Assembly (NCBI RefSeq): GCF_037042905.1
Contig: NC_087261.1
Location: 24,490,001-24,554,000 of the forward strand
Direction: 5' to 3'
DNA length: 64,000 bases
Origin: Lytechinus pictus
Taxonomy: Eukaryota
Positions within the stretch are counted from its first letter, which is position 1; each line of letters starts with the position of its first letter. The translations under genes and the position numbers were made by a program. Of the stretch, positions 1 to 64,000 are shown piece by piece. Under the pieces are notes generated by a model. That model had not been told where the DNA came from. It searched no databases and worked only from the letters and a program-made list of their open reading frames with translations.

Positions 1-2769
1 TTAGAAGTCTGAGGGGAAATTTGTGAAATATAAAGACAAGAACCAAATCATGGGCGGCGATACAGGGAATTTTAACTTTTTAGAACACCGTGACCCTAGG
101 AGAGGGTCACCCCCCCCCCCTTCCGCCCCGGCCGCCACCACCCCCTCCGTGAAAATCAAATGAAATAGACCCTGCTCACAAATTATTCATTCAAACATAT
201 CGAATTATACTGAAATATTTTATAGTTAATGATAGCATCGTATTTGTCACCAGATAAACTGAAAACGTTTCATATCAATATCACATCACGATTTCTTATT
301 ATGTTTTACATTATAATCCAACTTATACCTACTTGATTAAGCGAATCATTATCATTTGTATTCAAAATCAAATAATTTGTTTACCCAAACTGCAGTAAAA
401 TGCAAATCCATAAACATAACACATTATAATCAATGCAATATGATATAGATGTAACAATAAAAAGAAGGACGAGAAAAATGTGTATAGAGAAATCTTGACT
501 CCAAGAAATCATTATTGACTTGTCGATTCTGAAGCAACCTAACCAAGCACCACCCAACATATTATTATCTCATTTCAATTTCAATTTTAGACAATTTAAA
601 TTGAAGATAACTTACCAATATTTGATCTTCACGACGGTATATTTCGCAGTTGAAACCGCACGACGTAAAATACATCTAGGTTCACGATGTAATTGTGGTT
701 ACAGTTAGCATATAATTCACTTCTTTGAGGAACAGTTCAAGCATGATAATGATCAGTTTCATTTCGATATTCCAAACATTAATTTTCTTCGCATTTTGGT
801 ATTTTCTCGGTATATAAACCTGGGTTGAACCCCTATCAGGTTACCCTCATAAAATGGCAGACAGTTGAACAACACATTACATACTGATAAATTTGCAATC
901 CAACAGCGATGAACTTTAAGAGAACACCCCTATTTCGAATGATTATTCTTATCAGGAAATAGACTTCGTACAAAAAACAACATCAACACAGGATTATTCT
1001 GTTCTGAGACGCGTTCTGTTCCGCAGTTGTCAGTATAGCTCGTGATTTTGGGGTATTATTTATTTAACGTCCTTGTATGAGTTGATGCCATCATTAAGCG
1101 TATCACTATGTATACAATGATTCGGCAATTAGTAGCGTAATATAGAGGTACGCAACTCGTACGAAATACATTCAACTAGTCGTGTCAAACGAAGGTTATT
1201 TTAATCTCAGGGGCCGCGGAAGCGAGGGGGGGGGAGGGGGGCTTCAGCCCCGGCCCCCACTTTTTATTCCAAAACCGTGTGCAATAACGTACAAATGGCC
1301 ATATGATTGTGATTTTTTTGCATGGTCAGCCCCCCCCCCCACTTTTGAAACCCTGCATCTGTTACGTACTAACGTAATATAAACAGTACTAGTTTGTTAA
1401 AAAATAATAGAATAAATTAAAACGCGTATTTAGATGTATAGGCGAGGGGGGGGGGGCACTGATATGTTGGATGTAAAAGAAAACTTGTACTCACGTTAAC
1501 CAGGGAGTTGGGAATGCTGACCCCTTTCGGTGTTTTTTGTGGGAGGGTTAGTGGGTGTGTGTGTGTGTGGGGGGTAAATTATTCAGCCCTCGAAATTAAG
1601 ATGTGGGCCTTTAAACTGTCAAATGTCTGAGTATTACAAACATTCAAATGGCGAGCTTATGACCGAAAGGCTGTGCTGGGTAGTTTCCTCTACCAGTCTG
1701 TACCAGTCGTTTATTTGTGTGTTTGTGTGAGGTTTGTGGTGGATTCTAGCATTTTGAACTTCATTAATTATGCAAATTTATTGAAAATTGATAAAAGTGC
1801 AAGCTGTCCTCTTTTTATTTTTTATCTTTTTATTATATTGCTGTTCGTTTATTTGAGATATTTTTGTATAGAAATGACTGTAGTTCAGAAAACCTCTTAA
1901 CGCAGACATTTGTAAAGCCCCCCCCCCCCCCCGTACCATATTCCACTACCGCTCCAACCGCGAACGCAGACTGTCGTCACAAGCCAGCTACTCGCATGAA
2001 GACCTTCACAATATCAAAACTATGAAAACCCATGACTCCCTTAATTTTGTAAGGGCTTTTCGCCAGATCTTTATTCATTCACAGGTTTCTCTTCTTTTCT
2101 GCTTTTATTAAAACCGATTTATTTCAACACAGCAGTAACTGTTCATCAATACCGAATACGCTGTTTTTTGGATAGGTCCCTGTATAAAGAAAAATACAAA
2201 CATTTAACAACGAAAGATATACACAAGAACATAAAACAAAGTTCCCAATAAATGTAACAAAAAATGCTATAAACGCATGCAAAACGGAACGGGTTTAAAA
2301 GTGTGGGGGGGGGGGGGGTTGAACTGACTGTACAAAAAAAATCACAATCAGATGGTCATTTTTATGTTTTTGTACACGATTTTTGAAAAATTAAAAATGG
2401 GGACTGAAGGCCCCCGCCCCGTTTCCACGGCCCCTGCAAAATAAAAAGGTTTGATATCCTCAAAACATTGCAAAAGAACCAATTTGTTTTCGTCCTCTAT
2501 ACTCGGAACAATTGTGATTCATAGTTACGACTGTAACTATTCATCAATACCTAATACGCTGTTTTCGATATGTCCGCGCATAAATCAAATACAAACATTA
2601 ACAACGAAATATAGACACAAGAACATAAACATTGCTTATGGTATAAAGATGAAAATAGATAAATATATTAAGTATGAATCCATCAAAAATAAAATAAATA
2701 AGAAAAGAAACATAAATATATAAGAAACATATATATACACAAATATAAAGATATATATATATAAAAAAC

Positions 2770-2807
<38 letters not shown>

Positions 2808-3164
2808 ATATATACATATATATATATGTGTGTGTGTGAGGTGGTGTGTGTAATTTCATAAACACCTACAATAAACAAAACCAATCAAATATAGATAACT
2901 GTTAGATGAATTAGAAGATAAATGTACATAACATGACAAAGCAGGAACAAGTCAAAAATACACAAAAAGCTCAATTATGTTGTGGCAGACAAAATACTAT
3001 ACATAAATCTGAGAAAAGGGATTGAAGTTCGCGTTCCAATCCCATGCAAAGTAGGCTTCTATTTAAGACGTCCTTGTTTTACTCAATCTTGTCAATACAA
3101 ATCAGTTCAATCCATCAAACAGTATGGATCTCGGTTCCGGTGTCTTCCAAATCACCGATAATGT

Positions 3165-4092
3165 TCATGATATTACGTATTTATCATACATTGCATTGGA
3201 GTACGAATTCTTTTTAAAGTCCTGAATTTTCTTTCTTTTAGGAGCCACTTTGGGCTTCATTCCATTGTGTTTTGGTTGTACTTTCCTGTGACCAACGACG
3301 TATGTATCAGCTGCACCTCGTCCACCCTCATTGACGCGTTCATTCGCCGTTTCGTCCACCCGTTCGTTGTTGCCTTCTGAGGTCATTACCTCATAGAGAG
3401 TTTCAATGGTTTGGACTTGTCGACCAGTCTTTTCGTCTGATGAATGATTATTTATAAGATTGACATACGTGTGTTTCTTCAGATCTAACTCATTGTCATT
3501 CGTTACGGCGCCCGGCGGCATTCGAGGTTCGTTCCCTTTTGAGGTTTTAGTCGCGCTTGCGCCCATCGGGAGGTATGTATGGTAGGTGTTTGCGTCCCTC
3601 GCCTTTCGATTATTTTCGATTTTGGTCATATAAAGTGGTTTATTGGCCAAAACATTCAGATCGACGTCAGGCTCGGCTACGGAAGCCTCCTCGAGGTTGG
3701 CGTAGTCATTCACCGATTCGCTGATCGACGTGGCGTAGTCATGTTCAATCTGGCAGTACCCGACGGTGTCGTGTCGCGTCGGGTTCTCAGTGGCAACGGT
3801 GTAGTGATGGTGAGATAAGCCGGGTGATGGTGGGTTACCCGTCGGCATGGCTTGGCCGACTGCGTCGTAATCATCCTCGTCACCGTTGTCGAGCTCGAGG
3901 TAACCAGAATCCGATCCATTAGGAACATCGGCCAGACTACCGCTAGAGACCTGTACCATTAGGATGCCGAGTGACGGTGAGTCTGGGGGTCTACCACGGG
4001 TATGAGCAGGGGAACGGATATCTTCTGTGTCTGGTGTGGTATACAGATGAGAAAGAACTTCGCGCCCTGACTCCATAGGTTTCTTTCTGCGT
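3165..4092 (-). CDS. Gene A exon 7: entire cytoplasmic tail with tyrosine motifs
   Basis: Acceptor TTTTTCAG gives an RRRKK stop-transfer sequence; 308 aa, apparently disordered, with YLEL, YDAV, YCQI, YANL, YLPM, YVNL, YEVM. Confidence 0.9.
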
Positions 4093-7000
4093 CTGAAAAA
4101 AAAATCAACCATAAAATTGAAGAACGAATAAATCAAAACAAATTTCTTGTTCGATTGACGGATTATAAAATAAGTCACCAAAATAAAACAAACATAAAAT
4201 GGAAAAGTCAAAATAAGCTGCCCATTGCAATGGCAGTCCGTGGAGTTTGTCATTGAACATTATTCCCTGGCTGGGCAGCTAGTTTCGCCAATATTCGTCA
4301 GCCAAGGTTCTTAAAATAGATGTCGGTACCATCGAGATGTTTGCCAGAAACCCCCATCAAATACCCCAGTCAGCTCATGGATGTCTGCGAAAGGTACTAG
4401 GGAGCTTTTGCTTCCAAGACGCACGACGTATTCACAAACATAGAAAATGTATTGTCAAACGCTCTTCATGACAATGAACAACCAAGAAGTCTTTGTCGAA
4501 AATTGGTGAATCAACACAGCAGTTTAATAATAATAATAATAATCCGCATTTATATAGCGCTTAACACATCGGAACGACGTCTCTAAGCGCTTTACAGATA
4601 TATTATTACCCCGGTCATCGGATCCTTGCATGCCCGCATACAATGTATGCACCTTCTCCACTCCCTGGGGAGCATTCCAACAAGAGTTCCAAGACTCAAT
4701 TGCTAGGCATACTACATAGGCTTTCGCATCCTACCGGGTACCCATTTAACACCTGGGTGGAGAGTGGCAAATTGTGGATTGACGCCTTGCCAAAGGACGC
4801 TAGGCCATGGTGGGATTCGAACACACGACTCTCTGATTACAAGGCGAGAGTCAGAACCGCTACACCACGGCGTTTCGTCCTGGACTCTTGACAAACGACA
4901 TATGTGCAATTTTTTGTCAGCTCCGAAACTGCTGTTCCGGTTCACCAATTTTCGACAAAGACCTCCAAGCTGTTCATTGTAATTAATCGGGTATTTTCAA
5001 TATATTTGCTGTGTTTTTTGATATTAAAGTTGAGGGTAATGGCATCTATTTTGTCCAATCTTAACCCACCCCTCAGTCAGACATGTGCGCAAATGTTTAT
5101 AACAAATATATCAGTGGATCGGCGTTATTAAAACCAAGAAGATATTGGGGCAACTAGCAAATTTGAAACACAAAACTTTGATACCCACTTCTGATCGGCC
5201 AAATATCAAGAGTATTTTTTTCTTCGGCATCAAACGCGTTCAAAAGTAAAGATTCGATCACTGGTCCAGAACGCATATATTGTACATTATTAGAATTTCT
5301 GTCGCTGAAACAAAATGACAATTCAGATTTTGTTCACTTTGTCCATTCTCGGTGTTTTCTTTTAAACTTACTTAATAGTACGAATAGGGGGGGGGGGTCC
5401 TACAAAGTTGAATTTCAATCTGAATATGTATATCACTCAGAATTTGTTCTATCACCAGCAGTAGCATAATTAGTCACAATTTTGAGGGAGCCAATAGTGG
5501 CATAGGGGGCAAACATTTCTAATAAGCTGCGAGCGCGCAAAAGTGTTGGCCTGGGGTCCGTTGCAGAAAGAGTTGCGTTTAAACGCAAGTCAAAATATCA
5601 ATCGCAAGTCCCAAATGCGCGCTGTTGATTGGTTAAAAATCAAGTTGCGCATGATTTTTGAAGTTGCGTTTGATTGCAACTTTTTCTGCAACGGGCCCCT
5701 GGTCTTGTTAATACATACATTCAAATATTGCAATGTGTTTTTTACATAAAATTTAGAAAATGAAAGCATATTTCATTATTGTCCTTTTCTTTATTTTTTA
5801 ACATGAAATTTAGACAATGAAAGCATATTTCATTCTTTTCCTTTCCTTTATTTTTTTTCTTGACATTGAAAATTTTGAGGTTCCATGCCCCAGCCTCCCC
5901 CCCCCCCCACCCACTCCTTCATCTGCACGCCAGTAATCACCAGACTGATAACATACCTCCGAACACAGTAACAGGAAATGGTCAGCGTTGAAACCAGGAT
6001 AAGCAAGACTGCGACACCGATACCAGAGAGCATCGGGATCATGAATCCATCTGAGATGAATCAAAATTNNNNNNNNNNNNNNNNNNNNNNNNNNNNNNNN
6101 NNNNNNNNNNNNNNNNNNNNNNNNNNNNNNNNNNNNNNNNNNNNNNNNNNNNNNNNNNNNNNNNNNNNNNNNNNNNNNNNNNNNNNNNNNNNNNNNNNNN
6201 NNNNNNNNNNAGGGTAACCACTTAAGTTCCGAAAAATGTTCTCCCAGCGGGCCCTGCTATTATTATTGGGCCAAGCTAGGCTTCCTATTCAGGTGCACAC
6301 AACTTTTTGAGGAATTACTTCCTGCCAGTACCCATTTACCTCACCTGGGTCGAGCGCAGCACACTGTGGATGAATTCATCATAGATGACATTGGCAAAAG
6401 TAAAATATAACTTGCATACTAGAAGGCATAGGATGTTGATTCGTCTGTTGTTTTCGATAGATATTTGACTCAGGCATCATGTGGGTGGGGTGGGGGGCTA
6501 AAGAGAACTTTAAATTTGTGATACCACCTCATAGGTACGCTCGAGAGTTGATGGACGTTTTCCTCCTCTACCTTGGTTATATTGCGGAGGTGTTTACTGA
6601 CATAATCAATACTCCAATTTCTGGTTTCGGCCGATTCTTTCTTCAAGTATCTCTTTATGTCTCTTAATTTTTTAAGGGTAGACCTAATAATGGCATAGGC
6701 CTATAAACAGTTAATTAACATCATCGTGTGAGGCGTGGGGATTATGGGCCTACATAATATAATTTCTTCACGATCTTTTTGTAGAACAGGTTGTTTCTAT
6801 AGGGGCGATTCCATGCTAGAAAAATCAGCCATTTTCACAACATTTTTCAACCTGCTGTCCAAACAAACGAAGAACTTTAATTTGCTTTGTGGTGATATTA
6901 AAGTACTACTGGGTAGACATGCAAGAAACTGACAACGAACAAAAATATGTTGTCCGTATAGGTGAATTAGAGCTTAAAATGTTGCGTGTCGTACGGGACA

Positions 7001-10000
7001 TTTCTGCGTCCCTTACGACACACAACATTTTCACCTATAATTTACCCATAATCATTTGTTTGTGTTGGTTATTAGTTTTTCACATGACTACCCACTATAG
7101 CTTTAGTATTGAAAAAAAAAGAGAATATTTCATTGCTCAAGCATTCGGCTATAGGAAACTAAAAGTTGTCAAATATCCCGTACGACACGTATGGAATCGC
7201 CCAAACATTAAAGCTTCTCTTTTGTAAAACGATACATGTAATGAATTTGCAATAAAACTGTTTGCATACAGGTTTAATTCAGAGTAGATGAATATACAAA
7301 GGGACTTTACTTGAATCATTGTTATCCGTAGATGATCCGTCTGTGTCGGGAAAACTCTCAGAAGATTCTAACTTCGGAATAGGGGTGACTATGTTCTCTG
7401 AAAAGACAAATGAAAAAAAATAGTAATGTATACAGGAGAAAGAAAAAAAAATCGCACACGTGTGTTACGCTATTCATAGAACAATTAGGCCTACACAGCA
7501 TAGCTCAGCATTAAAACGGCTTTTTTTAACATAATAATTAAAGCTATTTATTCACTGTTCCTTTTTCATTACATCGGAATGGGCATTTCTAGCAGTTCTG
7601 ACAGGTATATAGGCCTGTATTTTTGGCCAGTGTGTTCAGAATGATTAGTTTCATTGGTTTTAATGATTTTTTAAATGCCCAAATGGGACATTTGTTTCTG
7701 TGTTTCTGACAGAATAACCAAGTGATCGCGAAACTCACCTCTTTCAATGGCACTAACTCGAAACCAAAAGCCTTGGTACTCCACGCTGTAATCGGATTCG
7801 AACCGAATCGTAACCGATTCGTTCACCGGATATTCGACAGAAAACCCTCGCGGAGCCAAACTCCCGGTTAAAACTAGGACATCGTCTTTCGCTGAGGTAG
7901 TGCCGATTTCAACAATGTCGTGCTTGGATTCAAGATGAGAGGAGATGACGTCGACGCGAATCGATTTGTTGATTGGTGGATTCAGATACCACGTGATGTT
8001 TTGATGCTCTGGATAAGGGGAGGGGTAATTTTCCGACGCGATGTTGATTGGGGAGGTGATATTAATTTGTTGTTCTCCGAGTTCTACCTGAAATTCTGAA
8101 AAAAGGAGAAGAAAAGATAAAGAGGGCAATTGATTGTTAGTAATTTTGTTTTTCACAAGAACAATGAGATCAACTATTTGAAATTATTAGTAATGACATC
8201 TCTTCTCGAAAAACGGGACCAGCTTCTAACGTGAATGCCTCGTTATTATATTGACTATTCGCTCTACATTATGCCCATTTTTCGGCTTATGGTTTCTGTA
8301 AAGAAAAATGTATAAATTGTAAAAACACCAATTATAATAAAAGTAATTTTTTAACACATACCTTCAAATTGGTCCGGTCCTGCAATTATATCGATCAGAA
8401 AACCGCGGAATGCTTTTGAATTATCGGTCTGAAACCTCAACCAAATTTTGTTATAACCGGGTACGATTAGGTCCGTCGGCAAATCGGTTTTGTTGTAATG
8501 ACTCGTGATAAATGCCAAATGGTTTCTTCGGTCACTGTAATCCGATCCTACTCCAATGGTGATCTTATCGTATCGGTTTTCAATATTTATATCCTTGAAC
8601 CGGAAAGTAACCGATTGCTGGGAGGGCGCTGAAATTCTCCAGATGATATCGGCGTAATTCGGATAGTCGTGAGGATATCCGGGCGATGAAATTTCGGCAG
8701 TTTGGGTGTCCGAAAGGACGACATCTCTCTCATGATGAATAGCTGAAACAGAATCAGGAAAATTACGACTTTCAGGGTTTTATACTTCCGGCATTTTTTA
8801 TTTCTTATGTTCTTCTTCATTAATATCAAACCATTTACTGTGAAACAAGCCTATAAATGTCCGTTTAAATGAAATAAGTTAGAGCATTTTGATTATGAAA
8901 TGAACAAATTTGCAGATATTCATGTTAGGATCTCCTGAATTAATAGATAGAAGGGACTAACGTGCTCGACTTTATTTTAACGATTATGAGCAGTTTTACA
9001 AGTATAAGGAGCAATGGCGGTAATTTGGATGAAATAGGTAAGGAACTCAACGGGGACTTCACGAGGACGTGCATTGGGGACAGAAAAGTCCGTATGCTTT
9101 TATGGGTGAAGAAAAGGGTTATCGTTGGCAAGAACTAACGTCATTAGACTCCGAAGAATACATAACAAGCAAATTTATAAATACTTTGAGATGCAATGCC
9201 AGGTGTAAATTTCATAAGGTCAGAATTTATACATAATTTATATATTTTTGAAGAGGTGTTGTGGCTCAGTTGATAAGTCTCCGGAGTCCGGACCTTTCAA
9301 GATCCGGGGTTCAAATCCAACCTCACATTTTGCCACTCTCCACCCAGGTGTAGTAAATGGGTACCAGGTAGGAAGGAATTCCTTGAATGCTCGAGCGTCC
9401 GATCAGGATAGCCGTGCTCAGGGGCGGAAATCTCTCCCAAAAGGTAGGGGGGACACAGGGGCGGATCCAGCCTTCGCCAATAGGGGGGGGGGGCGGAAAT
9501 TTGTTTCAGCCATATTTTCTCCGATCGGCAGCTCGAAGATGATTTGTGTTTGTTTCTTTGAAGGGGTAGTCCTCATTAGTCACTTCTTAGCTTTATTCTT
9601 ATAAATTCATAAATAATATCATAATCCTTATTATATGATGCGACCGCGAAGCACGAGCTATTTTTTTGGAAATGTTATGTATTTTTACCCAAAATTTGAA
9701 CATTCTGGGCAATGTTTGTTATCCTGAAAAAATGAGTATGCAACTTAATAATTACTACGAACGCAAAGCGCGAGCAGAAATGAACTGATGAAAAAGATAC
9801 CTGTTAAAGACTGCGTGCAGTTAGCATTTAACAATCAAATAATGCGAGCGCGAGCTGAATTTTTTTTAACATTTTCACCTAAAGAATGGAAATTCTAAGC
9901 ACTTTTTGTAACTCAAGCAGAATAGGTATATAAGTAGACAATTGATGCGAGCGCGAAGCGCGAGCGGAATATTTCGAGATTTAGTCCTATAATATTTACT

Positions 10001-13000
10001 GAACGAGACACTCTTGACTATTCATGTTTTGTAAATCATAAAAAGGATGAGTATTAATAATGCGCGCGCAAAGCGCGAGCAGAAAATTTTTATATACGTT
10101 TTGAACTGGTACCTGTTGAAAAGGTACCTGTTAAGGACTGCTTGCACTTAGCCATGAAGGCGTAACATATTTCAACAATCAAAAAATGCGAGCGCGAAGC
10201 GCGAGCTGAAAATTTTTGAAAATTTCTAAAGAAAGAATGGAAATTTTTAATCAATTTTTGTAATCGTGAACAGGATAGCTATATAATTCAACAATTGATG
10301 CGAGCGCGAAGCGCGAGCAGAAAATAAATCGAGATTTAGACCTAAAAATGGGCCACTCTGTTCATGTTTTTTAAACAGCCATAGGCTGATCGAGGGCTTT
10401 TTACCGTGTTTAAATGAATAAATCAATCAAAATCAATGTTTTGTAAATCATGAAAAGGATGAGTAATAGGGGGTCTTCCTACATTAATAATGCGAGCACA
10501 AAGCGCGAGCAGAAAAATTTTGATTTTGATTTTGATTTTGTGATCTGAAACTGGATAATGATTTAAATAGAGAACAAGTTTAGTATTTGAATGAACATGC
10601 GCGCGTGTTTCATATTAAGACATAAACTTTCATATATTCCGATCTGAAAAAAAGAGTCAATTACAGCTTTATATTTCAAGCACTTTGTAGGAAAATTGTA
10701 AGGTGGATATGGATCTCACTTTAAAAAAAGAGCTAAAATTTTCATTATTATTACTTTGAGTTTTGACATAGGAACGGGACATCCTTACGACATGTAGTCA
10801 TCATATGATGACTATCTTCCTATTCCTCTTGCTAAGCGCGAGATGAAACAAAAGGGATAATTTAATTATTAAATTAATATCATATTTATTAATGCCTAAT
10901 GAGGGCGCGAAATCTGATGATATTATGGCATAAAAACTGGACATTTCACTTTTGTAAATATGAATAGGATGCATCAGTTAATATATTTTTAACCATTAAT
11001 GCGAGCGCTAATCGCGAGCTAAATTTTTTGATAAATTGTCATGAAAAGGAGATTTTAAGTAGTTTGTTGTATAATCAATATTGAAACATACATAACTCGC
11101 CAATCAAAATGACAGCGTGCAGCGCTAGCTGATACGTCTTGACAATCAGACCTGAAATGGGATATTTTGAAAACTTTATGGAATACACGAAAATAATACG
11201 TACCTGATAAATGAAAATTTGGAAGCGCGCAGTGCAAGCAGCAAATGTTGATAAAATTAAACTGATATTTTTACAAAGCACTTTTAAAAAATAAATTTGT
11301 AAATTACAAACAATAATGAAAGTTCGATTTCCGAGGTGAAATATGTTTTGTATATTGACTTCCAAACTTGATATTTGAGCTCCATATTGAATTGGATATT
11401 GGATCCGCCTATGGGGACAAGGGGCGGGAATATTTGACAAGCAAAAAAAGGTTATCATCCCAAAAGTACGGTCATCTCGTCCCAAAATACATGTTTTATT
11501 TCGATTTAGAATGATGTATTTCTTACCATCATAGAAGACAAAAAATAGTAGGGGGGACATTTGATATTGTGTCCCCCCTACTATTTTGAGTAGGGGGGAC
11601 ACGTCCCCCCTGTCCCCCCTGGGATTTACGCCCATGACGGTAATAGTATGCAGCGCTTAGAAACATTTGTGTTAAGCGCTATATAAATGTTGCATGTTAT
11701 TACTATTAACATTATTAAAATTATTAATATTATCATTATACAAAAATTAGAGTATGATTTCGAAAAGCTAAAATATTCGCTCGCTTCGACTGCTCGCGAC
11801 TTTTTTTATAGAAAATTTGACCCGCTTTCATCGTCATTTTTTAAAATGTTTTGTGTGGCCGTAATTACGCCATGATTTCAATGTAAAATGCAACTATAAA
11901 CATGATCATTCCAATCGCTATAGGCAGGCTTATATTGCTTTGGCCTACAGAATGCTGATCTCATCAAATCTACAATATTTGTTGCAATCTGATTGGTTGT
12001 TGTTTCTTCCATTAAATCGTTCAAGGAGAAACAACAAACAATCGGTCAAGGTGTGTATGGGTATCTTATCAGTGTAATGACTGTATTCCACCTGTCTGTG
12101 GTGGTAGGCAAGCACTGTTTTAATGCAAACTTATTATGGGACAGTCACACCCCCGAACCGACTGCAAACCGAACGATAGTATGTCATTGGTATTAACGTA
12201 ATAGCTCTGGTCGGTCTGGAGTCCGTTTCGCAGGTGCGACAGTATCTTGACTCATAGGTCTCTGTCACACGAAGTGAATCGATGTATCACATCCATGGCT
12301 CTGAGAAGCGGGGTGCTGCGTGTGTTATACACCACAGGCAGCACCCCATGGAAATCGTGTTAGTATGCTAAAAAGTAGAAATTTAACCAAAATCACCTTA
12401 ATTTTGTCACATTCTTCTTCCAAACCAGCACCTTCTATCCCCCCCCAAAAAAAAAAAAAAAAAAATCGTTCTCTGGGTCCTCAGCACATCAATTAGAAAC
12501 CAATCATAAGATCACAGAATACCGAATGAATTCGAGGCCTTTATCAATTTCAAGCTCTAAGCTTCGGATGGAGGTCTCCCACATTTCAAAATGTATTATG
12601 TCGACATATGTATATATAAATTTATCTGCTATTTCTTTAATGATATTAAAAAGAACAAAATTTATTAGGTATAAATATATTTCAATTAGATTGTTAGAAT
12701 TTCTTTTTTCACATGTTATTCATTATGTCATTTGCTTATTGCTATGTTATGCTGAGAAAAAGTTACACTTGTATATACTTTAGTTATTGGAATGTGGAAA
12801 TAAATAAATCAAATCAAATCAAATATAAATCGGTTTCGATCGGAATTAATAGTTCAATTACTTCACAATGTGACCGGGTATTTAGCGGTGCATCTTCCTG
12901 CTATTAAGCTACACATGGTTTCCTGTGTGAATAGTGCTGCAACCGAACGATAATAATAAAAGAGTTTAATGTGAGTTCACAATTTCCAGGTAGTGACAAA

Positions 13001-24759: not shown

Positions 24760-26926
24760 CTATCTTGGACACACATCGTCAACACTGATGTACTCATGGA
24801 TATCGTCATCTTCATCGCTGCTGTCGCCACTGATTGCACTGTAAATCCCTTCCCCGTTAGTCAGATCGTCTCCACTTCCCTCCAGACCTATTGATGAATA
24901 TACCCCTGACGTTGTTGAAAGACGATTCTTTGAAGATAGTTTATCCAACGTGGCGCCCCCTGTAGGTTGGCTAGGACCAACATCGACTTTTCCAATGGAA
25001 CTTGCTGTCTCCTGGCTGTTTCTGGTGCCTGATGATTTTGAAAGATGATGCAGCTTATGTAGTTTCTTGTCACCAGAACGTTTGTTTCCCGCAGTATGTT
25101 CTAATCCCATCTGAGTGGGGACGTCCTGGAATTCGTCCAAAATGTCAATGTATAGATTGCCTAGGTTTGTTTCAGTCGTTGCATCTGCGCCGTTTTCCAT
25201 GTCCAGTTCATCGTAATCATTTTCGTCGGTTTGGGGTCTCTGGATAGTGGCACTTGCCATTTTATCGGAGCGCCTCGCGGGAGAAACAAGCTGGAAACTC
25301 CCAACAGTCGTAAGCTCCCTCCCGAGGACCACGTCAACGGTAGGACGTATCTGGACACTCTTCCTATTCATTTCGTACTGTGTACTAGGTAGAGGAGGCG
25401 AGGTGATTTCATCTGCAGGAGTCCATCCGGATGTTAGGTTTTCCAAGGACGCAGGCCGACTAAGAGGTTGGTATGTCTGTTCGGTACTGTCTATCTCATT
25501 GTATTCACCATCATCTTTCATATCCCCATTAACAAGATGGGAACTTCTGGATTCCTTTTCCATAACTGGCCTTACTTGCGTTTGGTTCTTCCTAAGCGTT
25601 TCATACTGCGATTGTTGTGGCGCCTGTGTATTTTCTTTTTTAGGATTAGAAGTTTGTGGTGAATCCACCATAGATGCAGGTCTACTGAGTGGTTGGTAAA
25701 TGGATTTTTCTTCTGTTTCATCTTCCTCAATAAAAGCATCTGAGACAAACGAACGAAGTCCATCTCTATATCCAGGTGATGTTTTCGTCAAGGATTCTGA
25801 GCTTTTACGAAGGTTATTCCACAACTGGACGCCGACTGCATTCAGGTTAGGATTACTTTTGGCGAGGCGCTTGTCCAGTACTTCTATATTCCGCGAAGCC
25901 TGGGGAGTGGCCAATAAACTTGTGGATCTCAATGCAGTGTAATGCCCCGACAGCTTGCGAGGTTGATCACTCGTATTTGCCCGACGACGCTGCTCTGGTA
26001 GTGAATGCACAATGTCAACAATCTCCCAACCTTCACCGTCAGAAAGTATTAATGAGCCTACAGGAGATATGACTCCAGGAGACTGACTTTCCAGAACAAA
26101 ATATTCCTGCTGTGTTAAGTCTGCAGAAGAAATAGTCCCAGGGGGCCCTCTTTCCAAAACATAATACCCAGGCTGTTCATTGTTATTCAGGATATTTGGG
26201 GCCACGTGTGCTTTTGACGCAGTAGACCTTAGAGGCTGGTACGTAGGGCCAATACCAGGATTTGATTGGCCACAGTTAGCGTTTCTGATATCGGTTTCCA
26301 TAAATATAGGTATCGAGCCCACACTTCTAGCTCCTTTTAGCTTCATGTTCATTGGATTTACACCGAATTTACCTATTGCATACTTCCGAACCGGCATCTG
26401 AGGTCTTGAGACAGTGTTTGGCTTTTGTGCAGGTGTGACAAAAGCATGGCGAACGCGTGGGATGTCAGCCGTGTTTGCTCTGGAGCGTTGCCCAGCACTC
26501 GCATGATGGGAACCACTCCCATCGAGACTACCCGCACCGAGTGACCTCTGCGACTTAGAAACTGGGTGTAGCATGTTATCAATCATGTTCGTAAGTTCAC
26601 AGAACTCGACATCAAGTTCGGCGCTCAAGGTCCTCTTGCTTCCGTCACAACTGGCGGTAGACCCGCTCCTCTTGCTGTTCCCGCGTGGGTTCTTGGATAT
26701 TTCCTGGTACACATGCGGTCCGGGGGTACCAAACAACAGATTGTACTCGCCTTCTCCTATCTCGTAATAGTGGTTCTTTAGACCCGGTTCCATTGGTCCT
26801 GTTTGTGCAAGAGCAGGTGATACTTGATGTGTGGTCAGGTTCATGTCTCGTTTCTCGTGATTCATAGGATTGTTGCACATCCCCAAAGGCGGTCGGGTGT
26901 CGGAGGTCGAGGCGTTCGCCGTAGAT
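24760..26926 (-). CDS. Gene B exon 5: entire cytoplasmic tail
   Basis: 2167-nt exon inside the 726-aa ORF; acceptor CCATGCAG at 26927; 16 Yxx[LIV] motifs. Confidence 0.92.
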
Positions 26927-29900
26927 CTGCATGGATACAATTGTCAAATTTGATTATGAAAACATTTTAGAAATGTAAAAATATGAATGATATAAAAGTT
27001 ATAAAAATGCATCCTATTTTCAACTCAATGTTTATACCACACGATTGTTTTAAAGTTTGCAACGTCTAGAAAGAGTAACCTTTTTTTATCATTTTCACTG
27101 TTGTTAAGAGGTAAAAGGTCGCGGGAAAGGAGGAAAACGGTCTCCGAAAGGGATTTTGTTCTTCTTCCTCATCTTCTTCATTTGTCCTGTTTCATGTTGT
27201 TGTTCTTTGTTAGAAAATGTCTTATTTGTCCGCTAGCATCTTTTACACCGGAAGTATTGGTGCACTACAACAAATTTTGTTGGTTTCAGTGAGAGCTGAA
27301 TGAGGATGTTTGCGTATACTGTTACAGAAACACTTTCTAGCAATGACTTAGGGACTACGAGGAAAGGCTAGATAAGGTATGTGTTCTATGTTAGCTGAGT
27401 CCCGAAGTCAAATCCGTTTCCGTTATTCATAAATACAATTCTGTTAAACCATATAGCTATGCGATTTAAGTAAAAAGGGCATTATTTACCTCTTCTTTTT
27501 GTGATAGGCGCACACCACCGCCACTCCTAGGCCAAACGCGACCAGAGTCAGCCCAACTGCTAATGGGATTGAAACTCCAAGGCGTCTCCGGGTAGCTGAT
27601 GAAGACAAGAAACAAGAAAAGGGTGACATCATTTAGGATAACACGTCAGTAAATAGTGATAGACGATAGCTTTATATTACGTATTGGTTATTTGATGAGG
27701 ACAAAATGTTAACAGGATGAAAGATGGCAATGGTTATCATGGTAGTGATTCCGTTGCTGATGCTGCTGATGATGACGATTATGGTGATTCTTTTCTGATG
27801 TAATACTGGAATGAATTATGCAAGGTATCGTAAAAAAGTGCCATTGTGGTGATAAAAATTTTACAATAGAACAGGGTGCGTCGTGCAATGTAAATCTGAA
27901 TACACGACAAAGAGCACGGTTCCCTTACATGGAAGATACCCTTGTGGTACCTCGGTCATCTAATTGTATCTACAGTGATTGGTAAAGGTGTTGAGCGGCC
28001 AATCAAAAGCATTGCATGAACGTTACCATCGGATGGTCAAGTTACTATAAAAGAAACTTTGATACAACGGGACCCAAGGGGTGGTCTAGTGGTAGGCTAT
28101 AAATTTGAATATTGTAAGGGACCGATAACTCTTTAAAATGCACGTATGATTGAGTGGATACAGCTATGCCAGGAAAGTGGTTCCATATCCGATAGTCTTT
28201 GGGAAGAAGGAGTTCTGCTGACTTTGGTCATCATGGCAGAGCAGAGCATGGTCATTCCTTGCAAGACATGCTGCTAGGTCACTGCATGTGGGAAAGGCAT
28301 CATGACCAGTCCAAAATGGGATGCTGGTGATCGGAGAACATTGGTAGATGGGTAGCCGATGGTGCAATAAGTTCCATGCATGTGCAGATAAAAGAAGTGA
28401 AGTTATAGACCACCTGTAGTCATGATGATAGTGGTAATAATGATTATGAATTGCTGAAGCTGGTTAAAATGGTGATGAACATGATGTAATTTACATGCAT
28501 AATTCCAACTAGGAAGTGTTTCATGAAAAGTCATGTCAGTGATTTTCCCCGGCAAAGTAAATTGCTCTTAGCCAATCAGATCCAAGGATTTGCAGTAGAT
28601 TTTACTGTGGAAATCACTGACCAAACTTTTCATGAAACACTCACAGAAATAATAACGTGCACTTGCAGCCTGCTGTCACTTGTTTAAAAAACATTCCTCA
28701 TTATAAGAGGAACCGGGTCGTGTGGTCCAGTGGTTAGAGCATTGGACTTATAATCGCAAGGTTGTGAGTTCGAATCCCAACTCTGCCATTGTCTCCACTT
28801 TGATAAAAAGGCCAGAGAGTGATATCTGTCGTCTATAACGTCAGCCACTATGACTGATTAACCTAGACGTAAAATGTTTCCTAGGTAATTGGTTATATAC
28901 CAGCTTGGCGTTTACCAGCAAAAATGCTGTCCTGCCGAGTTCCTACGGGAGTTACCATAAACAGAAACAAACAGAAATAAACAGAAACAGGAAGTATAAG
29001 GGATGATATACAGACATGATAGAGAGCGACGAAAGGGGGCGCATCATTAATTGCATTCGAAACAAAGGTATATGGATACTCACTTGGTTCAAGAGACACT
29101 AACGGAAGATCCATAAAGTCTGTAGCCACAGGTGACTTAAAGTCCATTATTGGAGTAATGTCTGGTAAGTCGGTGGGATCTGAAGGTTAAAGAATAATTT
29201 GTTTGCCATTCATTGAAAATGTTGGCATTGTAAACATACGGTGTAAATAAATGTAAGACTACAAAGACAAGGGGGAAAGGCCAGTGTGACCTGCCACTCC
29301 AAAACCAGCAAGAAGTGGCCCAAAGTGAGTTTTAATTTTTTAAGATACCTTGACAGTGATGTGGCTGCAAGCGCGGAATATTGTATCGTTCTGCATCATC
29401 ACACTTGGAAATGATGTTTGCTTCTCTGCACTCCCCACAATCTTCTAAATTCAATTCCTCCTTCCCAAATAACAACTGAAGAGTCCCGAAACAAATACAA
29501 AATCCCTAAAGCGAAATTTTACAGATGTGCAGTTATTAATCATACGATTTTAGTGTCATTTTTTCTATAATGGCTCATTACCTGATGGGATGCGTATGAC
29601 TTCCTTGGCAGACCTTCCGACCACATTACGAATAACCTACCCCTATATATTAACATGTGTAAAACCACATTGGAAGATCTCCGAGTTACGTAGGTCCACG
29701 AAAAAATGAAACAAAGGTACGAATTTAAATTTTGTACGGTCTGGGCATTATCAAATAATGGGGTCCCCAGACATGTAAGAGGGAGAGGGACACACTCCCG
29801 CGCGTACTTTTCATGGAAGGGGAAAGAGAATAGAAAAGGAACCAGCGTTATAAAAAATTAAAAGGTACAACATTCAGTTGTCACGGTTTCTAGAATGTTT

Positions 29901-32243
29901 TATTTGGGGAAGGGTGACAATTCATTCTTGCCTCGGGCAGAATTTTTCAGAGCTTCTACACCCAGACTTCACCATGTCTACAGCAATACTCACCTGGATC
30001 GACAGCAACTGTCAGCCATATTCCCCTGTCGGTGACATTGTCGATGTCCGAAGAAAATGTCACCCACACCAACTCGTTCGTGGCGAACGAAAACGTGCTA
30101 TTGACCACACGCTCGAGATCGTCATCTGCCTCGTACATTTGGGTCTTGGCCTTGTGTTGTCCGAATCTGAAGGTGTCCCCTGTTGCCAGCTCTAGGTCGT
30201 TGACGGTTAGCGACAGACCGCATCCAGAGGGCGCTTGAAATGTCCAAAGGAGGTTGACGTCTTGGGGGTAGTTTGATGGATAACCTGGAGTTGTGATGTC
30301 GATTGGGGTTGTGTTCTTGTCGAGGACATAGGTGCAGTAGGGTACTGGTATTTTGGAAAACGAAACAATAACGTTGTGAAACTATTAAATATTAAGAAAA
30401 ATCCAAATGAATGATATCGTTTTTTGTTTTTATTTCTACTGCGTGTGTATATCTACATAGGCTAGTATTTTCTGAAAGAAGGAGCGATGCCAGGGCATTA
30501 TATAAAGGGAGCAGGAAGGCACACTCAAATGTATTAAGATAAATAGGTCTCGTACGGTAAGAAAACCAAGTCTTACCTTCGCCATATACCTACTATGTGG
30601 AATTTACCTTAATTTATTATTTCACCCCCTTTCTTTTTCATCCTTCCAATTACACATCTCCTCCTCTGTTTAGGCCGACAGCTCTGGGGAATAATTATTA
30701 GACCATATTATATACCGTATGGTAGCTTAGTAAGAAAGTGGTCTAATGACAAAATTATTTCCCAAACTGTGGCCCGTATTCTGAAGACCAGTTTATCTTG
30801 TGGCTCTGTCACATTGTTCCGTGCAAGCTTGTGTGTGACGTGACTTGCAGGTAACTAATTTACTACCCGCAGGTCGACCGCATTGACGGTATCTCGCACG
30901 CATCTCACACGCAGTTGCCTGCAGAAGCGCATTGCACGCAGAAAAGTTTTGAACATGCTCAAAACTTTGTTGTGGGCGAGTTGCAGGCAATCACTCGCAA
31001 CCCACCCGCAAGGCTTGTACGGAACGATGTGACAGGGCCTTTAGACAGGTCTATAACTCTGTGCTAAAATTATGGGAAGCCGAAAATGTAAAAAAACAAA
31101 TCTGTTCATAATTTATGTGTTTGAACTTTACTGTTTTCGTTTCCCCATCCATTAATGATGAAGAAAACTGTTTTTCATTCGCTCATTATTCCGAGAAAGT
31201 TATGAAAGATGTGTGCACAAAATGAGCAGATAATTAGACCTTTATTGTTAGAGGCTTGTGTCACAACTGGGTAGCCATAGTTGAACAACTTTAGACCAGA
31301 GTTTGAATTAAACTGGAACACAGACACTGCAAAAACACCGGTGTTAATTCAACACCATCCTGGTATCTGTATCGGTCCACACCAGAGAGGTGTTGAAACA
31401 ACAGTCGTTGGCGTTAGGCTAACACAAATTTGGCATTTAACTTAAGCAATTTAAGCAACACCAGTTAGTGTTAAACCAATGTCGGTTTGATTCTTAACTG
31501 GTGTTGTTTCAACACCTCACTGGTGTGGACCGATATAGATACCAGGTTGGTGTTGAATAAACACTACATAATAACTTCCACTATTTGTCACAATTTGTGG
31601 ACGCTTGTGAATAACAGGCACGAGACATCTAAAAAAATTATTTTTGGGATAGGATCATTCAATGGTACGTTATCGCAATGACCGCTCCGTTTGTAAACAA
31701 AAGGTGGACAGGAATAGATCACTTCCTTTGCCTCACGTACATCCGACCCGAATTGTTGACCGAAATGGAATGCTTAGGCTTTACCAATTCAAACATCTTT
31801 ATTCTTCCATTTTCATACAATTTCTTATACAACGGATATATATTATTATCAATAAATGCTTTATTCCTACTTTGTCCGTTCGTGCAACATTTCCATTAAC
31901 CCATTATTGGGATCATCATTAACATTACCATCGTAATCATCAGTAGTAGTAGTGGTGGTAGTAGAAGTAGTAGTAGTAGTAGAATGCCTAGTAGTAGGTA
32001 GTATAGTAATAGTAGTAGAAGAATAAATTGTTGTGGTGGTGGTGGTAACATTAGTGATGGTGTTTGNNNNNNNNNNNNNNNNNNNNNNNNNNNNNNNNNN
32101 NNNNNNNNNNNNNNNNNNNNNNNNNNNNNNNNNNNNNNNNNNNNNNNNNNNNNNNNNNNNNNNNNNNNNNNNNNNNNNNNNNNNNNNNNNNNNNNNNNNN
32201 NNNNNNNNNNNNNNNNNNNNNNNNGCAGCAGCAGCAGTAGTAA

Positions 32244-32300
<57 letters not shown>

Positions 32301-33520
32301 AAATAGTATAAGCAGCTGCCATGATAGGTGGTGGTGGTAGTAGCAGCAGAATCAGCAGCAGCAACTTTTACAAAAGTGTGTCGACATTGTCACTGCATAA
32401 TTATTAAACATCAATTTACATTGACTTTCCTTGAATATCTTATTACACACCAAATCTTACATGGAACTAGTTACCCTTCCTTCTTAGAAGGGCTCCGTTT
32501 GCGGGGACACGCTCGCTCGCTTTGTTCACTCTTGTAGATTTTAAAGAATAGTGCTCCATACCCAGTTGACTGTACTCAACAAACACACTGTCGGTCCATG
32601 TGCTCTTTCACACCAGTACCAATTAATAACATTAAATTTATGTGATTCGTTAGATGTGTACACGGAAATCCCATTGAATATAAAGGATTGCATTGCACAG
32701 CCCCATTGCAGATTTTGCGAGGAATAAAACCAAAGAGAAGTTTCTGATTATTCATGAACTATTCATGGAATTTAAGATAAAAGAAAGGGAGAGTTAAGCG
32801 TGATTGGCTCATTGAATTGTCAAATAATCTCGATGACTATTTTACAAAAAACAAAAGAAAATTCAAAACGTCGTAAAACGTTCTTTATTATAATTTTGAA
32901 AACCCTTTCGAAAAAAATATATAGAGTTAATTTTCCAAGACCTTATACTAGTTTGTCATAGTTTTTGTTATAGACCAATGGTTAAATGAGAAAAACATAT
33001 TTACTAGAAAAGTAGGCATGAGTTTTCATTAATCTTGAAAAAGGAAAACCTAATCATGTTTCACTTTACAAGATAACTTTGTGAAGGGTATGAATGCCAT
33101 AATGGATGCTGCATATAACACATGAAATTTCAATAGCATCATGGTAATTTCTTTAAATCATGTAAGCATAACTTACATGACTCATGTTTAGTTGCATAAA
33201 AGGTTTAGAAAATCACAGAATGCTCTCTCTCTCTCTATATATATATATACATATAAGAAAAACAAACGTATTCAATTAAAAACAAAATCCTGATCACTGA
33301 AGTAAGTCAGTGCTTGAAATAAGGCCAGGTCAAACATCACTGTGTTGTTTTATGTAAATATGATCATACCTATATATTTTTACACTATAACAAAATATAA
33401 TATATACTTACGGCAGTCTTTATCTGATGATGTCGCAGGCGGGAAAATACACAGTCCATATGTTATTAAAATCACGAGGCTTCCTGGATTATGAAGGAGA
33501 GTCATGTTGTCGTGCAGCAT
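24760..33520 (-). CDS. Gene B: type I membrane protein, signal peptide + 1 CUB + stalk + TM + 721-aa ITAM/ITIM-like tail (942 aa)
   Basis: Exons (minus): 33520-33412, 30344-29994, 29179-29084, 27595-27490, 26926-24760. All GT-AG, phases 1,1,1,2; total 2829 nt, open to the TAG at 24760. Confidence 0.88.
27490..27595 (-). CDS. Gene B exon 4: transmembrane helix (absent from the ORF track)
   Basis: TRRRLGVSIPLAVGLTLVAFGLGVAVVCAYHKKK; phase 1-2, acceptor TTCATCAG, donor GTAAAT. Confidence 0.88.
28160..28390 (-). pseudogene. LINE ORF2 C-terminal fragment
   Basis: NSFFPKTI followed by a frameshifted WNHFP, the SFFPRTIxxWNxLP motif typical of CR1/L2-group ORF2 ends. Confidence 0.5.
28715..28990 (+). 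mobile_element. tRNA-derived SINE (second family); diverged minus-strand copy at about 59655-59833
   Basis: A-box TGGTCCAGTGG, B-box GTTCGAATCC, (AAACAG)n tail. Confidence 0.88.
29084..29179 (-). CDS. Gene B exon 3: Pro/Thr/Asp stalk
   Basis: DPTDLPDITPIMDFKSPVATDFMDLPLVSLEP; 96 nt, phase 1-1, acceptor CCTTCAG, donor GTGAGT. Confidence 0.8.
29994..30344 (-). CDS. Gene B exon 2: CUB domain
   Basis: CTYVL..IDITTPGYPSNYPQDVNLLWTFQAPSGCGLSLTVNDLEL..GDTFRFG..LVWVTFSSDIDNVTDRGIWLTV; donor GTGAGT. Confidence 0.9.
30801..31040. mobile_element. MITE nested in an older element (about 30770-31320)
   Basis: TIR ggctctgtcacattgttccgtgcaagc / gcttgtacggaacgatgtgacagggcc. Confidence 0.78.
31326..31565. 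mobile_element. Palindromic MITE with CACT end; similar-ended elements at 34248-34412 and 55624-55842
   Basis: Long inverted arms ggtatctgtatcggtccacaccag / ctggtgtggaccgatatagatacc. Confidence 0.72.
31940..32345. repeat. (TAG)n microsatellite spanning an assembly gap
   Basis: Direct inspection; Ns at 32067-32224. Confidence 0.9.
33412..33520 (-). CDS. Gene B exon 1: signal peptide
   Basis: MLHDNMTLLHNPGSLVILITYGLCIFPPATSSDKDC, then strong donor C|GTAAGT (phase 1); alternative ATG at 33505. Confidence 0.7.
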
Positions 33521-36500
33521 TCGTTTCAAGGAACCCTAAAGACTTAAAATTATTAACATCCACAGTGGCTCATATGCGCTCAGCGCGGAGCTACATTTAT
33601 TTATTTTTTCTTAAACAACACACGTTGGTGTTTTTTCTTCATGCAGTTAATAACCTCAGTGTATTCAGAGGTAACTGCTGTTTGTAAGGCCTATTCAACT
33701 AATTTATCTCGAGTGGGGAGGAGATGAGGTAGGACAGAAATCACATCCTCTTCCGGTGCGTTCGTGTGATAAATTGTTTTCTAAACATTCAAGAGAAATA
33801 AGGAATGGAAAGAAAAGTAGTAAGAGAGGGAGAGTGTATGTGGGGGTGGAGTTGTTTTACAGTGTGGGTGTGCGCGACGTGTGTGTGTGTGTGTAAGAGA
33901 GAAGGGGTGAAGTAAAAACTAACAGAGCGATGAGACAGGCAGACAAATGAACAGAGAGATCGTCCAACCCGAAAAATACGGAAGAAAGGAAAATGAAAGG
34001 AGAACATAATTCAAGATACAAATAGATAAAATGAAAAGGTATTGAATTGATATGGAGGTTCGGACTGCTAAGGCTGTACACTAAAAAAATGGAAGAAAGC
34101 CACAGGAGGGACTGGACAGAATAACCAATTAGTCGGTGAATGTGTGCCCAAAGAAGAAAAAGAAATGGTTAAAATTTACTATTTTCTGTTAGAATCTATC
34201 AACAATATTGTTGACTTTGGACATTATGCTTTTCGGACCGACACAGTACACTCTAATAACACAAATTTTACCCAATATTGGGTAGAGAGGGAACATGCAT
34301 GTTTACTGGGTATTTTTTTCACTCTATATTGGGCTATTTCAACGCAACATTACTCAACCATCATGCATGTTCCCATTTTACCCAACATTGGGTAAATATT
34401 TTTTTAGAGTGTAAAACGCAGAATGAATTTGTTATACAACGCTAATAATATATTAACATACAGTAGTTGTGTCAATAGTTTTAACCAGTGTTTTAAACTC
34501 TTAATAAGCGAAGTTGAATTTTTAATACTTAATCTTCAATAGATTAGGCATGGATCTAAAAACATTTAAACAACTATTGTATAGTTCATATAGTCAATAA
34601 CGTTGTATAAAATTTTAAAATACGTATTTATTTTCGTATTCACGAACAGAATAACTGTTTTGACCAAAGGTTCACCAATATCTTTTCTTACAGTGGTCGC
34701 AAGACACAAATGCCGGAAGTTTTCAGAATCTTTTTTCTCACATAGATAAAGTCGATACGTGGCTGACTGGTGCAAAATGATAAAACGGTAGAAGTTACAT
34801 CCGTCATGATAATAATCTGAACACGTGATTGGTCGAAACCCCGTTATGTGACCGAAGGTACCAAATTTTCTTGGGCAGTTGGGGGTGCTACATGTATTAT
34901 TCTCCACAGGCAGCACCCCCAGGTATTCTGGAAGATGTGTAAAAATTGAGAGAAAAAAATGTAACCAAAATGACATTAATTTTTGTAGTGAAACCTTTTT
35001 TTTTCTTTTTTCTTTTCAAAATTACATCAGCACCCCAGATAGAAAATCGTACCCAGGGCCCTGATATTCCTATAGTCATGATAGTTTTAATCTTTTTTTT
35101 TTTTATAGATTACCAATGAAAATTTCCCCTTTTCAACACACCAATAAACAAATACATGACACTGATGTTCCTTCCATTCAAGAGATACGGAAGCTTTAAA
35201 CCGCCATGTGCTTGACGAGATGGCGAAATAATATTTCAACTTGCTATAGTCGAATTAGCTTTAATATGTCGAAATGGCCAGATACGTTATCTAGCTAAGT
35301 CGACGGATAAAAAGTTTTACATCGTCATGGCAAATTAAATTTTCACAATCTATTGTATCACGCCATGTCGACATACAACTTTGGATAATGTCGACTTGGC
35401 AAGATAACAAATATCGCTATGTCATCATAGTACGACTATTAAGTTAACAGGACAAGATAAGATCAATATAGTTTCCATACATTGTCGTTGGCTTGGATAT
35501 CAGTTCATATTCGACAGGAATTTCTGTGGATATAACAATTGAGACATTTACATTCTCTTATTCTGTGGATCTTTACCGATTTTAACTCTAAACCTTTTGT
35601 TTACGAATCTGGCACGAAAATAGAAATAACGTTCAAAGAACAGGATATTTGCGTGACTATAGTAACATCGTTTATACCTATATATAGACCAAAGTTTAAA
35701 AGACAGTATTCTTTTTTAGCTAGCAGNNNNNNNNNNNNNNNNNNNNNNNNNNNNNNNNNNNNNNNNNNNNNNNNNNNNNNNNNNNNNNNNNNNNNNNNNN
35801 NNNNNNNNNNNNNNNNNNNNNNNNNNNNNNNNNNNNNNNNNNNNNNNNNNNNNNNNNNTTTTTTATTATCACCAAACTTGCCACATTAAGAAAATAATAA
35901 CAGCAACCACGATAAAATAAATACACAGAGAAAGCGACATCTCGTATGAACTTAATAGATTTCTGATGTTTAGCACATTCAATTAAGCAAATTACAACAA
36001 AACAAAACGATATTGGACAACTGTTTTATTTCAAAACCAAGTCCTATTCCAAATTGTCATCAGGGCCCCGTTGCATAAAAGTTACTATTATGGAAACTTT
36101 GCCATCCAGTGGTAACTACCATGGTAACGATGCTGAACAACCAATCAAAAACAAGGATTTCATGCAAGTCACCATTGGATGACAAAGTTACAATAATTGT
36201 AACTCACAATTACAATTATTAAAATTACAATAATTGTAACTTTTATGCGACAGGGACCTGGATTACCTTTAAAAAGGGAAATTAAGTTCAGCATGAAAAC
36301 AAAGCGAAATTATTGTTCTAACATGTACAGTCTATTCATAACACAAACACAAAATCGGCGCATGACAAACAACACATCTAAATATGTTTCGGCTTCGCAA
36401 CGCACGACGAATTCAAGAACACAGTAAATAATGGCATGCCCGTCAAATGACAAAGAGCAGCTGGTAGGTCTTTGTCGAAAATTGGCAAACCGGAACAGCA

Positions 36501-36682
36501 GTTAACTCATACGTTTCGGAGCTGATGAATACTATGTCCAGAGTCCAGGACGAGATTACTATTTAATTCACCAATTTTCGTCAAAGACTTTTTGGTTGAC
36601 CCTCTTTGCCATGAAGTGCATTTGACAATACATTTTCTGTGTTATTAAATCCGTCGTGATTCGTGGAGAGAAGACCCGTTAA

Positions 36683-51600: not shown

Positions 51601-54600
51601 TTTGTAATCTTTAGTTCATTTTGCTTTCGTTGCCATTCCTGAATGCATGGTTATTCTTTCCTTTAGAGAGGATGTCTCCATTGTATTCTGATAGCCACAA
51701 CGAGACCTAAAGGTGTCTAATTTACGATTGAATAAATCGGAATTTATACAAGCGAGACGTTTTTAAAATGATCAATTGGAAATATCGTAAGAGCGGGGAT
51801 GGTCGCCACTCATATAAAACAGCCAGCCATGCCAGTAGTTCTCATTATATTCAGTCCAATATTTTTCCCGCATTAATTGGAACACACCAAACACATTAAA
51901 AAATGAAAAACTGAAAAACAGGCTTTATACAGGCAAACCGGAATAACGTATATAGAAAATGAGAAGTGCAGCATTCAAGTGAATCGGAAAATAGTTTTAT
52001 CACATCGCAAGAGTTATTCCGAACAACATTTTTAAGAGATCATATATACCCTTTAAACTGCCGTCGATGTAAATCTTTCCTTCATAGGCGTCTTTGAACG
52101 TCAGAGTCACGTGAAACCATTCACCAATTGTGACGTCAGCTTGAGGGACGATTATCTTATCCCAAACGAGACCATCGCTCCTAAAATGGGCGTAGTATTT
52201 CTGAGAGATGGGCATATACATTAAAGAAAAAAAAGATTCAAGTGAGCTTACTAGTCTAAAATGATGAGATTGCGAATTAATCTATTTATTTTATTTCAAT
52301 TGTAGCTGGTGCTGGGCCATTTATTCAATAATAGTTAAAAATGCATTTTCCATTCAGTACAAAAGACCGCAAAATTGTGATCACTTTGCGTATATTATAT
52401 CATGTATGATATACATGTATCTAGTGGAATTGTTTCTGCAGAAAACAGGCTGTAAAGAATATTTGAAAATATGAATATATCTACATTTCATAGTTATGTA
52501 TTTATATTAATTGATTGAGATATATGTAAAGATATTTTTTTGCAGCGTGTGATAATATTGTTTAATTTCTGTGGAAATTTCCATGTACATCCATAGTGGT
52601 TATGGTGGTATTGCCTCTGAACATGCTAAATAAAACCCTTCATATTAATAAACACGATATGCAGGAGTGAAAAGATGAGTGACATTAGAAATGAATTATT
52701 GAAATTAGAATCATAATTGCTGAAATATCATTGATGTCGATGCGAATTCTTTGTTCTTGGTGGGAAAGAGTCTAAGATGACGTCCTGTGAACTTGAACAG
52801 TTAAATGATATGTCTTGTTCGACGGTCGATTCAACTTCTCCATAAGCCTACCTTGTCACTTGCAGACTGGATGAAAGCGAAACCATTTGAATCACTCTCA
52901 TCTCCTCCACTGGTGAAGAACACCATGTTGGCACTTCCGGCGTTGGTCATCTGCTTGATCCACATGGATACAGTCATGCCGTCAGGGCACCAGCCGATCT
53001 TCGAGAGGCACCTGCCATCGTAGTTGCCGAGGGTTATGCGTCCGTCGGTGTTCATGGCTGCACATTTCTGTGAAAGCTGTTGACGGGGTGAGATGTGGCA
53101 TGAATTAATTTAGTTTTCATGTTTTATTGAAGATATGGAGATGTCATGGGTTGTTTCAAATTAAGAATGTATGTATGATAATGGAAACTACCATCAGCCT
53201 ATGGCAACAGGGCTCAGCCGCCCATCAAAAAGTAAAGACTGCGTGGTTATCATTGGTTGGCAAAGAGGCTAACAGTGGAAATTGCAAAGCTCTCATAATC
53301 GGGAAAAGAAAAAAAAGGGAGTCATGGAAATGTCGTAGGCGGGCTGGGTCGTGTATGTGAAATATATATATATATATATATATATATTTCTTTGAAATAA
53401 AAATTAGTTTGTATTTATGTATATACATATATATTTGAGAAATAAAAACAAATGAATAAATAAGTACTCCGCTGCAACTTCAGACCATAGGTATCCTGAA
53501 GTCTGCATTCTTTCATTTTTTTAAAAGCACATTACCCTTTTCCAGCTTCGTAGAAATTGTCATCACCTACCTGTTGGGGAGCGTCAGTGTATTCAATCTG
53601 CGTCGAAGATGAGCCGGATAAACCGCCAGTATTCGAGTAAATATTATTGTTAACATGGCTGTTGCAATCTCCCGGTTCGGTGCCATCAACGGTTGAACGA
53701 CCGCTCAGGTCCCAGTATTCCAGCGGTGAATCAGCTGAAAAAAAACAGAGAAGATTTCAAGAAATGGGAAGAGTGTTCGTGTGGATTTGCACCCCATACC
53801 AGGTGCAGTACCCTTAAGCATCCTTAAGCACTCACTGTCGGCTAACCATATACAGGGACAGCGCCAATGTATGTTGATAAAAAGGGCAAGACGACATAAA
53901 ATGCGGCGTATCCCCCTCCATTTCATGAAGATTAAGCATTTATTGTATTACGATAGCAATGCTTTTCTCATTTCAACCCCTTTCTTCTTCCCCTTTTCCA
54001 CTTTTTTCACTACTTGCAAATTCACAGTGCCTGACCCCTTTGGTGCCACCCTGAAAATTCCAGATTGGCCTACAAAACGACGGGACTTAGTGAACTAAGT
54101 GTACTATCTTTGCTTTCATGGTGATGTAGAGAGTCAAAGAATACTGAAGGGCAGTGTAGCACCTTCTTAAAAAGTTGTAAGTACGTTCAGGCAATAAAAT
54201 TCCCGGTGTAGTACAATAGAGGGAGATAAAGTGCAGATGTTGTTCAGGTTTTGTTTGATGTTTCATTCAAATAGGGTGGCAAACAGGGTAAATACCAACA
54301 GACCCTCGGATGGTGTATAAAGAACAGTCTTTGACAAACCGTACTCACCAGTAGGATATGGGCATGCGTAACGGACCTCGAAGTCCTGGCATCCGCCGTT
54401 TCCGGTGTTGTCGGCCCCACGACAGACCAGTCCTTTGGGGGTACATGTATAGGGGTACTCAAGGACCACATTGGTGGAAGCCCAAGGTGTAGCTGTACCA
54501 ACTACCCGACACTGGGCGAAGACAGGAGAGGCGCAAAGTGTCGGGTCGTTCTGTGGGGGAGAAGTACGATACATATGGAAAAGCATTGCTGTATTACAGT

Positions 54601-57600
54601 TAAATATTCTGAATCATACACGTCATGGTCAAGATCCGTCATTAATTTTGAAGGCCATACAAGATTAGGCCTACTTTAGGAATACACATATCGTGCAATC
54701 GTTGCAATGTAGGCCTACTGCCAAATAACAAAGGACGCCTGAGAAGTCTATGAGGAAAATTCAAAGAACCTGAACCGCAGTAGTAGATCAATGGGTTAAT
54801 CCAGGGGAGGGCAGCAAAATGTATTTCAAAACACCCCCTATACCAAATTATTTCAAAACACCCCCTAAACGAGTTTTTCTCTGTGTGCAAAATAACCGCC
54901 TAAACAAGTATTTGCGGGCTTTGTTTACACATTTTGGCCTCTAAACAAGTTTTCGCCAGAATATGACCCCGAGGAAAATGCTAGGGGGAAAAACATACCC
55001 TAACACGTTTGGCTAGTCTTAAAAAATGCTTTGGAAAAAAAATACCCTAAATACGTTTGACCTGCGATTTACCGCTGAACAGTCTGTCAAAACTACCCCT
55101 TTTTGAAAATCAGTGTTTTTGATACCCTGAACAAGTGCACGCGCGATCTGCGTCCAAAACTGAAAAAACACCCCCTTTAAACGCGGTTTTTTTGTCACGA
55201 GTGTGTACAGCAATATATTTGACTTGGGGGTGAACGAATGTTCTGCTCTGAACTTAGGACGAAATGGTAAATGAAAGAGCATTATTAACGCACTCCTGTA
55301 ATCCGATGTTCGGCAAAGGCATAGGTATCCTTTATCATGTGTCAATACATTACTCTCTTCCTGAGCGAAAACTAGAAGAAACACTCTTCGATTCCAATGA
55401 GAATTTCAACAGTCACTGAAGCATTGATTGAAAATTAATATCTTGAGTCTTTATAACAAATGACGAGCACCATGTTTTCGGCACAATTGAGAAGGTTTTT
55501 TCGGCATTCATATGTCTCCCCTTCCAGACGGAAATACTATGGTGACGCCCATGTAGACGTTGCTCGAGCATCCAACAAGTCACTGAATAGATACATCATG
55601 TATAAAAGCGGCAATACCATTAATACACTAAAACAAATCAGTCAAAAATGACTAGTTAATTGGGTCAACTGGGTGAAACTGTTATTCTATAGTCATATTT
55701 GACTATTTTAAGTCGTATTTTACTAGAACAGAGTTATTTCTGACTAGAATATGTCAGAAATGTGATGGTTAGTGATTGTGATATCAGTTGCACCCAGCTG
55801 ACTACTGGTCTAGTCAATTTGACTGATTTGTTTTAAGAGTGTAGCCAAAATAGGCCATTTAACCTTTCCACCTATTCGAACAATCTTTGAGCCGAACTGA
55901 ATTTTGTTAAATCCCTATCAACAGATCAACCGTGCATCCCTTTTCCAAATTGTGTGTCCCGTTCAATCTATGGAATATTACATCGCGAAAGACATGTACG
56001 GGCTTATTTGAGCAATATATTCCCGGGGCTTTTATAGATCTACAGGAGAATCCGACTTACAAGTCCCTGATGAGTGGAAAACATTTCTTTATCGTCGGTA
56101 CCATCATCAGCGTTAAACCAGCTGGTCCAGTAGATTGGTTCTGCAAGAGTAAGAAATCAAATCAATTTTAGGATGTTACTCGTAGCATATATATATCACA
56201 ATATGCTACTAGGGGATTATTTCATGACACAACATGATTTTCGCTTTTATAACCTTCTGAATCCTTGCATCTGATTGGCCCATGTCACATTTGCCAGACA
56301 AAATCATATTGAAGATGTTTCATGAAGCACTCACTAGTATTTAATCATTACGAAACATTGCATATTCCCGGTGTTTAAACCCTTAAAAGGATCAGTCATA
56401 GCCTCCAATCTCTTAGTGTTTTTGTGTCCGACCGATAATAATGGTCAATATCAACCAAAAATTCTGGTGGATCTAACCATTGGCAGCGGAAGGCAAACAA
56501 ATTAGGGGGGTCCACCTGAAATTTTGGGATGGACACAGGTAAAAAAAATTGACAAGCAAAAAAAAAAGGTTATCAACCAAATATTTAGGGGGGCCACACA
56601 AATTTTAGGGGGGTCCACCTGAATTTAGGGGGAGGGACGCAGGAGACAAAATTGACAAGCAAAAAAAAAGTTATCAACAACAAACCTCAAATTTAGGGGG
56701 GCAGCCTCCCCCTTCCGTTTGCGCCGCCTCTGTATCTAACCAATAAATTAATTGATTTTGACGATGGCTTTTGGTCGGACACATATTCACCAAATCATGG
56801 ATTGTTTTACCAAGTATTTTTAAAAGTGAATGGTCACAGCACAACTTCAATCTTTTGCTAATAAACTCCCATCACAAAGACGAATCAATACCCAAAGTCC
56901 ATCTCCCCTAGTACCACGGGAACGGTGCTCAGGGTGGTTTCTGAAGACTTTATAGTAAAGTTATTGTATTAAAGAAATTATGCTATGATAGTCGAAAAAG
57001 CTGGTGCGTCCAGCTTCATTGGAAAGTTTTGAACAGTCGAAGGGATAAGTGGCTATCAAGGCTAACGCGTTACCTAAATGAAATGCCATACATTTGCAAG
57101 AAGAATGAATTGTCACTGACTGTCATGACAGCCATTTCTCATTGGTAAAATTATGCATGACAAGTTGTGACAAACGTGTTTCAGAACGTAAAATGTATTC
57201 TTATTTTTAGAGTTGGTTTAAAAGATTCACATGTCCGAATGAAATCTAAATCATACATCTGTACAAGTACAATAATTAAGTAACCTATGAACGCTGCAAG
57301 TGATATGGGATATTTAATCCTGATTCAAAATGCTCAAACATCTTTTAATGACGAAAGAGTCAAGTCGGTAGGCTTAAAAAAATGTTCCTGCTCCAATTGG
57401 ATATTCGTGTTTTTGTATTAAAAAAAAATAGTAAAGATCCTTAACCGCATCATGTGAGACGTTTGTACCATACCTTGCTGGCCGCTACAGAGTAGGCATG
57501 ATCGGAACCTGGGAGTTGGAACTAAACTTATCATTATATACTTCTCTGTGTGGGCCTTTGAGTTCACTGTTATTTACTTTATTTGTTTATTTAATTTCCA

Positions 57601-60600
57601 CAATCTGATAGTCATAATCAATGAACTTCGGAATACTCACGTTGTGGACAGAGCAGCCGGACTTCGTAGTCAAAGCACGTAGAGTTATCCCCGGAACTCT
57701 GACTCGATCCAATGCACACTAGCCCGCCCTCTACGGTACAGTTAACGTCAAACACCTGTCCAGTCATATCGGAGAGAATATGGGTGTACAGAGTCCGGCA
57801 TTCAATGCCTATCGGAGTCTCACAAGTTTCCTGTAAAAAGAGAGAAGAGTTGTTGAGAATATAAGTCTTTTCCTCGAACTAGTCGGTAATTCATTACGTT
57901 AAAAAATGCGACTCGAAATCACAAAGAAGTAGGCCTATCGCTTTACAGTCATTTTTTAAAGTAAGATCAGCTATATCCATGAATATATACTGTGCTAATA
58001 TATTAAACCAAGTGTTACTCATTTTTGTTCTGTATTGTAAATTACCGAATGAAGCGATACTGAAAGACGTGCGGGTTAATGTACCATTCTTAGTACACTG
58101 AAATTTGTTTTATACCTCTTCGAGTAAAGCAATGCTTTCGTTGTCCACCCCGTCCCCGTGCAAATAAGGTGCGTCCAAGCTCATCCAAGCAGTCCAGTTG
58201 TAATTACGCTCTGAGTGGAATGAAGCGAAAATGTGTCATATGAAATGCTTTTCAAAGAACATAAGCTTTTATTTCTGATCCTTCCAGTGATGTCTCGAAA
58301 ATTAGAACGGTAGAAACCTTCGTCGCATCTTTTAATTCATAAGGGAGAATTTTCGAAAAGAAGAAAGACAAAGATGGTTGGTAAAGGCATAAAATCATAA
58401 TGTACATGCTCAGTCATAAGGATAATCAATTTTTATCTTTATCTACTAATAATTTTTGCCTCACGTCGTAACTCTTGATTTTTGTATAAATAACTTCCTC
58501 AACACCACTCTAACAATGATGGGCCAAAGCTAATACTTTACCTATGTCATGTATGTAGTAGTCACATTGTAGTTGTTAATATGATGATGATACTGATTAG
58601 TATTTCTGTCATTATTATCATTCTTCCTATTATTGTTTATTATTATCATTATTTCAGATTATATTATTTAATTTGTTGTTCTATTATCACCACCATCACC
58701 ATCATTACAATAGTTAGAGGCACATAATGAAACTTTTACCATGTACTCTTTCATTTAACTGAGATCGTGAAATACTCACTCTGCAGTGGCACTAAACTTT
58801 AAGAGTGTCTGGTTCTAATAGCGTGCATCTTTGTCAAAAACCATCGTTAGAAAGGGAGGCGAGCGAGAAAATGTGTAATTTCTGAAATAATTGATTTGTA
58901 TTGATTTTGGCTTGTACAAATTAGACTTCGTTGAAAATGAAATCTAGGTACATTACGTTCTCAACAATGGTTAAAGGAGAATGAAACCTTTGAAACAAGA
59001 TACCTTGTGTGAAAACAGAAAAATCAAAGAAACAGATCAACGAAAGTTTGAGAAAAATCGGACAAATAATGAGAAAGTTATGAGCATTTGAATATTGCGA
59101 TCACTAATGCTATGGAGATCCTCAAATTGGCAATGCGACAAAGATGTGTGATGTCACTTGTGAACAACTCTCCCCATTACTTTAGTATATTTTCACTTAA
59201 ATTGCCTCTTTAATTACATCTATCAGCATGTAATACAGATTTTTAAAGAATACATCATGGATAAAGAGTTTGTACCACCACAAGAAAAAGCAGAAAGAGA
59301 CATTTTGAGGGTATTTTATAGTCCATCAAAGGGAAAGTTGTTCACATTTGACATCACACATCCTTGTCGCATTGCCAATGGGAGGATCCCCATATCATTA
59401 GTGATTGCAATATTCAAATGCTCATAACTTTCTCATTATTTGTCCGATTTTTCTCAAACTTTCTTTGTTCTTATTCTTTGATTTTTCTGTTTCGACACAA
59501 GCCTACTTATTCCAAAGGTTTCATTCCCCTTTAAAGAAAAACAACATTAATTTGTGGAATTGTGTTTTTAGGGAAGTGAACGTAGCAGACCTTATCAACT
59601 GGTCAACACCTCCCCTTAAATGGATTTTTTTTTATATGCTGAAAGAACACCAAACTGGTATATAACTAAGGACATAGGAAACAAGTTAATCAGGCAGAGT
59701 GGGTGATCTTGTAGACGACAGAAATTACTCTCGGGTCTCTTTTCACAAAGTGTAGACAATGGCCAAGCGGGGATTCTAACTCACAACCTTACGATCATGA
59801 TTCCAATGCTCTAACCACTAGACCACACGACCCGATTGGGTGATTCTTCACGTGAATAAACATCCCATCCCAATAGCACACACTATTTACCACATAGTTC
59901 CGAACGAGAGGCCTTCCGAGCTCCAGTTGCGTCATCAACCGCCTCGCACACGACGCTGGCATTGCCACCGTAATTGATCAGTTGCAAGGCAGACTTTATG
60001 CGGTAGTTATCGCTTACGAGTTCCGTGTAAACGTGGCCCTCCAATCCGGATTGATCCAGTGCGGAGTAGTTTATTCCATCCGCATCCACTATGAACCAGG
60101 TGATAGACGGTACCATGTCCTTTCCGGGTCCACGAGCGACGCATTCGACAAGAATGTTCGGGTCTGAGGGATCACTGACTTGGACGACGTAGAGGATGTG
60201 AACTATATCTTCAGAACTAACTGATAAGGCTATGTACCGAGAGATATTGATTGGAAATAAAATGAAATACAGTTATCAGTTTAAGATATACTCTATTGCT
60301 ACAGGTAGGTTTCATATACATGTATAGCAAATGGATTGACTAAGAACCACAGTTTAAATGGTACCTGTCAGTAAAAAAATACCTACTTTCGGATAAAATG
60401 TCCCCGAAAGGCACCTTCATCAGTTCATGAAACGCTCCTCAGGTGATAAATTCCATTTTAATGCTTAACCTTATCATCACAGTGTGGTATTGTTTTCAAG
60501 TTGTGCCAATAGTCAATCAAAGCAAATATTAATGAGTTTTCTTTACTTGTATCACCTAGGCATTGGAAAAGTTAACAATGAAGTTAACCAAATTGTGGAC

Positions 60601-61036
60601 ACCCCACCCCCTTCTATCAAGCACCCACTTTAGGGGCAAACTCTCATTAATTCTAATAATTGCAAGTTCTCCTTACTTCCAATCTCTTCGGCATAGAGTT
60701 TTTGGGCTTCAGCCTCGGTGAACTTCCTATAGAAGATCTTTAAGTTGCTGATTGACACGTCAGGGGTGGTGTCCAAGTCGTTCACGTCCGGGTCACGGGC
60801 GAAGAGCAGGAGAGGCATCGTGCTCGGGTTGCACTCAGGATTCTCACTGGAAAAACCTTCCGTTATGTTTAACAATCCGTTGTGGTAGACCTCCGTTCCT
60901 GTGCGATCATTTAAGACGATGTAATGGGCCCATGTCCCGTAACGAGTCAACAGAGCAGGCTTTGATCGGTCGACTTCAGCCACAACTCTGCGGTTATTGT
61001 ATCGGAACAAGAACACAAACTGTTTGAGATTTCTTT
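40144..61036 (-). CDS. Gene C (partial): large mosaic extracellular protein LamG-Ig-WxxW-WxxW-LamG-Ig-FA58C-Ig-Ig-Ig-Ig-Ig
   Basis: 21 in-frame GT-AG exons (4197 nt): 61036-60677, 60220-59891, 58210-58116, 57830-57641, 56140-56061, 54550-54349, 53734-53571, 53067-52852, 52200-52050, 51360-51184, 50702-50382, 49525-49455, 48866-48765, 48287-48189, 46551-46416, 44966-44676, 43467-43165, 42755-42456, 42126-41824, 40618-40490, 40320-40144. 5' end lies beyond the window; last exon unresolved. Confidence 0.85.
41824..42126 (-). CDS. Gene C exon: Ig-like domain 6
   Basis: AECVA..PQPTVTWV..TLKI..DGNYTCIV. Confidence 0.9.
42456..42755 (-). CDS. Gene C exon: Ig-like domain 5
   Basis: YTLVCTV..IEWTLPNG..STLTM..GAYTCTG. 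Confidence 0.9.
43165..43467 (-). CDS. Gene C exon: Ig-like domain 4
   Basis: VSFECTASG..MEWYF..TLSV..ENEGTYQCSV. Confidence 0.9.
44676..44966 (-). CDS. Gene C exon: Ig-like domain 3
   Basis: YTLYCQGSYFPPPVVTW..LEL..VVFTCVI. Confidence 0.85.
45050..45740. repeat. (CTA)n compound microsatellite spanning a gap
   Basis: Direct inspection; Ns at 45082-45254. Confidence 0.95.
46416..49525 (-). CDS. Gene C: F5/8 type C (discoidin) domain, four small exons (49525-49455, 48866-48765, 48287-48189, 46551-46416), none in the ORF track
   Basis: CERATGFERGDIRSVQISS / PWVSTVTDQSAYIEFDFG / FAGLVVQG..FVSSYEVSYS / FDPVIESRIVRL..ILVEFYGC. Confidence 0.88.
46798..47336. mobile_element. Non-autonomous TIR element with 8-bp TSD
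   Basis: TIR ccg(g)ncactc / gagtg(c)ncgg; flanking gcagcctc at 46790-46797 and 47337-47344. Confidence 0.85.
48385..48500. repeat. (GAT)n microsatellite in a gene C intron
   Basis: Direct inspection. Confidence 0.9.
50382..50702 (-). CDS. Gene C exon: Ig-like domain 2
   Basis: LTLTCQVKGYPLTGVKWF..FTSQLAI..VTFICSG; phase 1-1. Confidence 0.88.
51184..53734 (-). CDS. Gene C: LamG-like domain 2, four exons (53734-53571, 53067-52852, 52200-52050, 51360-51184)
   Basis: PLEYWDL..CPDGMTVSMWIK..FFTSGG..GEWFHVTLTF..KIYIDG..FVIG..FSAVKFFDYVL. Confidence 0.88.
54349..56140 (-). CDS. Gene C: WxxW domain 2, exons 56140-56061 and 54550-54349
   Basis: YWTSWFNADDGTDDKE / CASPVFAQCR..CTPKGLVC..CQDFEVRYACP. 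Confidence 0.9.
56478..56732. mobile_element. hAT-like MITE
   Basis: TIR cattggcagcggaa / ttgcgccgcctctg; 8-bp TSD gatctaac / tatctaac. Confidence 0.72.
57641..58210 (-). CDS. Gene C: WxxW (mucin CysD-type) domain 1, exons 58210-58116 and 57830-57641
   Basis: WTAWMSLDAP..GDGVDNE / CETPIGIECRT..TGQV..CTVEGGLVC..CFDYEVRLLCP. Confidence 0.9.
58975..59530. mobile_element. TTAA-flanked long-TIR MITE (Kolobok-like)
   Basis: TTAA|aggagaatgaaacctttg ... caaaggtttcattcccct|TTAA, with inverted arms of about 190 bp. Confidence 0.88.
59891..60220 (-). CDS. Gene C exon: Ig-like domain 1
   Basis: LVECVARG..PSITWF..IKSALQL..VVCEA; phase 1-1. Confidence 0.85.
60677..61036 (-). CDS. Gene C exon: C-terminal half of a LamG/concanavalin-like domain
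   Basis: GTWAHYIV..TEVYHNG..LLLFA..DVSISNLKIFYRKFTEAEAQKLY matches the LamG/pentraxin-like C-terminal pattern. Confidence 0.82.
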
Positions 61037-61544
61037 CTGTAGTATCGGAAAGGAGATAAACATTATCAAACAACATAAATAGTAGTAGTAGTAGCAGCAG
61101 CACCAAGGTGTTGATTATGAATGTTGATATGCATTGTCGCTACATGTACAGTGCGCGGATATCCGGTTATCCGGCCTATTGGCCGTGTTGCAAATTAATC
61201 ACAACTTCCCACTCAATACTCCGTCTGGGAGATTTACCTGTTTTTCAATAAGACTGGCGTGGTGGCAGCTTGCGGTCTGAATCTAAGGCACTTAAGTGAT
61301 CCTACCAACAGTCTGATAATTCTTAATCTATACAAAGGGCCAGGCGCTCCGTCAGACCCACTGGCATAAATCCAGTCCGAGCAGTGGGGGAGGGGGAGGG
61401 TGGGAATGATAGTGTTACACTTTACACATTATGATGGTGGAAGATATATAATTGTAATATTCAGGTAGCGTTAGATGGCGTAAAGCGAGTGTTACTAAGA
61501 ATGAAGACACAATGACGAAGTTGATTGCGTTCCAATATATTTAA

Positions 61545-62205
61545 TCAATTCAATTCAAGGTTTATTATAAAAACATGAGTCGCAGCCAAATGGCTGAATT
61601 GGTCATGTATACAAAGTAAAAACAATTAAAAGACTCATTACATATTTCAAACATTAAAAAGCAGTAACCTTTGTAAAAACTGACATGAGAAATATGTGTA
61701 TAGGCAAGAATACTTAGGCAATGAAAATTTATATACGTGTACATAATATAATGAGGAAAAGGTAAATTAAGAATAATAAAAACAAAATAAGTAAGCTGTA
61801 AAAGATCAATAAAAATATTTGGATATTAAATAAAAGAGTTGATTTCCTCATTCATGAAAAAACTTGATATAGCAAGTAGGCTGGTATTGCTTCCAAATGA
61901 GCAATGGGTTTATTGATTAGGCATGTCTTTATTCAGGAGATCTATGAAATATGGTATGGGGCTATTGCGAAATCGATTTGTCTTACATTTGTATTGCTGA
62001 TATCGAGGAGTATGTCGGAGATTGATGGTTAAGTTTTTTGGAGGAGGTAACCAGGTACTGAATGTTGGATGTTTGGTTAAAGACATTGCGAAATCCAGGC
62101 TGAGTTTCTCCCTTCTGTATTCCAGAGTAGGAATTTCACATGATAGGCAAGCACTGGCATAATCTGTGTAGTTTGGGCCCAACATGATTCTACAAGTACT
62201 TTTTT
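61545..62205 (-). mobile_element. 5'-truncated LINE (CR1/L2 group), ORF2 C-terminus + 3' UTR
   Basis: ORF 61910-62209: CRIMLG..TLEYRREKLSLDFA..CKTNRFRNSPIPYFIDLLN; AATAAA plus (TTGAA)n tail near 61545. Confidence 0.78.
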
Positions 62206-62572
62206 TCAATTCAATTCAATTCATTTTATTCAATCATTTAAAAAATCAATATACAAACCAAAATATATACAAAATCATACATGAATGTACAGTATAGTTT
62301 AAATGATTAGGGTGCCCCTAAAAGCAAATGCTTGATGAGTGGGACACCCAATATATATATATATATATTCCACGCTTTAATAAAAACAACTGTCATTCAA
62401 ACTTGTCACAATTCACGAATCTTCCCTGAAGAAGGTAGATGTCTACCGAAAATTTGGAGAGTGAATAAAAGAACTTAATTGTTGGCACTTCAAAAACTGC
62501 ATTACTCGTGAATTTGTTTCGCATTTCTGATGTCTTATTATTATTATTGCCAATACGTGGAAAACCAAGATG

Positions 62573-62640
<68 letters not shown>

Positions 62641-62764
62641 TTCCAAAGGGTAGATAGCTCTGGGGAACCTTGATTTAAGCTACGCCTACCATTGTTCTCT
62701 TCATCCATTTCTTTACAATATAAATAAAAAAAGAGTTGCCAAAGCTGTTGTACATGTATAACTT

Positions 62765-62838
<74 letters not shown>

Positions 62839-63495
62839 CGTACATAAAAGTTAAAAGGTAACAATAATAAACACAAACAATAGGCCTACATAAGAAAATA
62901 AGACGGTAAACCTACAGGGGAGAGGAGGGGGTCAGGAAAAGGGTGTGGAAATGAATTATGTGATTAATTGGCATACATAATTACAAGTGAAATTTTGAGT
63001 TTTGTTTTTAAATGCAATAACATTTGTGCTAGAAATTACATTGGAAGGGAGGGAATTCCATATTCGCGGACCAGTGGATTTAAATGAATAAAGGGTTGAT
63101 TGATAGAATGCTACAGGATAATGGAATTTAGAGTGGGAACGGGTATTGTATTGATGGTAGTCTTTATTATATTTAAATAGATAAATCATATTAAGGGGTG
63201 CTAAGTTGTGATTTACGTAGTACATTAGAATTGCAATTTGAATTTTATGAATATCAAAAACTGTCAAGGTGTTAAATCTAAAAAATAAAGGGCGTGATGT
63301 AGCTAGGTAGTGGGAGTTAGAACAAATACGTAAAGCCTTTTTTTTGGAGTATGTGTATGGGGTTTAGTTTTGTAGTGCCACAACTTGCCCAAGTATTATT
63401 ACCATAATAGATATAAGGAAGCAATAAAGAATTGTAGAGCATAAGCAAATGTTTTTCTGTAAGATTATTATTTTTGAATTTGCTCTAAACTTCTT
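62206..63495 (-). mobile_element. Second 5'-truncated LINE (CR1/L2 group), with (TA)n tracts in its 3' region
   Basis: KALRIC..SRPLF..LTVFDIH..HQYNTR..GPRIWNSLP; (TTGAA)n tail at about 62206-62225. Confidence 0.8.
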
Positions 63496-63550
63496 ACATG
63501 TTTCTTTGTAAGCCCACCATTAAAAACTGGGGTGCAATATTCCATAACAG

Positions 63551-63721
63551 GTTGCCGTTTCATAAAGCTGTTCGTAAGATAAGAGCGACTTTAAGAACGA
63601 CTGGTGATTATTTCTTATGCGCTAAACCATTGCCAGTGAATATACCATTTACCACAAGAAAGGATCACCAGTCGTTCTTAAAGTCGCTCTTAACTTACGA
63701 ACAGCTTTATGAAACACCCAC
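63551..63721. mobile_element. MITE
   Basis: Inverted arms gtttcataaagctgttcgtaag..aagaacgactggtga / tcaccagtcgttctt..cttacgaacagctttatgaaac. Confidence 0.82.
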
Positions 63722-63796
63722 CAGGACGAATGTAGCCCATGTATACCAATTTCAGATCCGATAGAGACAGCCCATATCGCTTCAAAAGCCTAAACA

Positions 63797-64000
63797 TATG
63801 GTGGCCCTGAAGGGACATCGCAAATAGACCAAATCGCGAATATTCACGACGAAATTAGCGACGAAATTCACGACATCGTGAATTTCGTCGCCAATTTCGT
63901 CGCGAATTATTCACGACGAAATTCACGACGTCGCCGATTTCGTCGTGAATTTGTTTTGCTTGCCTGGGCGGTATGCGGGTTGAAACCAATTCGTCTGCTG
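63797..64000. mobile_element. End of a DNA transposon with subterminal GAAATTCACGAC repeats (IS3EU-like terminus)
   Basis: Starts TATGGTGGCCCTGAAG, followed by direct and inverted cgacgaaatt repeats; the other end is outside the window. Confidence 0.5.

What the first reader, a model, noticed from the sequence alone, without database searches (positions are those of the whole stretch)
3165..33520. Tandem pair of CUB-domain receptors with immunoreceptor-like phosphotyrosine tails: candidate undescribed signalling-receptor family
Seen: two head-to-tail minus-strand genes with the same exon plan (signal peptide, phase 1; one exon per CUB, 1-1; about 30-aa stalk, 1-1; TM exon, 1-2; the whole tail in one exon). 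Their tails carry no recognisable catalytic domain and 16 and 21 Tyr. Known: non-catalytic Tyr-phosphorylated immunoreceptors normally use Ig or C-type lectin ectodomains. CUB scaffolds such as CDCP1 and DCBLD1/2 have different ectodomain organisation. Inference: a lineage-specific duplicated family of CUB receptors/adaptors signalling through Syk, SHP, Grb2 and PI3K, possibly paired receptors in immunity, gamete recognition or allorecognition.
Basis: partly seen in the sequence, partly recalled or inferred. Interest (0 to 1): 0.85.

Follow-up and report, generated by a model that had tools for sequence, protein, structure and literature searches.

The report
CUB receptors with tyrosine-motif tails
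Two neighbouring sea urchin genes encode single-pass membrane proteins with CUB domains outside the cell and long unstructured tails whose tyrosines are unusually well conserved. They are probably unstudied docking receptors for tyrosine-kinase signalling, similar in kind to vertebrate CDCP1 and DCBLD1/2 but not members of those families.

Summary
The window is from Lytechinus pictus. Gene B (LOC129279872, 942 aa) and gene A (NCBI product of 750 aa) lie head to tail on the minus strand. Both follow the stated plan: signal peptide (phase 1), one 1-1 exon per CUB (one in B, three in A), a stalk of about 30 aa, a 1-2 TM exon, and the whole tail in one exon. The tails hold 21 and 16 Tyr. Both N gaps are intronic.

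RNA contigs join B's CUB, stalk, TM and tail exons at exactly the model junctions. A's exon sizes are identical in L. variegatus.

The tails have no Pfam or PDB match and are predicted to be unstructured. In A, all 16 Tyr are kept in three echinoid lineages against 52% for other residues. In B, 16 of 21 are kept, and 16 of 21 carry L/I/V at +3. A keeps three YxN, two YxxM, one YxxP and one YDxV motif.

Limits: the two tails are unrelated, the ectodomains are about 25% identical, and the ITAM spacing in B is what chance gives. "Paired", immune and gamete roles are unsupported. Phosphorylation is inferred only.

The order B, A, then a third CUB gene is conserved in L. variegatus and S. purpuratus. 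Relatives were found in echinoids only.

This scan noted other Tyr-tailed receptor clusters (EMI, Tie-type) elsewhere in this genome, not these genes.

The parts
33412..33520 (-). Gene B exon 1: start codon and signal peptide, 109 nt, ends in phase 1.
   Evidence: Exact mapping of P0001. AF2 predicts a helix at residues 12-25.
32067..32224 (.). Assembly gap inside gene B intron 1 (33411-30345). It is not coding.
   Evidence: RNA contigs end exactly at 30344 and continue off the laid stretch.
29994..30344 (-). Gene B CUB exon, 351 nt, phase 1-1.
   Evidence: Pfam CUB at 25.8 bits. Mapping. RNA joint 29179|29994.
29084..29179 (-). Gene B stalk exon, 96 nt, phase 1-1.
   Evidence: RNA joints on both sides.
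27490..27595 (-). Gene B TM exon, 106 nt, phase 1-2. A basic stop-transfer sequence follows the membrane span.
   Evidence: Hydropathy peak of 2.46. AF2 helix at 195-220. RNA joints.
24760..26926 (-). Gene B tail exon: 721 aa plus the stop. It holds 21 Tyr, of which 16 have L/I/V at +3.
   Evidence: No Pfam or PDB match. pLDDT is about 25. Present in RNA contigs.
14892..14970 (-). Gene A exon 1: start codon and signal peptide, 79 nt, ends in phase 1.
   Evidence: NCBI CDS start at 14970. Donor ATG|GTACGT. Same size in L. variegatus.
13688..14014 (-). Gene A CUB1 exon, 327 nt, phase 1-1.
   Evidence: Pfam CUB at 22.2 bits.. AF2 predicts a beta sandwich.
8362..8742 (-). Gene A CUB2 exon, 381 nt, phase 1-1.
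   Evidence: Pfam CUB at 52.7 bits. PDB matches to cubilin and PCPE-1..
7739..8095 (-). Gene A CUB3 exon, 357 nt, phase 1-1. This is the CUB most like gene B's.
   Evidence: Pfam CUB at 32.9 bits. BLASTP to B gives 25% identity, E 4e-7..
7311..7397 (-). Gene A stalk exon, 87 nt, phase 1-1.
   Evidence: It is the one candidate in this intron that combines a strong acceptor (pyrimidine fraction 0.88) and a GTAAAG donor with the 87 nt needed to reach 750 aa. Same size in L. variegatus.
6069..6210 (.). Assembly gap inside gene A's stalk-TM intron. It ends 18 nt upstream of the TM exon.
   Evidence: The exon count and sizes equal those of the orthologue.
5957..6050 (-). Gene A TM exon, 94 nt, phase 1-2.
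   Evidence: Hydropathy peak of 2.43. AF2 helix at 421-442.
3165..4092 (-). Gene A tail exon: 308 aa plus the stop. It holds 16 Tyr, all conserved in three echinoid lineages.
   Evidence: pLDDT is about 24. RNA runs X2 and X22 hold 100% of its sampled words.

Best explanation
Both genes encode non-catalytic type I surface receptors or scaffolds.

**Proposed mechanism (inferred).** The glycosylated CUB ectodomain (three CUBs in A, one in B) binds an extracellular protein ligand or a cis partner. Clustering then lets membrane-associated Src-family kinases phosphorylate the conserved tyrosines of the disordered tail. The phosphotyrosines recruit SH2-domain effectors.
- A's tail reads like a multi-docking adaptor. 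It has three YxN sites (Grb2 type), two YxxM sites (PI3K p85 type), one YxxP and one YDxV site (Crk/Nck type).
- B's tail is an array of acidic Yxx[L/I/V] sites (Src, SHP, Syk or PLC-gamma type), with a conserved PxxPxR motif next to one Tyr.

**Comparison.** In kind they resemble vertebrate CDCP1 and DCBLD1/2, which are CUB-bearing scaffolds phosphorylated by Src-family kinases. They are independent, echinoid-restricted genes.

**Shown here:** gene structure, transcription and splicing of B, topology features, lack of any known tail domain, and selective conservation of Tyr and their flanks.

**Inferred only:** phosphorylation, the kinases, the SH2 partners and the ligand.
For: - **Architecture.** A signal peptide, N-glycosylation sequons mainly in the ectodomain (8 in 384 aa of A against 2 in its 308-aa tail; 3 in 158 aa of B against 5 in its 721-aa tail), one strong TM peak followed by a basic cluster, and Pfam CUB hits.
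- **Fold.** AF2 gives three beta sandwiches, a TM helix and an unstructured tail for A, and the same plan for B. Foldseek hits are neuropilin, cubilin, PCPE-1, MASP and C1.
- **Tails have no known relative.** There is no Pfam or PDB match. phmmer of tail A against 1.84 billion representatives found only two echinoid proteins.
- **Tyr conservation, L. pictus against S. purpuratus.** In A, 16 of 16 Tyr are kept against 52% of other residues (Fisher p 3.9e-5). In B, 16 of 21 are kept against 51% (p 0.017). Positions -3 to +3 around Tyr are 66-68% identical against 46-47% elsewhere (p 9e-4 and 2e-5).
- **A third lineage.** The fragment P0006, 48-57% identical to the other tails, keeps all 16 Tyr of A.
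- **Motifs.** In B, 16 of 21 Tyr have L/I/V at +3 against 17% expected from composition (P 3.9e-9). In A, three YxN, two YxxM, one YxxP and one YDxV motif are kept in L. pictus, L. variegatus and S. purpuratus.
- **Selection.** A's tail has dN/dS 0.44 and still loses no Tyr. A's ectodomain has 0.16, which fits a conserved ligand.
- **Transcripts.** RNA contigs join CUB, stalk, TM and tail of B. Both tails are present in RNA-run contigs, and run X2 holds both.
[quoted passage not shown] DCBLD1/2 are phosphorylated by Fyn and Abl on YxxP sites that bind CRKL (PMC6029619).
Against: - There is no direct evidence of phosphorylation or of any SH2 partner.
- The tissue or stage of expression is unknown, because run identities are coded. 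Two deep RNA runs from 2026 show no reads on B's exons.
- Tyr is a generally well-conserved residue type, and only three lineages were available.
- B's tail has an ordinary Tyr content of 3%.
- YxxPhi is also the AP-2 endocytic sorting signal.
- B's two ITAM-spaced pairs are expected by chance, given the motif density.
- Acidic residues before Tyr are only weakly enriched (P about 0.1).
- B's tail also holds long conserved blocks without Tyr. Its function is therefore not only Tyr-based.
Confidence: 0.6

Rival explanations
1. They are endocytic or cargo receptors. The CUB ectodomain captures an extracellular ligand, as in cubilin. The Yxx-hydrophobic motifs serve as AP-2 (mu2) sorting signals rather than as phosphorylation sites.
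For: - Cubilin is the best PDB sequence match for A's CUB2.
- 16 of 21 Tyr in B fit YxxPhi.
- A's ectodomain is under purifying selection, as expected for a fixed ligand.
Against: - One or two sorting signals suffice in known receptors. Sixteen conserved copies spread over 700 aa are not expected.
- A's conserved sites are mostly not YxxPhi. Only 5 of 16 have L/I/V at +3. The others are YxN, YxxM and YxxP, which are SH2-type codes.
- No NPxY motif is present.
Confidence: 0.12
2. They are co-receptors or auxiliary subunits, like NETO1/2, neuropilin, or nematode SOL-1 and LEV-10. The CUB domains bind another membrane protein in cis, such as an ion channel or a receptor kinase. The tail mainly anchors scaffolds.
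For: - Language-model neighbours of both proteins include NETO2, NETO1, DCBLD1 and CDCP1 clusters, with scores 0.86-0.89. These are leads only.
- Neuropilin and Neto2 are among the Foldseek hits.
Against: - There is no LDLa, MAM or discoidin domain.
- The known auxiliary subunits lack long arrays of conserved Tyr motifs (own knowledge).
- This reading is compatible with, rather than opposed to, a phosphotyrosine-scaffold role. DCBLD2 and CDCP1 are both co-receptors and scaffolds.
Confidence: 0.15
3. B and A form an immune-type pair of ITAM/ITIM receptors that signal through Syk and SHP in coelomocytes, or they act in allorecognition or gamete recognition.
For: - Two Yxx[LI]-x6-12-Yxx[LI] patterns in B are kept in L. 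variegatus and S. purpuratus. One has the canonical acidic lead and x6 spacing. A few [SIVL]xYxx[ILV] matches are also present.
- B's ectodomain evolves faster than A's. It is 55% identical between L. pictus and S. purpuratus, against 74% for A.
- Six of seven SNPs in B's CUB and stalk exons in RNA contigs change the amino acid.
Against: - ITAM spacing is what chance gives with 15 Yxx[LI] units: mean 2.15 pairs, P(>=2) = 0.67.
- The ITIM matches are not conserved in position between species.
- The ectodomains are only about 25% identical and differ in CUB number, and the tails are unrelated. This is unlike paired receptors.
- A's ectodomain has dN/dS 0.16.
- There are no expression data for immune cells or gametes.
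- Seven SNPs are too few to test for selection.
Confidence: 0.1

Closest known systems
CDCP1 (CUB domain-containing protein 1, vertebrates)
   Same: It is a type I membrane glycoprotein with CUB-type domains outside, no catalytic domain, and a tail whose Tyr are phosphorylated and bound by Src-family kinases and other partners (PMC3534080, PMC4395315). Language-model neighbours of both proteins include the CDCP1 cluster, which is a lead only.
   Different: - The CDCP1-specific Pfam models are not met. CDCP1_CUB_6 matches only profile positions of about 10-52, the start shared by all CUBs, at 12.8-28.3 bits against a cut-off of 27. There are no hits to the other CDCP1 CUB models.
- No CDCP1 chain is among the top 50 Foldseek hits or among the PDB sequence hits.
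- The tails are 308 and 721 aa and show no similarity to any known sequence.
- As far as I know, CDCP1 is restricted to vertebrates (own knowledge).
DCBLD1/DCBLD2 (ESDN)
   Same: They are neuropilin-like scaffolding receptors with a CUB domain. Multi-site Tyr phosphorylation of the tail by Fyn and Abl drives SH2-adaptor (CRKL) binding (PMC6029619, PMC8015000). This is the same principle as proposed here.
   Different: DCBLD proteins carry LCCL and discoidin domains, which are absent here. Their code is repeated YxxP. A has a single YxxP and L. pictus B has none.
Transmembrane adaptor proteins (LAT, PAG, LIME1, SCIMP)
   Same: They have disordered tails with many conserved SH2-docking Tyr (YxN, YxxL and others) and no enzymatic domain. 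A's conserved YxN and YxxM set is functionally similar (family properties from own knowledge).
   Different: Those adaptors have almost no ectodomain and are palmitoylated. Here there are one to three CUB domains outside. There is no sequence relation: the atlas scores for B's tail are 0.70 or lower, which is noise level, and there is no Pfam hit.
NETO1/2, neuropilins, cubilin, PCPE-1 (CUB-array proteins)
   Same: The ectodomains are ordinary CUB beta sandwiches, encoded one per phase 1-1 exon. These proteins are the best sequence and fold matches.
   Different: The sea urchin proteins have no LDLa, MAM, discoidin, EGF or NTR modules. A's CUBs are almost free of Cys, with one Cys in 384 ectodomain residues. 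Long arrays of conserved Tyr motifs are not known from the tails of those proteins (own knowledge).
ITAM receptors with non-Ig ectodomains (Draper/CED-1 type)
   Same: They are single-pass receptors without a kinase domain whose tail Yxx[LI] motifs recruit a Syk-type kinase (own knowledge).
   Different: Their ectodomains are EMI/EGF, not CUB. The ITAM spacing here is not above chance, and no homology was found.

Membership tests
CUB domain superfamily (PF00431) | A sequence match to the CUB profile above the gathering score, and a beta-sandwich fold. | tested here: met
   A has three CUB stretches, with 97 bits for the orthologue P0005. B's CUB exon scores 25.8 bits and the whole protein 21.4-22.6 bits, against a cut-off of 21.4. 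AF2 gives beta sandwiches, and the Foldseek top hits are all CUB proteins.
CDCP1 | CDCP1-specific CUB-like domains (Pfam CUB_CDCP1_1, CUB_CDCP1_2, CDCP1_CUB_6) matched over their full length. | tested here: not met
   Only a partial match to CDCP1_CUB_6 (profile positions of about 6-52 of 115), at 12.8-28.3 bits against a cut-off of 27, lying under the generic CUB match. There are no hits to the other two models. No CDCP1 chain appears among the PDB or Foldseek hits.
CDCP1 | Tail Tyr phosphorylated by Src-family kinases, with recruitment of Src and PKC-delta. | not testable with these tools
   Only motif conservation is available.
DCBLD1/2 | CUB + LCCL + discoidin (F5/8 type C) ectodomain. | tested here: not met
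   Pfam finds neither LCCL nor F5_F8_type_C in P0001, P0004, P0005 or P0007.
DCBLD1/2 | Repeated YxxP sites in the tail. | tested here: not met
   A has one YxxP and L. pictus B has none.
NETO1/2 | Two CUBs followed by an LDLa module. | tested here: not met
   No Ldl_recept_a hit.
ITAM-bearing immunoreceptors | A Yxx[LI]-x6-12-Yxx[LI] pair that is conserved and more frequent than chance. | tested here: inconclusive
   Two pairs in B are kept in three species. A motif-block shuffle gives a mean of 2.15 pairs, with P(>=2) = 0.67. A has none.
ITAM-bearing immunoreceptors | Binding of the tandem SH2 domains of a Syk-family kinase after phosphorylation. | not testable with these tools
   This needs a binding assay.
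Paired activating/inhibitory receptors | Neighbouring genes with closely similar ectodomains and tails of opposite sign. | tested here: not met
   The ectodomains are about 25% identical, with three CUBs against one. hhalign aligns only 39 columns, at 54% probability.
Single gene family made of A and B (tandem duplicates) | Homology beyond the generic CUB domain: stalk, TM and tail. | tested here: inconclusive
   They share the same exon-phase plan, adjacency and a collinear CUB3-stalk-TM alignment (E 4e-7). The tails show no detectable similarity.

The most novel reading that the evidence does not exclude
Echinoids carry a conserved cluster of CUB-ectodomain receptors that have no kinase and feed directly into Src/Syk/PLC-gamma, Grb2 and PI3K signalling. 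Gene B would act as a true ITAM-type receptor with a CUB sensor, or as a surface receptor upstream of the Src-family kinase and PLC-gamma pathway. The membrane trigger of that pathway is still unknown in echinoderm eggs (PMC11593052). Together with the EMI-only and Tie-type Tyr-tailed receptor clusters noted elsewhere in this genome, this would point to a broad sea urchin repertoire of 'any ectodomain plus phosphotyrosine tail' receptors.
Probability: 0.12. Interest if true: 0.75.

Novelty: new variant of a known kind. Interest (0 to 1): 0.45.

Why it matters
If the tails are real phosphotyrosine docking platforms, sea urchins couple CUB sensors to SH2 signalling through genes unrelated to vertebrate CDCP1 and DCBLD. 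That would be an independent invention of the same design. It would also supply two well-defined, conserved and untested receptors in a species (L. pictus) that is used for genetics.

The complete retention of A's 16 Tyr while half of the other tail residues changed gives a precise list of sites to mutate. The gain is mainly candidate genes and a clear test. It does not overturn any current view.

Tried and rejected
- **Relatives of the B tail.** Word-indexed searches with the tail and with a profile of four orthologues found only Lytechinus and Strongylocentrotus proteins and their transcript fragments.
- **Relatives of the A tail.** phmmer against 1.84 billion representatives gave two echinoid hits only. 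A full-length search with P0005 added only the S. purpuratus orthologue.
- **Homology between the tails.** BLASTP and hhalign of the A family against the B family aligned nothing beyond the CUB.
- **CDCP1 membership.** Rejected on Pfam, PDB sequence and Foldseek results.
- **A hidden folded domain in the tails.** AF2 gives pLDDT of about 22-32 throughout. B has only two low-confidence helices.
- **Atlas search with B's tail.** Scores were 0.70 or lower, which is uninformative.
- **ITAM as a defining feature.** Rejected as unproven after the motif-block shuffle.
- **More copies in the window.** tblastn with A and B finds none.
- **Literature.** No paper holds the LOC or XP ids, and none combines sea urchin, CUB domain and ITAM.
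- **L. variegatus locus of gene B.** The look-up with isoform P0002 failed, because only the longest product is indexed. B's CUB exon could therefore not be given a dN/dS value.
- **tRNA-like Rfam hit at 28716-28788.** ARAGORN does not call it. I read it as a repeat, not a gene.

Full report
**Origin and gene models**

The tail ORF at 24763-26943 (minus strand) is 100% identical to [quoted passage not shown] (P0001, 942 aa). The contig is CM073242.1 of GCA_037042905.1. Mapping P0001 back to the window gives one unique solution with GT-AG introns:

| Gene B exon | Coordinates | Size | Phase |
|---|---|---|---|
| signal peptide | 33520-33412 | 109 nt | ends in 1 |
| CUB | 30344-29994 | 351 nt | 1-1 |
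| stalk | 29179-29084 | 96 nt | 1-1 |
| TM | 27595-27490 | 106 nt | 1-2 |
| tail | 26926-24760 | 2167 nt | from 2 |

The same look-up shows a downstream gene on the same strand with a 750-aa CUB product whose CDS starts at window 14970. I rebuilt it from splice signals and phases:

| Gene A exon | Coordinates | Size |
|---|---|---|
| signal peptide | 14970-14892 | 79 nt |
| CUB1 | 14014-13688 | 327 nt |
| CUB2 | 8742-8362 | 381 nt |
| CUB3 | 8095-7739 | 357 nt |
| stalk | 7397-7311 | 87 nt |
| TM | 6050-5957 | 94 nt |
| tail | 4092-3165 | 928 nt |

The total is 2253 nt, exactly 750 codons plus the stop. The L. variegatus orthologue (P0005, LOC121430918, 750 aa) splices on its own locus with the same seven exon sizes, and the two CDSs align without any indel.

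**Assembly gaps**

Gap 6069-6210 lies in A's stalk-TM intron. It ends 18 nt before the acceptor of the TM exon. Gap 32067-32224 lies in B's first intron. No coding exon can be hidden in the first gap, because exon number, sizes and total length equal those of the orthologue. I did not try to fill either gap.

**Transcripts**

Contigs of two RNA runs of the same species were laid on 24700-30400. One 821-nt contig in X1 joins the CUB, stalk, TM and tail exons at 29994|29179, 29084|27595 and 27490|26926. X2 shows the same joints. Contigs that cover the CUB exon stop exactly at 30344 and continue off the laid stretch, as expected for the splice to exon 1.

X2 also carries intronic contigs at 27737-28410 and a minor joint 28410|29081, so there are other isoforms or unspliced RNA. 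Two deep runs from 2026 show no reads on B's exons in the roughly 6% of reads sampled.

A's tail is fully present in contigs of RNA runs X2 and X22 of the same study as X1, and X2 holds both genes. A's junctions were not seen directly.

**Protein features**

- **CUB domains.** Pfam finds CUB in all four proposed CUB exons and nothing else above threshold.
- **PDB sequence matches.** These are cubilin, PCPE-1, neuropilin-2, MASP and C1s, all through the CUBs. Neither tail matches anything.
- **AF2 model of A.** The alignment is shallow and confidence modest. It gives three beta sandwiches, a TM helix at 421-442, and a tail with pLDDT of about 22-29 and almost no secondary structure (one three-residue helical turn).
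- **AF2 model of B.** It gives one beta sandwich, a TM helix at 195-220, and a tail with only two low-confidence helices.
- **Foldseek.** The search against the PDB returns neuropilins, cubilin, PCPE-1, enteropeptidase, MASP, C1r/s and Neto2. No CDCP1 chain is in the top 50.
- **Topology.** Each protein has one strong hydropathy peak followed by a basic cluster. A has 8 N-glycosylation sequons in its ectodomain and B has 3.
- **Cysteines.** A's 384-residue ectodomain has a single Cys, so its CUBs lack the usual disulfides.

**Are the tyrosines special?**

Orthologues were found in L. variegatus (P0005, P0002) and in S. purpuratus (P0007/P0022 = LOC576610/LOC587543, and P0004 = LOC105439665). 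Two further transcript-derived sequences were found. P0006 is an A tail from a third lineage, 48-57% identical to the others. P0003 is a B tail 89% identical to the S. purpuratus protein.

The comparison of L. pictus with S. purpuratus gives the following:

| Measure | Gene A | Gene B |
|---|---|---|
| Tail Tyr kept | 16 of 16 | 16 of 21 |
| Other tail residues kept | 52% | 51% |
| Fisher p | 3.9e-5 | 0.017 |
| Identity at -3 to +3 around Tyr | 66% | 68% |
| Identity elsewhere in the tail | 46% | 47% |
| p for flanks against elsewhere | 9e-4 | 2e-5 |

It is not met, so the idea survives its own test.

**Motifs**

A keeps, in L. pictus, L. variegatus and S. purpuratus:
- three YxN sites (YAN, YVN, Y[SE]N);
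- two YxxM sites (YLPM, YE[VA]M);
- one YxxP site (YTTP);
- one YDAV site.

By established SH2 specificities these are Grb2-type, PI3K p85-type and Crk/Nck-type sites. That assignment is my own knowledge and is an inference.

In B, 16 of 21 Tyr have L, I or V at +3, against 17% expected from composition (P 3.9e-9). B has two Yxx[LI]-x6-12-Yxx[LI] pairs that are kept in all three species.

When the 15 Yxx[LI] units are kept as blocks and shuffled within the tail, a mean of 2.15 such pairs arise, with P(>=2) = 0.67. The ITAM label therefore adds nothing beyond the density of Yxx[LI] sites. Matches to the ITIM pattern shift between species.

B's tail also has long conserved blocks without Tyr, and a conserved PxxPxR motif next to one Tyr.

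**Relation between A and B**

BLASTP aligns A's CUB3-stalk-TM collinearly with B's CUB-stalk-TM at 25% identity, E 4e-7 for a one-sequence search. Nothing in the tails aligns. Profile-profile comparison aligns only 39 columns at the start of a CUB, at 54% probability.

The two genes share adjacency, strand and exon-phase plan. Phase 1-1 CUB exons are, however, the general rule for CUB genes (own knowledge). They may be very old duplicates, but this is not shown. They are not "paired receptors" in the immunological sense.

**Synteny and a third gene**

In L. variegatus the order is B (942-aa product), then A (750 aa), then a third CUB gene about 5 kb downstream. That gene has a 1114-aa product and at least three one-exon CUBs that are 27-34% identical to A's.

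In S. purpuratus, B's tail exon lies 7.8 kb upstream of A. CUB exons of one or two further gene models follow downstream.

The cluster therefore predates the split of Lytechinus and Strongylocentrotus. In L. pictus the third gene would lie beyond the low end of the window. Whether it has a TM segment and a Tyr-rich tail is unknown.

**Selection**

| Comparison (L. pictus against L. variegatus) | dN/dS |
|---|---|
| A, three CUBs | 0.16 |
| A, CUB3 alone | 0.06 |
| A, tail | 0.44 |
| B, last 426 tail codons | 0.36 |

A's ectodomain is thus under clear purifying selection. This argues against a fast-evolving recognition role for A.

B's ectodomain is less conserved than A's: 55% identity between L. 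pictus and S. purpuratus, against 74% for A. Among 27 differences between the reference and the RNA contigs, 19 change the amino acid, including 6 of 7 in the CUB and stalk exons. The number is too small for a test, and contigs drop rare variants.

**What is known**

No paper in the library holds any of the LOC or XP identifiers. None combines sea urchin, CUB domain and ITAM. The nine papers that combine sea urchin, CUB domain, transmembrane and tyrosine phosphorylation are, by title and abstract, on other subjects.

The closest known kinds are CDCP1, which is phosphorylated and bound by Src-family kinases (PMC3534080, PMC4395315), and DCBLD1/2, whose YxxP sites are phosphorylated by Fyn and Abl and bind CRKL (PMC6029619).

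Membership of either family fails. The CDCP1-specific Pfam models are not matched beyond the generic start of a CUB. LCCL and discoidin domains are absent.

Language-model neighbours of both proteins are a molluscan CUB cluster, NETO2, DCBLD1 and CDCP1, with scores 0.86-0.93. This fits the architecture but is a lead only.

**Verdict**

It remains untested biochemically.

- a young duplicated family;
- paired receptors;
- ITAM/ITIM immune signalling;
- allorecognition or gamete recognition.

I class the finding as a new variant of a known kind (CUB-bearing phosphotyrosine scaffold). It is restricted to echinoids as far as the searches reach, and is of moderate interest.

Notes of this scan report other Tyr-tailed receptor clusters (EMI-only, Tie-type) on other pieces of this genome. 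I did not test them, but they suggest a wider theme.

Noticed in passing
L002:24344-29362 (L. variegatus) and L003:19126-26114 (S. purpuratus). In L. pictus this would lie beyond the low end of the window.: A third CUB gene lies directly downstream of gene A on the same strand. Its product is 1114 aa in L. variegatus. In S. purpuratus it is split into a 300-aa model and an 1178-aa model, the latter with a reverse-transcriptase hit. It has one CUB per exon, 27-34% identical to A's CUBs. Its C-terminal part was not seen, so a TM segment and tail are unknown.
   Followed up: partly
L003:1-2187: The current S. purpuratus RefSeq model of gene B's orthologue (XP_030839465.1, 176 aa) ends after the stalk exon. 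An intact tail exon, 91% identical to the older 963-aa model, lies 7.8 kb upstream of gene A and belongs to no called gene. Either the annotation is truncated or a secreted isoform exists.
   Followed up: partly
window 29994-30344 (gene B CUB exon): L. variegatus isoform X2 (P0002, 825 aa) skips the phase 1-1 CUB exon in frame. This gives a receptor with a stalk, TM segment and tail but no CUB domain.
   Followed up: no
window 27737-28410 and joint 28410|29081: Run X2 has contigs inside gene B's stalk-TM intron and a minor alternative joint. This points to intron retention or an alternative exon.
   Followed up: no
window 28700-29000 (+), inside gene B's stalk-TM intron: A marginal Rfam tRNA match at 28716-28788 (30.5 bits against 29) is not called by ARAGORN. 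Its depth in all four RNA runs is hundreds to thousands of times that of the gene's exons, with many variant letters and loose ends. It looks like an expressed, multi-copy tRNA-derived SINE.
   Followed up: partly
window 39971 to about 61100 (-): The upstream neighbour on the same strand has a 1504-aa product with Ig-type exons and Pfam hits to Mucin2_WxxW, Laminin_G_3 and F5/8 type C. It has no similarity to genes A or B by tblastn.
   Followed up: no
window 20375-21332, 31870-32390 and 45260-45900: These are long low-complexity, microsatellite-like tracts that give spurious Tyr-, Leu- and Thr-rich ORFs. Two of them (31870-32390 and 45260-45900) adjoin or span assembly gaps. They lie in the A-B intergenic region and in introns.
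   Followed up: no
gene A ectodomain (window 7739-14014, exons): The three CUB domains of A contain only one Cys in 384 residues, so the usual CUB disulfides are absent. CUB2, CUB3 and B's CUB keep acidic residues at the positions of the E, D and D that bind calcium in C1s-type CUBs, by my own reading, but the loop between the first two is shortened. Calcium binding is therefore uncertain.
   Followed up: partly
gene A tail, window about 3210-3240: An invariant basic block (KPKVAPKRK) near the C-terminus is kept in all four sequences. It looks like a nuclear-localisation or lipid-binding patch. Its function is unknown.
   Followed up: no

What the first reader, a model, noticed from the sequence alone, without database searches (positions are those of the whole stretch)
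25462..26770. Two canonical ITAM patterns in the gene B tail
Seen: EGE-YNLL-FGTPGPHV-YQEI (8-aa spacer, 26698-26754, preceded by YYEI) and DGE-YNEI-DSTEQT-YQPL (6-aa spacer, 25462-25512). Both fit [DE]xxYxx[LI]x6-8Yxx[LI], including the acidic residue at -3. Known: such motifs dock tandem-SH2 kinases (Syk/ZAP70; Shark for Draper). Inference: activating or phagocytic signalling from a CUB receptor.
Basis: partly seen in the sequence, partly recalled or inferred. Interest (0 to 1): 0.78.

Follow-up and report, generated by a model that had tools for sequence, protein, structure and literature searches.

The report
ITAM-like tyrosine pairs, urchin CUB receptor
The two ITAM-format tyrosine pairs are really there, in the long disordered cytoplasmic tail of an uncharacterised sea-urchin-only CUB-domain membrane protein; one pair looks like a genuine, recurrent two-tyrosine docking unit, the other has a spacer that changes between urchin lineages, and no binding has been shown.

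Summary
The window is Lytechinus pictus DNA. The finding lies in the last exon (24760-26926, minus strand) of LOC129279872. This protein has a signal peptide, one CUB domain, a stalk, a transmembrane helix and a roughly 725-aa tail, and spliced contigs show it is transcribed.

The tail holds 15 Yxx[LI] among 21 tyrosines (2.5 expected). Given that density, two ITAM-spaced pairs are not rare (P=0.23; P=0.03 with the acidic -3).

Orthologues were found only in L. variegatus, S. purpuratus and one related transcript set. All four ITAM tyrosines are invariant. Tyrosine is the best conserved residue type, and the conserved footprint runs from -1 to +3, as for SH2 ligands.
- **Motif 2 (YNEI-x6-YQPL):** keeps its spacer. 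It belongs to an acidic-Yxx[LI]-x6/7-YQPL module present three times in S. purpuratus (P=1.5e-4). Lytechinus lost the first tyrosine in two of the three.
- **Motif 1 (YNLL-x8-YQEI):** is x11 in the strongylocentrotid sequences.

The same genome encodes Syk/ZAP-70-type tandem SH2 domains and SHP-2.

Verdict: a phosphotyrosine scaffold receptor with one credible ITAM-type unit. Syk docking is plausible but untested, and an activating or phagocytic role is unsupported. This stretch was also noted in another read of this scan (s1-329232).

The parts
26698..26754 (-). ITAM-format pair 1: EGE-YNLL-FGTPGPHV-YQEI (Y66 and Y78 of the exon ORF; Y282/Y294 of P0017). The spacer is 8 aa here and 11 aa in the strongylocentrotid orthologues.
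26758..26769 (-). YYEI just upstream of pair 1. Together they form a membrane-proximal three-site tyrosine cluster (YYEI / YNLL / YQEI). The orthologues read YYCEI, so the register shifts by one residue.
25462..25512 (-). ITAM-format pair 2: DGE-YNEI-DSTEQT-YQPL (Y480, Y490; Y696/Y706 of P0017). The 6-aa spacer is kept in all orthologues. It is the only complete copy in Lytechinus of the acidic-Yxx[LI]-x6/7-YQPL module.
25687..25698 (-). YQPL of internal repeat 1 (Y415, IYQPLSRPAS). S. purpuratus has DDDDD-YSEI-x6-YQPL here. Lytechinus lacks the upstream tyrosine because of a gap of about 10 aa.
26230..26274 (-). YQPL of the first module (Y234, 26230-26241) together with Cys223 (26272-26274). 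The Cys aligns with the Tyr of S. purpuratus DDN-YSQL-x7-YQPL, so this is a half-module in Lytechinus.
24760..26926 (-). Terminal coding exon. It encodes the whole cytoplasmic tail of about 722 aa plus the stop codon (24760-24762): 21 Tyr, of which 15 are Yxx[LI]. The model predicts it unstructured apart from one helix (P0017 562-602).
27490..27595 (-). Transmembrane exon (RRRLGVSIPLAVGLTLVAFGLGVAVVCAYHKKKR), with canonical splice sites.
29084..29179 (-). Extracellular stalk exon.
29994..30344 (-). Single CUB-domain exon. It is skipped in L. variegatus isoform X2.
33412..33520 (-). First coding exon: start codon and signal peptide (MLHDNMTLLHNPGSLVILITYGLCIFPPATSSDKDC).
24790..24900 (-). C-terminal acidic triad VYSSI / IYSAI / EYISV (Y681, Y700, Y717). 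All are invariant and 17-19 aa apart. They are context for the tail's overall Yxx[LIV] grammar and are the subject of a sister finding.

Best explanation
The finding is part of the cytoplasmic tail of LOC129279872. This is an uncharacterised type I membrane protein found only in sea urchins, with one extracellular CUB domain and a disordered tail of about 725 aa.

The tail most likely works as a non-catalytic, tyrosine-phosphorylated docking scaffold. Inferred steps: ligand-driven clustering of the CUB ectodomain lets Src-family kinases phosphorylate about 16 conserved tyrosines, almost all of them in Yxx[L/I/V] sites, and these then recruit SH2 proteins.

Within this scaffold the distal pair (acidic run-YNEI-x6-YQPL) is a real two-tyrosine unit of ITAM type. 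It is the surviving Lytechinus copy of a module that occurs three times in S. purpuratus, and it is the best candidate for bivalent docking of the urchin Syk-family tandem SH2.

The proximal pair (YNLL-x8-YQEI, with YYEI) is more likely a cluster of separate Src-SH2-type sites whose ITAM-like spacing is lineage-specific.

Shown here: the gene model, transcription, topology, the CUB domain, conservation of the tyrosines, recurrence of the module, and presence of Syk-type and SHP-2 genes. Inferred: phosphorylation, which SH2 proteins bind, and any cellular output.
For: **Gene model and transcription**
- tblastn of P0017 places five exons with GT-AG borders.
- Spliced contigs from two studies join 26926|27490, 27595|29084 and 29179|29994.

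**CUB domain and topology**
- CUB is supported.
- The model gives a beta-sandwich at 39-152, a TM helix at 195-220 and almost no secondary structure in the tail.

**Scaffold**
- 15 of 21 Tyr are Yxx[LI] against 2.5 expected.
- The tail has no NPxY, YxN, YxxM or YxxP.
- Tyr is the most conserved residue type between L. pictus and S. purpuratus: 16/21 against about 51% for other residues, Fisher P=0.016.
- Around the shared tyrosines, identity is 15/16 at -1, 13/16 at +1, 13/16 at +2 and 14/16 at +3. It is only 6/16 at -3 and 7/16 at +4. That is an SH2-ligand footprint.

**Distal module**
- S. purpuratus has DDN-YSQL-x7-YQPL, DDD-YSEI-x6-YQPL and DDE-YNEI-x6-YQPL. Under a block shuffle, all three YQPL having such a partner has P=1.5e-4, and three strict ITAM patterns has P=0.006.
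- Repeats 1 and 2 are clear internal duplicates that include both tyrosines (z=28).

**Readers exist in the same genome**
- Syk/ZAP-70-type N-SH2 (E=1.8e-37) and C-SH2 (E=3e-15) lie on one strand at C11:2041225-2046730.
- The pTyr-pocket arginines can be read in both exons.

**Literature**
- Syk and HTK16 transcripts are reported in a sea-star egg transcriptome (PMC11593052).
- ITAM is defined as two YxxL 6-12 aa apart, and acidic residues upstream of YxxL promote phosphorylation in hemITAMs (PMC3576117).
Against: - No phosphorylation or binding data exist, and no paper in the searched library mentions the gene.
- Only two independent lineages are available, Lytechinus and strongylocentrotids. 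Two profile searches and a full HMMER scan of 1.8 billion representatives found nothing else. Conservation is therefore shallow.
- The x6 spacer would be kept by chance about 85% of the time, given 0.03 gap openings per residue.
- Two of the three S. purpuratus modules are duplicates, so the P=1.5e-4 overstates independent evidence.
- Lytechinus tolerates loss of the first tyrosine in two modules. This argues that bivalency is dispensable at those sites.
- In L. pictus alone the pattern count is compatible with motif density (P=0.23).
- The structural model is low-confidence throughout (mean pLDDT 30, five-sequence alignment). Disorder is suggested, not proven.
- Two raw RNA-seq runs showed no reads on the exons. 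Expression is therefore restricted or low, and the tissue is unknown.
Confidence: 0.5

Rival explanations
1. One reading: both pairs are functional ITAMs. After dual phosphorylation they dock a tandem-SH2 kinase (Syk-type or Shark/HTK16-type), which makes the CUB protein an activating or phagocytic receptor.
For: - Both strings fit the canonical consensus.
- All four Tyr, their +3 residues and the acidic -3 are conserved.
- Under the wider published definition of 6-12 aa (PMC3576117), the strongylocentrotid x11 version of pair 1 still qualifies.
- A Syk/ZAP-70-type tandem SH2 is encoded in the same genome.
- MEGF10, Jedi-1 and Draper show that long multi-tyrosine tails can carry working ITAMs read by Syk or Shark (PMC8092387).
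Against: - The pair 1 spacer changes by 3 aa between lineages.
- Pair 1 sits in a three-tyrosine cluster whose first site also shifts register (YYEI versus YYCEI).
- The number of pairs in L. pictus is what motif density predicts (P=0.23).
- There is no evidence for expression in phagocytes. The tail also carries ITIM-format sites (SIYQPL, SQYETL) and a C-terminal YSSI/YSAI/YISV triad, and SHP-2 is present. The net sign of signalling is therefore open.
Confidence: 0.2
2. Neither pair acts as a bivalent unit. Every Yxx[L/I/V] is an independent single-SH2 docking site (for Src-family, Csk, SHP-2, PLC-gamma and similar proteins). ITAM-like spacing is a by-product of many sites packed into a tail that grew by internal duplication.
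For: - The block-shuffle null gives two or more ITAM-spaced pairs in 23-24% of trials for L. pictus.
- YQPL is invariant in all three modules, while its upstream partner is missing in two Lytechinus modules.
- Repeats 1 and 2 are duplicates, so recurrence is partly inherited.
- Site-by-site conservation from -1 to +3 is what single SH2 ligands need.
Against: - In S. purpuratus all three YQPL sites have an acidic Yxx[LI] exactly 6-7 residues upstream (P=1.5e-4; strict pattern P=0.006). This includes the first module, which resembles the other two only at motif level (z=6-8).
- The resulting Tyr-to-Tyr distance of 10-11 residues is the one that tandem SH2 domains of Syk-family kinases use (established knowledge of ITAM recognition, not tested here).
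Confidence: 0.25
3. The motifs are not phosphotyrosine signals at all. They are YxxPhi endocytic or lysosomal sorting signals, or simply conserved residues of a tail with another role.
For: Yxx[LIV] also fits the AP-2 mu2 sorting consensus (established knowledge). No phosphorylation data exist.
Against: - Fifteen to sixteen such sites spread over 700 aa, many far from the membrane and preceded by acidic runs, are far more than sorting needs.
- Conservation of the -1, +1 and +2 positions goes beyond the Y and Phi positions used in sorting.
- The acidic upstream context is typical of tyrosine-kinase substrates (PMC3576117).
Confidence: 0.05

Closest known systems
Canonical ITAM receptors and adaptors (FcR gamma, CD3, DAP12, CD79) read by Syk/ZAP-70
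   Same: The sequence format [DE]xxYxx[LI]-x6-8-Yxx[LI] is the same, as are the cytoplasmic location and the acidic residues before the first tyrosine. A Syk/ZAP-70-type tandem SH2 is encoded in the same genome.
   Different: - There is no sequence homology.
- The motifs sit in a 725-aa tail among about 16 conserved tyrosines, not in a short dedicated tail.
- One spacer varies (8 versus 11).
- The second half is a fixed YQPL[S/M]R[P/T]x[S/T] element that also occurs alone.
- Binding is untested.
Draper / MEGF10 / Jedi-1 engulfment receptors
   Same: These are single-pass receptors with long multi-tyrosine tails. An ITAM among other phosphosites is written by Src-family kinases and read by Shark or Syk, and a Corkscrew/SHP-2 ITIM arm exists in one isoform (PMC8092387). 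This is the best functional analogy, including for the x11-type spacing of pair 1 in strongylocentrotids. That Draper's own ITAM spacing is about 11 is from memory and was not checked.
   Different: - The ectodomain is a single CUB, not EMI plus EGF/NIM repeats.
- The tail has no NPxY.
- There is no sequence similarity.
- No evidence exists for a phagocytic role.
CDCP1 (CUB domain-containing protein 1 / Trask)
   Same: It is a type I protein with a CUB-type ectodomain and no catalytic domain, and its tail tyrosines serve as Src-family kinase substrates and docking sites (established knowledge). Weak, sub-threshold Pfam matches to CDCP1_CUB_6 were seen (12.8 and 15.7 bits against a cut-off of 27).
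   Different: - The match is below threshold, so membership is not supported.
- CDCP1 has several CUB-like domains and a short tail with few tyrosines and no ITAM format.
- The tails are unrelated.
hemITAM C-type lectin receptors (CLEC-2, Dectin-1)
   Same: S. purpuratus DDDN-YSQL has acidic residues at -2, -3 and -4, exactly as defined there.
   Different: - In L. pictus the acidic residues are at -1, -3 and -4 (DDGE-Y), and the exact hemITAM-format site is a Cys.
- The protein is type I with a CUB domain, not a type II lectin.
- The YxxI is followed by a second tyrosine at ITAM distance.

Membership tests
Canonical ITAM | Sequence pattern [DE]xxYxx[LI]-x6-8-Yxx[LI] | tested here: met
   Both strings match at 26698-26754 and 25462-25512.
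Canonical ITAM | Located in the cytoplasmic part of a membrane receptor or adaptor | tested here: met
   The order is signal peptide, CUB, stalk, TM helix followed by HKKKR, then the tail.
Canonical ITAM | Both tyrosines and their +3 Leu/Ile conserved in orthologues | tested here: met
   Y282, Y294, Y696 and Y706 of P0017 are invariant in five sequences. The +3 position stays L/I. Only two lineages are available.
Canonical ITAM | Spacer length held within 6-8 residues across orthologues | tested here: not met
   Pair 1 is x8 in Lytechinus and x11 in S. purpuratus and the Logan sequences. Pair 2 is x6 in all. The feature is therefore met for pair 2 only, and pair 1 fits only the wider 6-12 definition (PMC3576117).
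Canonical ITAM | A Syk/ZAP-70/Shark-type tandem-SH2 kinase exists in the organism | tested here: met
   Two SH2 exons on one strand at C11:2041225-2046730 have Syk and ZAP-70 as best PDB matches (E=1.8e-37 and 3e-15; the next family scores about 1e-13). A tyrosine-kinase glycine-loop exon lies about 19 kb downstream on the same strand, but it is too short to assign.
Canonical ITAM | Dual phosphorylation by Src-family kinases and bivalent binding of the tandem SH2 | not testable with these tools
   This needs phosphopeptide binding or cell assays. The complex predictor cannot model phosphotyrosine, and no contiguous Syk tandem-SH2 reference was available, so no job was sent.
hemITAM | Three acidic residues at -2, -3 and -4 before a single YxxL | tested here: not met
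   L. pictus has DDGE-YNEI, with acidic residues at -1, -3 and -4, and no [DE]{3}-x0-1-Yxx[LI] match. S. purpuratus has three such matches, including DDDN-YSQL.
CUB domain proteins | Sequence match to the CUB family | tested here: met
   Pfam PF00431 scores 21.4 bits (equal to the cut-off) in L. pictus and 22.6 bits in S. purpuratus. A profile of three sequences hits only CUB structures, with MASP-3 at E=1.4e-10, MASP-1 at 2.2e-10 and cubilin at 4.2e-10. The model shows a beta-sandwich at 39-152 at low confidence.
Draper/MEGF10/CED-1 family | EMI/EGF-repeat ectodomain and an NPxY motif in the tail | tested here: not met
   Pfam finds only CUB. There is no NPxY in either the L. pictus or the S. 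purpuratus tail.
CDCP1 | Match to CDCP1-type CUB domains above threshold | tested here: not met
   PF23665 scores 12.8 and 15.7 bits against a cut-off of 27.

The most novel reading that the evidence does not exclude
The composite module (acidic run - Yxx[L/I] - x6/7 - YQPL[S/M]R[P/T]x[S/T]) is a lineage-specific ITAM variant that couples a CUB-domain surface receptor to the sea-urchin Syk-family kinase. That would give the first defined Syk-coupled, non-catalytic activating receptor in an echinoderm. The module number would be evolutionarily tunable: three in Strongylocentrotus and one in Lytechinus. An alternative isoform without the CUB domain (seen in L. variegatus) would act as a transmembrane adaptor. 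More speculatively, the protein could be the unknown membrane scaffold upstream of Src-family kinase and PLC-gamma signalling in echinoderm eggs.
Probability: 0.25. Interest if true: 0.65.

Novelty: new variant of a known kind. Interest (0 to 1): 0.38.

Why it matters
Sea urchins have Syk-family kinases and SHP-2, but no paper in the searched library describes an ITAM-bearing receptor that feeds them. This gene offers a concrete, testable candidate.

It has a defined pair of tyrosines (Y480/Y490 of the exon ORF). It also comes with a natural experiment, because sister modules lost their first tyrosine in Lytechinus but kept it in Strongylocentrotus.

If Syk docking were shown, it would extend ITAM-type signalling to a CUB ectodomain in a non-chordate deuterostome. 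It would also show how such motifs multiply and decay by internal duplication.

If not, the gene remains an ordinary lineage-restricted phosphotyrosine scaffold. It would then illustrate that ITAM-format strings arise easily in tails dense with YxxL sites.

Tried and rejected
1. **Ig and discoidin exons as part of gene B.** I first supposed that the minus-strand Ig-like and discoidin-looking exons at 39971-48854 belonged to gene B. This is rejected. The annotated protein and tblastn place the signal-peptide exon at 33412-33520, and the ectodomain is a single CUB.
2. **Gene A and gene B tails as paralogues.** Rejected: BLASTP finds nothing (best E=0.095). Only the CUB exons are related, at 28-29% identity. 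The gene B tail is single-copy in the genome.
3. **Deeper orthologues.** A full phmmer scan of 1.84 billion representatives gave 2 hits. A word-indexed search gave 4 clusters. A tail-profile search found the same 4. A search restricted to the CUB-TM region found 3. The ESM Atlas feature search gave a best score of 0.76, which is noise. No outgroup was found, so gain versus loss of the first module's tyrosine cannot be polarised.
4. **Pfam on the tail.** No family matched.
5. **Kinase exon downstream of the Syk-type SH2 exons.** A glycine-loop exon was found, but it is too short to tell Syk from other tyrosine kinases.
6. **Grb2 site.** YEMN/YEIN has Asn at +3, not +2, so it is not a pYxN site.
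7. **Expression.** Two raw RNA-seq runs gave no reads on the exons, only on an intronic repeat. Sample identities are coded, so no tissue could be assigned.
8. **Whole-protein structure model.** It is low-confidence (mean pLDDT 30), so no fold search was run on it.
9. **Complex prediction.** It was not used. It cannot represent phosphotyrosine, the urchin Syk tandem SH2 is split over exons with no unaltered contiguous reference, and neither outcome would have moved the odds much.
10. **Literature.** No paper mentions LOC129279872, LOC121430891, LOC105439665 or their accessions.
Full report
**What is there**

The region lies on the minus strand inside a 726-codon open frame (24760-26940).

**Whose gene it is**

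A full HMMER scan of 1.84 billion representative proteins with the exon found two proteins only. A word-indexed search found four clusters:
- L. pictus LOC129279872 isoform X1 (P0017, 942 aa), whose tail is 100% identical to the window
- L. variegatus LOC121430891 isoform X2 (P0001, 93% identical)
- S. purpuratus LOC105439665 (P0018, 963 aa, about 54% identity over the tail)
- a set of transcript-like Logan contigs close to the S. purpuratus protein (P0002/P0011)

All are named 'uncharacterized', and no paper in the library mentions them. The window is L. pictus contig C17:24490001-24554000.

**Gene model**

tblastn of P0017 places five coding exons with canonical splice sites:

| Exon | Window coordinates (minus strand) |
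|---|---|
| signal peptide | 33412-33520 |
| CUB | 29994-30344 |
| stalk | 29084-29179 |
| transmembrane | 27490-27595 |
| tail | 24760-26926 |

Contigs of two public studies of the same species skip exactly these introns (joints 26926|27490, 27595|29084, 29179|29994, each with GT..AG on the minus strand). The CUB-containing mRNA therefore exists. Two deep raw RNA-seq runs showed no reads on the exons, so expression is not ubiquitous. Sample identities are coded, and no tissue can be named.

The L. variegatus X2 protein lacks the CUB exon.

The Ig-like and discoidin-like exons further upstream (39971-48854) belong to another gene.

**Domains and topology**

Pfam finds one CUB domain just at threshold in two orthologues (21.4 and 22.6 bits). 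A profile of the two orthologues plus the neighbouring gene A exon hits only CUB structures in the PDB: MASP-3 at 1.4e-10, MASP-1 at 2.2e-10, cubilin at 4.2e-10, then C1s, PCPE-1 and neuropilins.

The AlphaFold model is low-confidence throughout (mean pLDDT 30). It shows a signal helix, a beta-sandwich at 39-152, a TM helix at 195-220, and a tail without secondary structure except one helix at 562-602. The basic HKKKR after the helix puts the tail in the cytoplasm.

'CUB receptor' and 'cytoplasmic tail' are thus supported.

**Is the pattern more than chance?**

The tail has 21 tyrosines, 15 of them in Yxx[LI]. Residue shuffles give 2.5 on average and never 15 in 20000 trials. It has no NPxY, YxN, YxxM or YxxP.

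Because the tail is so dense in such sites, I used a null that keeps each tyrosine heptad intact and shuffles positions. Under it, two or more ITAM-spaced pairs arise in 23-24% of trials, and two or more pairs that also have the acidic -3 in about 3%.

In L. pictus alone, then, the ITAM spacing is only weakly unusual. The strong signal is the tail-wide Yxx[L/I/V] grammar.

**Conservation**

In the five-sequence alignment all four ITAM tyrosines are invariant (Y282, Y294, Y696, Y706 of P0017).

Between L. pictus and S. purpuratus, tyrosine is the best conserved residue type: 16 of 21, against about 51% for the rest (Fisher P=0.016). Around the 16 shared tyrosines, identity by position is:

| Position | -3 | -1 | +1 | +2 | +3 | +4 |
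|---|---|---|---|---|---|---|
| Identical | 6/16 | 15/16 | 13/16 | 13/16 | 14/16 | 7/16 |

This is the footprint expected of SH2 ligands.

Pair 1 has an 8-aa spacer in both Lytechinus species but 11 aa in all strongylocentrotid sequences (FGTPGP---HV against FDASGPKTAHV). The upstream YYEI becomes YYCEI. It still fits the broader 6-12 definition used in the literature (PMC3576117).

Pair 2 keeps x6 everywhere. With about 0.03 gap openings per aligned residue, though, a 6-residue stretch would stay indel-free about 85% of the time, so this alone says little.

**The recurrent module**

The most informative result came from the S. purpuratus orthologue. Each of its three invariant YQPL sites is preceded, 6-7 residues upstream, by an acidic run and a Yxx[LI]: DDN-YSQL-x7-YQPL, DDD-YSEI-x6-YQPL and DDE-YNEI-x6-YQPL. 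Under the block-shuffle null, three strict ITAM patterns have P=0.006, and all three YQPL having such a partner has P=1.5e-4.

The second and third copies are clear internal duplicates of a unit of about 75 aa that includes both tyrosines (z=28). The first resembles them only at motif level (z=6-8). The independent evidence is therefore smaller than the P value suggests.

In Lytechinus only the third copy is complete. The second lacks the first tyrosine through a gap of about 10 aa. Because its duplicate partner and its S. purpuratus counterpart both have that tyrosine, loss in Lytechinus is the parsimonious reading. In the first copy the aligned residue is a Cys.

Two things follow:
- A bidentate 'acidic-Yxx[LI]-x6/7-YQPL' unit has been maintained repeatedly.
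- YQPL also functions alone, and the unit is dispensable at some positions.

The acidic run before the first tyrosine recalls hemITAMs, where it is needed for phosphorylation (PMC3576117). S. purpuratus DDDN-YSQL fits that definition exactly. L. pictus DDGE-YNEI does not.

**Are the proposed readers present?**

A Pfam SH2 scan of the L. pictus assembly gave 50 exon hits. Several clusters can be assigned:
- **Syk/ZAP-70 type.** Two exons on one strand at C11:2041225-2046730 have Syk and ZAP-70 as best PDB matches (N-SH2 E=1.8e-37, with the next family, SHP-2, at about 1e-13; C-SH2 E=3e-15, Syk first). Both retain the phosphotyrosine-pocket arginines. A tyrosine-kinase glycine-loop exon lies about 19 kb downstream on the same strand but is too short to classify.
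- **SHP-2.** Another cluster (C14:28351930-28359624) is SHP-2 (E=6e-33).
- **PLC-gamma and RasGAP.** Exons that look like these were also seen, identified by eye only.

A sea-star egg transcriptome is reported to contain Syk and HTK16 transcripts (PMC11593052).

The tail also carries ITIM-format strings (SIYQPL, SQYETL) and an invariant C-terminal YSSI/YSAI/YISV triad.

**Interpretation**

I read the tail as a non-catalytic, tyrosine-phosphorylated docking scaffold attached to a CUB ectodomain.
- The distal pair (25462-25512) is a credible ITAM-type bivalent unit and the best candidate for Syk-type tandem-SH2 docking.
- The proximal pair (26698-26754) is more likely part of a cluster of separate Src-SH2-like sites (YYEI, YNLL, YQEI) whose ITAM spacing is lineage-specific.

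Phosphorylation, binding partners and the cellular output are all inferred. 'Activating or phagocytic' is not supported by anything found here.

The rivals are:
- both pairs are true ITAMs
- neither pair is bivalent
- the motifs are sorting signals rather than phosphosites

They are listed with their odds in the rival explanations.

**Comparison with known systems**

The closest functional analogues are Draper, MEGF10 and Jedi-1: a long multi-tyrosine tail with an ITAM read by Shark or Syk, plus an SHP-2/Corkscrew arm (PMC8092387). This protein has neither their EMI/EGF ectodomain nor an NPxY.

CDCP1 shares the logic of a CUB ectodomain with a Src-substrate tail. The Pfam match to its CUB type is far below threshold.

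There is no sequence relationship to any vertebrate ITAM chain.

The gene is therefore a new variant of a known kind, restricted as far as the databases show to camarodont sea urchins.

**Limits**

- Only two independent lineages were available.
- No outgroup was found.
- No tissue assignment was possible.
- No binding or phosphorylation test was possible.

The complex predictor was not used. It cannot model phosphotyrosine, and no contiguous, unaltered Syk tandem-SH2 sequence was available.

Noticed in passing
window 3168-4253 and 7752-8722 (minus): The neighbouring gene A on the same strand also has a CUB exon (7752-8057, 28-29% identical to gene B's CUB) and a weaker second hit at 8582-8722. 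Its Tyr-rich tail ORF of 362 aa shows no similarity to gene B's tail. This is a tandem pair of CUB receptors with unrelated tails.
   Followed up: partly
window 39971-44991 and 46399-48854 (minus): A series of Ig-like exons (Pfam V-set, ig and Ig_3 hits up to E=3e-8) and fragments that look like the start and end of a discoidin domain lie upstream of gene B's signal-peptide exon. They belong to a separate gene, not to gene B.
   Followed up: partly
window 28440-29030 (intron between stalk and TM exons): This stretch has read or word depth in the hundreds to thousands in all four runs, with many variant letters and loose ends. It contains a weak Rfam tRNA match at 28716-28788 on the plus strand (30.5 bits; ARAGORN finds no tRNA). 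It looks like a high-copy, transcribed tRNA-derived SINE.
   Followed up: partly
P0001 (L. variegatus isoform X2) versus window 29994-30344: The annotated L. variegatus isoform skips the CUB exon. That leaves an ectodomain of about 70 aa on the same TM and tail, a form like a transmembrane adaptor. Only the CUB-containing junctions were seen in the L. pictus contigs.
   Followed up: partly
window 25518 and 25521: One contig (run X1) carries T>C at both places. This gives K475E and M474V just upstream of pair 2, a more acidic lead-in. Glu is also the L. variegatus residue. No non-synonymous difference was seen inside either ITAM-format string.
   Followed up: no
window 26467-26484 and 25969-25986 (minus): Two conserved RxRxxT strings (RSRANT and RRRANT; RSRAHT and RPRAYT in S. 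purpuratus) are possible basophilic Ser/Thr-kinase sites in the same tail. There is also a conserved helix-forming block, LDKRLAKSNPNLNAVGVQLWNNLRKSSESL.
   Followed up: no
G000 C11:2020500-2047500 (L005, L008, L009); C14:28351000-28360500 (L002); C2:61711000-61720990 (L006); C5:19023000-19036000 (L003/L004): These are L. pictus loci for a Syk/ZAP-70-type tandem SH2 and for SHP-2, both confirmed against the PDB. Exons that look like PLC-gamma and RasGAP tandem SH2 domains were identified by eye only.
   Followed up: partly
window 20001-22000: This stretch has a strong GC skew (0.40) and a 300-aa minus-strand ORF (20391-21293) between genes A and B. It was not examined.
   Followed up: no
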